A stretch of DNA of 64,000 bases. Source: Desulfobacterales bacterium (GTDB lineage: Bacteria > Desulfobacterota > Desulfobacteria > Desulfobacterales > Desulfosalsimonadaceae). Positions within the stretch are counted from its first letter, which is position 1; every line of letters starts with the position of its first letter. The stretch is taken from contig CAXXNU010000019.1 of NCBI GenBank assembly GCA_963675805.2, forward strand, positions 388,929 through 452,928. Reading direction: 5' to 3'. The notes under the pieces are model-generated. The model made no database searches, was not told the DNA's origin, and saw only the letters and a program-made list of their open reading frames with translations. Below, piece by piece: positions 1 to 64,000 of the stretch. The position numbers and the translations under genes were made by a program.

Positions 1-957
1 GGGCGTCATAAAGCCGAAAAACGACGTGTTGATTATTAGCAGCATGGTCAGGGACAGGAGCGCAAATCCAGGCAGGAAAAATTGAACCGGCAGTTTTGTC
101 AGGACAATAAAAAATATCGATAAAAAAATCGCAGATGCCGTTACATGTTTGATGAGTTCCCAATTGATACTCATTAAGTCTTTTGAATAATCGGGCATGG
201 ATAAATAGACATCAAGCGAATTGAAAAGATTTAATAAATACGCTTTGTTGAATATCGCGATAAACAGCAGCCAGCAGATCACAAAAGGAGTAGTGACATA
301 TAACAGGTCCTGAAAGGAAAAAGAATAATTAATTAATTCTGTTTTTCGGGAAAGAATGAATAAAAATAGGGGTGCGAAAATAAAGGTTCCCAAATAGAGC
401 AGGCTAAGGCTCGTCAGCCAGATGCACACACCGGCCATTAGATACAGGATATTTTTTGTCAACGGATTTTTGGTTTGAAGTCCAAGGAGCAGAAAGGACA
501 GGTAACATACTATAAATAAATGCGGATATGTTTGGTAATACATGTTGGAAATCATTCCGATGGGGTCAAATCCAGTGAATGCAAACAATGAGAATGTAAG
601 TGGCAGCCACGCATATTGATTATTATATCGAAAAAGCGCAAAGCTGAACAGTAACAGAGAAAAAATAACCAGTATAAATTGAAGTTGACGCCATTCCAAA
701 AGGGAAATACCAGGATATATTTCGAAAACAATACGATTGATGAGTGTATAATGCATTAGTGCGCCGGTGATTTTGTCCTCAAGAAAGTCATCCCCGGCCG
801 CCAGACGCCAGCTTTCGGTGGCGTGGTATCCTTCATCAATAAAATTAAAGCCAAAGCGGAGTTTGTGCCATCCCAGTATCGCTGATGCGATGAATACAAT
901 TAAACATAAGGAAAATATTATGAATTGACTATTTTGCGGTTTTTTTGTAATGGACAT
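1..957 (-). CDS. Integral membrane protein, 3' end cut by window edge; candidate GT-C-type (ArnT/PMT-like) glycosyltransferase
   Basis: Absent from the ORF track because it runs off the window. Reverse-strand ATG at 957..955. I checked all 319 codons down to base 1 and found no stop. Translation MSITKKPQNSQFIIFSLCLIVFIASAILGW... is highly hydrophobic and multi-span. The first loop FNFIDEGYHATESWRLAAGDD resembles the acidic first-loop motif of GT-C enzymes. Confidence 0.5.
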   Translation of the reverse strand, partial: MSITKKPQNSQFIIFSLCLIVFIASAILGWHKLRFGFNFIDEGYHATESWRLAAGDDFLEDKITGALMHYTLINRIVFEIYPGISLLEWRQLQFILVIFSLLLFSFALFRYNNQYAWLPLTFSLFAFTGFDPIGMISNMYYQTYPHLFIVCYLSFLLLGLQTKNPLTKNILYLMAGVCIWLTSLSLLYLGTFIFAPLFLFILSRKTELINYSFSFQDLLYVTTPFVICWLLFIAIFNKAYLLNLFNSLDVYLSMPDYSKDLMSINWELIKHVTASAIFLSIFFIVLTKLPVQFFLPGFALLSLTMLLIINTSFFGFMTP

Positions 958-1148
958 ATGCAACTTCCTGTTTTTTAGTATTTACGTCTGCGTTCTAATT
1001 TTGAAATGTATCAGCACGTCACGAAGTTGAGATTGATAGTCGTGAAGCAATTTTGGTGAACAAAATTTATAGTTCAACAGGCAAAAATGTCAAGAATAAG
1101 CTCATCCTTTAATTACGGGAATTGATAAAAAAAGACGAGATTGGATTT

Positions 1149-3218
1149 ATGATTTTAGAACCATTGAAATTGGCCCTGGTCATCCCTGTATACGGCAATG
1201 AGAAAAGTCTTGTTGAATTGCACCAGCGAATTGACCGAGCTTTATCCGTGCCGGATATTGAACTAACCATTTGCTTTATTAACGACCGCTCGATGGATAA
1301 CAGTCAGCAGGTATTGCAAAAGTTGGCGGCCAGGGATTCCCGTGTTCGAATTTTACTTCTTTCCAAAAATCACGGGTCTTTTGTAGCTATTGTCGCCGGA
1401 CTCCATGAAACGCTGGAGAATGATGCGGTGATCATTTTATCCGCGGATTTACAGGATCCACCTGAAGTCATTCCACAGATGATCCAAAAGTGGCAGGAAG
1501 GATTTCCGGTTGTCCTCTGCGTTCGCCGCCAACGGTCGGATTCGACGGTAACCCGTTTTTTTTCATCCCTTTTTCACAAACTTTACCGGCGCTACGTGCT
1601 GCCGGACATGCCGGAGGGCGGATTTGATTTTTGTCTGATTGATCGCAAAGTAGCAGATGTTTTGATTGAGTCTTCGGAAAAAAATACCAGTCTTGTTGGG
1701 CTTATCATATGGGCGGGTTTTGATCGCGCCTATGTTCCCTATGACCGGGCAGAGCGGATTCACGGCAAAAGTATGTGGTCCTTCCGTAAAAAAGTACGAT
1801 ACGCGATCAACAGTGTTATTTCATTCTCATCGCTTCCCCTGCGCATGTCTGCATTTCTCGGGGTCGCCCTTTCTGTGGTATGTTTTACAGGCATTGTGTT
1901 TACTCTTTATAATTATTTGTCCGGCCGAATTCCGGTGTCCGGGTGGACTTCCCTGATCCTTGTTATTCTTTTTGTCGCATCCTTTCAGTTTTTATCGTTT
2001 GGTATTTTGGGGGAATATTTCTGGAACAATCTTGAACAAAGCCGCAAACGGCCGCTATTTATTATTGATAAAAAAATTGGCTTTGACGTATCAACCCGCG
2101 GTTGTCAGCCTGATACGGCGAGTGCCGAGGTTCCTTTTTTTGATTTGCAGGCAGTTTCCGCGTTGGTTAGTGCGGGATTAGATCAGGCAGCGAAAAACGT
2201 ATTAAAGGGAAGCCAGATCATTCTGGGGGCTTCGGTTGAGCGTTTTGAAAGGGAATTAGCAGATTATACAGGGATGGAATATGCCACAGGTGTGGCCAAC
2301 GGGACGGATGCGATTATTTTGTCCCTCTGGGCGGCAGGGCTTGTAACCGGCGATAAAGTCATCACCTCATCTATTTCCGCTCCGGCGACGGGTGTTGCGA
2401 TTCTTCGGGCAGGCATGATCCCCTGTTTTGTGGATGTTGATGAAAAATACCTGACCATTGATCCGGAACAGGTTGAAGCTGCTGCGGCACAGGGGGCGAA
2501 AGCCATTGTGCCGGTTCATTTGTATGGAAATCCATGCGACATGGATGCCTTGATGAAGGTCGCTGAAAAGTATAATCTCATAGTTATCGAAGACTGTGCC
2601 CAGTCTTTCGGTACAGAAATAAATCATCGCCATTGCGGATTTCTTTCCACAGCGGCGGCTTTCAGTTTTTATCCCACTAAAAATCTCGGCGCGTATGGTG
2701 ATGCCGGTGCTGTTTTAACTAGCGACCGGGATTTGGCTGAAAAATTAAAAAAAATGCGATTTTACGGCCAGAATGCTGCCGGGGAATGCGTGTTGCCGGG
2801 GATCAATTCCCGGCTGGATGAAATGCAGGCTGCCTTGTTGTGTGAAAGGCTGAAGGTGATTGAAAGTCATAATCATCAAAGAATCAGTATTGCACGGCAG
2901 TATGATGCTGTCCTTCCTTTTTTGAATCCCGTGCCTTCCAGAAGTAGCCGCGTTCCCCACCTTTATGTGGTAAGGCCTGATAATCGGGAAGCATTTCGTC
3001 AATTTTTAATGGATCATGATATTCAGACAGGCATTCACTATCCATTGCCACTTCATCAACATGACTATTTACGCAAAAATAGCCATGCCGGAAAATGCCC
3101 GATAGCTGAAGATGCATGCCGCCATGTGGTCAGTCTTCCCTGTTTTCCCGGGCTGGATGATCAGGCAGTGGAAAAAATTATTGATGTATGCTTGAAATGG
3201 AGAGATGCCCGTTTATGA
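1149..3218 (+). CDS. Fusion protein: GT2 polyprenyl-phosphate glycosyltransferase (ArnC/GtrB/DPM1-like) + DegT/DnrJ/EryC1/StrS PLP sugar aminotransferase
   Basis: The track ORF is 1122..3218 (TTG). ATG 1149 (MILEPLKLALVIPVYGNE) is the more likely start. The N-terminal half has GT2 motifs (VIPVYGNE, INDRSMDNS, SADLQDPPE) followed by two TM helices. The C-terminal half (from about VPFFDLQ) has GVANGTDAI and FSFYPTKNLGAYGDAG, which contains the PLP lysine. Confidence 0.8.
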   Translation: MILEPLKLALVIPVYGNEKSLVELHQRIDRALSVPDIELTICFINDRSMDNSQQVLQKLAARDSRVRILLLSKNHGSFVAIVAGLHETLENDAVIILSADLQDPPEVIPQMIQKWQEGFPVVLCVRRQRSDSTVTRFFSSLFHKLYRRYVLPDMPEGGFDFCLIDRKVADVLIESSEKNTSLVGLIIWAGFDRAYVPYDRAERIHGKSMWSFRKKVRYAINSVISFSSLPLRMSAFLGVALSVVCFTGIVFTLYNYLSGRIPVSGWTSLILVILFVASFQFLSFGILGEYFWNNLEQSRKRPLFIIDKKIGFDVSTRGCQPDTASAEVPFFDLQAVSALVSAGLDQAAKNVLKGSQIILGASVERFERELADYTGMEYATGVANGTDAIILSLWAAGLVTGDKVITSSISAPATGVAILRAGMIPCFVDVDEKYLTIDPEQVEAAAAQGAKAIVPVHLYGNPCDMDALMKVAEKYNLIVIEDCAQSFGTEINHRHCGFLSTAAAFSFYPTKNLGAYGDAGAVLTSDRDLAEKLKKMRFYGQNAAGECVLPGINSRLDEMQAALLCERLKVIESHNHQRISIARQYDAVLPFLNPVPSRSSRVPHLYVVRPDNREAFRQFLMDHDIQTGIHYPLPLHQHDYLRKNSHAGKCPIAEDACRHVVSLPCFPGLDDQAVEKIIDVCLKWRDARL

Positions 3219-3805
3219 ACCCTTTGCCAGCCTCATTCTACAATACACTTGTCAATGTTTTTTATAATAAACGATTTCTTGAGGCCATTCAGGCAGAAGT
3301 TGGCCCAACCCGGGAAATGCGGATTCTGGATGTCCCCTGTGGTACTGGAATTCTGATGCATTGCTGCAAGCCTTCGTCCTATGTAGGGGCTGATATTGAT
3401 GCCAAAAGGGTAGTTGATGCCGGAGTCCGTTTCCCCGAGGAGGCGTTTGTGGTTTCAGATGCTGCTGCGCTTTCTTTTACGAAGGATAAATTTGATTTGA
3501 TTCTGGCATCCGGACTGTTTCATCATGTGGATGATAAAGTTTCAACTGCGATTTTGTCTGAATTTCGCCGTGTCTTGTCTCCAGTTGGAAAAATTGTTGT
3601 CATAGAAGCGATCTGGCCTCAAAATAGATTTAACATTATTGGATATGTTGGAAGAAAACTGGACCAGGGCAAATTTGTCCGGCATGCAGCGGCTTATGAA
3701 AAATTATTCAGAGAGTTTTTTAAGATCCAAAAAAAATATTATTTTTTAAACTTGGGGTTTGAATATCTTTTTGCTACATTGGTCCCTGATGGAGGGCTGT
3801 ATTGA
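3215..3805 (+). CDS. Class I SAM-dependent methyltransferase
   Basis: ATGA start/stop overlap with the upstream gene. Motif I ILDVPCGTGIL and the GLFHHV / PVGKIVVIE post-motifs are present. Confidence 0.75.
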   Translation: MNPLPASFYNTLVNVFYNKRFLEAIQAEVGPTREMRILDVPCGTGILMHCCKPSSYVGADIDAKRVVDAGVRFPEEAFVVSDAAALSFTKDKFDLILASGLFHHVDDKVSTAILSEFRRVLSPVGKIVVIEAIWPQNRFNIIGYVGRKLDQGKFVRHAAAYEKLFREFFKIQKKYYFLNLGFEYLFATLVPDGGLY

Positions 3806-4542
3806 CTCAAGACGGTTTAGGGAAATATATGAAGGACCCGTCAATGGAACTGGGCCTGAAATATATCCAGACCCGTGCTTCAGGGCTGGGGCGGTATTTT
3901 TTGGAACGGGGTGCGCAACTGCTGTGCAGCTGGATTCCCGGGCCAATAGGCGTGGGAATCCGTGCCGCAATATACCATAGACTTTTTGGCCAGAAATCTC
4001 AAACGGCCTTTGTTGAAGCAGGGGTTGAATTTTTTTTTATGAACGCCATCCATTTTGGCAAAGGTGTTTATGTAGACAGCCACTGCCGTCTTCATGGATC
4101 ATCTGCTGAAATAATATTGGGAAACAATAATCGGGTGATGCGTGGTGCCTACTTATGCTCCTACGTTTCAAACGCACGTTCAGGTGAAGGTATTGTAACC
4201 GGTGACGACTGCTGGATCGGTGTGAACGCGGTTTTAGCTTCCGGCCAGGGAGGTCTTCACATCGGTGACAATGTGCTTATTGGACCAAATGCTGTAATTG
4301 TGACAGGCAATCATGATTATGAGCGAGTGGATTTGACTGCGGTGGAACAAAATTATTATGGGATTCCCATACATATCGGAAATAATGCCTGGATCGGGGC
4401 GAATTCGACTGTGCTCGGGGGAGCGACCATTGGGGATCATTCGGTGATTGCGGCTGGGGCGGTGGTTTCAGGAAATGTTCCGCCCTATACAGTGGCTGGC
4501 GGGGTGCCGGCCAGAGTCATCCGTGAAATCCAAAAAAATTAG
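3802..4542 (+). CDS. Left-handed beta-helix (hexapeptide) O-acetyltransferase
   Basis: ATGA overlap with the upstream gene. Hexapeptide repeats NAWIGANSTVLGGATIGDHSVIAAGAVVSGNVPPYTVAGGVPARVI resemble WcaF/maltose-acetyltransferase-type enzymes. Confidence 0.75.
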   Translation: MTQDGLGKYMKDPSMELGLKYIQTRASGLGRYFLERGAQLLCSWIPGPIGVGIRAAIYHRLFGQKSQTAFVEAGVEFFFMNAIHFGKGVYVDSHCRLHGSSAEIILGNNNRVMRGAYLCSYVSNARSGEGIVTGDDCWIGVNAVLASGQGGLHIGDNVLIGPNAVIVTGNHDYERVDLTAVEQNYYGIPIHIGNNAWIGANSTVLGGATIGDHSVIAAGAVVSGNVPPYTVAGGVPARVIREIQKN

Positions 4543-4582
4543 TAAAATAATAGCATGAATACCCGTAGATCATTTCAATCTT

Positions 4583-5005
4583 TTAGCGGCTACCTTCTCT
4601 TATGAATTCTAAAAACGCGGCATGATTCCGGATATAATCGGTCTCATCATAAGGGGCCGAGGCCAGCACCAAACAAATCCCGCCGGATGAAAAATTCTCC
4701 TCGTGCGCCCATATCATCGGCGGGATGTGAAGACCATAATAGGCACGGTCCAACCGCACCCGCCGTATTTCCTGGCCATCATCCATGACTACCTCAAAAG
4801 CCCCCATTGCTGCAATGATGAACTGATGCAGGGTTTTGTGGGCGTGTGCGCCCCGTCCTTCGCCCCCCGGCACGTCGTAAAGGTAAAATATGCGCTTGAT
4901 TTCAAATGGCACGTGTTCCTTGCCGTAAATAGGGGTAATAGCGCCCTTGCGCTCGCTCATTTTGGGCAGATCGATCAGCTTGCAGTCATGAACAGATGGT
5001 TTCAT
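4583..5005 (-). CDS. FdtA/QdtA-like cupin (sugar-nucleotide 3,4-ketoisomerase family), paralog 2
   Basis: 140 aa. LIDLPKMSERKGAITPIYGKEHVPFEIKRIFYLYDVPGGEGRGAHAHK matches the WxcM/FdtA C-terminal cupin signature. 4-nt overlap with the upstream paralog. Confidence 0.7.
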   Translation of the reverse strand: MKPSVHDCKLIDLPKMSERKGAITPIYGKEHVPFEIKRIFYLYDVPGGEGRGAHAHKTLHQFIIAAMGAFEVVMDDGQEIRRVRLDRAYYGLHIPPMIWAHEENFSSGGICLVLASAPYDETDYIRNHAAFLEFIREGSR

Positions 5006-5442
5006 TTGCGATGGTTCATCCTTTTGAAATCATTGTAGTCACGAATATAATCTCCCGGGTTATAGGGCAAAGACGCCAAAACCAGGGCAACGGCGTTGGT
5101 GGAAAAATACTGCATGCGACGCCAGATCATATTGGGGACATAAAGCCCGAAATAAGCCCGGTTGAGGGTCACTGTTTTCTGGGCCATTCCATCATCCAGA
5201 AAGACCTCTAGACTTCCGGAAAGGGCAATGATAACTTCTTGAAGATTCCTGTAGGCATGGCTTCCGACCGATTCTCCTCCGGGGACATCATAGATCCAAT
5301 ATGCCCTTGGAATCTCAAATGGGACATGACGTTCGGCCTCCACAAAGGTAAGATTACCCCGGTCATCCAGAATTTTGGGGAACTGAATAATGGCAGCATC
5401 GTAGACCGTTCGGGGCGACCTAATGTTAGACATATTATTCAT
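5002..5442 (-). CDS. FdtA/QdtA-like cupin (sugar-nucleotide 3,4-ketoisomerase family), paralog 1
   Basis: 146 aa. [45 protein letters not shown] has the same fold signature as the neighbouring gene. 4-nt overlaps on both sides. Confidence 0.7.
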
Positions 5443-6356
5443 TGGTTTTGACTTAATTCGGTCATTTCCCTGTCAATGCAAAGAGTTCTGACAATGCGGG
5501 CGGGGTTACCTACGGCTATTGCATTGGCTGGAACATCTTTGGTGACAACAGCCCCCGCACCGACCATTGCGTTTTTGCCTACAGTGATTCCAGGCAGCAA
5601 GGTTGCGTTTGCACCAATGCTCGCGCCTTTTTGAATCACAATTTTGATAAAAGATTCAGGGTGTTGTTTGCTTCTGGGGTATCGGTCGTTAGTAAAAGCA
5701 ACACTTGGGCCGATAAAAACATCGTCCTCTATCCGTGCTCCATCCCAGATATGGACGCCGGATTTAACGGTGACACGATTTCCAATAACCACATCGTTTT
5801 CAATAAAGGTTTGGTCACAAATATTGCAATCAGTACCGATGCGTGCGCCGGGCAGAATGTGCGCATGAGCCCATATACGAGTGCCCGCGCCGACATTATC
5901 GGATTCAAGCAAAGCGAAATCATGTAGCATTATATTGTTTTTTGTGGTGTTAAATATCCGCGCAGGTATGCTAGTGACTATAGCATTAGATGGAACTTTG
6001 CCCATAACAACAGCCCCGGCTTCTATTTGGGTATTATACCCTACTTCCAAATCATAAAAAATCACCGCATTTGGACCAATTGAGCAATTGTCGCCGATAG
6101 TTAGTCGTTTTCCGGATTGGTTTTGCTGTTCTGTGGGGGTTTTTTTTAACGGCTCATTACCAAGGATCGCACCAGGAAATATTTCCACGCCATCACCAAT
6201 GGTCACGTTTTCATTGATCACCACATGGGGATGAATGACTACATCGTTGCCGATGCGGACTCGCGGTCGAATGACAGCGAATTCATCAATGCGGACATTT
6301 TGACCAATGTCGGTGGTTTGTATAATAGCAAGAGGATTTATTTTAAACATAATCAA
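5439..6356 (-). CDS. Tandem double hexapeptide-repeat (LbH-LbH) N-acyl/acetyltransferase
   Basis: 305 aa with two separate LbH domains. Residues about 1-140 are LpxA-like. Residues about 145-305 ([20 protein letters not shown]...FTNDRYPRS...[25 protein letters not shown]) are WlbB/WbpD/FdtC-like. Confidence 0.7.
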
Positions 6357-7018
6357 TTAAAAAATTTGTAAGCAGTTTTTGCAAATAGATGTCCTGGATT
6401 TGTCGGGCTGTTACCCTTTGTTGGCAAGCTTTGAATTTTTTGGACTGTGTATCACATTATTTTGTGGAGGGAAAGAATATTCAGATGCTGAGCATCATTT
6501 ATTGTACCTATGGTGATATGGTGAAAAAGGTGCTTAACACCTATTGACTTAATATTTCAAACAGAGCAAACACCCTTTTGACGATCGCCGCTGAGGCCCC
6601 AAAGAATAAAGGTTTTATTAACGAAGCTTAATGACTGTTTTTTCAGAATAAATAAAATCGATCCAGCAGTATATTTGCATGAAAGGCCTTGTGTCGTCTA
6701 TTCTGATTAAAGAGAATTGTGCCGGGGAAAAATGTTGATTCTTCCGATCTTTACTGATAATGAAAATAACCTGATAATCACGAAGTTTTTTCAATGAACT
6801 GAGTGATTATAAATGCGCTTGATTACTTCTTATTAAGTCTAAGCAATAATAAATTTGAAGGGCATAAAGCCCTCTTCTACACAGCTTTGTAATAGGTGTT
6901 GTACTTGCAGGGTTTGTCCCCGACAGATAGTGGATTAAAGGTTGTCCATATTTATTGAGAGCGCAGTGCGTTTTGTGTTTTCTGAATCCAAATTTCAATC
7001 AGATGAAAAGGGAGAGCA

Positions 7019-7966
7019 ATGAAGGCTTTTAGTTACATTGTGTTAGCATTATTATTCATCGGGATTTGTATGACCGGGTGTTCAAATGACAGCGATGTGA
7101 AATCTTTGAATGCGGAAGCCCTGAAATTGGCGATGGCCGGCAAGGTTGATCAGGCCATGGAAAAGGCTAAGGCGGCGCTTGAAAAAGCGGAAAAAGAGAA
7201 TGGGGCCTTTCACTTATTGACGGCCATGAGTCTCGAAACTCTGGGGACGGTATATCAGGCCAAGGGGGATGCTGACAAAGCCGAATCCAGCTACCATCAG
7301 GCTTTGTCCATTGTCCAAAAGACCATCGGGCCAGACAGCGGGGAAGCGGCAAAGATTATGAATAATCTGGCAGCGCTGTATTACTCGAAACAAGAAAACG
7401 ATAAGGCAGCATCCTTTTACAAACAGACTCTTGCTATTGTGGAAAAAAAATTTGATGCCGATGATCCCAGGTTGGCGGTGCTGCGCAAAAATATTTCCAT
7501 ATGTGAAGGGAAAGGGAGCGGCGGGGAGGATGCCTGGGCGGCTCAAAAGCCGTTCGCTGACAAAGAAAATTTTCCCGAAGGATCCCAGACAGTTGCCCCA
7601 ATGTTAGGCCCGCCGGGGAGTGAGACTAAGGATCTCGTTCCTCAGCAGATCAAAGATTCCATGTTCTCGCAACTGGCCCAGCAGAATATTTATCTATCCG
7701 ATTTAGAACCCTTGGCTCAGGTAGATATTGACAATAAAGGCATTGTGTTTCCTTATCATGCTCTGAAAAAAGGGAAAGACTCTGATTCCGCCCAAGAGAT
7801 TGTTGTACTATTCGCTTCTGTCTATAAGCCGGAAAAACCGGATACCGTGGTTTTTCAGCAGTGCCGGCTCATATCCTACACCAGTTATCTGGCGTCCTTG
7901 GAAAAAGGCGGGGCAGAGCAATTGAAACAGGAGATTCAGGAGGTTTTTAATAATTTATATTTATAG
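7019..7966 (+). CDS. TPR-repeat lipoprotein
   Basis: Signal peptide plus lipobox (LLFIGICMTGC). TPR-like repeats include LETLGTVYQAKGDADKAESSYHQAL and MNNLAALYYSKQENDKAASFYKQTL. Confidence 0.65.
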   Translation: MKAFSYIVLALLFIGICMTGCSNDSDVKSLNAEALKLAMAGKVDQAMEKAKAALEKAEKENGAFHLLTAMSLETLGTVYQAKGDADKAESSYHQALSIVQKTIGPDSGEAAKIMNNLAALYYSKQENDKAASFYKQTLAIVEKKFDADDPRLAVLRKNISICEGKGSGGEDAWAAQKPFADKENFPEGSQTVAPMLGPPGSETKDLVPQQIKDSMFSQLAQQNIYLSDLEPLAQVDIDNKGIVFPYHALKKGKDSDSAQEIVVLFASVYKPEKPDTVVFQQCRLISYTSYLASLEKGGAEQLKQEIQEVFNNLYL

Positions 7967-7967
7967 C

Positions 7968-8000
7968 GCCGGGGAACCGTTTTGCCCCGGGCTTTCTTTT
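7968..8000 (+). terminator. Possible rho-independent terminator
   Basis: CCGGGG (7969-7974) pairs with CCCCGG (7985-7990), followed by GCTTTCTTTT. It lies immediately after the stop of 7019..7966. Confidence 0.4.
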
Positions 8001-8098
8001 AACCCATGAACGGACAAAATTCAATTGTCCAGTCAAAGGGCGAAAACCAGCAAATTATCGCTAATCACAATTTCTGTTCATGGCTTAAATAATACAAC

Positions 8099-9748
8099 CT
8101 AACGCTCTTCGGCGTTTAACAATTCTTCAGCAATTCTTTTATTTTTCAGCGCAACAGTGGAGTTGGGCGCAATGGTAAGTGCATTTTCAAATGCCTGTAA
8201 TGCCATTTTCAGGTTGCCTGTGCGTCCCAGTGAAATTCCGATAAGACAATGAACATCTGATACAGTGGGCTTTAATTCCAGTGCCTTGCTGTAAAAAAAG
8301 ACTGCTTCATCATACATTTCTTTTTTAAAACAAGCATTACCGGCATTGAGCCATGCGGGGTACAGGTTTTTATTGATTTTTAATGCTTGTTTGTAATGAT
8401 AAATTGCATCGTCTAGTTGTCCTTTATTCTCAAGGGCGGCACCCAAATTTAAGTGCGCTTTCCAGTTATTTTCTGTGACCGATAAGGCATGGTTGAAAAG
8501 GGTGATACTGTTTTGCCATGTCGTCACCTGACTCATGGTAATTTTGGAAGAGGTTAAAATTAATACCACTCCTGCAATGATTGCTATTTTTCGATGCACC
8601 TGAAATTTTTTGATCAGGGAATGAGACCCCCATACTGCGGCAATGAATATGCCGATAAAAGGGACATAGGTGTATCGATCGGCCATGGATTGAGATCCAA
8701 CCTGAATTAAGCCGATAACCGGCAGCAGTGAAATCAAAAACCATAACCATCCGAAAATTAAATAGGGGTGTTTTTTTCTAACAATGAAGGCGTAAACCGA
8801 AATCGATAATAGCAATAAAATGCTTATCACCACACGCCATATTTCAATAGGCTGATAAGGATAAATGATTGCCAACTCAAATGGCCAGATCGTCTTGTGC
8901 AGATATGTCATATAAGAAACCAGGGCATTCCCCACTCGTGTTAAAAAAGGAATATCTGTTAACGAGACCATGGTGCTCTGGCCGGTTTGCTGGCTGAATA
9001 TGGCTATGATGCTGAAAATTATCGAAAGCATAAAAAAAGGAACTTTTTCAAATATAAAAAATTTGTTTTTTTTTAAGTTTGCGAGGTTCTGCAGAGAAGC
9101 CACCCGACGAAGCGGCCAGAAATCAATCAGAAAAAGAAGCACCGGAAGTGTCACCAGCATCTGTTTGGACAGCAGGCTGAATATAAAAAACAATATCGCC
9201 AGGCAATAATATGTTATTGAATAGCGTTTTGCGTATTTACAGTAAAACAGAATGGACCAAAGCCCGAAAAAAGTGCTTAATGCGTCTTTGCGTTCGGATA
9301 TCCATGCCACGGATTCAACATGCAGGGGATGAACGGCAAAGAGCATGGCCACCAAGAAGCTCGGCCATTTCTTGTTTGTCGTGCTGCTCAAAAGAAAGAA
9401 CAGCAGCAGAGAATTCAGAATATGAAAAGCCAAACTGGTGAAATGGTGTCCGCCAGGGGATAATCCAAAAACCTGCACATCCATCATGTGTGATAAAAGT
9501 GTCAGGGGAATCCAGTTGACCATATATATATTGGTAAAGAAAAAAAGAATTTCCTCAGAATTGAAACCGGATTTTAAATGTGTGTTTTCATACACATAAA
9601 TATCATCATCAAAATTGACAAAATCATAATCCAAAACCTGATAATAGGTTAAAAATGTTACCAGGATGATGAGTAAAGCAGGCCACCAGTTTTTATTTGT
9701 CAGAATTTTTTTATAATCCATTTTATTTTCAATAAAAAAAGAATCCAT
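8099..9748 (-). CDS. GT-C membrane glycosyltransferase with C-terminal TPR domain (PMT_2/TMTC-like)
   Basis: 549 aa with about 10 TM spans. The first loop YDFVNFDDDIYVYEN is an acidic GT-C motif. The C-terminal about 130 aa are TPR repeats (AHLNLGAALENKGQLDDAIYHYKQAL...). Confidence 0.7.
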   Translation of the reverse strand: MDSFFIENKMDYKKILTNKNWWPALLIILVTFLTYYQVLDYDFVNFDDDIYVYENTHLKSGFNSEEILFFFTNIYMVNWIPLTLLSHMMDVQVFGLSPGGHHFTSLAFHILNSLLLFFLLSSTTNKKWPSFLVAMLFAVHPLHVESVAWISERKDALSTFFGLWSILFYCKYAKRYSITYYCLAILFFIFSLLSKQMLVTLPVLLFLIDFWPLRRVASLQNLANLKKNKFFIFEKVPFFMLSIIFSIIAIFSQQTGQSTMVSLTDIPFLTRVGNALVSYMTYLHKTIWPFELAIIYPYQPIEIWRVVISILLLLSISVYAFIVRKKHPYLIFGWLWFLISLLPVIGLIQVGSQSMADRYTYVPFIGIFIAAVWGSHSLIKKFQVHRKIAIIAGVVLILTSSKITMSQVTTWQNSITLFNHALSVTENNWKAHLNLGAALENKGQLDDAIYHYKQALKINKNLYPAWLNAGNACFKKEMYDEAVFFYSKALELKPTVSDVHCLIGISLGRTGNLKMALQAFENALTIAPNSTVALKNKRIAEELLNAEER

Positions 9749-10122
9749 GGTTGTTCAGCCCTGAGAAGTTTTTAGCGCCTGTCTTCTTCCCGACTTTTTC
9801 CTTTACCGATTTAGAGTAATTATCAAAAATATCCCTTTTTCGCCATGGCAAAAATACTGGCGGGTGCTATGGAATATTGTTTACAAAAAAAAACAAATGA
9901 AACATAAATATTTGCATTATCAAATTATTATAAACGTTTTTGATACAATTTAAGTTCTATGTGCTTGTTTTTTTTAAAATTGTATCTCCTCCGGGGTCTG
10001 GTGCGCTATAAATTTTGGTTGCTTTATAATTTCTTTATGTTATTTATAAAATGATAATTTAAAGAAATAATTAGTTTAATAAGCCATACCTCATCAAGAT
10101 TCAATTCAAAGGGGAGCAGAAA

Positions 10123-13100
10123 ATGACATTACGGAAAAGGGGAGCCTTAAATACAATAAATCAGCTTTGCGCATCTGCTTTTGTTGTATTTTTTCTTATC
10201 AGCCTTCTCGGGGCCGTCGGGTGCAGTGATAGCGGCGGCGGCGGTAATAAATCAAGCTATCACCTGACAGGCTATGACGGCTACCAAAACAAAGCAGGAA
10301 ACAGCGGTTTAGAATTTTATTCTGAATTCCCCTGGTTTGTGAACCTGACATTTCAGGTTCAGGATGAAGATCAATGGGGTATTTCTGGGTTAACGGAAAA
10401 TGATTTTGTCCTGATAGACGATGGTGTGGAGGTATCAAAAGACGCATCTGAATTGAATGTCCGCAAACGCGGCACACTTCCGGCTGATTATTCTTATACG
10501 TTAAAGACGGTTTTGTTTCTGGACAACTCCCCAAGTGAAGAAGCCGGTCTTGATAAAATTAAGGAAGCAGCGCAGGTTATTATCGATAACCTGGATGAAA
10601 AAAAGCAGCAATTAGTCGCTATTATGGCGTTTGATGAAAATGGCAATCCAAAAATTTTTCAGGATTTTTCAGATGATCCCACCGAGTTGCAGAAAATTCT
10701 GGCCTTCGGAGATACGGCTGGGTCTATCCAACCCTCCTTTGGCACCACCAATTTCTATGGTGCCGTAATAGAGGGATTATCGCTTTGGGATGATGCGCTT
10801 TCTCCGGGGGAAACTGATTTCCAGCAAGGCGTTATGGTTGCAATCACTGATGGAAAAGACACCTCCAATCTGTTTGATGTTGACGATGCGATTGCGAAAA
10901 GAAAATTTAAGCAAGTCATTACGGTTGCCGTAGGTTCAGATGTTTCTTCAAGCATTTCCGAGGACCTTCAGAAATTAGGCAATGCCGGATATTATCCGGT
11001 ACCGAACCCGAACCAGCAAGCGGATGAACAGGAAGGGAAGAAACCGCAGGATGAAAATTTGTGCGAATGGATGCTGGTTATTCAAAGCCGGATGATTGCC
11101 TATGCGGATTCTTTTTATTGGTTGCAATACCGCAGTGATGCCACCAGTAAAGATGCAAATTCAAGTCATGCAGTAGCCTTGGAAATAAATAATAATAATA
11201 AGGATGCCACGGACGCCCGTATCTCCGGAACATATTCCAGCGATCATTTTTTCTCCGGAGACCCGAGCATTTATTTTGATGCGTCGACATCCGACCCAGA
11301 CGGCATTACGGAAAAACCAATTATGCTCGAACGGGGCCAGGGGGCCGGCGAGGTGGCGGAAACCATTTCCGCGCTTACGTATAAGCAGACCGGCGCCCGT
11401 CCTTCAGAATATGAATGGACCTCCGGTGATACCAGCATTGTAACTGTTCTGGCGGATGCTGATGACAGTTCCAGAGCTACTATTACCGTTGTCAGCCCGG
11501 GGGATGTAACCCTGACAGTTAAAGATATGGTAAACAATATTAGTCAGACCCTGGCTGTCAACGTTAAGGTCCGGGAAGAATCTTTTGAGATGATCCGCCA
11601 CGTGGTCACGTCAGCGCCGCCCTGGTTTGCGGACGCCACTTTTCAGGTCCGGAAGACGGAAAGCGAAAACAACCAGTGGGAATGGGTGACCGACCTGGCC
11701 CGGGAAGACATGACGGTCCTGGAAAACGGCGAAAAGATCGATATGGAAAATTCGGAACTTCATCTGAGAAAAAGAGACAATATCCCTTCTTCTTATTCCT
11801 ATACATTGAAAACTGTTTTGCTAATTGATAATTCCCCCAGCTCCCGGGCGGAAAACAATTTGGAGCTGATCAAACAGGCGGCCAAAGCATTTGCCAAACG
11901 GGCACTGATTAATGACCCGAATGACCGTAGCGACCTTGGGCCTTTGCTGGATGCAAACAATGAAACGCCGCAGCAGGAAATTGCTGTGGTGTCTTATGAT
12001 GAGGATGGGGAAACCATCCTGGTCCGTGATTTTACCACGGACCTTGATACAGTGACTGAGGCCATCGACGACATTTCCCGTGGGTTTGGCCCCATTGATT
12101 TTTATGATGGCATGTTAACCTCTTTGGATTTATGGCAAAACGAACATTTCCCGTATAACGTGGATGAAGACTTTGTGCAAGGCATGGTGATCGTATTGTC
12201 CGACGGATGGCAGTCTGTGGAAGGGTTTTATGACCGGCAGTCAGTGCTGGATGCAATCGGCTCGAAGCAAGTTGTCTGTGTCAGCGTTGGCAACGATTTG
12301 GTGTCCGGCAATAGCGACGATCTGATTGCCTTTGGCAATGCGGGATTCTATTCTGTGCCCGATCCTGGTCAGACAACCAAGATTAAGGTTGTTTTTGATA
12401 ATGGCGTGGGGGTCAATGATGTTACATATACCGCCTTGGAAAGAACGCTGATGAAAATCCAGGATGAAGCGGCATACCCGTATGCTAACAGTTTTTACTG
12501 GCTCAATTATACGAGCAAACTGGATCGGGCGTCGACTTGCTCCCTTGAAGAATTCATGGTTATCACCATCAATAATAACAGCAACACCGGTGCCGGCAGA
12601 AATGTTTCCGGCAGATTTGAAAGTTGCTATTATTTCGAGGGCATTGACAACAAAATTTATGTGAATCATACAACCACCAATCCCGGAGGAATTACGGGAA
12701 GTATTGAATTGCAATATGTGACAATGGATAATCTATTTTTGTCAGATCCTATGTATCCCTTGAAAGCCATCACCTATGACGATGATGGTTTCAGAAACAC
12801 GCCGGCATATGAATGGACGATTACCAGTCCTTTTGTAAGGGTAACACCGGTTCCGGGAAGCCGCTATAATTCCGAGGCGGTTATGAGCCTGCCGGCAGTT
12901 AAGCAGGAGGGAAATGCCACATTGAGAGTTGACGATATTGGCAATGGATCTCCGCCGTTTACGCTGAATGTCGGTGTTGTTGAAAAAACCATTCCAACCC
13001 CGCTGGCATATTATCTTTTCAATGGTGATTTAACCGATGGCAGCGGAAACGGATTTGATTTAGAAGAACAGTTCGGGTCACCTGTATTAACAGAAGATAG

Positions 13101-13644
13101 GTGTAACGAACAGGATAAAGCATATTCATTTAGCGGAACGTCCGGACGGTTTGGATCTAAAGCATTTACTTATAGTGAAAATGGGGCTTTTGATGAAATA
13201 ACCATATGCGCATGGGTGAGATCCGATTCAAACGAAACCCAGACAATCGTAACCCTGGAAAGAGAATCTTATTGGGCGCTGGATTTATTTGATAGCGGTC
13301 AGTTGAGATGGATCACCACTGATTCGGATGATAAAACAACTATTTTAACAGTGCCGGGCAGCTACAATGACAACCAGTGGCACTTTATCTGCGCCTGGTT
13401 TAAAGCAGGAAGCGGAGCTGCGGATAAAAAAATCTATGTAGACGGTCAGCTCATTGGCTCTCAAAACGGACATGACGGAAAAAGTCTTGGAAACGGTAAT
13501 TCCAGAATTCTTTTAATCGGCGATAACCATATCGGAAATCCGAATTATTGGTTCAAAGGGGATATGGATGATATCATGATTTTTGACCGGGCATTAACCG
13601 AAGATCAAATAACAACATTAAGTAATCTTCAGTGCATCGAGTAA
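10123..13644 (+). CDS. Large exported lipoprotein: two vWA-containing modules + C-terminal LamG/concanavalin-A-like lectin domain
   Basis: Lipobox LLGAVGC. Two MIDAS DxSxS motifs sit in near-identical contexts (YSYTLKTVLFLDNSPS; YSYTLKTVLLIDNSPS) about 436 aa apart. The C-terminus (YYLFNGDLTDGSGNG...WHFICAWF...IYVDGQL...GDMDDIMIFDRALTEDQI) is typical of Laminin_G_3 domains. Confidence 0.7.
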   Translation: MTLRKRGALNTINQLCASAFVVFFLISLLGAVGCSDSGGGGNKSSYHLTGYDGYQNKAGNSGLEFYSEFPWFVNLTFQVQDEDQWGISGLTENDFVLIDDGVEVSKDASELNVRKRGTLPADYSYTLKTVLFLDNSPSEEAGLDKIKEAAQVIIDNLDEKKQQLVAIMAFDENGNPKIFQDFSDDPTELQKILAFGDTAGSIQPSFGTTNFYGAVIEGLSLWDDALSPGETDFQQGVMVAITDGKDTSNLFDVDDAIAKRKFKQVITVAVGSDVSSSISEDLQKLGNAGYYPVPNPNQQADEQEGKKPQDENLCEWMLVIQSRMIAYADSFYWLQYRSDATSKDANSSHAVALEINNNNKDATDARISGTYSSDHFFSGDPSIYFDASTSDPDGITEKPIMLERGQGAGEVAETISALTYKQTGARPSEYEWTSGDTSIVTVLADADDSSRATITVVSPGDVTLTVKDMVNNISQTLAVNVKVREESFEMIRHVVTSAPPWFADATFQVRKTESENNQWEWVTDLAREDMTVLENGEKIDMENSELHLRKRDNIPSSYSYTLKTVLLIDNSPSSRAENNLELIKQAAKAFAKRALINDPNDRSDLGPLLDANNETPQQEIAVVSYDEDGETILVRDFTTDLDTVTEAIDDISRGFGPIDFYDGMLTSLDLWQNEHFPYNVDEDFVQGMVIVLSDGWQSVEGFYDRQSVLDAIGSKQVVCVSVGNDLVSGNSDDLIAFGNAGFYSVPDPGQTTKIKVVFDNGVGVNDVTYTALERTLMKIQDEAAYPYANSFYWLNYTSKLDRASTCSLEEFMVITINNNSNTGAGRNVSGRFESCYYFEGIDNKIYVNHTTTNPGGITGSIELQYVTMDNLFLSDPMYPLKAITYDDDGFRNTPAYEWTITSPFVRVTPVPGSRYNSEAVMSLPAVKQEGNATLRVDDIGNGSPPFTLNVGVVEKTIPTPLAYYLFNGDLTDGSGNGFDLEEQFGSPVLTEDRCNEQDKAYSFSGTSGRFGSKAFTYSENGAFDEITICAWVRSDSNETQTIVTLERESYWALDLFDSGQLRWITTDSDDKTTILTVPGSYNDNQWHFICAWFKAGSGAADKKIYVDGQLIGSQNGHDGKSLGNGNSRILLIGDNHIGNPNYWFKGDMDDIMIFDRALTEDQITTLSNLQCIE

Positions 13645-13792
13645 TCTGATATAAAATTAACCCGGCCTTTCTACCAAAAGCCTTGTTCCGCCTTTAGACA
13701 GTATCGGTGGTGCAGGGCTTTTTGTATTTTATTCATCAAAAAACAGTTGAAAAATATTTTCAGTCTGATAATGAGTAATAAAACTACTCATA

Positions 13793-14350
13793 TTGAGGCA
13801 TTCATTGGAAGACTTATTCTCAGGTTTAATTACCTCCAAGACCCGTATCAAGTTGCTTGTCCGTTTTTTTTTAAACCCCGGCACAAAATCCTACTTGCGT
13901 GAGTTGTCCAGGGAATTTAATGTTTCATCCAACTCTGTTCGTGAAGAACTGAACCAGCTCTCCACGGCTAAACTCCTTGAATCCGAAAAAGTCGGAAGGC
14001 AGGTGTTTTACAAGGCAAACCGGAAACATCCTTTGTTTCCGGAATTGAAATCAATGGTCAGCAAACTGATCGGCATTGACCAGGTCATCAATGACATTGT
14101 CCGCCGCCTGGGTGATATCGAAAAGGCCTACCTGATAGATGATTACGCGGAAGGAAAAGATTCCGGAATTGTGGATATGGTCCTTGTCGGAAGTATTGAC
14201 CCCTATCATTTAAACGACTTGAGCAGAAAAACAGAACGCTATATCCAGCGAAAAATCCGCACAATGGTATTGAGCAGTGAAGAATTCAAAATTTTTCAAT
14301 CAACTTTAGATATCCGGCCCAGTTTATTAATATGGGAATCGAATAAATAA
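13793..14350 (+). CDS. Winged-helix (ArsR-like) transcriptional regulator
   Basis: SYLRELSREFNVSSNSVREELNQLSTAKLLESEKVGRQVFYKAN is a wHTH. The start is uncertain (TTG). A 7-bp-arm palindrome, ATGAGTA-N7-TACTCAT (13771-13791), abuts the start. Confidence 0.6.
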   Translation: MRHSLEDLFSGLITSKTRIKLLVRFFLNPGTKSYLRELSREFNVSSNSVREELNQLSTAKLLESEKVGRQVFYKANRKHPLFPELKSMVSKLIGIDQVINDIVRRLGDIEKAYLIDDYAEGKDSGIVDMVLVGSIDPYHLNDLSRKTERYIQRKIRTMVLSSEEFKIFQSTLDIRPSLLIWESNK

Positions 14351-14383
14351 ATAATCTATCAATGCATCCCGGGTGGTCCGTCT

Positions 14384-15715
14384 TTGGCTCTGTTCACTCA
14401 TTTTATCTCAAATCGATTCAGCATCAGCGCCAACTTAAAAAATATACTGCAAAATTCCGGCTGGCTGATGTTTGAACAAATATTTAGGGCAGGTGCCGGT
14501 ATTATTGTCGGTATCTGGGTGGCCCGTTACTTGGGTCCTGAAGATTTTGGGATGCTGAATTTTTCTGTGGTGCTTGTTTCCATGGTTGTTCCTTTTGCGA
14601 ATCTCGGCCTTGACGGTATTGGCATCAGGGAACTGGTAAACAGAAAATCAGAAACAGAGGTTGTCCTCGGGACTGTTTTTGGTTTGAAACTGGCCGGCGC
14701 TATTCTTCTGGTTGTTATTGCCCTTGCTGTCGCATGGGTCGTACGGCCGCATAATCCAACATTTTTAATTTTGGTGAGTTTTGCTGCATTGGGTATTGTC
14801 CTTAAATCAACCGAAGCTATTGATCTATATTTCAGATCAATCATGAAAAATCAATTCAGCGTATGGTCCAAAAGCGTCGGATTACTTTTTGCCTCATTAG
14901 TTAAGGGAGGAATGGTCCTGACCGGTTTAAGTGTTGTGTTTTTCGGATTTGCCAATTTTGTAGAAGCACTGTTGGCAGGAATTTTTTTTATATTTTTCTA
15001 TAAAGCTAGCACAAGGCAGAATTTCCCATTTTTACAATTTTCAGTCCGGGAAGCAAAAAACCTGCTTAGAGACAGTTGGCCGTTAATATTCTCGGGATTT
15101 TTTGCCGTATTGTTTTTACAAATTGACCAGGTGATGCTGGGGATTTTGTCTGGAGATGCAACCGTGGGTGTGTATAATGTTGCCGTTCGGCTTTCTACGA
15201 TTTTCTATTTGATCCCTATGGCGCTGACCAAATCAAGTTTTCCGGTACTTTTTAAAACATATCTATCCAGCAAAGTTCAATTTGAACATCAGGTTTTAAC
15301 GTTTTTAACTGTAATGGCGGTTTTTTCTTATGCGATTGTTGTTATGGTAGCATTTTTTTCAGAAGATATTATTCTTATCCTGTTTGGTAACGCTTATGCA
15401 GTTTCCTCTCAAATATTGATGATTCACATATTCAGTATTATTTTCGTGTTCTCCGGACTGGTCAGAGGGCCATGGATAATCGCAAAAAATCTCACACAAT
15501 TTGTCATGATTTCTAATTTGGCTGGTGCTTTGTTCAATATCCTTCTCAATTTGATTTTGATCCCAAAATTTGAGGGGGTTGGGGCTGCCTGGGCAACCCT
15601 GATTTCTTATGCAATCGCTTATGTTGTAATGAATGCATTTTATAGCAAGACGTTTGTTTTTTTTAAGATGCAGATAAAGGCCTTTTTACTGATTCCTTGT
15701 TTCAAAAGGGTTTGA
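14384..15715 (+). CDS. wzx: Wzx-type polysaccharide flippase (MOP/PST family)
   Basis: 443 aa with about 12 TM spans. N-terminus NLKNILQNSGWLMFEQIFRAGAGIIVGIWVARYLGPEDFG is the typical PST-family opening. TTG start. Confidence 0.75.
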   Translation: MALFTHFISNRFSISANLKNILQNSGWLMFEQIFRAGAGIIVGIWVARYLGPEDFGMLNFSVVLVSMVVPFANLGLDGIGIRELVNRKSETEVVLGTVFGLKLAGAILLVVIALAVAWVVRPHNPTFLILVSFAALGIVLKSTEAIDLYFRSIMKNQFSVWSKSVGLLFASLVKGGMVLTGLSVVFFGFANFVEALLAGIFFIFFYKASTRQNFPFLQFSVREAKNLLRDSWPLIFSGFFAVLFLQIDQVMLGILSGDATVGVYNVAVRLSTIFYLIPMALTKSSFPVLFKTYLSSKVQFEHQVLTFLTVMAVFSYAIVVMVAFFSEDIILILFGNAYAVSSQILMIHIFSIIFVFSGLVRGPWIIAKNLTQFVMISNLAGALFNILLNLILIPKFEGVGAAWATLISYAIAYVVMNAFYSKTFVFFKMQIKAFLLIPCFKRV

Positions 15716-15717
15716 CT

Positions 15718-16704
15718 ATGTTTTCAGGTAAAAATTTATTTATACATATAGGATATCCAAAAACAGGCACAACTACTTTGCAGGAATATCTTTTCAGAGA
15801 ATCGATAGAAATTTTATATTTAAGAAATGCACAACAACCAATAACTTGGGAAAAAGATGTTTTTTTTCTGAGAGAGCTGTCTTTTAGAGATCGATTAGCA
15901 AAATACCATGATGAAATTTTGTGTTCTATAAAAGCTCTGGAGGATGAAAAAAAGAAAATAGCATTAATATCGCAAGAATCCTTTACGAGTTTTAGCATGT
16001 TTTTCCGGTTTGAACCTTATCCGTGTGTTCGAACAATTGATCCAAGTTCTATTGCGAGAAAACTCCATTTGCTTTTTGCTAAAGCCAGTCAACCACCAAA
16101 AATTATTGTGACAATACGCAGGCAGGATGAAATGATGCTTTCGATGTATGCGCAAGTTTATAATCTGGTATTTAAGCGCTTCAAAGCTACAAAACAATTT
16201 AGCAAATTTTTAAAATATTCCTTCGATCATGAATATGACTTTATGTTGGATGCCATTAATTACAACAGGTATATAAGCTATTATCAGGAGTTATTTGGTA
16301 AAGAAAATGTGAAAATTTTGGTTTATGAAAAATTGCGGAAAGCCCCACAATCTTTTTTTGAGGAACTGCTCGACTATATGGGGATCCATAATGACTATAA
16401 TTTGTCTCTTTTAATGAATAAACCATATGATAAAAGAAGTTCTCCTGAAGGATATCAAACTGACACGCGAAGTCTTGATGAGATTCTTGCTTATTATAAA
16501 CAAAGATATTCCCCTCATCGATCAATTAATCTGCCATTGAGTTTGAAAAAGATAATTAAAAAGATAAAGCTTTCAGCAGATTTTAAATCAAACATACAAC
16601 TTCAAGATATTGAAAGAGATAAAATTCTGAATTTTTTTAGACACAGCAACCAAATCTTGGATCAGGCAAATAATCTGAATTTAGACAAGTATGGTTATTT
16701 TTAA
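15718..16704 (+). CDS. Sulfotransferase family protein (PAPS-dependent)
   Basis: ATG lies 2 nt after the wzx stop. The 5'-PSB loop is IHIGYPKTGTTTL and the 3'-PB-like segment is VTIRRQDEMMLSMYAQ. Confidence 0.7.
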   Translation: MFSGKNLFIHIGYPKTGTTTLQEYLFRESIEILYLRNAQQPITWEKDVFFLRELSFRDRLAKYHDEILCSIKALEDEKKKIALISQESFTSFSMFFRFEPYPCVRTIDPSSIARKLHLLFAKASQPPKIIVTIRRQDEMMLSMYAQVYNLVFKRFKATKQFSKFLKYSFDHEYDFMLDAINYNRYISYYQELFGKENVKILVYEKLRKAPQSFFEELLDYMGIHNDYNLSLLMNKPYDKRSSPEGYQTDTRSLDEILAYYKQRYSPHRSINLPLSLKKIIKKIKLSADFKSNIQLQDIERDKILNFFRHSNQILDQANNLNLDKYGYF

Positions 16705-16751
16705 ATCTAATTTTAAACCATAAAAATAAAATCTAAATTATAGAAATACCA

Positions 16752-18065
16752 ATGCATAGATTTTTTGAATTGAATCAAGAATCAAAGATAATCTTTGAAA
16801 CGCCGGATGACGGATATTCCTATTTTTTTGGATATTATGACAAATCGCCTTTGGATATTTCAAATCATTACCTTCTGTGCCATCGCGTCGGATTTGACGG
16901 CCGGGACATCCGCGCTGATGATTCGGCAGATGTCGGGTTTTGGGATATAGAAGAGGCAGTGTTTCATAGGGTTGGCCGGACCCGGGCCTTTAACTGGCAG
17001 CAGGGGAGTCATCTGCAATGGCTGCCGCCGGATTTCAAATCCCGGATTATTTACAATGACCGGCGCAACGGAAAGTTTGTCTCAATAATTTGTAATCTGG
17101 AAACCAGTCAAGAAACCATCTACCCTTTTCCTATATACACAGTGCATCCTTCCGGGAAGTTTGCCCTGGCGGTTAATTATGAGCGACTCTATTTTTGCCG
17201 GCCTGGGTATAATTATATGGGCGTAGCCAATGAAAAATGGAACGTGCCCATTCATGAAGAAGACGGCATTTTTCGCGTTGATTTTGAAACCGGCAAAGTG
17301 AGTCTGCTTTTGCGCACCAGGGAGGTGGTGAACTTTGCGCCAAAGCCTGAACTGGAAAAATGTGATAACTGGCTGGAACATATGATGTGGAACAAAACAG
17401 GTTCAAGATTTGCTTTTTTGCATCGTTGGGAAATTGAAGATGGCTTACACAAAACACGGTTGTTTACAGCAAATGAACATGGGGAAGACCTTTTTATGCT
17501 TCCAGATCTGGGGTTCTACTCTCACATGGGGTGGAAAAATGATAATGAATTTACTATTTGGTCGCAAATCCCTTCTCAAAAAACAAACGTTATTAATTTC
17601 TTCGCTTCATCTTCGGGTCGAATTTTTTCAGTCGCCAATTTTTTTTTAAAGGTTCTAAGATCGGTGTTGGGAGAAAAAAGGGCTGCACAAATCACTTCAA
17701 GGGATTCTTATATTACTTATCGTGACAGATCCAATAAATTCACTATACTTGATCGAGAAGTTTTACCATCGAACGGGCACAATACCTGGAGTAGGGATGA
17801 GCGATATATGCTGTCCGATACTTATAATGATGAAAATAATTATCGGCATCTGGTAATTTTTGATGAAAAAAATAATTCTGTTGAAAGGATTGGAAAGTTT
17901 TATTCAACTTACAATAATTCTGGTTACCGGGCTGACCTGCATCCGCGCTTTAGTCATGATGAAAATATGATTGTTATCGATAGTGCTCATAGAAAAAATC
18001 GTGGAATGATAATAATAAAGCGCCCGAAAGAAGGCAATGGAGGCCGTTCTTATGGGAATTTGTGA
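16752..18065 (+). CDS. Hypothetical protein (possibly beta-propeller fold)
   Basis: 437-aa ORF with coherent codon usage in the operon. I recognise no catalytic motif. The repeated aromatic/Gly-rich strand pattern is only suggestive of a propeller. Confidence 0.5.
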   Translation: MHRFFELNQESKIIFETPDDGYSYFFGYYDKSPLDISNHYLLCHRVGFDGRDIRADDSADVGFWDIEEAVFHRVGRTRAFNWQQGSHLQWLPPDFKSRIIYNDRRNGKFVSIICNLETSQETIYPFPIYTVHPSGKFALAVNYERLYFCRPGYNYMGVANEKWNVPIHEEDGIFRVDFETGKVSLLLRTREVVNFAPKPELEKCDNWLEHMMWNKTGSRFAFLHRWEIEDGLHKTRLFTANEHGEDLFMLPDLGFYSHMGWKNDNEFTIWSQIPSQKTNVINFFASSSGRIFSVANFFLKVLRSVLGEKRAAQITSRDSYITYRDRSNKFTILDREVLPSNGHNTWSRDERYMLSDTYNDENNYRHLVIFDEKNNSVERIGKFYSTYNNSGYRADLHPRFSHDENMIVIDSAHRKNRGMIIIKRPKEGNGGRSYGNL

Positions 18066-18723
18066 AGAGGCGCTTTCTTGGGAAAAATCCAAACTTCAGC
18101 ACCAATATAATATCTATACACACATGAAATTTCAGATATTGAAATTGTTTATGTGGCGTTTTAGAAAACTTAAAAATAAGAATTATAAATATTTGAATTT
18201 GGGTGGCGTCGAAATATTAGGGCCTACCTATTGTTCGGCCAATATTAGTGCACCATTAAATTTAATATTTAAAAAGAAATTAAATTTTTGGTCAATGGAT
18301 GCTTCAAAGCCTTGGCTATGCCCCGACAATTATTGGGAAGGCATTTTCTCTTCTCATATGCTTGAACATTTAAGTTATGCTGGGGCTATAAATTCCTTAA
18401 AAGAGGCTTATAGGACGATTAAACCGGGTGGTTTAATTAGAATTGTGCTGCCAGACTTGGGTAAATACATTAGATATTATAATGGAATGTCCCCGAATAA
18501 CCAATTTGAAAGGTTTAGAAGTGGAGCAATTGCAATATCAGTATTAACTCAGAATGCTGGCCATTTTTCAGTTTGGGATTTTACTTTGCTTTCAGATGTG
18601 CTTTCAGAAATTGGTTGGAAAAATATTGAGAGAGTTGGTTACAAGCAAGGAGCAAATCCTGATCTTTTTCTAGATATAAAAGAAAGGGATTGGGCAAGTT
18701 TTTACTTAGAAGCAAAAAAATAG
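18052..18723 (+). CDS. Probable SAM-dependent methyltransferase (Methyltransf_11-like)
   Basis: FSSHMLEHLSYAGAINSLKEAYRTIKPGGLIRIVLPD is present. Motif I is degenerate (YLNLGG). The start is ambiguous (18037, 18052 or 18124). Confidence 0.5.
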   Translation: MGICEEALSWEKSKLQHQYNIYTHMKFQILKLFMWRFRKLKNKNYKYLNLGGVEILGPTYCSANISAPLNLIFKKKLNFWSMDASKPWLCPDNYWEGIFSSHMLEHLSYAGAINSLKEAYRTIKPGGLIRIVLPDLGKYIRYYNGMSPNNQFERFRSGAIAISVLTQNAGHFSVWDFTLLSDVLSEIGWKNIERVGYKQGANPDLFLDIKERDWASFYLEAKK

Positions 18724-18759
18724 ATTCATTAGAATTTTATCAACCTGAGCATAAAGAAA

Positions 18760-19965
18760 TTGAAGAAAAAAATTTGTATCATCAGTCACGCCTTAGTTCA
18801 GGAGGCATCTCGCAAAAGATGGCGGCTTCTTGCGGAACAATATGATTACGAAGTGCATCTGCTTATCCCGAGATACTGGGAATCTCAGTGGTTTGGTAAA
18901 AAGCAGACTTTCTCCCCTCAGGAAGAGCATTCCGGAAACTTCCATATCCATTTAATGCGGACGACCAGTGTGAAAAATTGGACGCGATACTTTTTTGTAT
19001 CATTTGATGCAAAATTTCGAAAAATAAAACCGGACCTTATCTATATCATCCATGAAGAAACCTGCTGGATTCATCATCAAATTTATCTGTACCGAAAACT
19101 TTGGTGCCCGGCGGCCAAAATAATATTCTTTTCCATGAATGCCAGGGGCGTGCCGCAGCGCTGGTTTTTTCAGCGGCTGATGTGGGAAAATATCAAAAAA
19201 AACACCGAGGCCGCCCTGGTGCATTATCCCGGATGCCTCAAATCGCTTCGCAGGGCAGAGTATAAAAAACCGATCTTTCTGCAGACTCAGATCGGGGTTG
19301 ACGAAGATCTTTTTAAGTTTGATTCTCGGACGCGAGATACGATTCGTAACTTTTTGGGATTTAATAATAAATTTGTGATCGGATATACCGGACGACTTAC
19401 TCAGGATAAAGGTGTTGATGACTTGATAAATGTATTACCCATTTCAGGTGTTGACTGGGCATTGTTGTTGGTCGGAAATGGCTACCTAAAAAAGGAAGTC
19501 GAAGATTGGGCAAGCTCAAAAGGGTGGATGGATCGGGTTCATATTACGGGGCAAATTCCCCTGAATATGGTGCCGGATTATATGAATGCAATGGATTGTT
19601 TTGTTTTAGCTTCTAAAACGACTTCCCATTGGGTTGATACTTTTCCGTTATCAACTGTTCAAGCTCAGGCATGCGGTATCCCGGTCATTGGGTCTGATTC
19701 AGGTGCAATACCCTGGCAGTTGGGAGAAACTGCAATTATATTTTCAGAAAGTAATTTGGCGGAGTTAAAAAAAGCAATTGAAAGTTATGCATTAAATAAA
19801 GGTCTCAGAAAAAGAATGGCACAGAGTGGAAGGAACAGGGCAATAGATTTTTTTTGTGCTCAGGGAATAACGAATAATTTTGATAAAATTACTAAGCAGA
19901 TATTAAGTCAAAAATATAAATACAGAAATGAAAATGACCCTTATATCCAATCGAAATGCTATTAG
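18760..19965 (+). CDS. Glycosyltransferase family 4 (GT-B)
   Basis: TTG start (MKKKICIISH). The C-terminal domain carries GYTGRLTQDKGVDDLI...QAQACGIPVIGSDSGAIPWQLGE. Confidence 0.7.
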   Translation: MKKKICIISHALVQEASRKRWRLLAEQYDYEVHLLIPRYWESQWFGKKQTFSPQEEHSGNFHIHLMRTTSVKNWTRYFFVSFDAKFRKIKPDLIYIIHEETCWIHHQIYLYRKLWCPAAKIIFFSMNARGVPQRWFFQRLMWENIKKNTEAALVHYPGCLKSLRRAEYKKPIFLQTQIGVDEDLFKFDSRTRDTIRNFLGFNNKFVIGYTGRLTQDKGVDDLINVLPISGVDWALLLVGNGYLKKEVEDWASSKGWMDRVHITGQIPLNMVPDYMNAMDCFVLASKTTSHWVDTFPLSTVQAQACGIPVIGSDSGAIPWQLGETAIIFSESNLAELKKAIESYALNKGLRKRMAQSGRNRAIDFFCAQGITNNFDKITKQILSQKYKYRNENDPYIQSKCY

Positions 19966-20001
19966 ACATATGAGAATAATTTTTTAGCAAAGCATTCCAG
20001 T

Positions 20002-20472
20002 ATGAATTTTATAACAAAAGTAAAAAATAAAATTATTGATATTATCCGGCTTGTTTTTCGAAATATATTTAAAAGTATCGTTAATGATATCCGATTAAAT
20101 ACATACTTGGTTTTCGGACCCAAAGAGCGTTTATTTATTCATCCTGAAAGTCATGTTCAGAATGCTTTATTTAACTTAAGCTCTGGAACGATAAAAGTCG
20201 GCAAAGATGTTTCTTTTGGACACAATGTTACTGTTTTAACGGGACATCATGATCTAAGTAAGACCGGTAATGATAGAGTGAAAGCTGTCAAAGATGGGGG
20301 CAATGATATTATTATCCGTAATGGTGCATGGGTTTCCAGTAACTGTACATTAATTGGCCCGTGTGAAATAGGAGAGAACGCAGTTGTTGCAGCAGGTTCG
20401 GTTGTTGTTAATAATGTAAAGCCCTTCACCCTGGTTGCGGGGGTCCCATCTGTTTTTGTAAGAAATTTATAG
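20002..20472 (+). CDS. Hexapeptide-repeat acetyltransferase
   Basis: NGAWVSSNCTLIGPCEIGENAVVAAGSVVVNNVKPFTLVAGVPSVFV. Confidence 0.7.
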   Translation: MNFITKVKNKIIDIIRLVFRNIFKSIVNDIRLNTYLVFGPKERLFIHPESHVQNALFNLSSGTIKVGKDVSFGHNVTVLTGHHDLSKTGNDRVKAVKDGGNDIIIRNGAWVSSNCTLIGPCEIGENAVVAAGSVVVNNVKPFTLVAGVPSVFVRNL

Positions 20473-20584
20473 GTGAATTAAACTAATGAAATGATAAATA
20501 TTTCATGTTAAATTTTTCGATAATGATGTAATGATGTAAGATAAGAACCATGCCGTTTTAATCACTTGTTTTATATATAAATAA

Positions 20585-21295
20585 ATGCTCATGCAAATGA
20601 AGAGACAAGATCATCTAAATGCCACATCCCGTGAAGATAGAATTTCCTTCTTTCATCCAGGACTTAATCCCATAAAAATGAAACTCTTGAATGATCATTT
20701 GAACCCAGGTTCGGTGTTGGATGTGGGGTGCGGAAATGGTTTGTATTCCTTTTTTTGTCAGAACACTTGTCCGGATGTGCTTCAGATTGATCTATATGAT
20801 CGCAGGGATATAAGATCGAGTAAACTGCCTTTTAAAATGATGAATGCGGAAGATCTTTCTGATTTGGATGGATCTTACGACAATATTATTGCATTTGATA
20901 TAATCGAACATCTGGATGATGATGGCCGTTTTTTGAATTCAGCATATCGTTTGCTAAAACATGGCGGGAAATTGATTGTGAGCGTGCCCAATGAAGACAA
21001 TTCTCTCCTGGAACAATTAAACCTTGCTCATATTCATTTTACCGATAAAACCCATCGGCGGGAATATTCAGCGGAAAAATTGCATGCGCTTGTCCAGAAG
21101 GCGGGATTCGCTGTGATTGAAATTATACCACATGTGAATCGTTCAATCGTCAACATGCCGCGCATCCTTAAAAAACCTAATGCGTTTTCCAAAATCATGG
21201 CCATGCTGATTATTTTTCAGATCAGGTTTTTTTTTCTGACCGGTCTATTCGAAAATCATGTGGTGGCTGACTGGTTTGGCGTATTTAGAAAATAA
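20585..21295 (+). CDS. Class I SAM-dependent methyltransferase
   Basis: Motif I VLDVGCGNGLYS, followed by IIAFDIIEHLDDD and LKHGGKLIVSVPN. Confidence 0.75.
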   Translation: MLMQMKRQDHLNATSREDRISFFHPGLNPIKMKLLNDHLNPGSVLDVGCGNGLYSFFCQNTCPDVLQIDLYDRRDIRSSKLPFKMMNAEDLSDLDGSYDNIIAFDIIEHLDDDGRFLNSAYRLLKHGGKLIVSVPNEDNSLLEQLNLAHIHFTDKTHRREYSAEKLHALVQKAGFAVIEIIPHVNRSIVNMPRILKKPNAFSKIMAMLIIFQIRFFFLTGLFENHVVADWFGVFRK

Positions 21296-21576
21296 ATATC
21301 TCCTGTCCGATTTATTTAACAATTATGAGTTGTTTTGGGCCTGATGATAATCTATCCGATTCAAAAGCGATGAAATTCTTTTTTGAAATAGACCCTGGGC
21401 TATTAAACTAACAATTAAGGTATGCATTATGGAATTAATGAATCCATGCTTGATACTTAAATTAATTATTTTGGTTGGTATTTTGTCCAAACAGCTAATT
21501 CCCAAGCAATATATTGAAAGCAAAGCTTATGGCCAAGTTAGCTGGTGGCCAATGTAATATTTTTTAGGATAATGTT

Positions 21577-22524
21577 ATGAATAGAAATGTCGCTTTAGAT
21601 TTTCTGAGAATAACATTAGCTTGCATGGTTGTTGGATTACATGCAGGATTCTTATGTGATATAACATCAATTGGTTATTATTTAACAGTAAACGGGATAT
21701 TCAGGATAGCTGTCCCTGTTTTTATATTAATTAATGGCTTCTACTTTTTCCCTGTCATATCTAAAGGAAGAACTTTTAGTTGGTATAAAAGAATTTTATT
21801 TCTTTATTCGTTTTGGATGCTATTTTATTCATACTTTTGGTTCACCCCGAATGAGATTTTTTCTGGTAGAATGGCCAGGATTGTAATTTTCGGATATCTG
21901 CATTTATGGTATCTGCCAGGCATATTAGGCGCATCTGTTTTAGTTATGCTCCTTAAGGATATTTCTTTGAGGATAATGATTCCAGGAATTATATTTGTTT
22001 ATTTTGTAGGGATAGTGATCCAATATATGGGGAATTATCAGTTAGTGGAAGATCCACTTATAGCTAAATGGTTAAGTTACACCTGGATAGACAGAAATTT
22101 TTTTTTCTTTGCATTTCCATTTTTTTATATTGGTTTCATTTTAAATAAATATCATTTACACGAAAAACTATCCTTTAAATGGTCATTAGCAATAGCTTTT
22201 ATTAGCTTCCTCTTTCTGTTGATTGAATCCCTTTTTAATTTTATTAATTCGCCAAGTAACGCAGGATTTGATATGTTCGCTTCTCTTTTATTGGTATGCC
22301 CTTCAGTGTTCCTCTTGTTTGTCAATATTGAGTATTATGGCCAAAGTAAAGGAGTGGCTTTATTTTCAACTGGGGTTTACTTTATCCATAAAATTTTTTT
22401 AATTGTTTTAAGTAAATTTACGGATTTTGATAAAACATTATTAACCTTGATCGTTATTATTTTGTCAATTATTTCATCATTCTTTTTAATAGAAATAAAT
22501 AAAAGAATTAAATTTATATTATGA
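21577..22524 (+). CDS. Acyltransferase-3 family membrane O-acyltransferase
   Basis: 315 aa with about 10 TM spans. The N-terminus VALDFLRITLACMVVGLHAGF is characteristic. Confidence 0.65.
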   Translation: MNRNVALDFLRITLACMVVGLHAGFLCDITSIGYYLTVNGIFRIAVPVFILINGFYFFPVISKGRTFSWYKRILFLYSFWMLFYSYFWFTPNEIFSGRMARIVIFGYLHLWYLPGILGASVLVMLLKDISLRIMIPGIIFVYFVGIVIQYMGNYQLVEDPLIAKWLSYTWIDRNFFFFAFPFFYIGFILNKYHLHEKLSFKWSLAIAFISFLFLLIESLFNFINSPSNAGFDMFASLLLVCPSVFLLFVNIEYYGQSKGVALFSTGVYFIHKIFLIVLSKFTDFDKTLLTLIVIILSIISSFFLIEINKRIKFIL

Positions 22525-22705
22525 CGATATGCAATTAAGCAATTTTTATTAATGACATCAAATTGGAAAGGAAGTTTGAATTTTCATTCATTGCTTCTAA
22601 TTGTATTTCTTCTCGGGAATATCTATTTTTGAAAATAAAACTGATTTTAAATTTTCATCTTGTAAATATTCTTTGTTTATTAAATAAATTCTTAAACTTT
22701 TACTA

Positions 22706-23749
22706 ATGTCTCGAATTTTAATAATCAGCTATGATTTTTCAAAGAAAGGCGGAATTGAGCATATTAGTATGCTTGTCGCTCAAGCTTTAAGAGTGAAACA
22801 TCAAATAACAACACTTTCGAGAAAAAGCGATTCAATAATACATTCTCTTTTTAAGGATATTAATGTTGTACGGAACTGTATGGAAGCTGATATTGTAGTA
22901 TTTATGCATCCTTTCTTATATCAGAAATATCGTTTGGTTATCCCAAAATCTGTTAAACTAATTGTATGGGCTCATGGTATTGAGGTTTGGGGGAACTGGG
23001 GTAGGGCAAAAAATCCGAATTTATCGCTTTGTGATAAAATTATTGCGGTAAGTAATTATACCAAAAATAGAATCAAAGAAAATTGGCCTAAAGCAGATGT
23101 CGAAGTTGTATATAATTCAATAGATATTAACAAAAAAATTTCCGAAGAAATTCAGTTTTCAGAAAAAAAAGATATGATAATTGTAAGTAGGATGTCTTCT
23201 AAAGAGCAATATAAAGGGCATGAAATCGTTTTTAAATCTTTATCCCTACTAAATAAATTTGATTCTAAAATTTCTCCCATCCTTCATATCGTTGGCGACG
23301 GTGATGATAGAGTTCGTTTGGAAAGAGTTGCCAAGTCTTTAAATGTTTTTAACCAATGTATTTTTCATGGATTTTTAAATGATCATGAAATTAGCTCTGT
23401 ATATTCGAAGAGTCGCCTTTTTGTTATGCCTAGCTATGTAAGGAAAAGTAATAAAAAAATCTGGGGGGGGGAAGGTTTCGGTTTGGTTTACTTGGAAGCT
23501 GGTGCAAACAAGATTCCAAGCATCGCATGTGATGAAGGGGGGCAAGTTGAGTGTATTATTGATGGCAAAACAGGTTTTCTTGTCAGGCCAAACGAAATAG
23601 AAGTAGCTGATAAAATTCAATTATTAATTAATAATTCTGATTTGTCCCAAAAAATGGGTCTTGCTGCCTACGAGAATGTTGTCCAAAATTTTTCATTTAT
23701 TCAATTTCAGAAAAATGTTCTTTCATTAGTTGATCGTCTTCTTAATTAA
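22706..23749 (+). CDS. Glycosyltransferase family 4
   Basis: EX7E-type region EGFGLVYLEAGANKIPSIACDEGGQVECIIDGKTGFLV. Confidence 0.75.
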   Translation: MSRILIISYDFSKKGGIEHISMLVAQALRVKHQITTLSRKSDSIIHSLFKDINVVRNCMEADIVVFMHPFLYQKYRLVIPKSVKLIVWAHGIEVWGNWGRAKNPNLSLCDKIIAVSNYTKNRIKENWPKADVEVVYNSIDINKKISEEIQFSEKKDMIIVSRMSSKEQYKGHEIVFKSLSLLNKFDSKISPILHIVGDGDDRVRLERVAKSLNVFNQCIFHGFLNDHEISSVYSKSRLFVMPSYVRKSNKKIWGGEGFGLVYLEAGANKIPSIACDEGGQVECIIDGKTGFLVRPNEIEVADKIQLLINNSDLSQKMGLAAYENVVQNFSFIQFQKNVLSLVDRLLN

Positions 23750-23789
23750 AGTACTTTTTTATTATTAAGTTGCAGAAAACACTAAGCTG

Positions 23790-25625
23790 ATGTGCTCTAT
23801 ATACGGTTCAATAAATATCTCCAATTGTATTGATTTTTCGTCTCTTCTTCATCACCGGGGGCCGGATGGCAGCGGCATTTTTGAAGATAATACTGCACAG
23901 GTGGTGCTCGGGCACACCCGGCTTTCAATTATCGATCTCTCTGATCATGCCCGCCAGCCCATGCTTGATCGTTCCGGGCAATATATTATCGTTTTTAATG
24001 GTGAAATATACAATTATAAGGGATTAAGAAAAGAGTTAACCAGTCTGAATGTTTCTTTTTGCACCGAATCTGATACGGAAGTGGTGCTGGAGTGTTTCAA
24101 GCAATACGGACATGACTGCGTGAATCGCTTTCGGGGGATGTTCGCTTTTTGTATTTATGACAAATATGAAAAGAAGTTATTTCTGGCAAGAGACCGCTTC
24201 GGGATCAAGCCGCTCTTGTATGCGTCAATTAATGGCGGCTTTGTTTTCTGCTCTGAGCTGAAGCCGTTGATAAAAAGCGGGCTTTTTACAAATAAAATTG
24301 ACAGACAGGCACTTGCCGATTTTCTGCAGTTTGGCTCAGTTTCTCAACCCCGAACCATTATTGAAGGCGTCCGTCACTTACTCCCGGGGCATCACATGAC
24401 CGTGGATATGGCAGGCAATGTTGAAACAGAAAGATACTATGATTTTGTCAAGCAAGCATTTAAACAGGATCTGGCAAAAATTTCATTTTCAGATGCAGTT
24501 GATTTGGTCCGCATCAGACTTGAGGCGGCCACACGGTATCATATGGTGGCGGATGTCGAAGTCGGGGCTTTTTTGAGCGGCGGTATAGATTCCACTGCCG
24601 TGGTGGCCTTGATGAATCGTTATACGGATCGGCCGATTAAAACGTTTTCTGTTGGATTTGAAAACAAAACCGAAGTGACCGATGAAAGTGCGATTGCCAA
24701 GGAGACTGCCGGAAAATTAGGATGTGAGCATTTTGATGTGATTGTTGGAGATCATGACGTTGCAGATTGGTTTGACGGATTTATCGATTCCATTGATCAG
24801 CCGAGTGTTGACGGTTTTAATACCTTTATCGTCAGCAAGATGGCAAGCGACCATGTCAAAGTTGTACTTTCCGGACTGGGTGGAGACGAAATTTTTGCGG
24901 GGTATGATCATTTTCAGCAAATTTTTGAGCAGACTGGTCAACCATTAAAGTTTTGGAGCTCAGGGCTGCAATATATTCACTGGCTGCATCCTAATCGTTA
25001 TCTGAAAGCATTTGCTTTCAGAGGGCTCGATCCTCTGGAAGCCATTTTTTTGCAGCGAAGACTGCCGAGACAAAATCTGTCTTTAGAAAATATCGTCTCT
25101 GATTTCAATGAAAAGGGCCATGCACATATTTCAGGCTATGAAAACCTGAGTATTCTCCAGAAGATCAGTGCCTGTGAAATATATAATTATCTTTTAAACA
25201 CTTTGCTGCGGGATAGTGATGTCATGAGTATGGCACATTCCTTAGAGCTACGGCCGGTTCTGTTGGATCATGAACTGGTTGAAACCGCGTTTGCGCTTCC
25301 GGACGCGTTTAAAATCAGAAATGGATTAAAAAAAGCGATCTTTATTGAGTCGGTGAAGGATTTAATTCCTGAAAAAGTTTACAAACGACGTAAAACCGGC
25401 TTTCAAATGCCGCTGGCATCATGGATGAACGGGCCGCTGAGGGATAGGGTGATAAAAGTCTTCTCTTCAGAAACGGCCGGCCGGATTTTTGGGCCGTCAA
25501 CCATTAAAAAATTACTGCGATCCTCTGGCAGCAAGAATTTACGGGCAAATGCATGGCGGGATTTTGTTCTGATAAGCTGGCTGGAATCAAGTGGCGTTGA
25601 AATTGATGATCGGGCATATCAATAA
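23790..25625 (+). CDS. Asparagine synthase (glutamine-hydrolysing)-type amidotransferase, glycan-cluster type
   Basis: Has the N-terminal nucleophile Cys2 (MCSIYGS), GHTRLSIIDLS and the PP-loop AFLSGGIDST. 611 aa. Confidence 0.8.
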   Translation: MCSIYGSINISNCIDFSSLLHHRGPDGSGIFEDNTAQVVLGHTRLSIIDLSDHARQPMLDRSGQYIIVFNGEIYNYKGLRKELTSLNVSFCTESDTEVVLECFKQYGHDCVNRFRGMFAFCIYDKYEKKLFLARDRFGIKPLLYASINGGFVFCSELKPLIKSGLFTNKIDRQALADFLQFGSVSQPRTIIEGVRHLLPGHHMTVDMAGNVETERYYDFVKQAFKQDLAKISFSDAVDLVRIRLEAATRYHMVADVEVGAFLSGGIDSTAVVALMNRYTDRPIKTFSVGFENKTEVTDESAIAKETAGKLGCEHFDVIVGDHDVADWFDGFIDSIDQPSVDGFNTFIVSKMASDHVKVVLSGLGGDEIFAGYDHFQQIFEQTGQPLKFWSSGLQYIHWLHPNRYLKAFAFRGLDPLEAIFLQRRLPRQNLSLENIVSDFNEKGHAHISGYENLSILQKISACEIYNYLLNTLLRDSDVMSMAHSLELRPVLLDHELVETAFALPDAFKIRNGLKKAIFIESVKDLIPEKVYKRRKTGFQMPLASWMNGPLRDRVIKVFSSETAGRIFGPSTIKKLLRSSGSKNLRANAWRDFVLISWLESSGVEIDDRAYQ

Positions 25626-25712
25626 ATATTTTTATCAATAACGAAAAAGATTATATCTGCTTAAAAACCGAATGATAAAATTTGTTTTGAAATTTTCGGA
25701 TAAAGATAATTT

Positions 25713-26945
25713 ATGAAAATTTTGCATATCGTTGGTGGCAATCTTGCCGGGGGCGCTGCCCGGGGGGCTTATTGGCTCCACAAGGGATTATTGGATATAG
25801 GAATCGATTCCGCAGTGCTCACTAATTCGGAGGAAACATTTGGTGATGAGAGCGTTTTCCCCATTGCCAAAGATAAAATAGGTAAACTTTTGGTGTTGAT
25901 TAGAGACCAGGCGGATTCTTCTTTGCAGATGCTTTATCAAAAGGATAAACAACTCCGTTTCAGTGCCGGGATGTTTGGATATGATTTTACCCGGACGGAT
26001 GTATACAAAAAAGCCGATATCGTTCATCTGCACTGGATTTGCGGGGGAATGGTCAATATCCGGCATCTCAGTAAGATTAAAAAACCAATTGTATGGACAA
26101 TGCGGGATATGTGGCCAATGACCGGGGGATGCCATATTGCCATGGATTGTAAACGGTATATTTCAGGATGCGGGAGATGTCCCCAAATAGGCAATAGAAA
26201 AAATGCTGACTTTTCCCGTTTTGTGTGGCGAAGAAAACACAAACATTTTCCCAAACATATGAAGCTGGTTGGGATCAGCCAATGGCTTACCAACTCTGCA
26301 CATGAGAGTTTATTGTTAAAGCGTTTTGATGTACAAACAATTCATAATAATGTAAGCTGCCGCGATTTTTTCCCTGTTAATAAGCGAAGTGCCAGGGATT
26401 TGCTGGGGCTTCCTCAAGATCAACCGATTGTTCTTTCCGGTGGATTAAATCTGAACCAGCCTTTTAAAGGATTTAATTTATATCTGGAAGCCATACAGAA
26501 AACTATTTCTCAGAAACCGCTTTTTGTTTTTTTTGGCAAGATCCCGCCGGGTGCCTTGAAATCGTCCGGGTATGACTATCTGAGCCTGGGCACGTTACAT
26601 GATACGATTTCATTGAGACTGGCCTATTCGGCTGCCGATGTATTTGTGGCCCCTTCGCTTTACGATAGTTTCGGGAAAACCCTGGCTGAAGCCATGGCCT
26701 GCGGAACGCCTGTTGTCTGTTTTAATGCAACAGGGCCTAAGGACATAGTCGATCACAAAATTAATGGATATCTGGCTCAACCCTACGATCCTAAAGATAT
26801 GGCGAATGGGATCGATTGGGTGATCAACAATGAGCCGGCCCAACGAGAGAGACTTTCGGCTGAAGCGAGAAAGAAAGTGCTGGCTTGTTTTGATGCAAGT
26901 GTCATCGCGCGCAAATATCTCGAGCTTTATAAAAGTCTTTTTTAG
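25713..26945 (+). CDS. Glycosyltransferase family 4
   Basis: MKILHIVGGNLAGGAARGAYWL...SFGKTLAEAMACGTPVVCFNATGPKDIVDHKINGYLA. Confidence 0.75.
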   Translation: MKILHIVGGNLAGGAARGAYWLHKGLLDIGIDSAVLTNSEETFGDESVFPIAKDKIGKLLVLIRDQADSSLQMLYQKDKQLRFSAGMFGYDFTRTDVYKKADIVHLHWICGGMVNIRHLSKIKKPIVWTMRDMWPMTGGCHIAMDCKRYISGCGRCPQIGNRKNADFSRFVWRRKHKHFPKHMKLVGISQWLTNSAHESLLLKRFDVQTIHNNVSCRDFFPVNKRSARDLLGLPQDQPIVLSGGLNLNQPFKGFNLYLEAIQKTISQKPLFVFFGKIPPGALKSSGYDYLSLGTLHDTISLRLAYSAADVFVAPSLYDSFGKTLAEAMACGTPVVCFNATGPKDIVDHKINGYLAQPYDPKDMANGIDWVINNEPAQRERLSAEARKKVLACFDASVIARKYLELYKSLF

Positions 26946-26994
26946 AAGTTGTGGCGTTATTTTTGAAGTTTGTAAAAGACGTAAATGCAACTAT

Positions 26995-27840
26995 ATGCGC
27001 ATGAATACCCCAAGAATCTCAGTGATTGTGCCGTCTTTCAACCAGGGTCAGTTTCTGGAGCGGACCCTGGTTTCTATTTTGGATCAAAATTATGAGAATC
27101 TGGAATTAATTATCATTGACGGCGGTTCAACTGATGAGACGCTGTCTATAATTAGAAAATATGAAAAATTCATTGACTATTGGGTTTCCGAGCCGGACAA
27201 GGGACAGTCTCATGCGTTGAACAAAGGTCTTGAAAAAGCTAACGGCGACATTTTCGCCTGGCAGAACAGTGATGATTTATATTTGCCGAAAGCTTTTGGG
27301 GCGGTGGCGGAGATTTTCAGATACCACCCGAACATCGCTGCCTGCTATGGCAACTGGATGTCCATTGATGAAAATGATTGTCAGATTGGCCGCCATTACG
27401 CGCTTTTGCCACGCCTTCCCCATGCCCCTTATGAGAACATGGATTGCTACAATCAGAGCATGTTCTGGCGGATGCATGTTTGCCGGGCTTGTGGCGGATT
27501 TGATCAAAATCTTCACTGCCTGATGGATGCGGATTTCATCATCCGGACTCTGCAATATGCCGGTCCGGAAAGATTTTACCGGATGGATGCGTTTCTGGGG
27601 GCGTTCCGGTGGCACAGCGCCCAGAAGACGGCTTTTGATGAGCGGACGAAACAACAGCAGGCAGAAGAAACTTATTTGATGAATAAATTTGCCTTTCCAG
27701 CGGAAACCAGCATAAAGGGCAAATATTACCGGCTGCGGTATCGGTTTGCCCAGTTGTTTCAGTCTTTGTATTTTGGGGGGCCTGCCTACACAAAGAAAAA
27801 ATTTTTACAAACATATCGGCGACGAGGAAAATTTCTTTAA
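26995..27840 (+). CDS. Glycosyltransferase family 2
   Basis: The track ORF starts at 26830, inside the upstream gene. ATG 26995 gives MRMNTPRISVIVPSFNQGQFLERTLVSILDQ...IIIDGGSTDET...SDDLY. Confidence 0.75.
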   Translation: MRMNTPRISVIVPSFNQGQFLERTLVSILDQNYENLELIIIDGGSTDETLSIIRKYEKFIDYWVSEPDKGQSHALNKGLEKANGDIFAWQNSDDLYLPKAFGAVAEIFRYHPNIAACYGNWMSIDENDCQIGRHYALLPRLPHAPYENMDCYNQSMFWRMHVCRACGGFDQNLHCLMDADFIIRTLQYAGPERFYRMDAFLGAFRWHSAQKTAFDERTKQQQAEETYLMNKFAFPAETSIKGKYYRLRYRFAQLFQSLYFGGPAYTKKKFLQTYRRRGKFL

Positions 27841-27878
27841 ATTCAAATATTTATATTCCACTGAACTATTATTGGATT

Positions 27879-28439
27879 ATGGCACTTTTAACAAATTTTT
27901 TAATTAAATGGCGATATCATATTATTTCCCCGTATGTCGCGGGCAATGTCCTGGATATTGGTTGCGGGGATGGAGGCGTCTATGGGTTGTTTAAAAAAAA
28001 TATTCAGACCTATTATGGCATCGACTGCAACTTGAGGAGAATAAAGCAATTAAGATCAGAAACCGGAAATGAGAATTTTTTTTGTCGGGATCTTGATACA
28101 GAGCTGATTGCTATTTCAGAGAAGTTTGATGTGATTTTGATGGTTGCTGTGATTGAGCACATCTGGAACCAGAAATTTTTGCTTCAGCAGGTTGCTGATA
28201 TGCTGAATTCTTCCGGAAAGATAGTTATCACAACCCCCACACCGTTTGGCAATGATGTGGTGCATGCGATTGGGGCACGTCTGGGTCTTTTCGCGAAATC
28301 GGCAGTAGCCGATCATGTGGTGATTTATAATCGACGCCGGTTTATCATCCTGGAAAATGAGTTTCATCTAAAATTGAAAAAATACAAACGATTCCAATTT
28401 TTTTGCAATCAACTGGCTGTTTTTGAGAAAACAGAATAG
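27879..28439 (+). CDS. Class I SAM-dependent methyltransferase
   Basis: Motif I VLDIGCGDGGVYG, followed by ILMVAVIEHI and SSGKIVITTP. Confidence 0.7.
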   Translation: MALLTNFLIKWRYHIISPYVAGNVLDIGCGDGGVYGLFKKNIQTYYGIDCNLRRIKQLRSETGNENFFCRDLDTELIAISEKFDVILMVAVIEHIWNQKFLLQQVADMLNSSGKIVITTPTPFGNDVVHAIGARLGLFAKSAVADHVVIYNRRRFIILENEFHLKLKKYKRFQFFCNQLAVFEKTE

Positions 28440-28472
28440 TCGACCGCATCAATTTGAATAGAGGATTTATCA

Positions 28473-29222
28473 ATGAACTTCAGTCTCCGGCGGCAATTGT
28501 TGAATTTGATTTCTGATACCCCCATGGAATCCTTTGCCAGAAAAACTTATATGTTTTTATTTCAAAAGGAGAATTTTTATACGGATCGGCTGACAAAGCA
28601 TGTTCTGGAAAAGGTGCTTCAACCGACATCCAACTGTATCGACATCGGATGTTACCGGGGAGAAATTCTGCGGCATATGGTGCGGCTGTCACCAAAAGGC
28701 AAAATCTTTGCCGTGGAGCCGAGTCCGTATCATCATGAATTTCTGGAGAAGAAGTTTCCACAGGTGAAAATTTTCCCGGTGGCGCTGGACAATATGACTG
28801 GATTCAAAACGTTTCATTTTGACCGGAATCACCCGGCCCGCAGCGGTCTCTTGACGGGAAGAAATGTGGACGAGGAAGTTGAAGAAATCCGTTTGCGGGT
28901 GGAAAAATTGGATAATCTGATTCCTGAAGATGTAAAAATTGACCTGATCAAAATTGATGTGGAAGGCGCGGAATACGGGGTGCTCAGGGGAGGGCGGAAT
29001 GTGGTCCGGCGAAGCCGGCCGGTCATTATTTTTGAGCACGGTGCGGGTGCTTCGCAACTGTATGGACAAACCTCCGGCGATCTCTATGATCTGATTTGCG
29101 AAGAACTCGGGCTTCAGGTTTCCAGCATGGACCGGTGGCTGGATGATCAATTTTCCATAGATCGAAAAACATTTATCGATTTCGTGAATTCTGGAAAATA
29201 TTCGGATTTTATTGCATTTTAA
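28473..29222 (+). CDS. FkbM-family methyltransferase
   Basis: CIDIGCYRGEIL and IDLIKIDVEGAEYGVLRGG are typical of FkbM-type enzymes. Confidence 0.75.
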   Translation: MNFSLRRQLLNLISDTPMESFARKTYMFLFQKENFYTDRLTKHVLEKVLQPTSNCIDIGCYRGEILRHMVRLSPKGKIFAVEPSPYHHEFLEKKFPQVKIFPVALDNMTGFKTFHFDRNHPARSGLLTGRNVDEEVEEIRLRVEKLDNLIPEDVKIDLIKIDVEGAEYGVLRGGRNVVRRSRPVIIFEHGAGASQLYGQTSGDLYDLICEELGLQVSSMDRWLDDQFSIDRKTFIDFVNSGKYSDFIAF

Positions 29223-29383
29223 ATTTTTTCCATGATGGATGCTGATCAAATAAACAGAAAAATCTCAACAGCAGCGTAATGATGACAAATCAAGAATTGA
29301 TAAGCATAATTATATCCTGCTTACAAAAATCAATGTTGGCGTATCACGGAGCTGCAAAATTTAACTGAGGAGAAGTGCTCTAT

Positions 29384-30340
29384 ATGAAAAAAGCCTTGAT
29401 TTGCGGCATTAGTGGGCAAGATGGTGCATACCTAGCCAGAATGCTGATTGAAAAGGGATACTCTGTTTATGGGACCTCCAGGGATTCTGAAATGGCGGAT
29501 TTTCAGAATTTGCACCGTCTTGGGGTCAATAGGCTGGTGTCGTTGATTTCTATGGCACCCACAGACTTTAGGAGTGTTTTAACAGCACTTACAAGGAGTG
29601 AGCCGGACGAAGTCTATTTTCTTGCTGGTCAAAGTTCCGTTGGCTTGTCTTTCGATCAACCCGTTGAAACATTAGAAAGCATAACGCTGGGTGCTTTAAA
29701 TCTTCTGGAAGCTGTAAGGTTTTTAGGTAAAAAAATCAAAATTTACCATGCCAGTTCAAGTGAATGCTTTGGGAATCTTGGACAAAACGCCGCTAATGAA
29801 GATATGCCATTTCGTCCCCGAAGTCCATATGCGGTTGCTAAAGCGTCAGCCCATTGGATGATCGTAAATTATAGGGAATCTTATAACTTGTTTGCATGCA
29901 ATGGTATTTTGTTCAATCATGAGTCTCCTTTGCGGCCGGCCCGTTTCGTCACGCGTAAGATTATCGATGCAGCAAACCGCATTGCAGATGGTTCACAGCA
30001 GAAATTAACCCTGGGGCGTCTGGATATCGTCCGCGACTGGGGGTGGGCACCTGAATATGTGGATGCCATGTGGCGGATGTTACAGCAGGATGAGGCGGAT
30101 GATTATATTATTGCAACTGAACAGTCTAATTCTTTGGCTGATTTTGTTGCTTGCGCGTTTGAACTTGTGAATTTAGATTGGAGGCGTCATGTTATTACTG
30201 ATCCGTCGCTATTTCGACCGGCGGATTTACTCTGGAGCCAGGGGAATGCCAGCAAAGCTCATAACATATTGGGGTGGCGTGCTTCATATAAAATGCAAGA
30301 TGTCATAAGAGGAATGATGGCTTCTGAAGATTCAGTATAA
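29384..30340 (+). CDS. gmd: GDP-mannose 4,6-dehydratase (short form)
   Basis: ALICGISGQDGAYLARMLIEKGY, SSECFG, PRSPYAVAKASAHWMIVNYRESYNLFACNGILFNHESPLRPARFVTRK and RDWGWAPEYVDAMWRMLQQDEADDY match Gmd closely. Confidence 0.9.
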   Translation: MKKALICGISGQDGAYLARMLIEKGYSVYGTSRDSEMADFQNLHRLGVNRLVSLISMAPTDFRSVLTALTRSEPDEVYFLAGQSSVGLSFDQPVETLESITLGALNLLEAVRFLGKKIKIYHASSSECFGNLGQNAANEDMPFRPRSPYAVAKASAHWMIVNYRESYNLFACNGILFNHESPLRPARFVTRKIIDAANRIADGSQQKLTLGRLDIVRDWGWAPEYVDAMWRMLQQDEADDYIIATEQSNSLADFVACAFELVNLDWRRHVITDPSLFRPADLLWSQGNASKAHNILGWRASYKMQDVIRGMMASEDSV

Positions 30341-30364
30341 ATCAACAAGGGGATACCTTTAGGT

Positions 30365-31531
30365 ATGATGAAGTTTCAAAAGAAAAAAATAGCCATGATT
30401 GGTCCGACATATCCATTTCGAGGTGGTATCTCTCATTATACGACATTGTTGTTCCGGCATCTTAAAAAGCGAAACAGCGTCAGGTTATTTGCTTTTTCTC
30501 GACAATATCCAAAATGGCTGTTCCCTGGCGAGACTGATAAAGATCCCAGTCAGGTTCCGCTCCGGGAGACCGGCGTTGAACATGCCATTGATTCAATAAA
30601 TCCTGTGACCTGGGTCAAGACCGCGCGAAAAATAAACCAATGGCATCCAGATTTGATAATTATTCCCTGGTGGGTTTCGTTTTGGGCTCCGCAGTTTCTT
30701 GTAATGATAAGTTTAATTAAAAGGGAATCCAATGCAAAGATATTATTCATTTGTCACAATGTAATAGCCCATGAATCCAAGGCTTATGATAGATTGCTGA
30801 CATGTTGGGTCCTTCGTAAAGGGGATATGCATATTGTCCATTCTGTTGAAGACAAGAACAACCTGCTTAAGATGCTGCCGGGGGCAAGAGTCTCCAGACA
30901 GTATCTTCCGACGTATGATGCTTTTCGTTTTCATGAGATTGAACCGGAAGTGTGCCGCAATGCCTTGGGGATATCCGGAGCGGTGATTCTTTTTTTCGGG
31001 TTTATTCGAGAATATAAGGGTTTGAAATATCTCATAGAGGCAATGCCGTTGATTCAAGTTGATGTGCCGGTGACACTGTTGATCGTGGGGGAGTTCTGGA
31101 AAGACAAAGCCGATTATATGGATATGATTGAGAAGATGGGGATCGGCAATCGCGTTAAAATTATTGATCGATATGTAAGCAATGAAGATGTGGGGCTGTA
31201 TTTCTGCGCCGCAGATCTTGTGGTGCAGCCTTATGTGTCCGGTACTGGAAGTGCTGTGGTGCAGCTTGCATTCGGATTCCATAAGCCAGTGGTGGCCACA
31301 ATGGTGGGGAGCCTTCCGGAGATTGTCGAAGATGGTAAAACCGGTTTCTTGGTTCCTCCAGGCGATAGCACTGCAATCAGCGATGCCGTGATCCGGTTTT
31401 TTAAAGAAGGTTGTGCGGAAGATTTCAAAGAGAATATCCTAAGGGAGCAATACCGATTTTCATGGGATCATCTGGTGGATGAGATAGAGAAGATGGCGGG
31501 AGTTGGGGGCGGAGTTGATCTCCGCCCGTAA
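30365..31531 (+). CDS. Glycosyltransferase family 4
   Basis: FGFIREYKGLKYLIEA...GTGSAVVQLAFGFHKPVVATMVGSLPEIVEDGKTGFLV. Confidence 0.7.
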   Translation: MMKFQKKKIAMIGPTYPFRGGISHYTTLLFRHLKKRNSVRLFAFSRQYPKWLFPGETDKDPSQVPLRETGVEHAIDSINPVTWVKTARKINQWHPDLIIIPWWVSFWAPQFLVMISLIKRESNAKILFICHNVIAHESKAYDRLLTCWVLRKGDMHIVHSVEDKNNLLKMLPGARVSRQYLPTYDAFRFHEIEPEVCRNALGISGAVILFFGFIREYKGLKYLIEAMPLIQVDVPVTLLIVGEFWKDKADYMDMIEKMGIGNRVKIIDRYVSNEDVGLYFCAADLVVQPYVSGTGSAVVQLAFGFHKPVVATMVGSLPEIVEDGKTGFLVPPGDSTAISDAVIRFFKEGCAEDFKENILREQYRFSWDHLVDEIEKMAGVGGGVDLRP

Positions 31532-31608
31532 GGGTCTGATTTATAAAGGGGAGGAGGTGAACTTTTCCCCGACATGTTTTTATTGGTACGAAATTCAGGA
31601 GGGTACGC

Positions 31609-33231
31609 GTGTTTAATCTCATTTCTCGCTTTAATAGAACTATTTACGTGTTCAATATATTATTATTGTTAATTATTATAATATCACAGCCGGCTTGTAA
31701 AATGTTGGGGGTACAAGATAAGTATCCTTTGATAACAGCCGCACAAACCGGTGATATCATCAAAGCAGAAGAATCCCTGAAAAAAAACGCAGATATAAAT
31801 TACGTGAATGAAAACGGCGAATTCGCCCTGCTGCAAGCTTCGGCAAGTGGTAATCTGGAAATGGTGCAATTGTTGATTGGTAATGGTGCCGATGTAAATC
31901 TGTCAAACCAGTTGGGTATGACAGCCCTGATGGCAGCGGCTTCGGGTGACAATGATGCGCTGATCAGTTATCTAATTGAAAGCGGCGCTGACCTGACTTT
32001 AAACAATAATAAAGGCTTTACTGCACTTTATTTTGCGATTAATGGGGAGAATAAAAGTGCAGTCCAATTATTGATTAGTCGCGGTGCGTCTGTAAACGAT
32101 TCAGGCATTTATGGCAATTCACCGCTTTTTCTTGCAGTACAAAAGGGAAACAAAGATATCGCAGACCTCCTTATTGAAAATGGCGCCGATCTCAATAGAA
32201 AGGATTCCTTTGAAAATACGGTATTGAATGTGGCTGCAAACACTGCAAATTATGACCTGGTGAAGCGACTTGTTGAAAGCGGGGCGGATATACATATTTC
32301 AAATAAAATTGGCGAAAATGGATTTTTATTATCTGCCGGAGCTGAACATAAAACAATTGTCAATAATATTTATGAGCGTGTTCGTAAGGCAGCTCCCCGA
32401 GCACCTGTTGAAAATTTTACAAGTGAGGCTTTGCCGGAAAAATATGATTTTTTCATTATATTACAGATATTGGAAGCTATCAAACCGGGACATAGTACCA
32501 AAAACGAAATGAAACTTTTTTTTGAGGCACTCGATAAAAGTGCATTGGCGATTGATATCCCTGAGGACAGATTTCATTCTATTGTCGATCAAATAAACAA
32601 AGATTATCTCGCAATTGTTAATTTGTTTCTGCAAAATGGCGAGGATGTGAATATCCGAGATAATGAATACCAATCCGCAATAATGAAAATTTGTAAACAG
32701 CACAAAGGACTATCCTTTGTTTTTGAAGATAAATTAATTACTTTGGAACCTGAAATTAAAAAGAGGTTTAAAAAAGCATGCAATATTGCGAAAAGCATTC
32801 ACATTCAGATAATACAATTATTGATAGATAGCGGTGCGGATGTCAACATGCAGGATAAAAACGGTCAGACACCATTAATGCTGGCTTGTTCAAATGGGCA
32901 TTTTGAATATGCCAAAGCTTTGGTTGCTGAAGGTGCTGATATCAATCACGCTAGTATAGAAGGATGGACACCGTTAATTAATGCTGCTTCTGCTGAGGCT
33001 ATGGAAATATCACAAATGCTGATTGCCAATGGTGCCGATGTGAACGCGAAGAATAATTTTGGTGAAACAGCGCTTTTAAAATCGGTTTACCGGAACAATA
33101 TTTCGCTGGTGAGTCTTCTGCTAAAAAACGGCGCCAATGTCCATATTGCGAATTCACTAGGAGATTCTCCCCTAAAGGTCGCTGAAAAAAAAGGGTATTT
33201 AGAAATTATGAATATGTTGAAATCATATTGA
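31609..33231 (+). CDS. Exported/membrane-anchored ankyrin-repeat protein
   Basis: GTG start, 5 nt after AGGAGGG. N-terminal hydrophobic anchor with a possible lipobox (SQPAC). There are about 6-7 ANK repeats (GMTALMAAASGDNDALISYLIESGADL...), then a non-ANK insert of about 140 aa, then 4 more ANK repeats (GQTPLMLACSNGHFEYAKALVAEGADI...). Confidence 0.75.
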   Translation: MFNLISRFNRTIYVFNILLLLIIIISQPACKMLGVQDKYPLITAAQTGDIIKAEESLKKNADINYVNENGEFALLQASASGNLEMVQLLIGNGADVNLSNQLGMTALMAAASGDNDALISYLIESGADLTLNNNKGFTALYFAINGENKSAVQLLISRGASVNDSGIYGNSPLFLAVQKGNKDIADLLIENGADLNRKDSFENTVLNVAANTANYDLVKRLVESGADIHISNKIGENGFLLSAGAEHKTIVNNIYERVRKAAPRAPVENFTSEALPEKYDFFIILQILEAIKPGHSTKNEMKLFFEALDKSALAIDIPEDRFHSIVDQINKDYLAIVNLFLQNGEDVNIRDNEYQSAIMKICKQHKGLSFVFEDKLITLEPEIKKRFKKACNIAKSIHIQIIQLLIDSGADVNMQDKNGQTPLMLACSNGHFEYAKALVAEGADINHASIEGWTPLINAASAEAMEISQMLIANGADVNAKNNFGETALLKSVYRNNISLVSLLLKNGANVHIANSLGDSPLKVAEKKGYLEIMNMLKSY

Positions 33232-33266
33232 TGTTTTAGCTGGTATCGGAATGGTTGTTTAGATAA

Positions 33267-33645
<379 letters not shown>

Positions 33646-33672
33646 GGAGTAATTAGTCGCTGACGTAGGTAG

Positions 33673-34239
33673 ATGAACGCAGATTCTTCTGATGAAATGG
33701 ATAGACTTGTGGACTATTTTGTGCATGAATTCAGCTATGTTGATGAAAAGGTTGGCATTGGTTCCGGAACAAAAATTTGGCATTTTTGTCATATTATTGC
33801 AGGGTAAATAATTGGCGAAAAGTGTAGTATAGGGCAGAATGTTGTGATCGGACCGGATGTGATTATCGGTAACGGTTGTAAAATACAGAATAATGTGTCT
33901 GTCTATAAAGGTGTTACGCTGGAAGACGATGTGTTTTGCGGGCCTTCAATGGTTTTTACTAATGTTTTTAACCCCAGGGCGCATATCCGGCGAATGGATG
34001 AGGCAAAATCGACTATCGTCAAACGGGGAACAACACTTGGAGCGAATTGCACCATTGTATGCGGAAACATAATAGGGGCGTATGCGTTTGTGGGAGCAGG
34101 TGCAGTTGTGACAAAGGATGTCCCGGATTATGGTTTGGTCGCAGGCAATCCGGCAAAGCAGATTGGCTGGGGATGTCAATGTGGTGAGAAGTTGTCGGAA
34201 GATTTGATTTGTTCCGCCTGCGGTTGGTACAAAGATTAG
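33673..34239 (+). pseudogene. WbpD/WlbB-like LbH N-acetyltransferase interrupted by an in-frame TAA
   Basis: From ATG 33673 the frame reads ...VHEFSYVDEKVGIGSGTKIWHFCHIIAG-TAA(33805..33807)[18 protein letters not shown]... and continues to 34239. The track shows only the distal 131 aa (33844..34239). Confidence 0.7.
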
Positions 34240-34279
34240 GACGTGCTCGGTCCCTTCAAGGAAAATACAGGAAGACTTC

Positions 34280-35239
34280 ATGAAATTAATTGTTCAGATC
34301 CCATGTTTGAATGAGGAGAAGACCCTGCCGGAGACGGTAAAGGATGTTCCCCGAAAAATAGAAGGCATTGATTTGGTTGAAATCCTTATCATCGACGACG
34401 GCAGCACGGACCGCACTGTGGCTGTAGCACGGGAGTTGGGGGTAGATCATATCGTTCAAAATACCGGCAACAAAGGCTTGGCCATGTCATTTATGAATGG
34501 GCTGGAAGCCTGCCTGCGGCTGGGCGCGGACATCGTTGTGAATACGGACGGAGACAATCAGTATAGCGGCAGGGATATTCCAAAGCTGGTGGCGCCCATT
34601 CTTCAGGGGCAGGCGGATATCGTGGTGGGGGACCGTCAGACCGATTCTATTGCGCATTTCAGTTTTTTCAAAAAAAAGCTTCAGAAATTAGGGAGCTGGA
34701 TTGTTAGAAGGCTTTCCGGAACCAGTGTCCCGGACACGGTGAGCGGGTTCCGGGCCTTTTCTCGGGCGGCTGCTATGCAGATTAATGTGATCTCCACCTA
34801 TTCATATACCGTGGAAACCATTATTCAGGCCGGTAACAAGCGTCTTGCCATTACCAGCGTTCCAGTAAGGACCAATCCCAGAACCCGTGAATCCCGACTC
34901 GTGAAAAGCATTCCGAAGTTTATCATGTACCAGATGTCGACCATGGTGCGGATGTATGCCATGTTTCGGCCCTTACGAACGTTTTTCATGATCGGCGGGG
35001 TTTTGATTGGCGCGGCAATGATTCCGTCGATGCGATTTTTGTATTTCTATATGTTGGGGGAGGGTGGCGGGCACATCCAGTCCCTGATTCTGTCGACCAT
35101 TTTGTTTATCACAGGCTTTCAGGTATTGATTGTGGGGCTTCTCGGGGATGTGATTTCATCCAATCGTAAGCTGATTGAAGAGGTGCTGGTGCGGGTGAGA
35201 AAAATGGAAACCGATTTTTTTGAAAGCAAAAAAGAATGA
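34280..35239 (+). CDS. Glycosyltransferase family 2 with C-terminal TM helices (DPM1/GtrB-like)
   Basis: IVQIPCLNEEKTLPETV...ILIIDDGSTDRTV...NTDGDNQY, plus two C-terminal TM helices. Confidence 0.75.
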   Translation: MKLIVQIPCLNEEKTLPETVKDVPRKIEGIDLVEILIIDDGSTDRTVAVARELGVDHIVQNTGNKGLAMSFMNGLEACLRLGADIVVNTDGDNQYSGRDIPKLVAPILQGQADIVVGDRQTDSIAHFSFFKKKLQKLGSWIVRRLSGTSVPDTVSGFRAFSRAAAMQINVISTYSYTVETIIQAGNKRLAITSVPVRTNPRTRESRLVKSIPKFIMYQMSTMVRMYAMFRPLRTFFMIGGVLIGAAMIPSMRFLYFYMLGEGGGHIQSLILSTILFITGFQVLIVGLLGDVISSNRKLIEEVLVRVRKMETDFFESKKE

Positions 35240-35323
35240 ATGGACCGTTTCGTGGCATAATGTAACAATTTGAAGGTTTTTGTCTGTTAATTAATCCGGC
35301 AACGAAATATTCAAAAGCCCGTT

Positions 35324-35378
35324 ATTCCGGCGAAAGCCGGAATCCGGAGAAATACTGGATGCCGGATCAAGTCCGGCA
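35324..35378. repeat. REP-like double hairpin element
   Basis: ATTCCGGC-GAAA-GCCGGAAT (35324-35343) and TGCCGGA-TCAAG-TCCGGCA (35360-35378). It lies between the convergent GT2 and relE genes. It produces the artefactual peptide ...IPAFAGITGF in track ORF 35311..35532. Confidence 0.6.
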
Positions 35379-35407
35379 TGACGGAGTTCCAGTAATTAAT
35401 CGCCGGG

Positions 35408-35683
35408 TTAATAAATTCGTTTATAAACTTCCCGGCGATGACCAACAGCAAGAACCAGGATAACAATTTTTTCGTCTTGTATTTCACATAGCACTCTGTA
35501 ATTTCCGATCCGATAGCGCCACAGGCCGGCATGGTTTCCTTTTAACGGCTCGCCAAAATGACGCGGGTTTTTGCAGTTTTCAAGCCGATCCTCAAGCCAG
35601 TCGAGTATGCGTTTTTGAATGGATCGATCAATCTTGCGCAGTTGCCGTTCAGCGATATTGCTGATTTCAACGGTCCAGGCCAA
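35408..35683 (-). CDS. Type II toxin, RelE/ParE family
   Basis: 91 aa. ERQLRKIDRSIQKRILDWLEDRL...PLKGNHAGLWRYRIGNYRVLCEIQDEKIVILVLAVGHRREVY. Confidence 0.85.
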   Translation of the reverse strand: MAWTVEISNIAERQLRKIDRSIQKRILDWLEDRLENCKNPRHFGEPLKGNHAGLWRYRIGNYRVLCEIQDEKIVILVLAVGHRREVYKRIY

Positions 35684-35879
35684 GTTCTTTTCTCAATTGA
35701 GTCAAAGATTTATGGCTGGTTGTCTGCTCTTTCGCCTCTGTCGCCAGTTCCAGGTCCTCTGCGTCTTCCAAATAACGCAGGATTGCCTCTCGAACCAATG
35801 CACTGCGGTTGCTACCACGCTTTTTAGCGAGAGCCGTCAGATCTTCTTCAATTTTAATGTCTAATCGAATGGCAAGCAT
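35667..35879 (-). CDS. Ribbon-helix-helix (CopG/RelB-like) antitoxin
   Basis: 70 aa. The N-terminal RHH is MLAIRLDIKIEEDLTALAKKRGSNRSALVREAILRYLED. Overlaps the toxin start by 17 nt. Confidence 0.8.
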   Translation of the reverse strand: MLAIRLDIKIEEDLTALAKKRGSNRSALVREAILRYLEDAEDLELATEAKEQTTSHKSLTQLRKELGLDR

Positions 35880-35906
35880 ATTTTATTTTTTTCCTGTCAG
35901 TTTTTT

Positions 35907-35944
35907 GTTATACATTGTATAACGCTTTCTTGAAGATTTGTCAA
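35907..35944 (-). promoter_or_regulatory. Putative sigma70-type promoter with palindromic operator for the TA operon
   Basis: On the minus strand: TTGACA (35944..35939), 17-19 nt spacer, then TATACA/TACAAT. The -10 is embedded in the perfect palindrome GTTATACA-T-TGTATAAC (35907..35923), 28 nt upstream of the antitoxin ATG. Confidence 0.5.
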
Positions 35945-36050
35945 CAGGTTAAAACGTCAGGGCATAATTGACTTTTCATTTCCTGAAACTTAGACTATTC
36001 TTGAGTATGATGATTGCAATATTCCATAAAAATAATAAACGGGGTTTTTA

Positions 36051-37250
36051 ATGCAAAGCGTGTTGATCGAAAAGAAAATTGTCCTGTGTGTCTGCGGGGG
36101 CATCGCGGCCTATAAAAGTGTGGAACTGCTGCGGCTGTTTCAGAAAGCCGGGGCGGATGTGAAAGTGGTGATGACGCAAAATGCAGCCCAGTTTGTGGGT
36201 CCAATGACCTTTGAAGCCATTTCCGGGCATCCCGTGTTTTCCGGTATGTACGGAGGCAACCCGGATGCCCAAATGCGGCATATTGCCTGGGCTGAAACCG
36301 CAGACACAGTGGTGATCGCGCCGGCTACGGCCAATATCATCGGTAAACTGGCAAACGGCATTGCGGATGATGCCATGACCACCTTTATGCTGGCGGTCAC
36401 CGCGCCCAAAATTATTTGCCCCTCTATGAATACTCATATGTATGAGAATCGGGCCTTGCAGCGGAATCTGGATGTTTTGGAAGGGAACGGGTTTGCCATA
36501 GTGGATCCCGGGGAAGGGGAGCTGGCTTGCGGGGCAGTGGGTGCCGGGCGGCTGCCGGAGCCGGAATATATTTTTGACCGGGTGGCAAGCATTTTTATAC
36601 CAAAGGATTTTAAAGGAAAAAAGGTGTTGGTAACAGCCGGACCCACCCGGGAATTTATTGATCCGGTAAGGTTTGTCAGTAATCCCTCGTCCGGAAAAAT
36701 GGGATATGCCGTGGCAAAGGCCGCGGCCGACCGGGGCGGGGATGTGGTACTGGTATCCGGTCCCACAGCGTTGAATACGCCATTTGGTGTGCAGCGGGTG
36801 GATGTGACAAGTGCCGCGGAAATGGCGGCCGCGGTTTTTGAGCGCATGGAAGATGCGGATGTTATTGTCAAGGTGGCGGCAGTTTCCGATTATAGGCCGC
36901 TTGATATCGCAGACCATAAAATCAAAAAAGGCGAGGGCGGTATCTCGGTTGAGATGGCGAGAACAACGGATATTCTGGCGGAATTGGGCCGGCGCAAAAA
37001 GCAGCATCAGGTTCTGGTGGGTTTTGCCGCGGAAACCCAAAATCTCGAACAAAATGCTATAGAAAAACTGAAAAAAAAGAATCTGGATATGATCGCGGGC
37101 AATCTGGTATGCGGGCCGGAATCCGGATTTTGCGCGGATACCAACCGGATTAATTTGTTTTTTAAAGACGGAACGGTTGAGGAATTGCCGGTGATGGATA
37201 AAAGTAGCGCTGCCCATTTGCTGTTGGATAGAATTAAAGAATTGAATTAG
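36051..37250 (+). CDS. coaBC: Bifunctional phosphopantothenoylcysteine decarboxylase / phosphopantothenate-cysteine ligase
   Basis: KIVLCVCGGIAAYKSVELLRLFQKAGADVKVVMTQNAAQFV...PATANIIGKLANGIADD (flavoprotein half) plus VTAGPTREFIDPVRFVSNPSSGKMG (ligase half). Confidence 0.9.
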   Translation: MQSVLIEKKIVLCVCGGIAAYKSVELLRLFQKAGADVKVVMTQNAAQFVGPMTFEAISGHPVFSGMYGGNPDAQMRHIAWAETADTVVIAPATANIIGKLANGIADDAMTTFMLAVTAPKIICPSMNTHMYENRALQRNLDVLEGNGFAIVDPGEGELACGAVGAGRLPEPEYIFDRVASIFIPKDFKGKKVLVTAGPTREFIDPVRFVSNPSSGKMGYAVAKAAADRGGDVVLVSGPTALNTPFGVQRVDVTSAAEMAAAVFERMEDADVIVKVAAVSDYRPLDIADHKIKKGEGGISVEMARTTDILAELGRRKKQHQVLVGFAAETQNLEQNAIEKLKKKNLDMIAGNLVCGPESGFCADTNRINLFFKDGTVEELPVMDKSSAAHLLLDRIKELN

Positions 37251-37321
37251 CTGCAGATGGACGCAGACAAACGCGGATGAACCTAAAAAAATATCTGCGT
37301 TTATCTGCGTGTATCCGTAGC
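37250..37321. repeat. Imperfect hairpin built from inverted decamer arrays
   Basis: The 3' arm is TATCTGCGTT TATCTGCGTG TATCCGTAGC (37292-37321). The 5' arm (37250-37279) is its imperfect reverse complement (CATCCGCGTT TGTCTGCGTC CATCTGCAGC when reversed). The element starts at the last base of the coaBC stop. Confidence 0.55.
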
Positions 37322-37371
37322 AAAAAAAGAATGGTTGATAATTGAGAATAAATAATTAGCCGCAGACACAG

Positions 37372-38115
37372 ATGGATAAAGAAGAATCAGGTGAAAGCGA
37401 TTTTGAGATGTTAAAGAGCCAGCAAAATAATCCATATCCCATGGCTGATTTATTTGAGAGTGTTTCAGGTTATCTTGAGTTTCTTTCTGATATCGGCTGT
37501 TCCGGGCTGGAGTGTCCGGATAGAATCCTTGAACAGGTTAATGCCTGGGGGCGGGATGCCGGAAAGACAGGCAGGAGTCCTTCCGGATTATTGAATGATT
37601 TTAAAAAATGCCGCAAATGTTCCTTGTCCGCATCCAGTCAGCGGATGATTTGCGGTGAGGGCAATTCAAAGGCGCGTCTGGCAATTGTTGGCGGGGCTGC
37701 CAGCGCGGTAGATATGAAAACAGGAATACCTTACAGCGGAAAACCCGGCGAACTGCTGGATAAAATGCTGGCCGCCATAGGATTTGCCCGGGATGAGGTG
37801 TATATCACCCGGGCCTTAAAGTGCTGCCCGCCGCACAATCAAAAGCCAAACCCAGGGGATGTGAAAATCTGCCGGGCGTATCTGGAAAAAGAGCTGAAAT
37901 TGGTACGGCCCCTTATCATCTGTGCGTTTGGCGATATCGCTGCCATGGCCCTTTTGGAAACATCAGTGCCCCTGTCCGGCCTGCGCGGGCGGTTTCATGA
38001 TTTTAACGGAATGCAAGTGATGCCGACCTATTCGCCGGAATATCTTTTTGAAAACCCGGGCGCCAAGCGGCAGGCGTGGGAGGATTTAAAGCGGGTGATG
38101 GATGTGTTGAAATGA
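37372..38115 (+). CDS. udg: Uracil-DNA glycosylase, family 4
   Basis: CRKCSL...CGEGNSKARLAIVGGAAS...GIPYSGKPGELLDKMLAAIGFARDEVYITRALKCCPP. Confidence 0.8.
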   Translation: MDKEESGESDFEMLKSQQNNPYPMADLFESVSGYLEFLSDIGCSGLECPDRILEQVNAWGRDAGKTGRSPSGLLNDFKKCRKCSLSASSQRMICGEGNSKARLAIVGGAASAVDMKTGIPYSGKPGELLDKMLAAIGFARDEVYITRALKCCPPHNQKPNPGDVKICRAYLEKELKLVRPLIICAFGDIAAMALLETSVPLSGLRGRFHDFNGMQVMPTYSPEYLFENPGAKRQAWEDLKRVMDVLK

Positions 38116-38284
38116 TTTGGGGGCACCCCAAATTATTGATTGACAATTCACCCAAATATTGTTTTAAAAAATTATAATTCAATTAGTTATATCCAATGGC
38201 GGGGGCGGCGGCCTCCGTTTTGTATTTTTGATCTTTAACAGTTTTTATTGAAATATAAAAAATCAGAAAGGAGTGAAGGCGAAC

Positions 38285-38617
38285 ATGGCAAAAGACAAAA
38301 AACAAGTTAAGGAAAAACCCCTTGAAAAAATGACCGCTACCGAACTCCGTGAAGTTGCAAAGGAAATACCGGGAATTACCGGCGCCCACGGAATGAATAA
38401 GTCCGAGCTGATTGCGGAAATCAAACAAGCCCGGGGCATAGAGGATACGGGTTCCAAAAAACGCGCTGACGCCGCCACCATCCGGCAAATTAAAGCCAAA
38501 ATAACAGATCTTAAAAAGCAGCGGATTGAAGTGAAGGCCAAGAACGACAAAAAAAGAGCGGATATTTTAAGAAAAAAAATCAACCGGTTAAAAAAACAGA
38601 CCCGGAAAGCCGGATAA
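38285..38617 (+). CDS. Small Lys-rich protein with Rho-N/SAP-like helix-extended-helix motif
   Basis: ATG 38285 is preceded by AAAGGAG. KMTATELREVAKEIPGITGAHGMNKSELIAEIKQA resembles the Rho N-terminal domain motif. The rest is K/R-rich. Confidence 0.55.
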   Translation: MAKDKKQVKEKPLEKMTATELREVAKEIPGITGAHGMNKSELIAEIKQARGIEDTGSKKRADAATIRQIKAKITDLKKQRIEVKAKNDKKRADILRKKINRLKKQTRKAG

Positions 38618-38697
38618 GGGAATAGTTTAACGGCTGAAACGGGCGGGAACCGGGATCGTCAATTTTTTGGGATGAAGCCGGCAAAGGCTGTGTTTCA

Positions 38698-39648
38698 ATG
38701 AAGCATGCGTCATTAAAACAATTGCTGGATACCTTTGTGGATTTTCTTTCCACGGAAAAAGGGTATTCAGACAACACCTGCCGCGCGTACGCCAATGATC
38801 TGGAAGATTTCATCGCCTATTTTCTGTCCAACCGGGCTCTGGCGGTCACCTATGAAGATGACGGCGACAAGGAATATGATGCCGGTGATGTGGCGTCGAT
38901 TAGCGGACTGATGATCCGCGGCTATTTAGGTGTTTTGCACAAGCAGAAAATTAAAAAAACCTCCGTGGCCCGGAAGCTTTCCGCCATCCGGTCGTTTTTA
39001 AAATTTCTGGAGCGGCACGGGGTGATTGCGGACAATCCCGCGGTTTTGGTCATCACCCCGAAACAGGACAAGCCGATTCCCAGGTATTTGACCGTGGATG
39101 ATATGTTTCGGCTGCTGGATGCCATCAAGACCGAGAGCCTGATCGGGAAAAGGAACCGGGCGCTGCTTGAGACCATGTATTCCACCGGCATCCGCGTGTC
39201 GGAACTGGTGGGTCTCAATGTTGCGGATGTTGATTTTGCGGGCAAAACCATCCGGGTGACCGGTAAAGGAAATGTGGAGCGGATTGTGCCCATCGGCGCA
39301 AAATCTTTGGCCCTGATCCAGGATTACCGGAAAAGTCTCCATGTGCAGAAGGCGGTGGCGGCGGATCATAAAGGGGCATTGTTTTTGAATAAAAACAGGG
39401 GACGGCTTTCGGCGCGGTCGGTGGCCCGGATTCTTGAGAAATCCGCCCGGGCCGCAGGCCTTGATGTGCCGGTGGCACCCCATGATCTGCGGCATTCCTA
39501 TGCGACGCATATGCTGGATGCCGGGCTGGATTTGCGGGCGGTGCAGGAGCTTCTTGGGCATAAACAACTGTCCACCACCCAGAAATATACCCATGTGAGC
39601 ATTGACCGGCTGATGGCGGCTTACGACGCCGCGCATCCCCGCAAATGA
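38698..39648 (+). CDS. xerC: Tyrosine recombinase XerC
   Basis: LSTEKGYSDNTCRAYANDLEDF and the catalytic region HDLRHSYATHMLDAGLDLRAVQELLGHKQLSTTQKYTHV. It lies directly upstream of hslVU, the conserved xerC/codV-hslV-hslU arrangement. Confidence 0.85.
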   Translation: MKHASLKQLLDTFVDFLSTEKGYSDNTCRAYANDLEDFIAYFLSNRALAVTYEDDGDKEYDAGDVASISGLMIRGYLGVLHKQKIKKTSVARKLSAIRSFLKFLERHGVIADNPAVLVITPKQDKPIPRYLTVDDMFRLLDAIKTESLIGKRNRALLETMYSTGIRVSELVGLNVADVDFAGKTIRVTGKGNVERIVPIGAKSLALIQDYRKSLHVQKAVAADHKGALFLNKNRGRLSARSVARILEKSARAAGLDVPVAPHDLRHSYATHMLDAGLDLRAVQELLGHKQLSTTQKYTHVSIDRLMAAYDAAHPRK

Positions 39649-39650
39649 CA

Positions 39651-39758
39651 GCTTTGTAAAAAGCTCAAATTCTGTGTTGCGCTGCATCCTTCGCTGCTTC
39701 ATTGTACGAAAAGTACGAATCATTGCGAAGGATTTGTGCACCTTGAATTTGATGCTTT
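39651..39758. repeat. Dispersed intergenic repeat, copy A (hairpin-forming)
   Basis: The first 51 nt match copy B (54085-) at 45/51 positions by my manual alignment. Internal stems are AAAAGCTCAAATTC / GAATTTGA(T)GCTTTT and ATCCTTCGC / GCGAAGGAT. Confidence 0.65.
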
Positions 39759-39805
39759 TATACTTTGCTGTCAAAATATCTGTGTAAGATGAAGAAAGTA
39801 AAAAC

Positions 39806-40348
39806 ATGATGAAATTCCATGGCACCACCATTCTGGCGGTGAATTATAAGGGTAAAATGGCGGTTGCCGGTGACGGCCAGGTGACATTGAACCATTCCGT
39901 GGTCAAGCATCATGCCCGCAAAGTCCGCCGGATTTATAATGACCGGATTGTGGTGGGGTTTGCCGGGGCCACGGCCGACGCGCTGACCTTGTCTGAAAAA
40001 CTTGAAGGCAAACTGGAACGGTATAATGGCAACCTGATCCGTGCCGCAGTTGAACTGGCCCGGGACTGGCGGACAGACAAGTATCTGCGCCGCCTGGAAG
40101 CCATGATGATTGCGGTGGATGCCGCCCAGATGCTGCTGATTTCCGGCAACGGGGATGTGATCGAACCGGACGGGGGCGTGCTTGCCATCGGGTCCGGCGG
40201 CGTGGCGGCCCAGGCAGCGGCCACCGGGATTTTGAATCATGCGGATTCATTGAATCTGACCGCCCGGGACATTGTGGAACAATCTATGCGAATCGCCGCC
40301 AGTATCTGCGTGTTTACCAATGATGTGGTGACGGTTGAGGAATTTTGA
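39806..40348 (+). CDS. hslV: ATP-dependent protease subunit HslV
   Basis: [12 protein letters not shown] (N-terminal Thr nucleophile after processing), [15 protein letters not shown]. Confidence 0.9.
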
Positions 40349-41730
40349 TGAGCGACCTGAAACCAGCTGAAATCGTTAAAGAACTGGATAAATATATTAT
40401 CGGCCAGGACCGGGCCAAACGGTCCGTGGCCATTGCGTTGCGCAACCGGTGGCGTCGGCAGAATGTGGATGAAGAATTGCGCGAAGAGATCGCACCAAAA
40501 AATATTATTTTGATTGGCCCGACTGGCGTGGGAAAAACAGAAATCGCCCGTCGTTTGGCAAGACTCACTGAATCGCCGTTTATCAAAGTGGAAGCGTCCA
40601 AGTTCACGGAAGTGGGGTATGTGGGCCGGGATGTGGAATCCATGGTCCGCGATCTTTTGGAACTGGCCATCAATATGATCAAGTCCCGGGAGCAGGCGGC
40701 AGTGAAGATAAAGGCCCGGGAAATTGCTGAAGAGCGGATTCTGGATATTTTGCTTCCAGCGCCGGGTGAAAAACCCGCCGCCAATGTTCACGAGTTTAAG
40801 GAGTCATTGCAGACCGATCTGAAAGCTGTGGGGGAACCCAAAACAGTTTCCAGCACCCGGGAAAAACTGCGTAAAATGCTGCATGAGGGCCGACTGGACA
40901 AGCGGTTTGTGGATCTGGAGGTGGCGGACCGCTCCATGCCCATTGTGGAAATTTTTTCCAATACCGGTATGGAGGAAATGGGCATTAATTTTAAGGATAT
41001 GCTGAGCGGCATGATGCCCAAGGGGTCTTCCAAAAAAAGAAAAATGACCGTGTCCGAAGCCCTCGAAATATTGTCTCAGGAAGAAGCCCAGCGCCTGGTG
41101 GATATGGACAAGGTGGTGAAGGAAGCCATTCACAAAGCCGAACAGTCCGGCATTATTTTTCTGGACGAGATCGACAAAATCGCAGGCAAAGAAAAAACCG
41201 GGGGTCCTGATGTTTCCCGGGAAGGGGTGCAGCGGGATCTGCTTCCCATTGTTGAAGGCAGCACGGTGACCACCAAATACGGGCCGGTAAAAACCAACCA
41301 CATTTTGTTCATTGCCTCCGGCGCGTTTCATATGAGTAAACCATCTGATCTGATCCCGGAACTTCAGGGTCGGTTTCCAATCCGGGTGGAGCTGAATTCG
41401 TTGGGATGGAGGGAATTTTTGCGTATCCTCACTGAACCCAAAAACGCGCTCCTGCTTCAGTATATTGCACTTCTCCGGACCGAAGGGGTGAATGTGTCTT
41501 TTGACGACGCGGCAGTGGAAAATATTGCCCAGGTCGCGGAAGATGTGAACAATCATACGGAAAATATCGGGGCCCGCCGGCTGCACACGCTCATGGAGCA
41601 CCTGCTGGAAGATATTCTGTTTGATGCGCCGGATATCAGTGAGAAGGATATCGTCATCACCAAATCCTATGTGGATGAAAAGTTCAAGGATATCCGGGAT
41701 GATGAGGATTTGAGCAGGTATATTTTGTAG
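40345..41730 (+). CDS. hslU: ATP-dependent protease ATPase subunit HslU
   Basis: [25 protein letters not shown], Walker [17 protein letters not shown], Walker [15 protein letters not shown] overlap with hslV. Confidence 0.95.
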
Positions 41731-41778
41731 GTATAAGGTATAAGGTATAAGGTAGAAGGTGGAAGGTGGAAGGTAGAA
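41730..41778 (+). repeat. Heptamer array (GGTNNAA / AGGTNNA), 7 abutting units
   Basis: GGTATAA x3, GGTAGAA, GGTGGAA x2, GGTAGAA. The array starts on the G of the hslU TAG stop. Confidence 0.9.
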
Positions 41779-41788
41779 GGCTGGTCAG

Positions 41789-42145
41789 GTGCGGGATCAT
41801 ACAAAATTAAGGGCTTTTGCGCTGGTTGATGAAATAGCAATTTTAATTTATAGATTAACCGCCGAATTTCCAAAAGAAGAACGTTATGGCCTGACATCGC
41901 AAATGCGGCGGGCGGCAGTTTCTGCTCCTTCAAATATTGTGGAAGGATGTGCCCGGGACAGTCAGTCTGATTATCTCCGCTACCTGTATATTTCGTTCGG
42001 TGCATTGAAAGAATTAAATTACCAATTAAATTTATCAAAACGATTGGGTTTTTCTAATGACGATTATTTCGAATTGATTGAATCCAAAATTCTTGAGGCG
42101 GAAAAAGTACTGAATGGTTTAATTCGGTCAATCAGAAAAACCTGA
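41789..42145 (+). CDS. Four-helix-bundle protein (23S rRNA intervening-sequence protein / Avd-like family)
   Basis: 118 aa, GTG start. FPKEERYGLTSQMRRAAVSAPSNIVEGCAR...YLYISFGALKELNYQL is the family hallmark. Confidence 0.8.
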   Translation: MRDHTKLRAFALVDEIAILIYRLTAEFPKEERYGLTSQMRRAAVSAPSNIVEGCARDSQSDYLRYLYISFGALKELNYQLNLSKRLGFSNDDYFELIESKILEAEKVLNGLIRSIRKT

Positions 42146-42156
42146 CCCGTTTTAAC

Positions 42157-42184
42157 TTATACCTTAAACCTTATACCTAACCCC
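42157..42184 (-). repeat. Heptamer array, inverted orientation (TTNNACC), 4 units
   Basis: TTATACC TTAAACC TTATACC TAACCCC. This is the reverse complement type of the 41730 array. It ends 18 nt before the argB ATG. Confidence 0.85.
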
Positions 42185-42202
42185 CTACAAAAGAGGAACC
42201 CC

Positions 42203-43081
42203 ATGACCCCCAATGTTGCGGATATATTAATCGAAGCCCTGCCGTATATCCGGTATTTTTCCGGCATGACCATTGTGGTGAAATACGGCGGCCATGCCAT
42301 GGTGGACGAACAGCTCAAGATTGATTTTGCCCGGGATATCACGCTCATGAAATATATCGGCATGCATCCGGTGGTGGTCCATGGCGGCGGTCCTCAGATC
42401 AACAAGGTGCTGGATCAGATGGGCATCTCCACCAAATTTGTGAAAGGGATGCGGTTTACGGACGAGCAGACCATGGATGTGGTGGAAATGGTGCTGGGCG
42501 GAAAAGTGAACAAATCCATTGTGGCCCAGATCAACCGTCAGGGCGGAAAAGCTGTGGGCCTGAGCGGAAAAGACGGCGACCTGATTCTGGCGGAGAAACT
42601 TCAGCTCATGCATCAGCCGGATGTGAACAAGCCGCCGGAAATTATTGATCCCGGCCATGTGGGTGATGTCACCAAAATCAATCCATCCATTGTCACCACC
42701 CTGAGTGACCAGGGGTTTATTCCGGTCATTGCGCCGGTGGGGGTGGGAGAGAACGGTGAAACCTATAATATTAATGCGGATCTGGTGGCGTCCAGGGTTG
42801 CCTGCGCCCTTTCCTCGGGCCGGCTCATCTATCTCACGGATGTGGACGGGGTAAAGGATGCCGCCGGAGAGCTCATCAACTCCATTGATGCCCGAACCAT
42901 CAAGCAGATGATTGACGACAAAACCATTTCCGGCGGCATGATACCGAAGATTCAATACGCGCTGGCAGCGCTCAAAAGCGGTGTGAAAAAAGTGCAGATC
43001 ATTAACGGCACCAAACGCCACGCCTTGCTGCTGGAGCTTTTTACAGACAAGGGTATCGGCACGGAAGTAACGGAAACCTGA
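42203..43081 (+). CDS. argB: Acetylglutamate kinase
   Basis: [23 protein letters not shown]...VVHGGGPQI...YNINADLVA. Confidence 0.9.
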
Positions 43082-43119
43082 CTGGCCGCCCGAAAAAGAA
43101 ATAAGAAAAGGAAAAGACA

Positions 43120-44031
43120 TTGAAAAAAGACATTCTGACTCTCGAAGAACTGGATGCGTCAGATTTTAACCGACTGATCGATCGGGCCGCAGAGCTGAAA
43201 GTTCGTTACAAAAGCGGGAAGGCTGACCGGACCCTGGTGGGGAAGTCCGTGGGACTGATTTTTGACAAACCTTCCACCCGCACGCGGCTGTCGTTTGAAA
43301 CCGCCGCCATCCAGCTCGGCGCAACCCCCATTTTTATCGCGTCCGGAGATACCCAGATGGCCCGAAATGAGCCTATTGAAGATACAGCCCGGGTCATGAG
43401 CCGGTATCTGGACGGCATCGCGTTCCGGACGTTTTCCCAGGCCCTGCTCGAAGAATTTGCCGCCAGCTGCGATATCCCGGTGATCAACGCCCTGACCGAT
43501 ACCTTTCATCCCTGCCAGATTTTGAGTGACCTGCTGACCGTAAAGGAAATCAAAGGGGACCTGCACAAATTGAAAATCGCATGGATCGGTGACGGCAACA
43601 ATATGGCCCATTCTTGGATCAATGCGGCAGCAGTGCTGGGGTTTAAGCTGAATCTTGCCTGCCCCAAAGGCTATCAGCCGGACAGACAGATCATTGAAAA
43701 GGCCTGCAGTAAAAACAGTGCCATAATTGTTACCACCGATCCGGTGGATGCCGCCCGGGGCGTGGATGTTATCAATACAGACGTCTGGGCCAGCATGGGG
43801 CAGGAAGATGAGCAGCAGGAGCGGATGAAGGTGTTTGAGGCCTATCAGGTCAATTCGCTGATTGTTGATATCGCCCGCAAAGATGCCATTGTCATGCATT
43901 GCCTGCCGGCCCACCGGGGGGAAGAAATCACTGCCGATGTATTGGAAGGTCCCCAGTCTGTGGTCTGGGACCAGGCGGAAAACAAAATGCATATGCATAA
44001 GGCAGTGTTGGATATTTTATTAAACCAATAA
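43120..44031 (+). CDS. argF: Ornithine carbamoyltransferase
   Basis: TTG start. [34 protein letters not shown]. Confidence 0.9.
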
Positions 44032-44042
44032 GGAGACATATC

Positions 44043-45245
44043 GTGACAAAACAGGTAAACAAGGTGGTGCTGGCCTATTCCGGCGGCCTTGATACATCCG
44101 TGATTTTAAAGTGGCTGATTGAAACCTATGATTGTGAAGTCGTGGCCTTTTCAGCGGACATTGGTCAGGCCGAGGAGCTGGATCATATTGACGAAAAAGC
44201 CCGGAAAACCGGAGCAGTGAACGTGTATGTGGATGATCTGCGGGAAGAATTTGTAAAAGATTACGTGTTTCCTGCCTTCCGCGCCAATGCCATCTATGAA
44301 GGCCAGTATCTTTTGGGCACGTCTCTGGCAAGACCGCTGATTGCCAAACGCCAGATGGAAATCGCGGCCCTTGAAAACGCGGACGCAGTGAGTCATGGCG
44401 CAACAGGCAAAGGAAACGACCAGGTCCGGTTTGAATTGTCTTATTTTGCAATTAACCCGCATATCAAGATTGTTGCGCCCTGGCGGGAGTGGGATTTGAA
44501 TTCACGCACCGCTTTGATGGAATTTGCGGAAAAGCACGGCATTCCGGTGACCGCCACGAAGAAATCTCCCTACAGCACGGATCGGAACCTCCTGCATATC
44601 AGCTATGAAGGCGGCATTCTGGAAGACCCGTGGAGTGAGCCGCCGGAAGATATGTATACTTTGACCGTTTCCCCCAAAGACGCGCCGGATGAAGCGGATA
44701 TTATTGAAATTACTTTTAAAAACGGCGATCCCGTGGCGGTTAATGACCATTATTTGACCCCCGCGGCCCTGCTGGCGGAACTGAACACCCTTGGCGGGCG
44801 GCACGGCATCGGTAGAGATGATATTGTGGAAAACCGGTTTGTGGGAATGAAATCCCGGGGCGTGTATGAAACGCCGGGGGGCACTATTCTGCGTGCCGCC
44901 CACATGGCCCTGGAATCTTTGACCCTGGACCGGGAAGTCATGCATCTGCGGGATTCCCTGATTCCGAGATACGCGGAAATGGTGTATTACGGGTTCTGGT
45001 TTGCGCCGGAAAGGGAACTTTTGCAGAAAATGATCGACGACACCCAAAAGACAGTGAACGGCGTGGTGCGGCTGGAGCTTTTCAAGGGCCGGTGCCGGGC
45101 CATCGGCCGGAAATCCGATGATTCCCTGTATAATATGGATTTCGCCACTTTTGAAGATGACTCGGTCTACAAACAGTTTGACGCGGAAGGGTTTATCCGG
45201 CTGAATGCCCTGCGCCTCCGAATTCGGAAATTGATGAAAAAGTAG
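44043..45245 (+). CDS. argG: Argininosuccinate synthase
   Basis: GTG start after [37 protein letters not shown]. Confidence 0.95.
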
Positions 45246-45252
45246 AAGTGCA

Positions 45253-45280
45253 GGTATAAGGTATAAGGTTTAAGGTTTAA
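45253..45280 (+). repeat. Heptamer array (GGTNNAA), 4 units
   Basis: GGTATAA GGTATAA GGTTTAA GGTTTAA, 8 nt after the argG stop. Confidence 0.85.
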
Positions 45281-45432
45281 AATTTGAGATAAAAGTAAAA
45301 AAGTAAAGCTGAAAAGAGAAAAACGAAATTCCAGGTTGTTAGAATTTAAGGGAGGGCCTATCCCTCCCACTTCATAAAGACAGATAACTGCAGGATAGCG
45401 TTTTTTCTGACATGATACGGATACTCAGGGCT

Positions 45433-45485
45433 TTCAACCTTAAACCTTCTACCTTCTACCTAAGAACCTAAACAACCTAACAACC
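45433..45485 (-). repeat. Heptamer array, inverted orientation (TTNNACC), 4 units plus 3 longer degenerate units
   Basis: TTCAACC TTAAACC TTCTACC TTCTACC, then TAAGAACC TAAACAACC TAACAACC. It ends 10 nt before the argH ATG. Confidence 0.85.
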
Positions 45486-45495
45486 GAGACCCACA

Positions 45496-46905
45496 ATGAC
45501 TGAAAAACCATGGGACGGCCGGTTTGCGGAACCCACAGACGCGGCCGTGGAAGCCTTTACTTCCTCCATTGCGGTGGATAAGAAGTTATACCAATATGAT
45601 ATCGACGGCAGCATTGCCCATTGCAGAATGCTGGCCAAATGCGGCATTATCACCGTCGAAGAAGCAGATGCCCTGACTGGCGGTCTTGAAAAAATCCGCC
45701 AGGAGATCACCAGTGGAGATTTTGTTTTTTCGGACCGGCTGGAAGATATCCACATGCACATCGAGGACCGCTTGGCCGCCCATGTGGGCAATGTGTCCCG
45801 AAAATTGCACACCGGACGAAGCAGAAATGATCAGGTGGCCCTGGATATTCGGCTGTACCTGCGGGACATGAGCCGGAAAATCATATACGGCCTGGTTCAG
45901 CTCCGGAAAATTCTGGTGGATATGGCTGAAACCCACATGGATGTGGTCATGCCTGGATATACCCATCTGCAGCGGGCCCAGCCCGTGCTTTTTTCCCATC
46001 ATTTGCTGGCCTACTATGAAATGTTCGCCCGGGATACCCAGCGATTTTCAGACGGGTTTTCCAGGATGAATGTCATGCCACTGGGTGCGGCCGCCCTTGC
46101 CGGCACCACGTATCCTATTGACCGGGCCTATACCGCACAGCTTCTCGATTTTCCAAAGGTTTGCGAAAACAGTCTGGACGCGGTTTCGGACCGGGATTTT
46201 ATGGTTGAATTTCTCGCATCCGCCAGCTTGTGCATGGTGCATTTCAGCCGGTTTTCCGAAGAACTGGTCATGTGGTCGTCGTCTGAATTTAATTTTATCA
46301 CCCTGTCGGACGCCTTTTCCACGGGGAGCAGCATCATGCCCCAGAAAAAAAATCCAGACGTGCCGGAGCTGGTGCGGGGCAAAACCGGCAGGGTGGTGGG
46401 CAGTCTCATGGCCATGCTCACCCTGATGAAATCTCTGCCCCTGGCCTATAACCGGGACATGCAGGAAGACAAGCCCCCGGTGTTTGACGCAGCGGAAACC
46501 CTGAGCGCCTGCATTGATATTTACATCCGTATGCTGCCCGCCATTACCGTTAATGCCGAAATTATGCAAAATGCTTTGTCCACCGGCTATTTAAACGCCA
46601 CGGACATGGCCGATTATCTGGTGGGAAAAGGCATGCCGTTTCGGGAGGCCCACGGGTGTGTCGGCCGGGCCGTGAGCTACGGGCTGGATAACAAAAAAGA
46701 GCTGCACGAATTCACCCTGGATGAGCTGCGCCGGTTTTCCGATCTGATTGAAGAGGACATTTTTCCGGCCCTGACCATCGGCCGGATGATTGAACGGCGC
46801 ACCTCTTACGGCGGCACCGCCACGGACAATGTGCGGGCCGCTATGAAACGCGCAAAAGCGATAGTAGCGGCGGAGCTATCGGAAATCAGGGAAATGCATG
46901 GATAA
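45496..46905 (+). CDS. argH: Argininosuccinate lyase
   Basis: PWDGRFAE..., GYTHLQRAQP, SSIMPQKKNPD. Confidence 0.95.
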   Translation: MTEKPWDGRFAEPTDAAVEAFTSSIAVDKKLYQYDIDGSIAHCRMLAKCGIITVEEADALTGGLEKIRQEITSGDFVFSDRLEDIHMHIEDRLAAHVGNVSRKLHTGRSRNDQVALDIRLYLRDMSRKIIYGLVQLRKILVDMAETHMDVVMPGYTHLQRAQPVLFSHHLLAYYEMFARDTQRFSDGFSRMNVMPLGAAALAGTTYPIDRAYTAQLLDFPKVCENSLDAVSDRDFMVEFLASASLCMVHFSRFSEELVMWSSSEFNFITLSDAFSTGSSIMPQKKNPDVPELVRGKTGRVVGSLMAMLTLMKSLPLAYNRDMQEDKPPVFDAAETLSACIDIYIRMLPAITVNAEIMQNALSTGYLNATDMADYLVGKGMPFREAHGCVGRAVSYGLDNKKELHEFTLDELRRFSDLIEEDIFPALTIGRMIERRTSYGGTATDNVRAAMKRAKAIVAAELSEIREMHG

Positions 46906-46920
46906 AGTTTCTGGCCTCCG

Positions 46921-47424
46921 ATGCCGATCGTGAAAATTCTTTCGGGGAAATTGCAATTGAAGAGATTAGAGGAGTGTTTCAAACTGAAGGCGGGAGCAGT
47001 ATGCTTTGTGTTTGTTGGTTTGGTGCTGTTTGCTATGGGATGCGGCAAAAAAGGGTTGCCGGTTCCGCCGGCCCATGTGCCGCCGCCGGTGGTTAAAAAC
47101 CTGGACGTTCGCCTGGAAGAAAGTATCGCTGCTTTAACCTGGCCTGTGCCTGATAGCGTGTCCAAAGGCACGGAGCCGGACACCGAAAACGCGGTGGCTG
47201 GTTTTTATGTTTATTATGTAAAAACCGCGGTTGAGGGTGAATACAGATGCCCGAACTGCCCGGTGCAGTTTGAACGGATGGCTGATGTGCCGGCCAGTGC
47301 CGGGACTTCGATAGCTTTTGAAATGCCTCTGGAAAAAGGCTTTCATCATGCATTTGCCGTGTCTTGCTATACGGAAACCGGGGAAGAAGGGGAACGGTCG
47401 GACGCGGTGATGCTGACTTATTAG
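46921..47424 (+). CDS. Putative lipoprotein
   Basis: FVGLVLFAMGCGKKGLPVPP is a lipobox, and the GCGxKG context is reminiscent of LptM-type lipoproteins. The start codon is uncertain. Confidence 0.5.
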   Translation: MPIVKILSGKLQLKRLEECFKLKAGAVCFVFVGLVLFAMGCGKKGLPVPPAHVPPPVVKNLDVRLEESIAALTWPVPDSVSKGTEPDTENAVAGFYVYYVKTAVEGEYRCPNCPVQFERMADVPASAGTSIAFEMPLEKGFHHAFAVSCYTETGEEGERSDAVMLTY

Positions 47425-47425
47425 A

Positions 47426-47950
47426 ATGAAACAGAAAATATTTCACAATAATACCGCCTATATTGCTGTTGGTTCCAATATGGGCGACAAACTGGAAACC
47501 TGCCGGAACGCATTAGCAGATCTGGACCGCACGGATGTGGTGGCTGTGGAGGCGGTGTCCCGGTTTTATTTTACCGAGCCCATGGAATATTCAGACCAGC
47601 CCTGGTTTGTGAACGGGGCCGCCAGAATCCGCACCAGCGCGGACCCGGCGGAATTGCTCTCGGTGCTGAAATCCTTTGAAGCGGCATATGGCCGGACAGA
47701 CGGCGGGGTGCGGTTCGGTCCCCGGCCCCTTGATTTTGACATTATTTTTTATAATGAATTGATCATGGACACGCCGCAACTGATTGTTCCCCATCCGCGT
47801 ATGCACCTTCGGGAGTTTGTGCTGCGGCCCATTAACGATATTGCGCCGGAGTTGATGCATCCGGTGTTCTGTAAAAGCATTCGCCGGATGCTCGCAGAAT
47901 TGCGTGTTCAGAACCAGCAGTGCATACCGGTGGAGGCGGCAACCCTTTAA
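47426..47950 (+). CDS. folK: 2-amino-4-hydroxy-6-hydroxymethyldihydropteridine diphosphokinase
   Basis: AYIAVGSNMGD, RFGPRPLDFDIIFY, VPHPRMHLREFVLRPINDIAP. Confidence 0.85.
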   Translation: MKQKIFHNNTAYIAVGSNMGDKLETCRNALADLDRTDVVAVEAVSRFYFTEPMEYSDQPWFVNGAARIRTSADPAELLSVLKSFEAAYGRTDGGVRFGPRPLDFDIIFYNELIMDTPQLIVPHPRMHLREFVLRPINDIAPELMHPVFCKSIRRMLAELRVQNQQCIPVEAATL

Positions 47951-47978
47951 GGGCTTGCGGTTATCCTCCTGCTCGACA

Positions 47979-48008
47979 AATCGAAATCGGGATCGAAATC
48001 GAAATCGA
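47979..48008. repeat. Hexamer array RATCGR x5
   Basis: AATCGA AATCGG GATCGA AATCGA AATCGA, in the folK-tal spacer. Confidence 0.7.
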
Positions 48009-48088
48009 TTCCAAAGAAAATGCCGCCATTCGGGCGGAAAAAATGATCAGAAAAAAATTATCGACATATCTACTTCGCTCAAGTTAAA

Positions 48089-48165
48089 CCGGTCGGCACG
48101 GTGGCCGACCCTACACAGTCCGGAGGTTCCGACCGGCTCGTAGGGCAGGCCACCGTGCCTGCCGG
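48089..48165. repeat. REP-like long palindrome (26-nt arms)
   Basis: CCGGTCGGCACGGTGGCCGACCCTAC (48089-48114) pairs with GTAGGGCAGGCCACCGTGCCTGCCGG (48140-48165). Arms are complementary at 22/26 positions by my count. Confidence 0.7.
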
Positions 48166-48260
48166 TAAGGGAATGATGGCCAATACTTTGTAACAACTTG
48201 ACTGGAGTGGATAACCAAAAAAATATCTATCAAAAAAACAATTATTAAAGGAGAACCTGA

Positions 48261-48905
48261 ATGAAATTTTTTATTGATACAGCCAATATTGCGGAAATAA
48301 AAGAAGCCAATGACATGGGCATGGTGGACGGGGTCACAACAAATCCGTCCCTGATTGCCAAAGAGGGCCGGGATTTCAAGGAAATCATAACTGATATCTG
48401 CGCAATTGTGGACGGTCCCATCAGCGCGGAAGTAATCAGCCTGGAGGAAGCCGGCATGGTAACGGAAGCCCGGGAACTGGCCAAAATTCATAAAAATATT
48501 GTGGTCAAAATTCCCATGACCATTGATGGGCTGAAAGCGGTGCGGACCCTGTCTTCTGAAGGGATTAAAACCAATGTTACCCTGGTGTTTTCCACCCTGC
48601 AGGCCCTGATGGCGGCCAAAGCCGGCGCCTCCTATGTCAGTCCCTTTGTGGGCCGCCTGGATGACCTGTCCCAGGACGGTCTGGTGCTGGTGGATCAGAT
48701 TGTAACCATTTACGATAATTATGATTATGACACGGAAGTGATTGTGGCCAGTGTCCGGAATCCCCTGCATGTGCTGGATTCCGCCCTCATGGGGGCAGAT
48801 ATTGCCACCATCCCCTTTAATGTGCTGGCGAAACTGGCAGCCCATCCCATGACAGATAAAGGCATTGCCGCATTTATGGCAGACTGGGAAAAAAGAAACA
48901 AGTAA
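48261..48905 (+). CDS. tal: Short-type transaldolase / fructose-6-phosphate aldolase family
   Basis: [43 protein letters not shown] (Schiff-base Lys region). 214 aa. Confidence 0.85.
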
Positions 48906-48920
48906 TGCGGGCGGCTGATC

Positions 48921-49487
48921 ATGGACATCAAGAAAAGACTGCTGGACGGTCTGGGACATCCCAACAGCCTGACGCTCTTTCGCGTGGCCGCTGTGCCCCT
49001 TTTGATTCTTTTGATGCTGTCGCCATCCAAGTGGAGCGGGTTTTTTGCCGCATTGGTGTTCAGCATCGCCGCAGTGACGGATTATTTTGACGGGTATGTG
49101 GCCCGGCGGTTCGGCCTGGTCTCCAATCTTGGGAAAATCATGGACCCGCTGGCGGATAAGCTGCTGGTGTCCTCAGCCTTTATTATGCTGATTCCCCATG
49201 GCCGGGTGCCAGCCTGGATGATCTGCATTATTATCGGCCGGGAACTTGCCGTGACCGGATTGCGGAATATCATCAGTGAAAAAGGCGAAGATGTGTCCGC
49301 CTCTATGCTCGGAAAGTGGAAAACCGGTTTTCAGATCAGCGCCATTATTCCGTTGCTGTTACACTACGAATACCTGGGGATTGACTTTCATTCCATCGGC
49401 ATGGTGCTGCTCTGGTTCGCCCTGGGGGTGACGGTCTGGTCCGGGGCGGATTATTTTATTCGGTTCAGGAAGCTTTTAACATCTTAA
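48921..49487 (+). CDS. pgsA: CDP-diacylglycerol--glycerol-3-phosphate 3-phosphatidyltransferase
   Basis: CDP-alcohol phosphatidyltransferase motif DYFDGYVARRFGLVSNLGKIMDPLADK. Confidence 0.85.
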   Translation: MDIKKRLLDGLGHPNSLTLFRVAAVPLLILLMLSPSKWSGFFAALVFSIAAVTDYFDGYVARRFGLVSNLGKIMDPLADKLLVSSAFIMLIPHGRVPAWMICIIIGRELAVTGLRNIISEKGEDVSASMLGKWKTGFQISAIIPLLLHYEYLGIDFHSIGMVLLWFALGVTVWSGADYFIRFRKLLTS

Positions 49488-49739
49488 TCTAATGCGGGGA
49501 ATCTTAACCCATGCGTCCGGTTGGCAATAACGGTTCCATGTTGCAGGTTCCTGGTTACAGGTGTCGGATGTCAGAATGGTTTGTTCCGGCATCCATAAAA
49601 CTCGATATTTAGGAAAATGGCCATCTGAACACGGACACCTTTTAATGGAAAACGATGTTTCATTTTTTTTGCACAGAAGCTCCAAAGTCAAAGTAGTAGG
49701 CTAAACAACCAAGACCCTAAGAAAATTGCGGGGGTGTTC

Positions 49740-50729
49740 ATGAGCAAAGATATTTATGAGCAGATGACTGACCGGATCATGCTGACCGGTTCCAAGCTGA
49801 TTCCGGAACTGTTTCGCATGATTGCGGATCAATCCGAGGCCGAACTCCTGATGGCCATGCCGGGTAAACCGGAGGCACTGGCTGAAAAAACCGGCAGACC
49901 GCCGGCTGAGGTGGCATCCGCCTGCGATAAGCTTTATTACAAGGGCTTGGCCTTTAAATCATTTAAGGGCGGCACGGTGGGTTATAAGATGTGCCGTGAC
50001 ATGATTCAGTTCCATGACGCCACCATTCTCTGGCCAGAGGCCACAAAAGCCTATCATGACCTGTGGCAGCGGTTTATGGAGGAAGAATGGCCCATGTTTG
50101 CAAGGCTGGCGGAACAATTTTTTCCCAAACCCTTTACCCGTATTATTCCGGTGGGTCAGGCCGTGGATGCGGGGAATCAGCAGGTGCTGGATATTGACAG
50201 CGCCAATCGGATAGTCATGGATGCCGATACCATTGCCGTCACCAAATGCACCTGCCGGTTGACGGCTCACAAATGCGATATGCCGCTGGAAGTCTGTCTT
50301 CAGGTGGGAAATGCCGCCAAATACACCTTAGATCGCGGCACGGGCCGGGCGGTGTCAAAAGAGGAAGCACTGAACATTTTGGCTGACTGTGAAGAAAAAG
50401 GGTTGGTGCATGTCACCATGAACAAGGCCCATGCCGGTCATTTTATCTGCAATTGCTGCGCCTGCTGCTGCCAGGCCATGCCCCTGGTGATTTCCGAGGG
50501 GTTGAAAATCCTGGATCCCAGCCGGTATGTGGCGGAGATTGATCCGGATTTGTGCAGTGCCTGTGGAACCTGCCTGAACCGGTGCTTTTTCAGTGCCATT
50601 GAAGAACAGGCGGATGCCATGGCAGTGATTGCGGAAAAATGCATGGGGTGCGGGCTCTGCCAGGTTACCTGCCCGGAAGATGCTATTACCTTGAAAGCGG
50701 TGCGGCCGGAGGATTTCATACCGGCGTAA
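49740..50729 (+). CDS. Cys-rich Fe-S protein with C-terminal 2x[4Fe-4S] ferredoxin domain
   Basis: CSACGTCLNRC and CMGCGLCQVTCP, plus upstream CTCRLTAHKC and FICNCCACCC clusters. The track start of 49734 (GTG) is also possible. Confidence 0.65.
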   Translation: MSKDIYEQMTDRIMLTGSKLIPELFRMIADQSEAELLMAMPGKPEALAEKTGRPPAEVASACDKLYYKGLAFKSFKGGTVGYKMCRDMIQFHDATILWPEATKAYHDLWQRFMEEEWPMFARLAEQFFPKPFTRIIPVGQAVDAGNQQVLDIDSANRIVMDADTIAVTKCTCRLTAHKCDMPLEVCLQVGNAAKYTLDRGTGRAVSKEEALNILADCEEKGLVHVTMNKAHAGHFICNCCACCCQAMPLVISEGLKILDPSRYVAEIDPDLCSACGTCLNRCFFSAIEEQADAMAVIAEKCMGCGLCQVTCPEDAITLKAVRPEDFIPA

Positions 50730-50789
50730 AAAAAGTTATTTTTTTGTTGACAAAAATCGTCCGGACATTTAATTTACTGATTTCAATGA

Positions 50790-50864
50790 GCGGGAATAAC
50801 TCAGTGGTAGAGTGCGACCTTGCCAAGGTCGAAGTCGCGAGTTCAAATCTCGTTTCCCGCTCCA
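50790..50864 (+). tRNA. tRNA-Gly (GCC)
   Basis: I folded the cloverleaf by hand. Acceptor GCGGGAA/TTCCCGC, anticodon stem CGACC/GGTCG with loop TTGCCAA, T-arm GCGAG-TTCAAAT-CTCGT, encoded CCA. Confidence 0.9.
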
Positions 50865-50872
50865 TTTTTTTT

Positions 50873-50947
50873 GGCGGCATAGCCAAGTGGTAAGGCAACG
50901 GCCTGCAAAGCCGCTATTCTCCAGTTCGAATCTGGATGCCGCCTCCA
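50873..50947 (+). tRNA. tRNA-Cys (GCA)
   Basis: Acceptor GGCGGCA/TGCCGCC, anticodon loop CTGCAAA, T-arm TCCAG-TTCGAAT-CTGGA, encoded CCA. There is one A-C mismatch at the top of the anticodon stem. Confidence 0.85.
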
Positions 50948-50956
50948 TCAGACGAC

Positions 50957-50992
50957 AAGGGCTTCAGCCGGATTCGGCGAAGCCCTTTTTTA
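50957..50992 (+). terminator. Rho-independent terminator after the tRNA pair
   Basis: AAGGGCTTC...GAAGCCCTT stem followed by a TTTTTT run. Confidence 0.8.
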
Positions 50993-51139
50993 TTGCGTAT
51001 CTTTTGACCCCGTCCTATTTTTAGCTTGATAAACACGGCCTGAATCTATATAAATTTTAAAATTATATGATCACTGTTCAGTTTGTAGATACTTGTTATG
51101 CGTTAAGGGCTGATAATCCATGAAAACAGAGGAGGATGC

Positions 51140-52189
51140 ATGAAAAAACTTGCAGGTATTTTAGTATCAATGATGTTGGTCTTTTTTTTATGTACGTCAA
51201 ACTTATGGGCAGGGGATTCTGAAATCCGAAGAGATCCGGGGGAGCCGACCACGCCGGCGTTGCCGCTGACTATGCCGGAACCTGATATGCCCGAGGACAC
51301 CGTCGCGGAACCGGAAATCGTCATGCCTGAAGAAGTGGTGCCCAAAGAAACAATGCCCGAAGAAGTGGTGACCGTGCCGGAACCAGACGCTGTTGAAGCG
51401 GTTGCCGAAGACGTGGCGGAAGAAACAGAGCAGGCTGCCGAAGCAGTGACGGAAACAGTGGAAGAGGCTGCCGAAGCGGTTGAAGAGATGGTCGCGGAAG
51501 CGCCGGCGCCCAAAGATGATCTTGCTATTGCCGCGGAGCTGCTTGACGGAGAAGGGATTGATAATTACAAGAAAGCCTTGGCTCTTTCTGAAGCTGCTGT
51601 AAAACAAAATCCGGACAGTTACAAAGCCAATTGGATGGCGGCCCGGGCATGCCGGCTCTACGGTGTCGAAGCCCAGGAATCTGAAATGGCGGACTGGGAA
51701 GATATCTGCCGGGAATACGGCAAAAAAGGAATGGCTTATGCGGAGAAAGCGATTGCCCTTGAACCGGACAAAGTGGAAGGGCATTTCTGGTATGGCATGA
51801 ATGTTGGCATTTATGCAGATGCTGTAAGCATTCTGACTGCTTTGAAAGAGGGCTTAAAGGATAAAACCCAGAACAGCTTTGAAACCGCCTATAAAATTGA
51901 CAAGAATTATGAGCATGCCGGTGCCATTGCCGCTTTGGGAAAATTCTGGAATGTATTGCCATGGCCGTTGAACGACCGGGATAAATCCATGCAGTATTTC
52001 CGGGAATATGAAAAAACTGAATTTTTCGGCAGGGAAGATACGGTGAAGGTCCATGTTTATTTTGCGGATCTTTTGAGAAACAGCCGGAAAACAAAAGATG
52101 AGGCCATCAAGCTTTTAAAGGAAGTGCCGAGAATTTCTGATAACAAATACTGGAACAAACAGGCCCAGGAGATGTTGAAGGAAATGTAG
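51140..52189 (+). CDS. Secreted protein: acidic Pro/Glu/Val low-complexity region + helical-repeat (TPR-like) domain
   Basis: Signal peptide MKKLAGILVSMMLVFFLCTSNLWA. The PEPDMPEDTVAEPEIVMPEEVVPKETMPEEVV...AEAVEE tract is followed by an alpha-helical repeat region. Confidence 0.6.
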   Translation: MKKLAGILVSMMLVFFLCTSNLWAGDSEIRRDPGEPTTPALPLTMPEPDMPEDTVAEPEIVMPEEVVPKETMPEEVVTVPEPDAVEAVAEDVAEETEQAAEAVTETVEEAAEAVEEMVAEAPAPKDDLAIAAELLDGEGIDNYKKALALSEAAVKQNPDSYKANWMAARACRLYGVEAQESEMADWEDICREYGKKGMAYAEKAIALEPDKVEGHFWYGMNVGIYADAVSILTALKEGLKDKTQNSFETAYKIDKNYEHAGAIAALGKFWNVLPWPLNDRDKSMQYFREYEKTEFFGREDTVKVHVYFADLLRNSRKTKDEAIKLLKEVPRISDNKYWNKQAQEMLKEM

Positions 52190-52256
52190 GAATTTTTACG
52201 ATGCCGGACCGGCGTTATGCCCTATAAATGGCTTCGGAAGTCCTATAAACGTCACA

Positions 52257-52302
52257 AGCCGGATCAGCTGCAGCAAATGCAGGTCTGATCCGGCTTTTTT
52301 TA
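52257..52302 (+). terminator. Rho-independent terminator
   Basis: AGCCGGATCAG (52257-52267) pairs with CTGATCCGGCT (52285-52295), followed by a T7 run. Confidence 0.8.
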
Positions 52303-52343
52303 TGCCGGCTGGCAGGGTTGTCATAATAACCGATTCCTATTTT

Positions 52344-52406
52344 TTTACCATCTACCTTTTATCTTTCAGCTTTGAGCTTAAAGCTTCGATCTTTCACCTT
52401 CCCACC
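52344..52406 (-). repeat. Degenerate heptamer array TNNANCT x9 (reverse complement AGNTNNA)
   Basis: TTTACCA TCTACCT TTTATCT TTCAGCT TTGAGCT TAAAGCT TCGATCT TTCACCT TCCCACC. The last units overlap the final 4 codons and stop of the glycerate kinase gene. Confidence 0.7.
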
Positions 52407-53740
52407 AGTACAACCCTGATATCCATGACATTCGTACCGGTGGGCCCGGTCATTAAAAGATCCCCGGTTTTTTTGAAAAAGTGATAGCTGTCATTATTCG
52501 CGAGAAATTTATCCGGGTTCAGTCCAATTTTTCGAGCCTTTGCAATGGTGGATGTATCCACCACCGCGCCGGCGGCATCTGTGGGCCCGTCTGTGCCGTC
52601 CGTCCCCCCGCTTAAAATGACCATGCGGTTTTCGCCATGCATATCAAGGGCGGCAATAAGGGCAAACTCCTGATTTCGGCCGCCTTTACCATTTCCTTTC
52701 AGAACAATAGTGGTTTCGCCGCCGGACAATATACAGGCAGGTGCCGGAACAGGGCGGCCGAAGCGCTGAATGTTTTTTGCGGCATCCGTATGCAGGTGGG
52801 CAGCGGCCCGGGTGTCCCCTTCCAGATTTTCGTCTAAAATAAAGGGATTGTAACCCAGTTCGCAGGCTTTCTGATAGGCCGCGGCAAGTGCTTCTTTATT
52901 AGATGCGGCGATAGCATTGAGTGTGTTTTTAAAGGCAGGATGATTAAGTGGCGGCGTATCGGGCGTGATACCGGCGGCGCCCTCTTTCAGGTGCTGCAAA
53001 ACGGAAACCGGAATTTGGTTCTGGATGCGGTAGTTGTCAATAATTGTCAGACAATCAGAAAATGTCGTGGGGTCTCCCGTGGTGGGGCCGGAAGCGATAA
53101 CATCCAGCCGGTTGCCGACCACATCCGAAATGATCAGGGTGACCAGGGTGGCAGGGGATGCTTTTACGGCCAGATGGCCGCCTTTTATAGCGGATATGTG
53201 TTTTCTCAAGGTGTTGATTTCATCAATGGAGGCCCCGCAATGGAGAAGCGTTTGTAACGTTTTCTGCTTGTCCTGAAGGGTGATGCCCGGTGCCGGAAGG
53301 GGCAGTAGGGCAGATCCCCCACCGGAAATCAGGCAGATGATCAGATCGTTTTCCGTTGCCGCTTCTGCAATGTCCAGCATCTGAGTGGCGGCCTTCTCTC
53401 CGTTTGCATCGGGAATGGGGTGGCCGGCTTCAATCAGCCGGATTTTTTCAAGGGGCGCGGTATGACCGTATTTTACCGAGATGATTCCCGAGGTAATGGT
53501 TTTGCCCAGGATTTTTTCCATGGCAGCGGCCATGTGTGCAGATGCTTTGCCGGCGCCGATGATAAAGACGCGGTTAAACTGGTTTAAATGAAAAGTTTTC
53601 TGGTCAATGGAAAGGATGTGATTTTCATACCGGCATAATTTTTTAATTGCCTCAAACGCATTAACAGCGCTGAGCGCGCTGTTAAAAAGGCTTGCGGCAT
53701 GGCGCCGCATGGTATTTAATAAGATCTGATTTTCAGGCAT
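52394..53740 (-). CDS. Glycerate 2-kinase, MOFRL family (TtuD/GckA-like)
   Basis: FIIGAGKASAHMAAAME, LISGGGSALL, ILSGGETTIVLKGNGKGGRNQEFALIAAL, GTDGTDGPTDAAGA. Confidence 0.8.
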   Translation of the reverse strand: MPENQILLNTMRRHAASLFNSALSAVNAFEAIKKLCRYENHILSIDQKTFHLNQFNRVFIIGAGKASAHMAAAMEKILGKTITSGIISVKYGHTAPLEKIRLIEAGHPIPDANGEKAATQMLDIAEAATENDLIICLISGGGSALLPLPAPGITLQDKQKTLQTLLHCGASIDEINTLRKHISAIKGGHLAVKASPATLVTLIISDVVGNRLDVIASGPTTGDPTTFSDCLTIIDNYRIQNQIPVSVLQHLKEGAAGITPDTPPLNHPAFKNTLNAIAASNKEALAAAYQKACELGYNPFILDENLEGDTRAAAHLHTDAAKNIQRFGRPVPAPACILSGGETTIVLKGNGKGGRNQEFALIAALDMHGENRMVILSGGTDGTDGPTDAAGAVVDTSTIAKARKIGLNPDKFLANNDSYHFFKKTGDLLMTGPTGTNVMDIRVVLVGR

Positions 53741-53776
53741 GAAACTGTCGCATGGCAGGCGAGAAAGATATAGCGA

Positions 53777-53977
53777 TTATTTTTTGGCTTCCTTCTCCGG
53801 TGTGGCTGCGTCTGAGGGTTTGACTTCTGTTTTTTTAGCCGCCGGCTTTTTGGGTTTTGGCTTTTTCTTTTTTAGGCAGACCTTGTCTTTCCGGACAAAC
53901 GCGCAGAGCTTGGGATTATAATATTCCTTGCAGTTCAGAGGGTTATATAGGGGGCATTCCGGATGTTTTTTTGACAT
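53777..53977 (-). CDS. Small Cys4, Lys-rich hypothetical protein
   Basis: 66 aa: MSKKHPECPLYNPLNCKEYYNPKLCAFVRKDKVCLKKKKPKPKKP... AGGA lies about 10 nt upstream of the ATG. It is co-directional with, and 36 nt upstream of, the glycerate kinase gene. The opposite-strand ORF 53739..53921 looks like an antisense artefact. Confidence 0.45.
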   Translation of the reverse strand: MSKKHPECPLYNPLNCKEYYNPKLCAFVRKDKVCLKKKKPKPKKPAAKKTEVKPSDAATPEKEAKK

Positions 53978-54084
53978 GAATTTGAATCCTTTTTATTGGC
54001 AATATTTAAATTTTCATTTTATGTATCATAAAATACTCAATTTAACAAGCGACATCTATAGGTTGGGTTTAGTAAACCCTGACG

Positions 54085-54176
54085 GCTTTGCAAAAAGTCC
54101 AAATTTTTTGTTGCGCTGCATCCCTCGCTGCTTCAACGTTTCCCAAGTACTTATCATTGCTCGTTATTTGCGCGCC
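54085..54176. repeat. Dispersed intergenic repeat, copy B
   Basis: GCTTTGCAAAAAGTCCAAATTTTTTGTTGCGCTGCATCCCTCGCTGCTTCA... aligns with copy A at 39651. The 3' part is more diverged. Confidence 0.65.
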
Positions 54177-54353
54177 TCGCCAATTTTATGAGATTGGTGG
54201 CGCTTTTTCCTTTGCCCTCGAAATCTTATTTTTGACGATTTTATTCATCCCTATGTCCTAAATTCAGGCGGGACCGGGCAAATCTTTTTGACAATTGGCG
54301 CCTGGAATGTCATAAAAATCTCCATACATTGCATAATTATTCAACATCAGGGG

Positions 54354-56633
54354 ATGGTTGAGGAGCTGAAACCGATAATGAACGTTTACGAGGATCTGAA
54401 AACCGAACTTTTAACCATTAACCGGGACGTGGCCGGGCTTTTGGACCGGATCAAAGCCATGCCCGAAACATCCGAGCATTCATTCGCGGACTGGGAAAAT
54501 ATATGCCGCACCATTGAAAACCAGCTGGCCGGCGAATTGTTGCGGGTGGCGGTGATTGGTACCATCAAATCCGGCAAATCAACCCTCATTAATTCGCTCT
54601 TTTCCGGGGATTACCTGAAAAGGGGCGCCGGCGTGGTGACATCCATGGTCACCCGGGCCCGCCGCGGCGATCAGCTCAAGGCCACCCTTTATTTTAAATC
54701 CTGGGACCAGGTGAACGCGGACATCCGGCGTTCTCTGGTGTTGTTCCCGTCGCTGGAGTGGCGCACCCGAAAGGAACCTTTTGATATCCGGCGGCAATCA
54801 GACAGGGAAGAACTGGCTCAGGCCCTGGGGTCTCTGGAGGCCAAACAGCTGTTGAGCAATGACACTCGAAACCTGAACAGCCTGTATCTTTCCTCTTATT
54901 TGACGGGGTATGACCGGGTCGAAAAATTCTTGTCATCCGACAACCTGACCCGGGAGTTTACCGGTGCGGATTTCGCTGCCCATCGCGATTTTTCCGGCAA
55001 CGAAGTGCTGGCATTTTATCTGAAGGATATTTGTATTGAAATAGATTCCGGAGACATTGATCCGACGATTGAAATTGCGGACTGCCAGGGCAGTGACTCC
55101 CCGAATCCGCTTCATATGGCCATGATTCAGGATTATTTGCTGCAGGCCAATCTTTTAATTTATGTGATCAGCAGCCGCACGGGGATTCGCCAGGCAGACA
55201 TCAACTTTATGAACATGATTAAAAAAATGGGTATCATTGATCACATGATCTTTGTGGTGAATTGTGACCTGTCTGAACATGAGTCCCGCGATGATTTGCT
55301 CCGGCTGGTGGGGAAAGTCACGGATGATCTGGCCATCATTAAAAAGGCTCCCGACGTATATGCGTATTCAGCCCTGTTCAGCCTGTTTGCGGCAAATGCG
55401 GACACGCTGACGCCCAGGGACGGACAGCGCCTGGCCCAGTGGCAGGCCGAAGAAAAAATTGTCAACTTTGTAAAAGAACAGGAAAAAGCGTTTCATGACA
55501 ATTTGCAGAAAATCGTCACCAGCCGGCGGTATTCCTTGCTGTTCCAGAATCATTTTGAGCGCCTCAGAATGATCGTTTCCGGCCTTATTCAATGGGTTCG
55601 GGTGAATCAGGACCTGCTCGCCGGCAGTGCGGCGGAAGCGGCCAAAATGTTGAAAAAGATCAAATCTCAGCAAAAGAAAACCGATCGTGTCAAATCCATG
55701 GTGAAAAGCACCCTGGATGGGGCAGTGCAGCAGATGAAGCGTGATATTCGGATGGATGTGGACCGGTTTTTTGATCATCGCTCCGGGGATGTGGTTCCCG
55801 CGTTGGTAGAATTTGTCAAAGGTTACAACCTTTCATTTGCCCAGTATCAGGACCGCATCGTAGCGGAGGGCTTTTCCAACACCCTGTATCTGGTTTTTCA
55901 GGATCTCAAGCTCGCCATTGATACTCATATGGCGGAGCATATTAATCCGCAGATATTCAATTTTGTAAAAAATGAAGAGCTCAAAATCCGGGAATATTTC
56001 GAAACTATTACCGGTCCCTATGAGGTCATGGTCAACGACGCGCTGTTGGAATACAATGGTGCCATGGCGCGCATGGGCCTCGGCGAAGCTGCCGGATATG
56101 GGAAATCCGTGGCGGAAATAGACATGAAAAGCGTCAAACAGGAAAAGCATCTGGAGTTTCCAACGGCATCCGCCACCATGAATTACAGCGCCGCCATTAA
56201 AGCAGAGGCCATTCTGCGCCTGGGGGTCTATAATGTGATCCGGCAGTTTCGAAGGCTTGTTCGTCGCCCGGCCGACGACAGTACCGCCAATAATGCGGCC
56301 GCGTTAAATGACGCAGTGAAGCGGATGAAAAAGGAGACTCGGGAAAGTCTGGTGTTTCATTTTAAGAATTACCGGGAAAATTTAAAGTTTCAGTACATTT
56401 TTCGGCTGGTGGACGCGGTGTCGGAAAGTATTTGTGATGCCATGATGGCCCGGTTTCATGATTATACCCAGGACCTTTCCCGATTAACTGGTTCCATGGT
56501 TAAAAATCAGGTGGATAAGGACAAAATAGGCGATGATTTGAAAATTTTGTCGGAAAATGCCGATGCAGTGTCTGAGCGCATGCGTCAGTTTCGCGACCGG
56601 CTGAGTGAAACTGCGACAGCCAACCCGGCATAG
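54354..56633 (+). CDS. Bacterial dynamin-like GTPase
   Basis: G1 VIGTIKSGKSTLINSL, G2-region GVVTSMVT, G3 IADCQGSDS, G4-like VVNCDL, followed by about 500 aa of helical stalk. The start is ambiguous (TTG 54288 / ATG 54354 / ATG 54378, the last preceded by GAGGAG). Confidence 0.75.
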   Translation: MVEELKPIMNVYEDLKTELLTINRDVAGLLDRIKAMPETSEHSFADWENICRTIENQLAGELLRVAVIGTIKSGKSTLINSLFSGDYLKRGAGVVTSMVTRARRGDQLKATLYFKSWDQVNADIRRSLVLFPSLEWRTRKEPFDIRRQSDREELAQALGSLEAKQLLSNDTRNLNSLYLSSYLTGYDRVEKFLSSDNLTREFTGADFAAHRDFSGNEVLAFYLKDICIEIDSGDIDPTIEIADCQGSDSPNPLHMAMIQDYLLQANLLIYVISSRTGIRQADINFMNMIKKMGIIDHMIFVVNCDLSEHESRDDLLRLVGKVTDDLAIIKKAPDVYAYSALFSLFAANADTLTPRDGQRLAQWQAEEKIVNFVKEQEKAFHDNLQKIVTSRRYSLLFQNHFERLRMIVSGLIQWVRVNQDLLAGSAAEAAKMLKKIKSQQKKTDRVKSMVKSTLDGAVQQMKRDIRMDVDRFFDHRSGDVVPALVEFVKGYNLSFAQYQDRIVAEGFSNTLYLVFQDLKLAIDTHMAEHINPQIFNFVKNEELKIREYFETITGPYEVMVNDALLEYNGAMARMGLGEAAGYGKSVAEIDMKSVKQEKHLEFPTASATMNYSAAIKAEAILRLGVYNVIRQFRRLVRRPADDSTANNAAALNDAVKRMKKETRESLVFHFKNYRENLKFQYIFRLVDAVSESICDAMMARFHDYTQDLSRLTGSMVKNQVDKDKIGDDLKILSENADAVSERMRQFRDRLSETATANPA

Positions 56634-56662
56634 ATCTTTTTTGAATTCAGGATGGAGGGAAG

Positions 56663-57442
56663 ATGACGAGAAACAGTAAACGTATTGTTGCCATTGCCAA
56701 TGAAAAAGGCGGTGTCGGAAAGACGGCAACCGTTGTTAACCTGGGCGCTGCATTGTCTCTGGAGGGACAGAAGGTGCTTGTCGTTGATATGGACCCCCAG
56801 CATAACACCACAAGCGGACTGGGGGTGGCGGCTGCGGACGACAGCATCAGTGTCTATGACCTCATTACGAATGGGACGGAATACAAAACACGCGACGCCA
56901 TCTGCCGCACCCGCTGGGAAAAACTGGATCTCCTGCCGTCTCACATTGATCTTTCCGGCGCGGAAATCGAACTGGTGGATGAAGAAGGACGGGAAAACAA
57001 GCTGAAGAACGCCATCGGTCAGGTCGTGGATGACTATGACGTCATTATCATGGATACGCCACCCAGTTTGTCGCTGCTGACCATTAACGTATTTGCCGCT
57101 GCCTCGGAACTGCTGGTGCCCTGCCAGACCCATCCCTATGCGTTCAAGGCCCTTGAAGATCTTTTTGATACCATCGACGATATCCGGGAAGAGATCAACC
57201 CTGATATCCGGGTCGCAGGTATTGTGCCGACGTTTTTTGACCAGCGCACCAAAATCAGCCGGGATATTTTGGAACGGCTGCAATCTGATGAACGCTACAA
57301 GGACAAGTTGTTTAAAACGGCGATCCGCGTCAATACCACCATCACGGACAGTTCTGATCAGGGCAAACCCGTTGTTTTTTACCGGCGGAGCAGTTATGGC
57401 GCCCAGGATTACATGGCCCTGGCCCGGGAGTTTCTGGAGTAG
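56663..57442 (+). CDS. ParA/Soj-family deviant Walker ATPase (no parB adjacent)
   Basis: IVAIANEKGGVGKTATVVNLGAAL, VLVVDMDPQ, IIMDTPPS. It starts 29 nt after the dynamin-like gene and has a GGAGGG RBS. Confidence 0.85.
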   Translation: MTRNSKRIVAIANEKGGVGKTATVVNLGAALSLEGQKVLVVDMDPQHNTTSGLGVAAADDSISVYDLITNGTEYKTRDAICRTRWEKLDLLPSHIDLSGAEIELVDEEGRENKLKNAIGQVVDDYDVIIMDTPPSLSLLTINVFAAASELLVPCQTHPYAFKALEDLFDTIDDIREEINPDIRVAGIVPTFFDQRTKISRDILERLQSDERYKDKLFKTAIRVNTTITDSSDQGKPVVFYRRSSYGAQDYMALAREFLE

Positions 57443-57601
57443 GTGGTTTTGATTTTTCCGCCGGTTCGCGCCTGGCCGGGACGATTGCCTTTCCATTAAT
57501 TGTGGCAACACAAAAAATTGGTATTTTCACTTTCCCGCCGCATTTAACAGATGCCAACAGCTATAGACTATGGACTGGCGGGTATTTTTAGGGTCATGCA
57601 A

Positions 57602-57619
57602 TGACTGATAAATCAGTCA
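57602..57619. promoter_or_regulatory. Perfect 18-bp palindrome, candidate TetR operator
   Basis: TGACTGAT-AA-ATCAGTCA, 22 nt upstream of the TetR-family gene ATG. Confidence 0.5.
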
Positions 57620-57641
57620 ACATTTTCAGCGGAGGATTGTC

Positions 57642-58253
57642 ATGGGGGAACCCTCTACCAAACACGCACTGATTGCGTCTGCCATCCGGATGTTTCACAA
57701 AAACGGGTTTCAGATGACCCGGGTGTCTGATATTGTTGCCGACGCCGGGGTCGCCCAGGGGACATTTTATAATTATTTCAAGTCCAAGGAAGAGATTTTC
57801 AAAGAAATCTGCTATGATTTCATCGATAAATTGCAGAAAAAATTCATTGAAAGAACCGAGCACATGTTTGACGGGGACACCGCAGATGAGGTGATCGGTA
57901 ATGTCCACCGGGTGGTGCGGGATCTTACCCGAATTTATGAGGACAACTTGAATGTGGCGGAACTCCTGTTTCGGGAGGGCATCGGCAACGGCGGCATTTT
58001 CAAAGAAATTTATGAGGACATGTTTTCCCTGTTTCTGGAACTGATTGAAGAACAGTTAGAAAAAGCGAATTTTCGGGGGCTTATCAAGTTTGAGGATGCC
58101 CGGATCGGTTCTGTTTTTCTGTTTGGTCTGTTTGAGCGGAGTCTTTTGTATTTTATGCTGATTCAGAAGAATACGGATATGGAAAAACTCCAGCAGATCA
58201 TGGTGGATTTTGTTTTAAAAGGCCTGTCTTTCAATTATGCGTTTAAGGCCTGA
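57642..58253 (+). CDS. TetR/AcrR-family transcriptional regulator
   Basis: LIASAIRMFHKNGFQMTRVSDIVADAGVAQGTFYNYFKSKEEIF. Confidence 0.85.
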   Translation: MGEPSTKHALIASAIRMFHKNGFQMTRVSDIVADAGVAQGTFYNYFKSKEEIFKEICYDFIDKLQKKFIERTEHMFDGDTADEVIGNVHRVVRDLTRIYEDNLNVAELLFREGIGNGGIFKEIYEDMFSLFLELIEEQLEKANFRGLIKFEDARIGSVFLFGLFERSLLYFMLIQKNTDMEKLQQIMVDFVLKGLSFNYAFKA

Positions 58254-58284
58254 AACCAAAGCCACGCGCGCTTAATTCTCAAAA

Positions 58285-58332
58285 CAAAAAAACCGGCAAC
58301 GTGCTTTGTGCATCGTGCCGGTTTTTTTGTTT
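58285..58332. terminator. Bidirectional rho-independent terminator
   Basis: A-run, then ACCGGCA(A)CG...CGTGCCGGT stem, then T-run. It lies between the convergent TetR gene and 58348..60306. Confidence 0.7.
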
Positions 58333-58347
58333 TAAATGGCCTGAAGG

Positions 58348-60306
58348 CTAATGTTTTTTTGCCTTGGGCGTTTCATTGGTTTGGTTCGGTGCATTGTCCG
58401 GATCATTATTCGGGTCAGAAGCGGTTTTCGCAGATTCTGCGGCTTGCGATTCTTTTTCCTTTGCAAGGGTTTCTGCTTCAGCTGCTTTTTTTGCTTCTTC
58501 AGCAGCGATCTGCTTTTCTAAAAGATCCCGCTTTTTGTTGACTTCAGCGGTCTTTTGGTCCAAAAGGTCCCGCTGGGAAGTGCCGGTGGCCAGGGTTGCC
58601 GCGCTGTGCAGGTGGGTGAGGGCAGACTCATACCCCTCAATGGTATTTTTGCCGGCGGCCACATCCGCCTTGTATAGGGAGAACAAAAAATCAATGTTGC
58701 TCAGCCGTGTTTTTGCAGCGTTTTTGTGCTGGCGGTCCGGGGCGAAATGAATGGCCTTGTAAAGGTTTGTTTTAATGGCTTCAAAATCCGGCTGGCCTTT
58801 TTTTTCAGAAAGGGCCTCAGCCTTTTGGATATAAAACTGATAGGCCGGGACCAATGCTTCTTTTTTGGCGTAAACGTCTTTTACAGGTTCTTCAACGGAC
58901 GCGCCAGGGACATGCATTACCAGTTTTTTGCCGGTGGGTGAAAATTTTCCCTGCCAGATGTCAATGCCGCCGTCTGCCTGTTTCAGATAGTAGTTGTTCG
59001 TGTTCATGGCACTGGCAATGATCAGCAGCGCGAATAGTCCGCCCACGAGAGCGACTAATATTTTGACGGCGTTGTTCATAGGGGGCTCTGTCGGGCCCTG
59101 ATCAGCGGGAATTGATGGCGGTGCCGGTGGTTTTGCCGCTTTTTCTTCAGCTTCTTTCTCTGCTTTGGCTTTTGCCTCGGCCTCGGCTTTTGCTTTTTCG
59201 GCCGCCTCTTTTTCAGCTTTTGCCTTGGCTTCCGCTTCTGCCTTAGCCTTTTCGGCTTTCGCCTTTGCTTCAGCCTCTGCCTTGGCCTTCTCCTGAGCCT
59301 CTTTTTCTGCTTTGGCTTTTGCCTCGGCCTCGGCTTTTGCTTTTTCCGCGGCTTCCTTTTCAGCCTTTGCCTTTTCGGCTGCTTCCTTCTCCGCTTTCGC
59401 CTTTGCTTCAGCTTCTGCTTTGGCTTTCTCCTGAGCCTCTTTTTCTGCTTTGGCTTTTGCCTCGGCCTCGGCCTTTGCTTTTTCTGCGGCCTCTTTTTCA
59501 GCTTTTGCCTTGGCTTCCGCTTCGGCCTTGGCCTTTTCGGCTGCTTCCTTCTCTGTTTTCGCCTTTGCCTCAGCTTCTGCTTTGGCTTTCTCTTGAGCTT
59601 CTTTTTCTGCTTTGGCTTTTGCCTCGGCTTCGGCCTTTGCTATTTCTGCGGCCTCTTTTTCTGCCCGGGCCTTGCCTGCTGCCTCAATGACCTTCATATC
59701 AAAGGTTCTGGCAATCAACCCCCGAATACGGTCGGCTTCTGCTTTGTCTTTGCTCTCAAAGGCCGGGGGAGCGGAAAAGCCTTTTTCAAACGAATCATCC
59801 ACCGCCGGCACATATAATTTTTTGGGCTGCCAGGAATCAAATTGAAGATTGATCAGTTCTCTTACGGAAAGTGTTTTTTTGGGTTTGGCGGCTGGTTTTT
59901 CTTTTGCCGGTGCTTTTGGCTTTGCTTTTGGGGCTGTTTTTTTTTTTGGCTTTTCTGCTTTTGCCTTGTCCGGCACAGTTAGGTCGAATTGCCGATTTAA
60001 AAGGTCCCGCAGGGCGGTTGCTTTTTCTTTGTCTTTCTCATCAATGGCCGGCGGCGCTGAAAAGCCACTTAAAAGGTCACTGTCCGGGGTTGCTTTGAAA
60101 AGTTTTTTAGGGGCCCAGGCATCAAATTTCCTGTTCAGGATGGATTTCAAGGTTGGTTTTTTGGGCGCCGGTTTTTTTTTGGCCGTTGGCTTTTTTGTTT
60201 CTTTTTTAGGGGCAGCGGCTTTGGTTTCCGTTTTCTTGGCGGTTGTCTTTTTTTTCGCGGTTGCTTTCTTTTTGGTAGTGGATTTGGTCAGGCTTTTTTT
60301 TCCCAT
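58348..60306 (-). CDS. Repetitive single-pass membrane protein: H1-like Lys-rich N-tail, duplicated about 50-aa module, KAEAEAKAKAEKEA repeat coiled coil, TM helix, C-terminal domain
   Basis: 652 aa. The N-terminus is MGKKSLTKSTTKKKATAKKK.... Two FD(A/S)W(A/Q)PKKL(F/Y)...GFSAPPA modules are present. About 9 units of an 18-aa K/A/E repeat follow. The TM helix is AVKILVALVGGLFALLIIASAM. Confidence 0.7.
   Translation of the reverse strand: MGKKSLTKSTTKKKATAKKKTTAKKTETKAAAPKKETKKPTAKKKPAPKKPTLKSILNRKFDAWAPKKLFKATPDSDLLSGFSAPPAIDEKDKEKATALRDLLNRQFDLTVPDKAKAEKPKKKTAPKAKPKAPAKEKPAAKPKKTLSVRELINLQFDSWQPKKLYVPAVDDSFEKGFSAPPAFESKDKAEADRIRGLIARTFDMKVIEAAGKARAEKEAAEIAKAEAEAKAKAEKEAQEKAKAEAEAKAKTEKEAAEKAKAEAEAKAKAEKEAAEKAKAEAEAKAKAEKEAQEKAKAEAEAKAKAEKEAAEKAKAEKEAAEKAKAEAEAKAKAEKEAQEKAKAEAEAKAKAEKAKAEAEAKAKAEKEAAEKAKAEAEAKAKAEKEAEEKAAKPPAPPSIPADQGPTEPPMNNAVKILVALVGGLFALLIIASAMNTNNYYLKQADGGIDIWQGKFSPTGKKLVMHVPGASVEEPVKDVYAKKEALVPAYQFYIQKAEALSEKKGQPDFEAIKTNLYKAIHFAPDRQHKNAAKTRLSNIDFLFSLYKADVAAGKNTIEGYESALTHLHSAATLATGTSQRDLLDQKTAEVNKKRDLLEKQIAAEEAKKAAEAETLAKEKESQAAESAKTASDPNNDPDNAPNQTNETPKAKKH
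59139..59670 (-). repeat. In-frame tandem repeat, 54-nt unit (about 9 copies, two truncated)
   Basis: The marker TGCTTTGGCTTTTGCCTCGG recurs at 59161, 59308, 59446 and 59608. The offsets (147, 138, 162 nt) equal multiples of 54 plus truncated 39- and 30-nt units. The repeat encodes KAKAEAEAKAKAEKEA(A/Q)E. Confidence 0.85.
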
Positions 60307-60480
60307 ATAAACCTCTTTCGCTGTTGTCTGAGATTTGGTATAATCATCTAAATATGTGAGATTCTAATAAGGTATGAAATATATAAGAACCATGTTTTTT
60401 TGTAAACAGTTTTTTGATCTGCCACCGTTTTGCGCAGAATGCGTGACCGATGGTGTAGTTACATTGACAACTTGGTGTAA

Positions 60481-61335
60481 ATGAATCCGTTGGCTTTGAA
60501 ATCCCGCCGTCTGACAGACATTATCAGAAAGTACGATTCACTGGCTGTGGCCCTTTCCGGGGGGGTGGACAGCACGTTTCTGTTGGCATTTGCCGATCAT
60601 TTCATTCAAAGGGAAGCCACCGGCGCCCGCCTGCTCGCAGTTACTGCGGCTTCTATGCTGCATCCGGAAAAAGAGGTTCAGGCGGCCGCCCGATTTGCCG
60701 AAGAAAAGGGCATCTGCCACCAGGTTATTCAAACCAGTGAAATGGCATCTGATGAATTTTTAAAAAATTCAACCGGTCGGTGTTATGTATGCAAAACAAT
60801 TATTTTTGCTCAGATCCGGGAAGTTGCTGAAAAAGCCGGTATTGCGGTTGTGGCCCACGGTGTGAATGCTGATGACATGCGAGACTTCCGGCCAGGGCTC
60901 AAGGCAGCCCGTGAAATGGGCATTGCAGCGCCCCTTGCCGAGGTTGGATTTACCAAAGATGAGATTCGACAGCTTGCAAAAGAAATGGGACTGGCCGTCT
61001 GGGATAAGCCGGCGTCCGGTTGCCTGGCCACTCGGATTCCCTATGATCAGCCCATCACCCGGGAAAAATTAATTCAGGTCAAGGCGGCGGAAGGGGTGCT
61101 CGCAGATCTTGGTGTATTGTCTTGCCGGGTGCGCCATTATGGGGAAACCGCCAGGATTGAAATACCTGCCCGGGTGATGGACACAATCATTCAGCCTTCT
61201 GTCCGCACCCATATTGTGGAAAAATTCCGGAAAATCGGTTTTCTTTACATCTCCATGGATCTGGAAGGATTTGTCTCCGGCCGCCTGAACCGGTCAGTTT
61301 CTGCCGAATATTCTGAAGGAGAGTCTAACTCCTGA
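60481..61335 (+). CDS. larE: PP-loop ATP pyrophosphatase, LarE-type sulfur transferase family
   Basis: PP-loop LAVALSGGVDST. PASGCLATRIPYD carries the LarE-type Cys. RVRHYGETARIE. Confidence 0.65.
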   Translation: MNPLALKSRRLTDIIRKYDSLAVALSGGVDSTFLLAFADHFIQREATGARLLAVTAASMLHPEKEVQAAARFAEEKGICHQVIQTSEMASDEFLKNSTGRCYVCKTIIFAQIREVAEKAGIAVVAHGVNADDMRDFRPGLKAAREMGIAAPLAEVGFTKDEIRQLAKEMGLAVWDKPASGCLATRIPYDQPITREKLIQVKAAEGVLADLGVLSCRVRHYGETARIEIPARVMDTIIQPSVRTHIVEKFRKIGFLYISMDLEGFVSGRLNRSVSAEYSEGESNS

Positions 61336-61392
61336 AGGCCTCTGTTCATTCAATCAATTTGTGAATCAAATTTTCCGGCCGAATTTTCTGGC

Positions 61393-61440
61393 ACCTGAAA
61401 CCTGACATTAACGACGCTTACCCTGCAACTTTTTAAATTG
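61393..61440 (-). repeat. Solo ACCT-type heptamer segment
   Basis: ACCTGAA ACCTGAC ... CCCTGCAACTT resembles the 3' arm at 62881-62905 (ACCTGAC ACCTGCA ACTTGCA). Confidence 0.5.
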
Positions 61441-61603
61441 TTAGCTTTTCAGCAAACTGCCTGATCTTTTTTGTCCTTTGCGTTGATTGTTTGAAAAAGC
61501 GTCTTACTTTAAAACTTAACATGGTTATATATGAATTAAACCATATGGCGTCCTGGACCGGGCCTTGATCAATGACGATTAACTTTTTATTGAGAGGTCC
61601 AAA

Positions 61604-62803
61604 ATGAAGACGATTACACCTGAAAGTCTGGCAGACGTTGAATTTCAGCTGAACTGGAACAGCAAAGACGCCCGCCATGAAGAACGATTGTTCACCACCA
61701 TTAACCTTTGGCGCGATATTTTCCCGCCCGGTCTTTACGCCGCGCTCCTGGGTAAAATACCTGGGGACAAGATCGGTCCTTTCACGTACGACCGGGAAAA
61801 AGCGCTTTTGCCAACCGCAGCGGCCGACCGCATCACCTTGAACCGCCGTCAGTTCCGGTCAGATAAATTCACCCCCAAGTATGGGCGCTTTTATCCGCTG
61901 GGCTTGCTTGACGGCCTTGCCAATGTGTTCCCCGGCAATGCAAAGCCCTTTCGCGTGACAGGCCTTGACAACGGGCACCTCCAGGCGGACCTGAATCACC
62001 CCCTGGCGGGATACGACCTAACCGTTTTCGGTGTTGTGCATAACGCAATGACAAAACCCTATGACCGGGGTGGCGAGTGTGCCATGCTCATTGAATGTCT
62101 TGCCGACGGCCCGGGAATGCAGGTGCGCGCAAACGGGCGGCCAACGGATTTTCTGGCGACAGACGCCTTTGCGAGAGATGATACCGCCGATGACGCATTG
62201 TTTTATCAAAATCCGCGGTTTGTGAATCACATTGATGATAAGGCCATTGATACCATTACCGGTCTTTATGGGTCGTTCGCCCGGCCGGGAATGGATGTGC
62301 TGGATCTCATGAGCGCCTGGCGGTCCCATGTGCCGGAAAATGCCGGATTGAAATCCCTGGTGGGCCTGGGCATGAATGCGGCGGAAATGGCGGATAATCC
62401 CCAACTCACCGACTACCGGGTCCATGATCTGAACGCGGACCCGAAGCTGCCTTTTGCGGACAACGCCTTTGATCTGGTGCTCTGCACAGTGTCTGTGGAA
62501 TACCTGGTCCGGCCGGAGGATGTGTTTTTCGATGTGGCAAGGGTGCTGCGGCCCGGCGGCAGGTTTGTGGTAACTTTTTCCAATCGGTGGTTTCCGCCAA
62601 AAGCCATTAAACTGTGGCAGGAACTTCATGAGTTCGAGCGCATGGGGCTGGTGCTGGAATACTTTAAGCGGTCTGAAACATTCACTGATCTGCAGACACT
62701 GTCGTCCCGGGGATGGCCTCGGCCGGAATCGGATAAATATTATCCCGAGTTTCTGAAATCCGACCCGGTATATGCGGTATGGGGAAGTAAAAATCCGGCC
62801 TAA
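61604..62803 (+). CDS. Fusion: SlyD-like FKBP-type domain + class I SAM methyltransferase
   Basis: The N-terminal half has PPGLYAALLGKIPGDKIGPF and DLNHPLAGYDLTVFGVV (compare the FKBP/SlyD DGNHxLAG motif). The C-terminal half has FDLVLCTVSVEYLVRPEDVFFDVARVLRPGGRFVVTFSN. Confidence 0.55.
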   Translation: MKTITPESLADVEFQLNWNSKDARHEERLFTTINLWRDIFPPGLYAALLGKIPGDKIGPFTYDREKALLPTAAADRITLNRRQFRSDKFTPKYGRFYPLGLLDGLANVFPGNAKPFRVTGLDNGHLQADLNHPLAGYDLTVFGVVHNAMTKPYDRGGECAMLIECLADGPGMQVRANGRPTDFLATDAFARDDTADDALFYQNPRFVNHIDDKAIDTITGLYGSFARPGMDVLDLMSAWRSHVPENAGLKSLVGLGMNAAEMADNPQLTDYRVHDLNADPKLPFADNAFDLVLCTVSVEYLVRPEDVFFDVARVLRPGGRFVVTFSNRWFPPKAIKLWQELHEFERMGLVLEYFKRSETFTDLQTLSSRGWPRPESDKYYPEFLKSDPVYAVWGSKNPA

Positions 62804-62848
62804 CGCTACCTGGGGCTGGAATGATAGCGGTGAAAAGCAGTGAGATAT

Positions 62849-62892
62849 CAGGTGTCAGGTTTCGAGATGAATTCTCCGGAACCTGACACCTG
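62849..62892. repeat. Strong hairpin made of AGGT/ACCT heptamers between convergent genes
   Basis: CAGGTGTCAGGTTTCGAGA-TGAAT-TCTCCGGAACCTGACACCTG. The arms contain AGGTGTC AGGTTTC and their complements. Confidence 0.75.
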
Positions 62893-62907
62893 CAACTTGC
62901 AACCCGA

Positions 62908-64000
62908 TCATGCTGTCTCCACCCGGCACGGCACAAACCGGTGCATGGGCGTGCCCAGCCGGTCCCGGTGGGTATTTTTAGTCAAATAGTTTACATTCAA
63001 CCCGTAGACCGTGTCCCCATAGAGCAGACCAAATCCGTGGGGAATCAGCACCGTGCCTTGTCTGATCTGGTCGGATACCTGAAGTTCTCCCACCTGGCTG
63101 CCCGCTTCAGTGGTCACCCGCACATTTTGTCCGTCGGTAAATCCCATTTTTTCGGCATCCCCCGGATTGACGGATACGGTGCACGCTCGCTTGCCCTTGT
63201 TCCATTCCTGGCCCCGGATCATTGTGTTCATGTTATAACGCGTATGGCGGCCGGCATTTAAGATCATGGGAAATTCATCCGGCAATTTCAGATCCGCTGC
63301 TTCGGTTTCTGCGTTTAATTTTTTTGCATCCTCTTCAAGCTCCGGAACAAAAACTTCAATTTTTCCGGATCGGGTCTTGACGGCCTTAAAATTTTCCGTT
63401 GGATCCATTTCACCCACCCAGAGCCCTTCAGGCGTATCCAGCAGGGCCTGGAAAATCCGGTCCCCCTGATCCATGCCCGGCTCAAAACCCACGCGGGTGG
63501 CATTTTTTCGAAAAGATTTGGGTGCGGTCATCAACACCCCCCACAGGCCGGCAAGGGCCGCACTGTCCCATTCCCTGCCAATGGTTTTGGCCAGCACAAA
63601 CGGCATGGCAGTAAGAGTTTCCGGACAGGTCGCGGCCCATTCCATGAGCTTTGCACCAAATGTCAACCGGTCGTTTTTGGCAGCGTAATAAATGGCTTTT
63701 GGGATGTCGGGAATCAGTCCCAGTTTGTCGGCAATGAGAGTAAATATCTGGGATGCTTCAAGGCATTTTTCCGGCGGGGAAACAATGGGGCGCCGCATTT
63801 GAAAAAAGACTTTGGGAAATGTCCAGGGAAAAAATGTCCCGTCCCAGGATTCATAATAGGTCCGGCAGGGGAGTACATAATGGGCGAGGCGGGCGGTTTC
63901 ACTCATCACGATGTCGTTGACCACCAGCAGTTCCAGGCTTGAAAATGCTTTTTCATAGGCCGTGGTGTCCGGGTAGGCACGCAGCGGGTTGACGGCGCTG
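62908..64000 (-). CDS. Molybdopterin oxidoreductase, C-terminal part (5' end beyond window)
   Basis: The frame stays open upstream of the track start (…SAVNPLRAYPDTTAYEKAFSSLELLVVNDIVMSETARLAHYVLP). The C-terminal molybdopterin-dinucleotide-binding beta-barrel is VSVNPGDAEKMGFTDGQNVRVTTEAGSQVGELQVSDQIRQGTVLIPHGFG. Confidence 0.75.
   Translation of the reverse strand, partial: SAVNPLRAYPDTTAYEKAFSSLELLVVNDIVMSETARLAHYVLPCRTYYESWDGTFFPWTFPKVFFQMRRPIVSPPEKCLEASQIFTLIADKLGLIPDIPKAIYYAAKNDRLTFGAKLMEWAATCPETLTAMPFVLAKTIGREWDSAALAGLWGVLMTAPKSFRKNATRVGFEPGMDQGDRIFQALLDTPEGLWVGEMDPTENFKAVKTRSGKIEVFVPELEEDAKKLNAETEAADLKLPDEFPMILNAGRHTRYNMNTMIRGQEWNKGKRACTVSVNPGDAEKMGFTDGQNVRVTTEAGSQVGELQVSDQIRQGTVLIPHGFGLLYGDTVYGLNVNYLTKNTHRDRLGTPMHRFVPCRVETA

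Follow-up and report, generated by a model that had tools for sequence, protein, structure and literature searches.

The data tie four-helix-bundle (4HB) protein genes and tandem arrays of 7-nt repeats into a single module that is found inside ordinary operons. In the window (the whole 64,000-nucleotide stretch of DNA that was analyzed), one such module fills the junction between hslU and argB, where a gene for a 4HB protein of the 23S rRNA intervening sequence (IVS) type is bracketed by inverted heptamer arrays. We consider it probable that this is a promoterless cassette of the IVS type, mobile or recombining, that sits in an mRNA operon and whose stem would be processed by RNase III. Together, the data point to a widespread cassette that, in the literature searched, has been described only inside ribosomal RNA genes.

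The inserted segment is 455 nt long, lies in sense orientation, and occupies the interval between the hslU stop codon and the argB Shine-Dalgarno sequence (Table 1). All cassette coordinates were re-read from the sequence, and every position that the initial annotation had given for the arrays and the ORF was reproduced to the base. The C terminus of HslU (YIL followed by the stop) is the native form in all relatives. The 4HB ORF stop and the 3' array are separated by 11 nt, and the end of this array, whose fourth unit (TAACCCC) is degenerate, is 18 nt from the argB ATG. With 7 and 4 units, respectively, the arms are unequal, leaving some of the 5' arm unpaired or pairing within the ORF. A GAAGG ∼9 nt 5' of the GTG is the likely Shine-Dalgarno sequence of the 4HB gene and would lie on the loop side of the stem; other cassettes carry AGGCTTTTAGGRAYAAAYC-ATG at the homologous position. 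The A at position 42193 and the leader together read AGAGGAAC, likely the argB Shine-Dalgarno sequence, just outside the stem.

Table 1. Heptamer arrays of the window and the features that adjoin them
Feature	Position	Strand	Basis
hslU stop codon, TAG	41728-41730	+	Sequence
hslU 3' codons with TAG (TTTTGTAGG), outer base of the stem	41722..41730	+	Pairing with CCTACAAAA in the minimum free energy (MFE) and centroid folds
5' arm, seven abutting heptamers (GGTATAA x3, GGTAGAA, GGTGGAA x2, GGTAGAA)	41730..41778	+	
10-nt linker GGCTGGTCAG between the 5' array and the GTG		+	Sequence
End of the array with the linker (GAAGGCTGGTCAG)	41775..41788	+	Sequence
4HB (23S rRNA IVS protein) gene, GTG start, 118 aa	41789..42145	+	Profile matches
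3' arm, reverse-complement heptamers (TTATACC TTAAACC TTATACC TAACCCC)	42157..42184	+	Sequence, repeat finder
CCTACAAAA, complement of the hslU end, closing the stem	42185..42193	+	Fold
argB leader GAGGAACCC, then ATG at 42203	42194..42205	+	Sequence
Second bracket (argG-argH), 5' arm (AGGTATA x2 AGGTTTA x2)	45252..45280	+	Repeats
Second bracket, 152-nt core without an ORF of at least 60 aa	45281..45432	+	
Second bracket, 3' arm (TTCAACC TTAAACC TTCTACC x2, then 8-nt variants)	45433..45485	+	
Degenerate solo purine-rich heptamer array, no complementary partner	52343..52400	-	

The heptamer bracket around the 4HB ORF is far beyond chance. Tandem Repeats Finder reported period-7 arrays of 7.4 copies at 41729-41780 and 3.3 copies at 42156-42178. 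When as many as 2 mismatches were allowed, the pattern (GGTNNAA)x3 matched 15 times in the window versus 0.09 expected from shuffles, and 0 of 100 shuffles reached 15 matches. Consensus matches to a promoter or terminator in 39600-46000 were no better than chance, which leaves a promoter or terminator borne by the cassette unsupported. When the whole window was searched with Rfam at the gathering threshold, two tRNAs were found, with no rRNA and no known RNA family; a relaxed search of 41600-45600 gave one chance-level match. An integron gene cassette, which would have one attC, at its 3' end, and stand in a stack beside intI, was ruled out: the ORF has repeats on either side, and a single cassette stands amid housekeeping genes. 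In the window and in close relatives, the sole integrase-family gene nearby is xerC-like and lies two genes upstream.

The 118-aa ORF encodes a genuine PF05635/TIGR02436 four-helix-bundle protein, the family to which it had initially been assigned. The HMM scores were 104.2 bits for PF05635 (cut-off, 33.8; E = 5.5e-30; profile positions 4-106 of 106) and 108.6 bits for TIGR02436 (cut-off, 24; E = 1.8e-31), and a phmmer search of the PDB matched 2GSC (XCC0516; E = 1e-24, residues 2-102) and 2RLD (E = 4.6e-4). In alignments, the GTG coincides with the ATG start of homologues (MRDHTKLRAF). A dN/dS of 0.06-0.09 indicates that the gene is under strong purifying selection, i.e. that the protein has a selected function. 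The gene is also a mosaic: between the window and L002, pS rises from 0.125 in codons 1-65 to 1.0 in codons 66-118, with a value of 0.07 for argB. Exact-sequence look-up of the 4HB and ArgB proteins of the window gave no match, and close relatives were gathered through homologues. The remnant of a diversity-generating retroelement (DGR) was rejected, in agreement with the first reading of this locus, and the protein is not the DGR accessory protein Avd: the Avd models scored far below their cut-offs (NF033474, 25.3 bits with a cut-off of 80; PF22296, 20.1 bits with a cut-off of 40), no reverse transcriptase was present among the genes called within 6-10 kb on each side in seven relatives (L001, L002, and L167-L171), and there were no long direct repeats within 30000-54000 of the kind expected for TR/VR pairs.

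Comparison of 69 distinct hslU-argB junctions, from relatives with ArgB 74-95% identical, identifies the 455-nt segment as an insertion. The gap between the two genes ranges from -4 to 532 nt and is at most 40 nt in 10 of these junctions, for example as an overlapping TAATG. The relative L127 has an empty site, TAG-AGGAACTTGTT-ATG (TAG-AGGAAC...ATG), which places the boundaries of the cassette exactly at the hslU stop codon and the argB Shine-Dalgarno sequence. Genes for 4HB proteins occur at this junction only in the closest clade, and N-terminal remnants of them in L084 and L105; because an HMM search of the other ORF-less inserts found remnants in these two relatives only, an origin from a 4HB cassette is not demonstrable for most of the ORF-less hairpins. 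Among strains with 99-100% identical HslU, the number of 5' heptamers varies from 4 to 7 (7 in the window, a strain-variable tandem array upstream of the ORF as in IVSs), the 3' arms differ, and two 4HB alleles are found that are ∼75% identical to each other. Solo heptamer arrays lie directly 5' of argB in L087, L090, and L152. Thus, the indel polymorphism and empty sites for which the initial annotation had proposed a search are both present among relatives, which show this junction empty or occupied by an ORF-less hairpin or a pseudogene remnant and differ through allele swaps and heptamer slippage. These data demonstrate that the cassette is dispensable at hslU-argB and is turning over there. 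The whole clade with ArgB at least 87% identical retains it at hslU-argB, which suggests that it may be domesticated rather than selfish.

The two arrays are predicted to pair into a stem of ∼30 bp that encloses the ORF, as the initial annotation had supposed. In the cassette, the inverted repeat is 40 nt with 83% complementarity between the arms. Folding of the whole cassette gave an MFE of -137 kcal/mol (z = -3.66, or -3.7 when rounded), and the arrays pair in the centroid as well as the MFE structure. The fold contains 30 inter-arm pairs around the ORF, as expected of the terminal inverted repeats of an IVS, and 30-35 inter-arm pairs are predicted in the window, L001, and L002 despite differing heptamer copy numbers. 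Mismatches within the stems were also counted. Those of the 4HB cassettes comprise 61 G:T versus 69 A:C, i.e. no excess of wobble pairs, and those of the ORF-less junction stems comprise 46 G:U versus 56 A:C. As G:U is not in excess over A:C, exact RNA pairing is not visibly selected, and symmetry at the level of DNA accounts for the arms equally well; the test is compatible with selection on RNA too, because the arrays pair in shifting registers. A role of the heptamers as stops closing all three reading frames is weakly supported at most: 25 of 74 5' arms do so versus 12 of 74 shuffles, and stop codons are absent from several of the heptamer types.

In the reading that we favor, transcription of the cassette would come from hslVU read-through. 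The arrays of this transcript would zip into an interrupted stem of ∼30 bp with the ORF looped out, and the stem would bring the hslU stop beside the argB ribosome-binding site. By analogy with the Coxiella IVS and the Correia elements of Neisseria, RNase III would then cut the stem and split the transcript into hslVU, 4HB, and argBFGH pieces; we propose that this split is why the insertion is tolerated in the operon. Because its units are repeated every 7 nt, the zipper would also tolerate register shifts, so that copy-number slippage may spare pairing.

The module extends well beyond this junction. We surveyed 80 genome loci from Thermodesulfobacteriota, Nitrospirota, Verrucomicrobiota, Spirochaetia, Acidobacteriota, Bacteroidales, KSB1, and Brocadiaceae. 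At 59 of 75 4HB loci the complementarity of the flanks reached the threshold, versus 8 of 390 controls. Of 74 4HB homologues, which represent at least 8 phyla, 56 have paired arms that span the ORF, and the density of arrays of period 7, 14, or 21 is 3.03 per kb for the flanks of 4HB genes versus 0.17 per kb elsewhere (18-fold). Arrays also accompany all 14 of the 4HB homologues on viral contigs, where the arms likewise pair across the ORF, and the four cyanobacterial plasmid copies examined (∼40% identity); the arms are clearly inverted in one of these four, from Calothrix brevissima NIES-22. The 4HB genes are co-directional with the upstream gene in a ratio of 62:3, at a median of 71 nt past its stop codon, and of 32 ORF-less junction stems, 26 lead with the purine-rich arm. 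The co-occurrence of arrays and 4HB genes elsewhere, posed initially as a check, is therefore real, and this comparison shows that the window cassette belongs to a very large family of modules of this kind. Searches of the literature outside subscription journals found one paper that links heptamer arrays with a 4HB gene, on the Coxiella IVS, inside rRNA genes.

The repeat unit itself is not general. The unit AGGTNNA, by which the initial annotation described the arrays, is correct for the window but, judged from the arms in other lineages (AGGCTGA, CAGGTGT, GACAGAC, GATGTTG, and GCTAAAA), is only the local dialect of a far more variable heptamer. This diversity bears on the proposal, also made initially, that the cassette is a translational decoy in which the 5' arm is a string of Shine-Dalgarno sequences and the 3' arm mimics the anti-Shine-Dalgarno, titrating or parking ribosomes. 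The motifs AAGG and AAGGTGG do recur in the 5' arm, and the solo array of L087 ends in the argB Shine-Dalgarno sequence. However, arms such as CAGGTGT, GACAGAC, GATGTTG, and GCTAAAA have little or no Shine-Dalgarno likeness, so that such mimicry is not a general property; in addition, the 3' arm and the anti-Shine-Dalgarno have only ACCT in common, and a paired stem would hide both arms. The proposal is thus left unsupported, and we regard it as highly improbable.

The possibility that the cassette acts at the DNA level only carries greater weight, and we hold it to be a serious if less probable account than processing of an mRNA. The cassette would then be a MITE-like, non-autonomous transposon or a recombination cassette, with arrays and terminal repeats that would be bound by a transposase or recombinase whose gene lies elsewhere, and the RNA hairpin would be a by-product with no role. 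One 4HB subfamily has a conserved terminal inverted repeat, GTAACTACTCAGGT, on 4HB-bearing and ORF-less elements alike, and ORF-less minis of 86-233 bp share its ends. The 20-nt terminal repeat is identical (20/20) in L005 and L080 despite saturated synonymous sites (pS 0.85). Target duplications of 8 bp are exact (8/8) in L005 (TATTTTAA) and L044 (GTTACTTG) and match at 7/8 positions in L014. Based on its terminal inverted repeats and 8-bp duplications, this related subfamily transposes or once did. These features argue for the DNA-level account, as do the lack of a G:U excess among stem mismatches and, at the single hslU-argB junction, allele replacement and the presence/absence polymorphism with empty sites that is typical of MITEs. 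Terminal inverted repeats are present in the window cassette as the inverted arrays with TTTTGTAGG/CCTACAAAA, but this copy has neither the GTAACTACTCAGGT terminal repeat nor a recognizable target duplication; GTAACTACTCAGGT was not found in viral contigs. Against this account, the heptamers vary by lineage whereas the architecture is constant, which is odd for the site of a sequence-specific transposase, and no transposase partner was found. The bias to the sense orientation (62:3 and 26/32) also speaks against it, although expression of a promoterless cargo could explain this bias as well. Finally, the RNase III precedent of the Coxiella IVS indicates that the RNA form is at least recognized.

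Two further heptamer features of the window, the argG-argH bracket and the solo array near 52 kb, were overlooked in the initial annotation (Table 1). The 5' arm of the argG-argH bracket differs in copy number between strains, and its 3' arm ends 10 nt 5' of the argH ATG (45496). The inverted repeat is 30 nt with 90% complementarity, and the fold (z = -3.15) has 35 inter-arm pairs. The core contains a hairpin, GGGAGGGcctatCCCTCCC, at 45350-45368 and has no Rfam match. L001 and L002 carry it with 97-98% identity, and among the loci compared it matches only their orthologous sites; a dispersed repeat or a 4HB remnant was rejected for this reason. The solo array starts at the TGA stop of a minus-strand gene (52394-53740). 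In all, the 64-kb window holds two brackets, one solo array, and only one 4HB gene.

A third account makes the arrays a putative target of the 4HB protein, for which solved structures show a ring-shaped pentamer. This protein would bind the repeats of its own gene, for autoregulation or propagation, and also ORF-less arrays near the start or stop codons of other genes, for control of translation in trans. It would fit with the linkage of gene and array, which holds in different phyla, on plasmids, and on viral contigs for proteins that are 40% to 97% identical, with the strong constraint on the protein, with arrays in the same dialect, ORF-less or solo, that occupy other junctions of this genome, and with the solo arrays directly 5' of argB noted above; moreover, the Nostoc and Beggiatoaceae papers postulate a factor that binds heptamers near start codons. 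However, proteins that are 65-78% identical pair with different heptamers (AGGCTGA, AGGCTGT, and AGGTATA), so sequence-specific recognition is not obvious, the array copy number (2-15) has no preference for five, and co-inheritance in one mobile unit gives linkage without any binding. We therefore consider a protein target unlikely. A broader proposal, to which we give some credence as a speculation, is that PF05635 genes and heptamer arrays form one system across phyla, plasmids, and phages, in which the ring-shaped protein would act on the arrays as RNA or single-stranded DNA. If so, the 4HB protein would be the long-sought trans-factor of STRR/TAACTGA-type repeats, and the 23S rRNA intervening sequences merely one landing site of the same element.

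The function of the proteins encoded by 23S rRNA IVSs is not yet known (PMC4990558), and neither a role nor a binding partner is known for the heptamer repeats of cyanobacteria, Beggiatoaceae, and others (PMC4679880; bioRxiv 10.1101/2022.06.06.494920). These two old puzzles may be one. If 4HB genes and heptamer arrays do form a single module, the rRNA IVS would be a special case of a general cassette that sits in transcripts without destroying them. This would explain, for annotation, the "four helix bundle protein" genes that interrupt operons such as hslVU-argBFGH and cas6-cas4, and it would also explain the hypervariability of such junctions between otherwise identical strains.

Several known systems resemble the window cassette in part. 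Chunjie, a MITE of Geobacter uraniireducens, is cited in a review (PMC10969869); as described there, it is likewise small, bounded by inverted repeats, inserted in an operon, and present in many partial or truncated copies, and unlike the window cassette it has no cargo gene, with heptamer arrays not part of that description. For the Correia elements, which are MITEs of Neisseria, RNase III cuts the inverted repeats in mRNAs and the expression of neighboring genes is altered (PMC10969869). They too are short, bounded by inverted repeats, and located within transcribed intergenic regions; in contrast to the window cassette, they have no gene and no heptamer arrays and are found in one genus only. 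The target duplication of Correia elements is TA.

Published heptamer repeats include the TAACTGA repeats of Beggiatoaceae, Cyanobacteria, and Bacteroidetes (MacGregor 2015, PMC4679880), STRR and other repeats in Nostoc (bioRxiv 10.1101/2022.06.06.494920), and the heptanucleotide families of Geobacter metallireducens (PMC2700814). The window arrays are like them in being intergenic tandem 7-nt units a few nt from start or stop codons and variable in copy number, and they can be placed with the STRR/TAACTGA type, a descriptive class with no curated family. The phylogenetic distribution of the published repeats is patchy, which suggests horizontal spread. Unlike the window cassette, the reported arrays are mostly solo and direct, with no link to 4HB genes or paired inverted arms, and the terms S23, "intervening," and "four helix" are absent from the MacGregor text (PMC4679880). 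Avd has a homologous four-helix-bundle fold, but the window protein matches the NF033474 and PF22296 models weakly.

The closest counterpart is the 23S IVS of Coxiella burnetii, which contains an S23p ORF, a 28-bp terminal stem, and 2-3 tandem heptamers (GACAGAT), with a mapped RNase III cut where the first heptamer starts (Warrier et al. 2016, PMC4990558). Its authors regard it as a selfish element, and S23p IVSs have been reported in Leptospira too (PMC4990558). The two differ in site, as rRNA IVSs are insertions in helix 25 or 45 of the 23S rRNA gene (helix 45 in Coxiella), whereas the window cassette lies between the protein genes hslU and argB of an mRNA operon. They differ also in the heptamer (GACAGAT versus GGTATAA/GGTAGAA) and in the ORF, which is decaying and apparently untranslated in Coxiella but intact and under purifying selection in the window; cleavage by RNase III, shown for the Coxiella IVS, is proposed for the window cassette by analogy. 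Common to both are the PF05635 protein, a stem of ∼28 bp around the ORF, a size of ∼430-450 nt, and tandem heptamers directly 5' of the ORF in strain-variable number. The rRNA-IVS topology recognized in the initial annotation is thus a closer likeness than was thought, since the Coxiella IVS also has heptamers before its ORF and is cut there by RNase III.

Re-reading of positions 41500-42400 bore out every coordinate of the cassette, in which a gene for a four-helix-bundle (4HB) protein is flanked by inverted heptamer arrays, its 5' and 3' arms, at the hslU-argB junction (see the table). Both arrays were called by Tandem Repeats Finder, and a pattern search of the window returned 15 matches to (GGTNNAA)x3 with ≤2 mismatches, compared with 0.09 expected. 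The initial annotation had assigned the ORF to the 4HB ("23S rRNA intervening sequence protein") family, and the profile scores agree (PF05635, 104 bits, cut-off 33.8; TIGR02436, 108.6 bits, cut-off 24). Its nearest solved structure is Xanthomonas XCC0516 (PDB 2GSC, E 1e-24), and its GTG start lines up with the ATG of homologues. The dN/dS against homologues was 0.06-0.09 where measurable (synonymous sites are saturated between phyla), which shows that the protein is under purifying selection and that the gene is therefore functional and no relic. Identity with Avd was rejected, the models scoring just 20-25 bits, well short of their cut-offs (40 and 80). The earlier view that the cassette is not a DGR holds, as no reverse transcriptase was found among the genes called in the 6-10 kb to each side of the site in the seven close relatives inspected, and no TR/VR-like repeats were found in window 30000-54000.

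Features of the cassette and of other repeats and inserts (window coordinates unless a relative, L-number, is named)
Feature	Position	Description
hslU stop codon	41728-41730	TAG
5' arm	41730-41778	seven heptamers end to end
Linker		10 nt, between 5' arm and GTG
4HB ORF	41789-42145	GTG start, 118 aa
3' arm	42157-42184	four reverse-complement heptamers, 11 nt past ORF
argB start codon	42203	ATG, 18 nt past 3' arm
5' arm of L168	L168: 7383-7583	about 200 nt
argF-argG gap	44017-44027	11 nt
argF-argG insert	L001: 12240-12386; L002: 12254-12400	147 nt
Second bracket, arms	45252-45280; 45433-45485	argG-argH; encloses 152 nt without ORF
Extra DNA	47938-48245	about 240 nt longer than L001, L002
Hexamer array in extra DNA	47978-48008	(AAATCG)x5
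Hairpin in extra DNA	48088-48166	27-nt arms
Segment shared with L001	49490-49665	about 175 nt, missing from L002
Repeat in shared segment	49532-49562	14-nt period (GGTTCCAGGTTACA)
Solo array	52343-52400	minus strand, purine-rich, degenerate heptamers
Long imperfect tandem repeat	59138-59756	periods 54, 108, 138, 162 nt; GC-rich GCTTTTGCC/GCCTC motifs
hslV-hslU insert	L169-L171: 5450-6000	71-aa ORF

We found 7414 relatives of the 4HB protein (E ≤ 1e-10) and examined 80 genome loci whose 4HB proteins are 63-78% identical to that of the window (Thermodesulfobacteriota, Nitrospirota, Nitrospinota, Verrucomicrobiota, Spirochaetia, Acidobacteriota, Bacteroidales, KSB1, SAR324, and Brocadiaceae). In nearly all of them, purine-rich heptamers (AGGCTGA, AGACTGA, AGGTAGA, AGGCTGT) lie upstream of the gene and their complements downstream. 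Within 200 nt of the 4HB genes, arrays of period 7/14/21 have a density of 3.03 per kb, versus 0.17 per kb elsewhere, and the flanks reached the complementarity threshold at 59 of 75 loci compared with 8 of 390 control pairs, so the co-occurrence of arrays and 4HB genes, which the initial annotation had proposed as a check, holds. Stems spanning the ORF were found in 56/74 loci. Arrays were also present in 14/14 viral-contig homologues (51-58% identity) and in all four cyanobacterial plasmid copies examined (∼40% identity), among them a Calothrix copy with AGGGTGT x4 and CTACACC x4. On the Pseudanabaena galeata plasmid (L163, NZ_CP112875.1, 44768-48115), the 4HB gene sits between cas6 and cas4, and its arrays are direct, not inverted (∼15 GCTAAAA before the gene and ∼10 GCCAAAA after); this copy may explain earlier reports of PF05635 beside CRISPR loci. 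The genes share the direction of the upstream gene 62:3 and of the downstream gene 54:16, with median distances of 71 nt from the stop codon upstream and 46 nt to the next start codon, a pattern that marks a promoterless cargo gene riding host transcripts.

The history of the junction was followed in 80 metagenome ArgB loci (ArgB 74-95% identical to the window), 74 of which include upstream DNA; the named HslU relatives (76-86% identity) are Desulfobacteraceae, Desulfosalsimonadaceae, and Desulfobacterales MAGs. The hslU-argB adjacency was kept in 74/74, and among the 69 distinct junctions the gap spans -4 to 532 nt. The initial annotation had raised the prospect of empty sites, and these exist: the gap is ≤40 nt in ten of the 69, and L127 lacks the cassette. 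Comparison of L127 (TAG-AGGAACTTGTT-ATG) with the window (TAG-[cassette]-AGGAACCCC-ATG) places the cassette exactly between the hslU stop codon and the argB Shine-Dalgarno sequence. Intact or partial 4HB genes at the junction are confined to the closest clade (L083, L086, and the window with its strains). Just codons 1-32 are left in L084 and L105, L085 has a 116-nt hairpin without an ORF, and in L087 a solo (AGGTAGA)x3 array runs into the argB Shine-Dalgarno sequence. Arrays of period 7/14/21 were detectable by Tandem Repeats Finder in 31/69 junctions, many as inverted pairs of other heptamers (CAGGTGT/CTGACAC, CAAGGAT, GACAGAC/CTGTCAT, GATGTTG/CATCAAA).

Seven contigs from one ENA assembly, with nearly or fully identical HslU (99-100% where measured), differ at this site. 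Their 5' heptamer number is 4-7, and the 5' arm of L168 has grown by nested extra arrays (GAAGCTG AAAGCTT AAAGCTC ...) with an internal hairpin. There are two 4HB alleles, ∼75% identical, and variation extends to the 3' arm and as far as the argB leader. Between the window and L002 the 4HB gene is a mosaic (pS 0.125 over codons 1-65 and 1.0 over codons 66-118; 0.07 for argB). This marks the junction as a hot spot for slippage and for the exchange of cassettes. These data show that the sequence between hslU and argB is a cassette that was inserted, can be dispensed with, and recombines, and that it belongs to a very widespread family.

The long-range stem put forward in the initial annotation was predicted by RNA folding of 41720-42205 (-137 kcal/mol, z = -3.66). 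In both MFE and centroid folds the arrays pair mutually and TTTTGTAGG, at the hslU end, pairs with CCTACAAAA, directly before the argB Shine-Dalgarno sequence; arm-only hairpins of the window, L001, and L002 have 30-35 inter-arm pairs though copy numbers differ. Folding thus shows that the arms are able to form a long stem. The cassette would be transcribed by read-through from hslVU, and the stem would loop out the ORF, bringing the hslU stop beside the argB ribosome-binding site. Processing by RNase III, which might cut this stem, is proposed by analogy only. Tandem 7-nt units would leave the arms pairable after slippage; the three-frame-stop idea as the reason for this unit length is weakly supported, and the reading of the arms as a Shine-Dalgarno decoy was unsupported. 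Consensus scans showed no excess of promoters or terminators.

The main rival holds that the cassette is a purely DNA-level transposon. Stem mismatches count against the RNA reading, as G:U is not in excess over A:C. The purine-rich arm comes first in 53/56 4HB stems and 26/32 ORF-less stems, a bias that could be inherited simply because the cargo gene has to be expressed, which weakens the RNA reading. In one subfamily a terminal inverted repeat, GTAACTACTCAGGT(G)GATAG, is conserved and bounds 4HB elements of ∼440-453 bp (L005, L007, L014, L037, L044, L080) and ORF-less minis of 86-233 bp (L011, L025, L052, L074). Immediately outside it are exact 8-bp duplications in L005 (TATTTTAA) and L044 (GTTACTTG) and a 7/8 match in L014; the chance probability of such a duplication is estimated at ∼4e-4 per element. 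Between L005 (Desulfobacterales) and L080 (Brocadiaceae) the 20-nt repeat differs at no position despite saturated synonymous sites (pS 0.85), so the repeat itself is under selection. Neither this repeat nor a duplication was found at the window cassette. Alternatively, a ring of 4HB protein may bind the heptamer arrays.

The initial annotation missed a second bracket and a solo array. The second bracket, an ORF-less array pair between argG and argH, folds likewise (z = -3.15), and its core contains the hairpin GGGAGGGcctatCCCTCCC. Its arm copy number varies; among the loci compared, the core matched L001 and L002 alone, at 97-98% identity. Rfam had no match for the cassette or this bracket. 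Positions 41738-41781, at the cassette 5' arm, show 77% complementarity with the second-bracket 3' arm (45430-45473) across 44 nt, and an alternative long-range pairing enclosing argB-argF-argG is therefore conceivable. The solo array (GGTGAAA GATCGAA GCTTTAA GCTCAAA GCTGAAA GATAAAA GGTAGAT GGTAAAA) starts at the TGA stop of a 448-aa minus-strand gene ending at 52394 (DUF4147/MOFRL in L002), and no complementary arm was found for it.

Other inserts were seen nearby. L001 and L002 have one in the argF-argG gap that the window lacks; it has the direct repeat AAACCA on its flanks and no heptamers, and resembles a small mobile element of another kind. An imperfect inverted repeat made up of GGTGTCGGATGTCAGA and TCTGAACACGGACACC is visible by eye in the segment shared with L001. 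The genes hslV and hslU overlap in the window; in L169-L171 an insert separates them, with a 62-aa HicA-toxin-family gene beside the 71-aa ORF in L169 and L171 and the latter alone called in L170. The heptamers AAGGCGG AAGGCGA AAGACTG precede this insert, straight after the hslV stop, and no complementary 3' arm was seen. The long imperfect tandem repeat is probably part of the coding sequence of a low-complexity protein.

Solo heptamer repeats beside start codons, with a postulated partner, are reported in Beggiatoaceae, Cyanobacteria, and Bacteroidetes (PMC4679880) and in Nostoc (bioRxiv 10.1101/2022.06.06.494920). No paper on a general link between heptamer arrays and 4HB genes was found in the literature searched, which includes few subscription journals. 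Correia MITEs offer a likeness in that their inverted repeats are cut by RNase III in mRNAs (PMC10969869). The Coxiella 23S rRNA intervening sequence (IVS) contains an S23p ORF of the 4HB protein family preceded by 2-3 tandem GACAGAT heptamers, their number strain-dependent, and RNase III cleavage was mapped to the point where the first heptamer begins (Warrier et al. 2016, PMC4990558). The IVS topology suggested in the initial annotation matches this layout. We classify the cassette as an IVS-type element residing in mRNA operons and regard heptamer-array arms as a family-wide property; its likeness to the Coxiella IVS is one of layout, whereas it differs in its mRNA-operon site and in its intact, selected gene.

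Follow-up and report, generated by a model that had tools for sequence, protein, structure and literature searches.

What is the stretch of 250 bases that separates argG from argH, and how did it come to lie within a run of arg genes? The window, by which we mean the whole stretch of 64,000 nt of Desulfobacterales DNA that we analyzed, carries on its plus strand the gene run xerC-like, hslV, hslU (40345-41730), argB (42203), argF (43120), argG, and argH. The original prediction was that two junctions of this run bear the same bracket of heptamer repeats, one enclosing a gene for a four-helix-bundle protein and the other enclosing none, and that the bracket is a functional or mobile unit for which the gene is cargo. 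Our favored reading, which we consider rather probable, is that this spacer is an insertion that belongs, as a gene-less and MITE-like member, to a family of heptamer-armed small cassettes whose full-size members carry the gene for the 23S rRNA intervening-sequence protein (IVP).

Results

Two complementary heptamer arrays bracket the argG-argH spacer

The features of the spacer and its two flanking genes are listed below.

44043-45245, plus strand: argG, an open reading frame (ORF) matching Arginosuc_synth and Arginosuc_syn_C
45242-45256, plus strand: left terminus GTAGAAGTGCAGGTA, of the form GTA-N6-CAGGTA, to be compared with the canonical cassette end GTAACTACTCAGGTA
45243-45245, plus strand: argG stop codon TAG, lying inside the left terminus of the element
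45253-45280, plus strand: left heptamer array, GGTATAA twice and then GGTTTAA twice, complementary to the right array
45281-45432, plus strand: core of 152 nt, free of ORFs, the inner part of the predicted rod
45318-45325, plus strand: 5' side of the inner stem, GAAAAACG, with its partner at 45399-45406 in the RNAalifold consensus of seven orthologs
45350-45368, plus strand: apical hairpin GGGAGGG-CCTAT-CCCTCCC, a perfect stem
45399-45406, plus strand: 3' side of the inner stem, CGTTTTTT, from the same RNAalifold consensus of seven orthologs
45433-45460, plus strand: right heptamer array TTCAACC TTAAACC TTCTACC TTCTACC, complementary to the left array
45461-45485, plus strand: right subterminal tail of three 8- to 9-nt units, TAAGAACC TAAACAACC TAACAACC, the C/A-rich leader of argH
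45496-46905, plus strand: argH, with its ATG at 45496, 10 nt past the tail

Every feature and coordinate that had been given for this spacer was confirmed when we re-read the sequence. The gap from the argG stop codon to the left array is 7 nt. The arms form a 30-nt inverted repeat (45252-45281 and 45432-45461) that is 90% complementary, and the element measures about 245 nt of the 250-base spacer. There is no credible ORF in the 152-nt core, where the only frames are of 20 to 21 amino acids; a 67-amino-acid antisense frame overlaps the end of argG. The one Shine-Dalgarno-like sequence in front of argH is a weak GAGA.

One way to dismiss the bracket would be to regard heptamer tracts as common low-complexity sequence. 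That idea fails. Strong period-7 arrays were reported by Tandem Repeats Finder in the 64-kb window only at 41729-41780, 42156-42178, 45252-45280, and 45433-45461. Allowing up to one mismatch, GGTNNAAGGTNNAA was found 19 times against 4.5 expected in the window, a count reached in 0 of 100 shuffles, and its perfect matches were all confined to the four arms of the two cassettes. Thus, the heptamers are not random.

We observed no intrinsic terminator (a GC-rich hairpin followed by a T-run) between 45246 and 45495 and no sigma-70-like promoter consensus inside or around the element. The arg genes therefore probably read through it. A search of 45150-45600 with the Rfam 15 curated models returned only chance-level snoRNA matches (E of about 1 to 10), and gathering scores were reached in the window by two tRNAs only.

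A full-size counterpart lies between hslU and argB

The second bracket of the gene run, together with the one other heptamer array of the window, has the following features.

41723-41731, plus strand: 3' end of hslU, TTTTGTAGG, with the stop codon TAG at 41728-41730; pairs with 42184-42192
41730-41778, plus strand: left array of seven heptamers, GGTATAA three times, GGTAGAA, GGTGGAA twice, and GGTAGAA
41789-42145, plus strand: IVP gene (23S rRNA intervening-sequence protein, which is the same as four helix bundle protein), PF05635 and TIGR02436
42157-42177, plus strand: right array TTATACC TTAAACC TTATACC
42184-42192, plus strand: CCTACAAAA, complementary to the 3' end of hslU
52343-52398, minus strand: lone left-type array GGTGAAA GATCGAA GCTTTAA GCTCAAA GCTGAAA GATAAAA GGTAGAT GGTAAAA, found with a looser periodic scorer

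The ORF between the two arrays matches PF05635 (E = 5.5e-30), TIGR02436, and PDB entry 2GSC (E = 1e-24), and IVP is distantly related to Avd. The hslU-argB cassette folds around its ORF in the same way as the argG-argH spacer folds (z = -3.31), with an outer stem that takes in the last codons of hslU. It is a full-size member of the family. The sequence, the PF05635 match, and the like folds thus bear out the proposal that one and the same bracket occurs at two junctions of the arg run, in one case enclosing the four-helix-bundle gene and in the other not.

Heptamer arms in the 64 kb amount to these two elements and the lone array, which begins inside the stop codon of a minus-strand glycerate-kinase-like gene (52394-53740) and has no complementary partner. 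A candidate third element at 49530-49720 was rejected: this indel of 172 nt is a separate feature whose 17-nt inverted repeat is weak, and it has no heptamer bracket. No rRNA lies in the window.

The argG-argH element is absent from close relatives

A scan of one genome per species assigns the window to Desulfococcaceae/Desulfobacteraceae, and we compared its spacers with those of relatives, among them the metagenome-assembled genomes L001 to L004. Gene order is conserved, and argG is 88 to 92% identical (L001, L003, and L050; 90 to 92% for L001 to L004). The argG-argH spacer is only 13 to 30 nt long in five relatives (L001, L003, L050, L008, and L012), and the hslU-argB spacer is 5 to 18 nt in L001, L002, L006, and L008. 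What these relatives lack is the entire 250 nt, beyond the arrays alone. Since close relatives have only 13 to 30 nt at this position, the argG-argH element is an insertion.

This absence also bears on the suggestion that the gene-less copy may encode a small RNA. A region that is structured and free of ORFs could be a small-RNA gene in its own right or hold a known leader or riboswitch that serves argH. However, nothing in Rfam matched the spacer at gathering scores, the chance-level snoRNA matches being all that was found; no sigma-70-like promoter or intrinsic terminator lies inside; the stems show no covariation (see below); and the element is missing from close relatives. We therefore consider this explanation extremely improbable.

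Other heptamer arrangements were seen in this region. The junctions concerned carry, in L002 and L004, a long left-type array (GGTGGAA seven times) with a REP-like hairpin after it and, in L009, inverted GCTAACC/GGTTAGC heptamers. In L001, a small bracket without a gene separates hslV from hslU, genes that overlap in the window. Two orthologous loci from a metagenome (L214 and L298) have a hicB/hicA pair, preceded by GGCGGAA GGCGAAA GACTGAA, between hslV and hslU.

Heptamer brackets recur around IVP genes, with and without the gene

More than 7,000 IVP homologs were found at E of 1e-10 or below, the closest of them 70 to 97% identical, and many lie on very short contigs of 0.5 to 1.5 kb. We surveyed 80 metagenomic loci and other contexts, such as L203, where the neighbors on the two sides are genes for an acyl-CoA synthetase and a binding protein, and L209, in Dehalococcoidia, where they are DUF5343 and dprA. 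Upstream of IVP there are runs of GRCTGAA, GGTKGAA, or GGCTGTA, and downstream there are the complementary runs TTCAGYC, TTCAACC, or TACAGCC; the unit pattern of the family is GRYNNWA on the left and TWNNRYC on the right. The periodic scorer, applied to the metagenome and related loci, found arrays on both sides of 46 of 75 IVP genes, on one side of 18, and on neither side of 11. Arms of the same cassette pair better than arms of different cassettes (-39.0 versus -34.4 kcal/mol, 0 of 2,000 permutations). The cassettes are mostly co-oriented with their neighbors (43 to 18 upstream and 41 to 11 downstream).

An intact IVP gene was present in 46 of 69 brackets and absent from 23. The brackets without it have cores of 7 to 362 nt. 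One of these (L275) holds an IVP pseudogene and two copies in L231 hold decayed remnants, whereas the remaining ones, among them the argG-argH element, give zero IVP signal. With arrays on both sides of 46 of 75 IVP genes and 23 of 69 brackets lacking an intact gene, the bracket is indeed a recurrent unit. The gene may be more than mere cargo: IVP is a near-constant passenger of the bracket and could be a working part of it.

It had also been proposed that the argG-argH copy lost its gene in place, and the core was compared with IVP by tblastn and a six-frame HMM search. Nothing was found at E of 10 or below, and the same search detects real decay elsewhere (E = 1e-66 in L275; E = 3e-13 and 1e-6 in L231). 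Loss in place thus finds no remnant to support it here. The copy may have arrived gene-less or may have lost IVP in place, and in the latter case the core may be a complete replacement that followed the loss of the gene.

A viral link was considered and rejected. GGTNNAA arrays, often forming hairpins, are common in IMG/VR contigs, and none of them adjoins an IVP gene; a search of the IMG/VR viral contigs for the canonical terminal repeat gave 0 matches.

Cassette termini and target duplications suggest that canonical cassettes are mobile

Outer repeats and target duplications were identified by an anchored scan together with reading by eye. Canonical copies have outer inverted repeats GTAACTACTCAGG...CCTGAGTAGTTAC with 8-bp direct repeats immediately outside. 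The flanking direct repeats agree at 8 of 8 positions in L224, L228, L241, L267, and L280 and at 7 of 8 in L238 and L250; as a control, flank pairs taken across cassettes reach at least 6 of 8 in 3.6% of cases. A gene-less copy of about 135 nt (L249) has a terminal inverted repeat matching at 12 of 12 positions, arrays on both arms, a core of 39 nt, and matching flanks, GTCTGTGG and GTCTGTAT. With these outer inverted repeats, 8-bp target duplications, and presence/absence, the family is organized in its sequence as a non-autonomous transposon would be, and it appears to behave like one.

The argG-argH copy is less complete. Its GTAACTACTCAGG outer repeat is vestigial or degenerate, reading GTA-N6-CAGGTA on the left, and no target duplication is visible at the element. 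The left terminus does match the canonical cassette end, in a post hoc comparison by eye that we regard as suggestive. The right tail contains CTAAACAACC, as is typical for the right ends of IVP cassettes; in the form CTAAWHAMC, this motif was counted in 18 of 72 downstream and 0 of 78 upstream flanks of IVP genes. The proposal that the bracket is a mobile unit therefore gains weight from the inverted repeats and 8-bp duplications of the canonical relatives and of L249; for the argG-argH copy itself, with its degenerate repeat and no visible duplication, mobility is only putative.

Like a MITE, the argG-argH element is small, has no transposase gene, has inverted-repeat arms, and shows presence/absence at orthologous sites, the argG-argH spacer being empty in five relatives. 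The arms are multicopy, with dozens of copies in related loci, but our searches placed the 152-nt core at this locus alone: when 2 Mb of related loci were compared by blastn, only orthologs were returned, and a scan of JGI metagenomes for GGGAGGG-N5-CCCTCCC-N15-35-CTGCAGGATAG gave 0 matches. Multicopy status, which is a usual criterion for a MITE, is thus seen for the arms and, in these data, not for the core. No plasmid match was found for the element. We came across no element that encodes a transposase between ends of the canonical kind; the ends themselves were sought in viral contigs, with 0 matches.

These findings bear on whether the arrays could be a by-product of replication slippage, by which heptamer runs would have grown independently on each side of an ordinary spacer; the result would then be immobile, functionless, and unrelated to IVP cassettes. 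In favor of this, no other long simple-sequence repeat is as common in prokaryotes as the heptanucleotide kind (Mrazek 2007, as summarized in PMC4679880), unit numbers change freely, and partnerless arrays exist, both in the window (52343-52398) and in L002 and L004. However, slippage on two sides does not account for arrays that are complementary and close a rod, for a two-armed plan found again, with specificity between partner arms, at dozens of unrelated loci, for terminal motifs common to IVP cassettes, or for the absence from relatives of the full 250 nt rather than the arrays. We consider slippage alone highly improbable.

The arrays vary by whole heptamers among near-identical haplotypes

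Exact-protein look-ups yielded seven orthologous loci from one long-read metagenome (L081, L082, L214, L295, L297, L298, and L299), which together with the window make eight haplotypes. Look-ups with the ArgH of the window and with protein P0128 gave no exact match. Members of a 90% cluster that we had considered as IVP paralogs of one genome proved to be orthologs from co-occurring strains.

Both elements are present in 7 of 7 orthologous loci. The argG-argH arrays have 3 to 5 units on the left and 3 to 7 on the right, there are seven array alleles in the eight haplotypes, and every array length difference is an indel of whole 7-nt units. One 8-nt unit of the tail is duplicated in L295. Differences in the core are limited to a handful of substitutions and, in two haplotypes, deletions of 1 to 2 nt; the stem of the apical hairpin is invariant in the orthologs, and its loop reads CCTAT, CGTAG, or CTTAG. 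The haplotypes differ by only 2 to 5% at the four-fold sites of the 200 argG codons and the 200 argH codons next to the spacer. Set against this divergence, the array alleles demonstrate that the arrays mutate far faster than point substitution. Tandem unit number thus differs between close strains, as it does in hypermutable repeats. Contingency-type switching was not seen: the arrays lie outside ORFs and no promoter consensus spans them, and a change in unit number would alter neither a reading frame nor a promoter spacing.

We also asked whether the core has been kept by selection, and we rejected this. Compared with pooled four-fold sites, the core appeared conserved (P of about 1e-4). However, comparison with the local 200 codons on each side removed the signal: the core diverges by 2 to 2.6% and neutral sites by 2.1 to 4.8% (P = 0.15 to 0.6). 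The apparent conservation is therefore an artifact of rate heterogeneity along the locus.

The loaded cassette varies in another way. Its left array has 5 to 10 units in the orthologs, and its right array is constant at three. Identity of the IVP gene is 98.6% in L081, 83.4% in L082, and 70.6% in L214, against 95 to 98% for the flanking genes. The IVP of L082 is a mosaic of two types, and the divergence starts at the left array and stops just before the argB ATG. This pattern is one of cassette replacement or gene conversion.

Such exchange is what would be expected if the element acted as a site at the DNA level, with the arrays serving as handles for cassette exchange (a role comparable to that of integron attC) or as platforms for IVP binding and the gene-less element being an empty docking site. 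Beyond the bounded divergence of IVP and the L082 mosaic, this explanation could draw on the homology of IVP to Avd, on the hicB/hicA pair preceded by heptamers in L214 and L298, and on the left array of the loaded cassette, which at 5 to 10 units is far longer than its 3-unit partner, so that pairing alone does not explain it. However, no recombinase is linked to the elements, IVP is the only cargo seen inside complete two-armed brackets, and ordinary homologous recombination between paralogous cassettes would explain the exchange. We judge a DNA-level site improbable. The part of our reading with the best support is the identity of the element, of which we are fairly confident, as an inserted, gene-less, degenerate member of the IVP cassette family with hypermutable heptamer arms.

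The spacer RNA is predicted to fold into a long rod

Folding of the spacer RNA gives a single long rod (-63.8 kcal/mol, z = -3.15), in which the arrays are predicted to form the outer stem, GAAAAACG and CGTTTTTT the inner stem, and the GGGAGGG hairpin the tip. The folded segment is predicted to end in about 39 unpaired nt, which cover the C/A-rich tail and reach slightly past the argH ATG. In every ortholog the arrays pair when the RNA is folded at minimum energy, and their duplex energies range from -32 to -19 kcal/mol. However, the outer stem is down to about 15 bp in L082 and L214, and changes in the array of one arm are uncompensated on the other. RNAalifold found no covariation in the stems of the seven orthologs (covariation term, +2.69), and the few changes within stems break pairs. 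There is too little variation for covariation to support the fold.

We also weighed whether the element is a cis-acting RNA under selection, in which the hairpin and the C/A-rich tail set argH expression and array length is a tunable, phase-variable dial. It might do so as a processing site, by shielding argG mRNA from 3' exonucleases, or by Shine-Dalgarno-independent initiation. The position within the operon and the rod fold fit such a role, argH has only a weak GAGA and stands behind the unpaired C/A-rich tail, and array length varies between strains as it does at contingency loci. However, close relatives do without the element and have the same operon with a spacer of 13 to 30 nt, the conservation of the core does not exceed that of nearby neutral sites, the stems lack covariation, and L082 and L214 show decay of the outer stem. 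These observations speak against a selected role. By any of these routes, a cis-acting RNA under selection is unlikely, and we give little credence to a selected effect of the element on argH. The reading that we prefer remains that of an inserted, gene-less cassette.

Discussion

Palindromic units in the intercistronic spacers of operons are familiar from the REP and BIME elements of enterobacteria, which stabilize mRNA and whose mobility, in the case of REP, depends on RAYT transposases. The argG-argH element differs from them in sequence, size, and organization, and we saw no RAYT gene here. Tandem intergenic heptanucleotide repeats are likewise familiar as the STRRs of cyanobacteria.

Other intergenic heptamer repeats include the TAACTGA repeats of Beggiatoaceae, Cyanobacteria, and Bacteroidetes, which lie near start codons (PMC4679880), and the four-heptamer elements of Geobacter (PMC2700814). 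Like the argG-argH arrays, these are copy-variable 7-nt units in noncoding DNA near gene ends, and they lie close to start codons without a canonical ribosome-binding site (PMC4679880, PMC2700814). However, the known heptamer repeats have been described as direct repeats only, whereas here two facing complementary arrays close a hairpin and are tied to one gene family.

Also comparable are the Correia elements of Neisseria (CREE/NEMIS) and the ERIC elements of Yersinia. Like the argG-argH element, they are ORF-less units of 100 to 250 bp with inverted ends that lie in transcribed intergenic regions and show presence/absence between strains, and their hairpin RNA can be cut by RNase III (Correia) or can change mRNA stability (PMC2649163, PMC10969869, PMC2229807). 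Neisseria MITEs that are co-transcribed with genes are cut or bound by RNase III (PMC2649163, PMC10969869). There is no sequence relation between these elements and ours, and their fixed 26-bp inverted repeats contrast with hypervariable heptamer arms. The full-size partner of the argG-argH element also differs from theirs in carrying a four-helix-bundle gene instead of a transposase.

There is a further likeness to the 23S rRNA intervening sequences (IVSs) with IVP of Leptospira, Coxiella, Xanthomonas, and Brucella, in which, as in the cassette family, a long inverted-repeat stem surrounds a PF05635 ORF. The IVS of Coxiella burnetii has an inverted-repeat stem and an IVP (S23p) ORF preceded by two to three tandem GACAGAT heptamers and GACAGAA, in a number that varies among strains, and RNase III cuts the stem at the start of the first repeat (PMC4990558). 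The GACAGAT and GACAGAA heptamers, on the 5' side, fit the GRYNNWA unit of the cassettes, and both kinds of array vary in number. The argG-argH element shares with 23S IVSs a closing stem formed from inverted repeats. Unlike them, it sits between protein-coding genes rather than in helix 9, 25, or 45, and the argG-argH copy has no PF05635 ORF, although its twin has one (41789-42145). Excision by RNase III is a feature of 23S IVSs and is only predicted for the argG-argH element. The distribution of such intervening sequences is sporadic, and an older hypothesis cited in the Coxiella study holds that they were once mobile (PMC4990558).

We envisage the following course of events, in which the anatomy, the insertion, the array hypervariability, and the kinship to the family by architecture and termini are shown by the sequences, and co-transcription, cleavage by RNase III, and any effect on argH are inferred. 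After insertion, the arrays evolve as hypermutable simple-sequence repeats, gaining and losing whole units. The element would be transcribed by read-through within the arg polycistronic transcript, and such co-transcription with the arg genes is probable given the lack of promoter and terminator consensus. In its RNA, pairing of the two arrays would give the rod an outer stem of 24 to 30 bp. The RNA is probably a double-stranded-RNA substrate, and the analogy of the 23S IVSs that bear IVP makes the outer array stem a likely one for RNase III; we would put actual processing by RNase III at a little short of an even chance. A cut would uncouple the argG and argH segments of the mRNA and would leave argH behind an unstructured C/A-rich leader.

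In the openly searchable literature (subscription journals aside) and in Rfam, we found no account of heptamer-armed IVP cassettes outside rRNA or of their gene-less derivatives. We tentatively propose, as a picture that we think has some chance of being right but is rather more likely to need revision, that heptamer-armed IVP cassettes are a widespread and so far undescribed mobile class, with terminal inverted repeats and target duplications, that colonizes operon junctions across phyla (Desulfobacterota, Dehalococcoidia, and many metagenomic lineages). IVP-bearing 23S IVSs would then be its rRNA-resident minority and gene-less hairpins its MITEs. The arrays would have three roles: to offer RNase III a double-stranded RNA stem that repairs itself, to provide the homology handles by which cassettes are exchanged, and possibly to form the platform for a pentameric, Avd-like IVP.

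This family picture is more interesting than the argG-argH element taken alone. Since the early 1990s it has been an open question where bacterial rRNA intervening sequences and the very large PF05635/TIGR02436 family come from and what they are for. The element links this oddity of rRNA, known for 30 years, to a mobile cassette that is widespread, lies between genes, and has apparently gone undescribed. The locus and its relatives allow such a mobile element to be studied through filled and empty sites and through loaded, decaying, and gene-less copies; they also offer terminal repeats, 8-bp duplications, and arms that mutate by the heptamer within one population. The arrays probably break short-read assemblies. 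The findings suggest that many operons in these bacteria hold built-in sites of double-stranded RNA between cistrons, which would bear on mRNA processing and on how operon structure is read from sequence.

Heptamer arrays and inserts outside the hslU-argB cassette

Contigs labelled as viral often carry GGTNNAA arrays, as seen at the IMG/VR loci L083-L202 (for example, L085, L125, L132, and L189). Among the 157 GGTNNAA arrays at these loci, 44 have a TTNNACC array no more than 2 kb downstream, and no gene for the 23S rRNA intervening-sequence protein (IVP) adjoins any GGTNNAA array there. Because the TTNNACC partner mostly lies only 3 to 80 nt away, these close pairs form pure heptamer hairpins.

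The hslV-argH gene run also contains other repeats and inserts. A second repeat family, AGGATTTGnGCnCCTnGAATTTGAnGCTTTT, has one copy in the window, upstream of hslV (39729-39759). The argF-argG spacer is only 11 nt long in the window, whereas the sister strains L081 (12253-12412), L082, L214, and L295 have an insert of about 150 nt that is related to this family. The hslV and hslU genes overlap in the window and are separated in L214 (8020-8570) and L298 (3095-3495), where a hicB/hicA-like toxin-antitoxin pair has been inserted. The heptamers GGCGGAA GGCGAAA GACTGAA precede this pair, and a right-hand array is absent. At the argG-argH junction, the metagenome-assembled relatives L002 (7217-7454) and L004 (1245-1415) have an insert that differs from that of the window: in it, a REP-like hairpin, GTAGGTCGGATTAGC...GTAATCCGGCAT, comes after a long left-type array (seven copies of GGTGGAA in L002), and there is no right-hand array.

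Further along the window, we observed three other repetitive features:

49492-49664: 172-nt stretch that includes a weak inverted repeat of 17 nt (49559-49575 / 49624-49640) and shows a 7-nt, GGTTCCA-like periodicity
52343-52398, minus strand: lone array of eight purine-rich heptamers, starting within the TGA stop of the gene at 52394-53740
59138-59760: long, complex tandem repeat, rich in GCYTTYGC, with periods of 54, 108, 138, and 162

Both the window and L081 have the first feature, a small indel or insertion in its own right; L082 and L214 lack it and are otherwise near-identical there. The lone array, which has no complementary partner array, is kept in L082 and L214 and is followed by a hairpin resembling a bidirectional terminator (about 52255-52300). 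The tandem repeat is probably a repetitive minus-strand coding region rich in Ala, Lys, and Glu.

Closing stem and probable exchange of the IVP gene at the hslU-argB site

The last codons of hslU, TTTTGTAGG (41723-41731), are perfectly complementary to CCTACAAAA (42184-42192), immediately to the right of the cassette that carries the IVP gene. Thus, the closing stem of this cassette extends into hslU coding sequence, and this sequence is native to hslU, since cassette-free relatives likewise end in ...YIL-stop.

We compared the IVP gene (41789-42145) with its counterparts at the orthologous site (alignment A1). Its identity is 98.6% in L081, 83.4% in L082, and 70.6% in L214, whereas the flanking genes are 95 to 98% identical among the same strains. 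The L082 gene is a mosaic whose 5' half resembles the window and whose 3' half resembles L214. Together, this divergence and the mosaic point to replacement of the IVP gene, either as a cassette or by gene conversion, with the arrays as its bounds.

Follow-up and report, generated by a model that had tools for sequence, protein, structure and literature searches.

In the order Desulfobacterales, the genes for a BDLP/mitofusin-type dynamin-like GTPase (DLP) and for an orphan ATPase of the ParA family form a conserved two-gene operon. In the best reading of this arrangement, which we hold tentatively and regard as just short of probable, the ParA is an accessory protein for the spatial control of the DLP, or of whatever process the DLP serves. 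The operon was characterised in a window of 64,000 nucleotides (the whole stretch of DNA that was analysed) from a Desulfobacterales genome, in which its features are located as follows.

54378..56633, + strand: DLP, a BDLP/mitofusin-type dynamin-like GTPase of 751 aa (Dynamin_N match, homologue starts and predicted fold)
54558..54584, + strand: G1/P-loop motif GTIKSGKST, DLP residues 61-69 (sequence and alignment)
55080..55091, + strand: G3 motif DCQG, DLP residues 235-238 (D235, C236, Q237 and G238 invariant in 37 sequences)
55260..55268, + strand: G4 motif NCD, DLP residues 295-297 (N295 and D297 invariant in 37 sequences)
56073..56258, + strand: tip of the DLP trunk; its loop (residues 566-604) is variable and modelled with low confidence, and the helix after it (about 605-634) is basic, amphipathic and conserved
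56634..56662, + strand: DLP-ParA spacer of 29 nt, containing the ribosome-binding site GGAGGG; the scan lists no terminator-like site here
56663..57442, + strand: DLP-associated orphan ParA, a Soj-derived deviant Walker A ATPase of 259 aa (AAA_31, CbiA)
56705..56725, + strand: deviant Walker A motif KGGVGKT, ParA residues 15-21 (K15 and K20 in 45/45 orthologues)
57323..57343, + strand: I-R-V-N-T-T-I, ParA residues 221-227, replacing I-P-R-x-V-R-L of Soj (subfamily alignment)

The arrangement given in the first-pass annotation, with ParA following DLP after 29 nt, was confirmed, and one metatranscriptome contig (X1 record 7, 56572-57148) bridges the junction of the two genes. The neighbours of DLP in the window are ParA, a TetR regulator, a glycerate-kinase-like gene and a small ORF, and the pair is surrounded by coaBC, udg, xerC-hslVU, argBFGH, folK and pgsA-like genes. 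No mobile or defence genes adjoin the pair in the window; its setting is one of vertically inherited housekeeping genes and not a defence island. The profile matches of both proteins are strong and full-length homologues number in the hundreds, well past anything expected by chance.

The dynamin-like GTPase

The annotation had described a dynamin-type protein of 760-780 aa with a G domain containing GTIKSGKST, DCQG and NCD; the domain and its motifs stand, and the size is corrected to 751 aa. The long ORF (54288..56633, + strand) opens with a TTG start at 54288 and encodes 781 aa, with another in-frame ATG at 54354. The alignment with homologues begins no earlier than residue 28-31 of this ORF, and their own N-termini correspond to the equivalent methionine; the start of DLP is therefore likely to be at 54378. 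The 781-aa ORF matches Pfam Dynamin_N with 49.9 bits (cut-off 27) at residues 87-324, so that 238 residues are spread over 165 model positions, and almost all listed homologues carry a precomputed PF00350 label. Within the P-loop, G61, K64, S65, G66, K67 and S68 are invariant among 37 aligned sequences, as are T88 and T92, the candidates for G2. The G domain occupies approximately residues 55-340, and the helical neck and trunk make up the part of the protein after it.

The AlphaFold2 model of DLP (pLDDT 77.8, pTM 0.67) consists of a G domain and a long helical stalk, in agreement with the stalk proposed from the sequence. Its best match in a Foldseek search is 2J69 (E 3.4e-16, TM 0.52/0.57), which, like 2J68, is BDLP of Nostoc punctiforme, the prototype bacterial dynamin-like protein. 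Structural alignment of the model with BDLP gave Z 20.7 and an rmsd of 4.8 A over 602 of 671 residues; IniA was aligned over 528 residues (Z 20.0) and mini-mitofusin-1 over about 350 residues (Z 22-25). A profile search of solved chains matched little beyond the P-loop region. The G-domain assignment holds in profile as well as in fold searches, and DLP is a soluble dynamin-like GTPase of the BDLP/mitofusin type.

No transmembrane segment was found in DLP, the best 19-residue hydropathy being merely 1.21 and located within the G domain. The helix at the trunk tip, whose sequence includes ...ILRLGVYNVIRQFRRLVRRP (consensus MRLGFY......KKL.KKP), has a hydrophobic moment of 0.85 and a net charge of +4 to +6; the model places a helix at residues 605-627, with pLDDT of 54-65 in the tip region. 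This basic amphipathic helix is a candidate equivalent of the membrane-binding 'paddle'. At the other end of the protein, L7, K8, L11, L12 and I14 of the N-terminal helix (modelled as residues 2-27) are conserved, K8 almost invariantly, in lineages that lack ParA as well as in those that have it.

A distinct subfamily of orphan ParA

The second gene encodes, as the annotation had it, a Soj/ParA ATPase with the deviant Walker motif KGGVGKT (AAA_31 1e-57, CbiA 9e-23). All catalytic residues of the subfamily are intact (K15, K20, D44 of Walker A' and D131 of Walker B, each in 45/45 orthologues), and it has signature residues of its own: E14 and R222 (45/45 each) and R241 (42/45). Members are 51-66% identical to each other and approximately 37-43% identical to Soj. 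The best solved relative is 8RAY, the ParA of M. xanthus (190 bits), ahead of the Soj structures of T. thermophilus (1WCV/2BEK) and H. pylori (6IUB) at 145-148 bits. The score against NCBIfam ParA_partition was 103.7 bits (cut-off 180). An assignment to MinD was rejected, TIGR01968 reaching 52.7 bits (cut-off 212.9) and TIGR01969 74.9 bits (cut-off 201.75). No C-terminal amphipathic membrane-targeting helix was seen in the protein, whose C-terminus (...DYMALAREFLE) is Soj-like.

The genome has a parA-parB pair on another contig (C1, 1133340-1134560), and the window ParA is 43% identical to the Soj of that same genome. There is no ParB_N match on the contig of the window (C19); the three matches of the genome are on contigs C1, C7 and C13. 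The window ParA is therefore a second, orphan copy, and both the lack of parB and the orphan status noted in the first pass are upheld.

The residues that bind non-specific DNA are, according to passages of two papers, K199, K227, K230 and K247 in the H. pylori protein and R189, K201, R215 and R218 in that of B. subtilis (PMC6393308, PMC12462528). Across the subfamily, this patch has lost two of its four basic residues, both within the motif at 221-227, where the two DNA-binding arginines or lysines of Soj are gone and the subfamily-specific R222 is present instead. Position 223, equivalent to K227/R215, is basic in 0/45 orthologues and in 6/6 Soj proteins of the order; position 226, equivalent to K230/R218, is Thr in 40/45 and basic in 1/45, compared with Arg in 4/6 Soj proteins of the order. 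Position 226 also corresponds to R238 of M. xanthus ParA. In the relevant passages, the R238E variant of the latter is described as being without non-specific DNA binding (PMC12462528), and a part in DNA binding is reported for R218 of B. subtilis Soj (PMC6393308). Only one position of the patch is conserved, R195 (the equivalent of B. subtilis R189), which is present in 43/45 orthologues; the K201 equivalent, Q in the window ParA, is K or R in 14/18 aligned subfamily sequences (window included). The new conserved arginines R222 and R241, situated within these regions of the sequence, may make up for the loss.

The pocket that accepts a partner peptide was mapped through a HMMER alignment to 8RAY, with V116, L150, L152, L155, L187 and L192 at the dimer edge of the M. 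xanthus protein as reference. Five of the six positions are hydrophobic in the window ParA (I102, L136, L138, I141, I178); the L187 equivalent is D in this protein and A in most orthologues.

Conservation and loss of the pairing

ParA lies directly downstream of DLP on the same strand at 17 of 29 other loci and at 43 of 64 assessable named loci. Cultivated carriers among the named records include Desulfosarcina, Desulfosudis and Desulfocicer. In a sample of 151 Desulfobacterales genomes, with an orthologue threshold of E <= 1e-68 and DLP and ParA coordinates compared by eye, 50 of the 57 other genomes that carry the ParA subfamily (88%) have it directly downstream of DLP. The paired loci are same-strand in 44/44 cases with a median ORF gap of approximately 50 nt. 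The arrangement spans more than 40 genera of Desulfobacterales, and the pair is conserved well outside the genome in which it was noticed. Other syntenic neighbours of DLP are kept less often than this link (YcaO-TPR at 38 loci, glycerate kinase at 30/80), and the neighbourhood comparison of loci revealed no alternative cargo or adaptor gene conserved beside ParA.

DLP was detected in 120 of the 151 genomes, as a single full-length copy in nearly all; additional matches correspond to fragments or to one gene in several pieces. It is present in 53 of 58 genomes with the ParA orthologue and in 67 of 93 without it, a co-occurrence that is a mere tendency since kin are not independent. In the DLP tree, ParA-bearing loci fall on both sides of the midpoint root, with about six label changes of which three are forced, a pattern that fits an old pairing with repeated loss. 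In the favoured reading, the gene of this dedicated ParA subfamily originated beside that of DLP. No description of a DLP and ParA pairing was found in literature searches, and it seems to be undescribed, as the annotation had supposed.

The pairing has been lost repeatedly, from either side. The 67 DLP-bearing genomes without a ParA orthologue are illustrated by a genome of the same genus (G134) that is collinear with the window, and in which the ParA stretch has no match between DLP and the TetR gene. Conversely, five genomes that are 94-100% complete have an intact ParA, with all catalytic and signature residues, and no DLP detectable by protein or family-profile search, one of these loci being at a contig edge. 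In two further genomes, ParA and DLP are far apart. Displaced ParA genes are found in housekeeping settings: behind dnaE in genome G034, and elsewhere between an algH-like gene and ycaO or hisB, or between lpxB and dtd. None of 25 DLP loci outside the clade (DLP identity <=34%) has a ParA. As each gene is also found without the other, DLP and ParA are candidate partners only.

At the sequence level, DLP has no detectable co-adaptation to ParA and no change that tracks its loss: neither its N- nor its C-termini contain a difference or motif that separates ParA-bearing from ParA-less lineages, and 0 of 219 columns conserved in ParA-bearing lineages are lost in at least four of the six ParA-less clades. 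The distance (mirror-tree) correlation of DLP with ParA (r 0.95-0.97) is no higher than that of DLP with YcaO (0.94) and therefore indicates shared vertical descent only. The whole neighbourhood is syntenic, and adjacency alone is thus weaker evidence here than elsewhere.

Possible roles of the pair

In bacteria, the question of 'where' is generally answered by ParA/MinD ATPases, and it is mostly from gene neighbourhoods that the cargos of these ATPases became known. We take the role of a spatial regulator from what is seen with further orphan ParA/MinD ATPases, whose genes lie beside those of the cargo on which they act. DLP would most likely bind membranes through its basic amphipathic trunk tip and, on GTP-driven self-assembly, would remodel them by tethering, fusion or repair. 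The ATP-bound ParA dimer would sit on a cellular surface, either the nucleoid or another polyanionic matrix, and, possibly through contact with DLP, would position, or spatially restrict, DLP assemblies or the process that they serve. The two proteins would then constitute the 'remodelling plus positioning' module that the annotation envisaged, a functional unit that we infer. That a ParA-family ATPase has been recruited as a spatial regulator dedicated to a soluble BDLP-type dynamin, which would make a membrane-remodelling GTPase the first such ParA 'cargo', is in our judgement rather unlikely; in that reading, the rebuilt patch (IPRxVRL to IRxNTTI) could mean that patterning takes place on a matrix other than bulk DNA.

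The main alternative, which we consider almost as likely, is that DLP and ParA are co-transcribed and functionally independent. DLP would be a housekeeping membrane-maintenance GTPase. ParA would be an additional Soj-like ATPase with a separate task, handling a different cargo or serving chromosomal ParB as a back-up or regulator, and would have its place in the DLP transcription unit simply by inheritance within a strongly syntenic region. Independence would account for DLP without ParA in 67 of 151 genomes, for intact ParA without detectable DLP in five, for displaced ParA genes that are all in housekeeping settings (such as that behind dnaE in G034), for the absence of a co-adaptation signal in DLP, and for a mirror-tree correlation equal to that of the unrelated neighbour YcaO. 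The pocket used by ParB is largely kept (5/6 positions hydrophobic), and a ParB is encoded in the genome. However, independence is harder to reconcile with 50 of 57 ParA orthologues being directly downstream of DLP across more than 40 genera, on the same strand and with short gaps, a link more conserved than that with every other neighbour. The higher occurrence of DLP in genomes with ParA (53/58, versus 67/93 without), although only a tendency among non-independent kin, and the lack of a conserved alternative cargo or adaptor gene beside ParA also speak for a connection.

Because the DNA-binding patch is rebuilt, ParA may instead work away from the nucleoid, as a nucleotide-dependent switch directly on DLP or at the membrane that, for example, gates DLP oligomerisation. 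The replacement of basic residues at positions 223 (basic in 0/45) and 226 (Thr in 40/45), which are basic in 6/6 and Arg in 4/6 Soj proteins of the order, points in this direction, the R218/R238 equivalent being linked to DNA binding in passages of PMC12462528 and PMC6393308. We nevertheless consider such a switch improbable, since R195 is kept in 43/45 orthologues, R222 and R241 may restore the basic patch, no amphipathic C-terminal membrane helix was seen in ParA, and MinD models score far below their cut-offs. The annotation had also raised the possibility of a defence-type module, and an anti-phage or other defence function of the LeoA/Eleos type would agree with a partial PADLOC match of DLP to LeoA (42.5 bits, residues 246-463; LeoBC 21.5 bits on the same protein) and with the protection against phage that some bacterial dynamins confer, according to part of PMC8844932. 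This proposal did not hold up and is very improbable: in 120 of 151 genomes DLP occurs as a single copy at a site of conserved synteny, the DLP tree agrees with vertical descent, the gene is not flanked by a second or third dynamin gene, the surroundings of the pair are housekeeping genes with neither mobile nor defence genes adjoining, and the PADLOC matches of ParA are at the P-loop level only.

If spatial control by ParA is the correct reading and the regulator is dedicated, membrane fusion, fission or repair would be placed with respect to the nucleoid or to the cell cycle. A ParA subfamily that is co-operonic with a single BDLP-type dynamin in more than 40 genera provides a testable hypothesis for the spatial control of a bacterial dynamin, and the relatives with precise loss of one gene or the other are a natural experiment. 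If the two proteins are independent, the pair is a warning that strong operon conservation in a syntenic clade alone proves no functional module.

Comparison with known systems

With LeoABC/Eleos, DLP shares a dynamin-type G domain and the partial PADLOC match. There are no LeoB or LeoC genes, an absence recorded in the first pass also, and the three-gene unit was rejected as a description of a locus with only one dynamin gene. A patchy, island-like distribution, as of defence genes, is likewise at odds with the occurrence of DLP in 120 of 151 genomes with conserved synteny; DLP is core, syntenic, vertically inherited and outside any defence island.

Closest to DLP among known systems are BDLP and also IniA, SynDLP, Campylobacter DLP1/2 and the mitofusins. 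BDLP and the predicted structure of DLP have in common an N-terminal helix, a dynamin G domain and what is modelled as a closed, folded-back helical neck and trunk, and G1-G4 are conserved in DLP, although sequence identity to BDLP-type structures is only 12-14%. DLP differs in approximately 70 extra residues within the G domain, as counted from the Dynamin_N match, in a tip formed by a basic amphipathic helix and not by an obviously hydrophobic paddle or transmembrane hairpin, and in being encoded singly (neither as a DLP pair nor as a fusion) with ParA next to it.

The window ParA has the length and fold family of chromosomal Soj/ParA proteins of ParABS systems. Unlike them, it is not beside parB, a separate parA-parB pair being present in the genome, and the subfamily has changed Q to E14, QCE(F/Y)Y to QTHPY, IPRxVRL to IRxNTTI and D to R241.

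Orphan ParA/MinD positioning systems include McdA-McdB of carboxysomes, PpfA-TlpT and ParC of chemoreceptor arrays, PomZ-PomXY and MipZ, and genes of this kind (McdA, PpfA, ParC, FlhG) are usually encoded beside the cargo or adaptor. In contrast to these systems, an adaptor that carries a recognisable activating peptide did not emerge from the analysis, a dynamin-like GTPase as cargo was not found in literature searches, two canonical DNA-binding residues are replaced in the window ParA, and the subfamily is often lost and at times kept without its candidate cargo. Shared with them are a Soj-sized deviant Walker A ATPase without parB whose gene is co-operonic with that of a candidate cargo other than DNA, conserved catalytic residues, a partner-peptide pocket that is mostly kept, and a place beside that candidate, DLP, which as a matter of adjacency alone is conserved in 50 of 57 genomes and at 43 of 64 loci.

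Gene pair and its locus

The first-pass annotation had reported a dynamin-type GTPase of 760-780 amino acids followed 29 nt later by a Soj/ParA-type ATPase, with no parB in the window. Both open reading frames are present at that spacing, one with a match to Dynamin_N and the other with a KGGVGKT motif, and their contig (C19) has no match to ParB_N; the dynamin-type assignment holds, and the length is corrected to 751 amino acids by the starts of homologues.

54288..56633, + strand: ORF of the dynamin-like GTPase (DLP) as listed, 781 aa, TTG start
54378..56633, + strand: DLP gene as taken here, 751 aa, ATG at 54378
56663..57442, + strand: ORF of the orphan Soj-like ATPase (ParA), 259 aa, 29 nt after DLP

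The start at 54378 was chosen because homologues in 119 other genomes align to the 781-aa frame only from residue 28-31 and have a methionine of their own at that position, in a common N-terminal pattern (M..Y..LK.ELL.IN). The spacer between the genes contains a GGAGGG ribosome-binding site, and a terminator scan listed no terminator-like site within it. Site counts were at chance level (promoter-like, 6 versus 6.0 expected; terminator-like, 7 versus 6.4), so the scan is uninformative about a separate promoter for ParA, and an Rfam scan of 53700-58400 gave no match near any gathering score. Metatranscriptome contigs (four runs of one study, in which gaps carry no meaning) cover both genes at low and patchy levels; one 599-nt contig bridges the junction, covering 62 nt of DLP and 486 nt of ParA, and lends slight support to co-transcription, given that such libraries may contain DNA.

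Upstream, a 66-aa ORF (53777-53977, - strand) without a Pfam match lies between a glycerate-kinase-like gene and DLP, and is kept in a genome of the same genus (tblastx, 77% over 75 aa). The intergenic region before the DLP start also holds a copy (54080-54200) of a repeat some 120 nt long, dispersed over four contigs of this genome (C1, C7, C8, C19) in at least 40 copies of 80-91% identity; it has no match in Rfam and a terminator-like hairpin (54177-54200) at its 3' end. Its first 40-55 nt are matched at the highest depth by contigs of all four RNA libraries; these contigs continue into other sequence and are thus derived from other copies.

The dynamin-like GTPase

DLP scores 49.9 bits against Pfam Dynamin_N (cut-off 27), and its GTIKSGKST P-loop, DCQG and NCD motifs are invariant in an alignment of 37 sequences, which upholds the G-domain assignment made from sequence inspection. 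None of the curated NCBIfam families claims it. A profile search of solved chains matched little beyond the P-loop region, so a fold search was needed. The AlphaFold2 model built from the 37-sequence alignment (mean pLDDT 77.8, pTM 0.67) has an N-terminal helix and a G domain at about 55-340, followed by a set of very long helices (359-464, 499-565, 605-627, 635-697 and 714-747). The best Foldseek match is Nostoc BDLP (2J69; E 3.4e-16, TM 0.52/0.57, 13% identity), which also has the widest cover by VIA-align (Z 20.7, rmsd 4.8 A, 602 of 671 residues aligned). SynDLP, Campylobacter DLP1/2 and mini-mitofusin-1 are among the other Foldseek matches, with IniA ranked after SynDLP; VIA-align gave Z 20.0 over 528 residues for IniA and Z 22-25 over about 350 residues for mini-mitofusin-1.

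No transmembrane segment was found in DLP. Amphipathic character is strongest in a conserved, basic helix (residues ~605-634; net charge +4 to +6, moment 0.85) at the tip of the trunk, preceded by a variable loop of low confidence, at the site that the membrane paddle occupies in BDLP. DLP may bind membrane through this basic tip. This is a compact family: among 1.84 billion representatives it has 317 clusters (50% identity) at E <= 1e-30, with members of 740-760 aa in nearly all of them. The ESM Atlas assigns DLP to a cluster whose 2013 members are mostly Thermodesulfobacteriota, and gives only dynamin clusters of its own as matches. By sequence and predicted fold, DLP is of the BDLP/mitofusin type, within which it forms a new and distant family; it displays every feature testable at those levels. 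A second ORF bearing Dynamin_N is present elsewhere in the same genome (G000:C8:50885-51388; open frame of 515 aa, 63.6 bits).

The orphan ParA

ParA has a deviant Walker A motif (KGGVGKT) and matches AAA_31 (1e-57) and CbiA (9e-23), and scores below the cut-offs of every NCBIfam equivalog for ParA, MinD and BcsQ. Among solved structures it is closest to chromosomal ParA/Soj proteins, namely 8RAY (M. xanthus ParA21-274, 190 bits) and the Soj proteins of T. thermophilus and H. pylori (~145 bits). The genome encodes a canonical parA-parB pair on contig C1, of which the ParA is 43% identical to that of the window. The catalytic residues K15, K20, D44 and D131 are present in 45 of 45 orthologues, and a set of signature residues distinguishes the subfamily from six Soj proteins (chromosomal ParA of ParABS systems) of the same order.

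Table. Signature and DNA-patch positions of the ParA subfamily (45 orthologues). DNA-patch residues are those named in PMC6393308, mapped by HMMER alignments.
Position 14: E in 45/45; Q or L in Soj
Position 157: H or Q; E in Soj
Position 222: R in 45/45; P in Soj
Position 241: R in 42/45; D in Soj
Equivalent of B. subtilis R189: R195, kept in 43/45
Equivalent of H. pylori K227 / T. thermophilus R208: basic in 0/45
Equivalent of H. pylori K230 / B. subtilis R218 / M. xanthus R238: Thr in 40/45, basic in 1/45

According to PMC6393308, B. subtilis R189 and R218 have a role in binding of DNA and the nucleoid, and PMC12462528 describes an M. xanthus ParA-R238E that lacks non-specific DNA binding. 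Since the K227/R208 equivalent is never basic and the K230/R218/R238 equivalent almost never, the canonical DNA-binding patch has, by sequence comparison, been rebuilt in the ParA subfamily; R222 and R241 may make up for the missing charges. In M. xanthus ParA, six hydrophobic residues form the pocket for the ParB peptide (PMC12462528); five of the six positions are still hydrophobic here. A MinD-like protein was considered and rejected because ParA has no C-terminal membrane-targeting helix of the MinD type and scores far under the cut-offs; nor does it fit a ParABS component, having no parB beside it, an equivalog score below cut-off and only two of the four DNA-patch residues. It constitutes a new orphan subfamily derived from Soj.

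Conservation and genomic context

Among 151 genomes of Desulfobacterales (the order sample), DLP is found in 120, with one full-length copy in nearly all (further matches represent fragments or a single gene in pieces). By their source names, the organism and its relatives belong to Desulfobacterales (Desulfobacteraceae, Desulfosalsimonadaceae, Desulfococcaceae, Desulfosarcina, Desulfonema, Desulfosudis and Desulfocicer), and 43 genomes of the phylum sample beyond this order have more distant members (27-33% identity).

The pairing with ParA is conserved outside the genome of origin. ParA (50-63% identical) is directly downstream of DLP at 17 of the 29 best loci from the order sample, and is absent within 6-8 kb (less at contig ends) at the other 12; it is directly downstream in 43 of 64 assessable named loci, and three truncated loci also hold part or all of it. 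The two genes are on the same strand in all 44 paired loci, window included, with a median gap between ORFs of about 50 nt. When ParA was the query, a threshold of E <= 1e-68 split the subfamily (51-66% identity) from Soj (37-43%) and placed it in 58 of the 151 genomes, the window's own included. In 50 of the 57 other carriers, with coordinates matched by eye, it is directly downstream of DLP on the same strand. Thus, 88% of ParA-subfamily genes occupy this position across more than 40 genera, which is above DLP's other conserved neighbours.

The remaining seven carriers are exceptions.

Table. Genomes in which ParA is not directly downstream of DLP.
G034 (L182:3626-7955): ParA (63% identical) 26 nt after dnaE (gene of DNA polymerase III alpha); DLP on another contig without ParA
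G008: truncated ParA copy, far from DLP
G110, G031: algH-like gene, ParA, convergent ycaO; same site, DLP missing
G139: algH-like gene, ParA, hisB, dnaG
G115: lpxB, ParA, dtd
G103: contig end just upstream of ParA

DLP was not found by protein or family-profile search in G110, G031, G139, G115 or G103 (completeness 94-100%). ParA orthologues that are detached from DLP or lack it are full-length and keep all catalytic and signature residues (K for R at 241 in one). In the order sample, 67 genomes have DLP without ParA and five have an intact ParA without DLP. Thus, ParA is not required by DLP and can persist without it.

Gene order around DLP is conserved: a divergent glycerate-2-kinase-like gene is upstream of DLP in 30 of 80 loci, and a convergent YcaO-TPR gene is downstream in 38 loci. 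The latter, a neighbour of DLP or ParA (L100:5829-7571 and 37 further loci), encodes a YcaO cyclodehydratase domain and C-terminal TPR repeats (~575-590 aa); it is absent from the window, and is upstream of DLP on the same strand in the distant locus L167. In other orders, tgt and yajC are frequent upstream neighbours of DLP (Pfam confirms both in four loci, tgt alone in a fifth), in a place where secD-secF usually come next; distant DLPs of 27-33% identity are directly downstream of tgt/yajC on the same strand in loci L159, L166, L169 and L174 (also L168), and dprA comes after DLP in L159 and L162. The setting of DLP is a vertically inherited housekeeping region, not a defence island.

Elsewhere in the window, about 1-35 kb is a polysaccharide-synthesis cluster (glycosyltransferases, methyltransferases, a flippase-type transporter, a sulfotransferase and asparagine synthase) with a core of low GC content (0.31-0.35) at 20-24 kb, followed by coaBC, udg, xerC-hslVU, argB/F/G/H, folK and a pgsA-like gene. 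The cluster also encodes a 1173-aa protein with VWA and Laminin_G_3 domains (10123-13644) and a 540-aa ankyrin-repeat protein (31609-33231). A 652-aa ORF (58348-60306, - strand), located where AT skew is extreme (-0.41 over 58-60 kb), is partly kept in a same-genus genome and has no Pfam match, only a weak, low-complexity hit to a ClfA-type repeat model (21 bits).

History of the pair

In a maximum-likelihood tree of 65 DLPs, of which 44 have ParA and 21 lack it, ParA-bearing loci fall on both sides of the midpoint root. Presence of ParA requires six changes on this tree, at least three of the changes being forced by well-supported branches, and none of 500 label shuffles gave as few. Among DLPs of at most 34% identity, ParA was found in none of 25 loci within flanks of 1.5 kb (22 from other orders, three from divergent families of the same order). 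The simplest reading, which depends on the root, is one origin of the pairing near the base of the DLP clade of more than 40% identity, then repeated loss. G134, a genome of the same genus, aligns collinearly with the window over ~50.0-61.3 kb, has no match to the ParA stretch (~56.6-57.5 kb), and has a TetR match ~240 nt after the DLP match. Across loci, ycaO starts 2-460 nt after DLP where ParA is missing and ~830-4650 nt after it, mostly 830-1570, where ParA is present; by this shift, ParA behaves as a clean presence/absence unit.

Possible cooperation and comparison with known systems

If the two proteins cooperate, ParA would not be an obligate subunit but an accessory spatial regulator. 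Such regulation of DLP, or of the process it serves, is our tentative preference; counted in its favour are the tight same-strand operon, the concentration of ParA genes at one position, the RNA contig across the junction, and the rule that orphan ParA/MinD genes adjoin the gene of their cargo. Counted against it are the genomes with only one of the two genes, and the DLP termini, which are alike with or without ParA, no terminal motif particular to ParA-linked DLPs having been seen. Likewise, 219 columns of DLP are conserved in lineages with ParA, and none of them is lost in at least four of six ParA-less clades. Also counted against it, though in itself uninformative, is the mirror-tree correlation of pairwise distances, which for DLP and the unrelated neighbour YcaO (r 0.94) is as high as for DLP and ParA (0.95-0.97). 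Independent functions of DLP and ParA within a shared transcription unit are rated almost as likely as cooperation. Complex prediction with alignments (DLP residues 1-740 and a ParA monomer) scored 0.00 in both runs, which speaks neither for nor against binding. A variant of the accessory-regulator reading, in which ParA would act as a switch away from the nucleoid, is unlikely.

The first-pass annotation had also offered a defence-type module, and had argued against a canonical Leo/Eleos system. Distribution and the housekeeping context tell against defence, which was rejected on those grounds and is left with a very slight probability; the doubt about Leo/Eleos was well placed, as a LeoABC reading is contradicted both by the missing partner genes and by the distribution. 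The pairing had been called undescribed, and we likewise found no description of it in the literature covered, from which most subscription journals were absent; in a preprint on ParA in immunity (10.64898/2026.10.19.760177), the passages on dynamins cite them only as a parallel. An orphan ParA beside its cargo is an already known pattern, and the Desulfobacterales pair resembles orphan ParA systems in that its ParA adjoins a candidate cargo gene; what sets it apart is that this candidate cargo is a dynamin-like GTPase.
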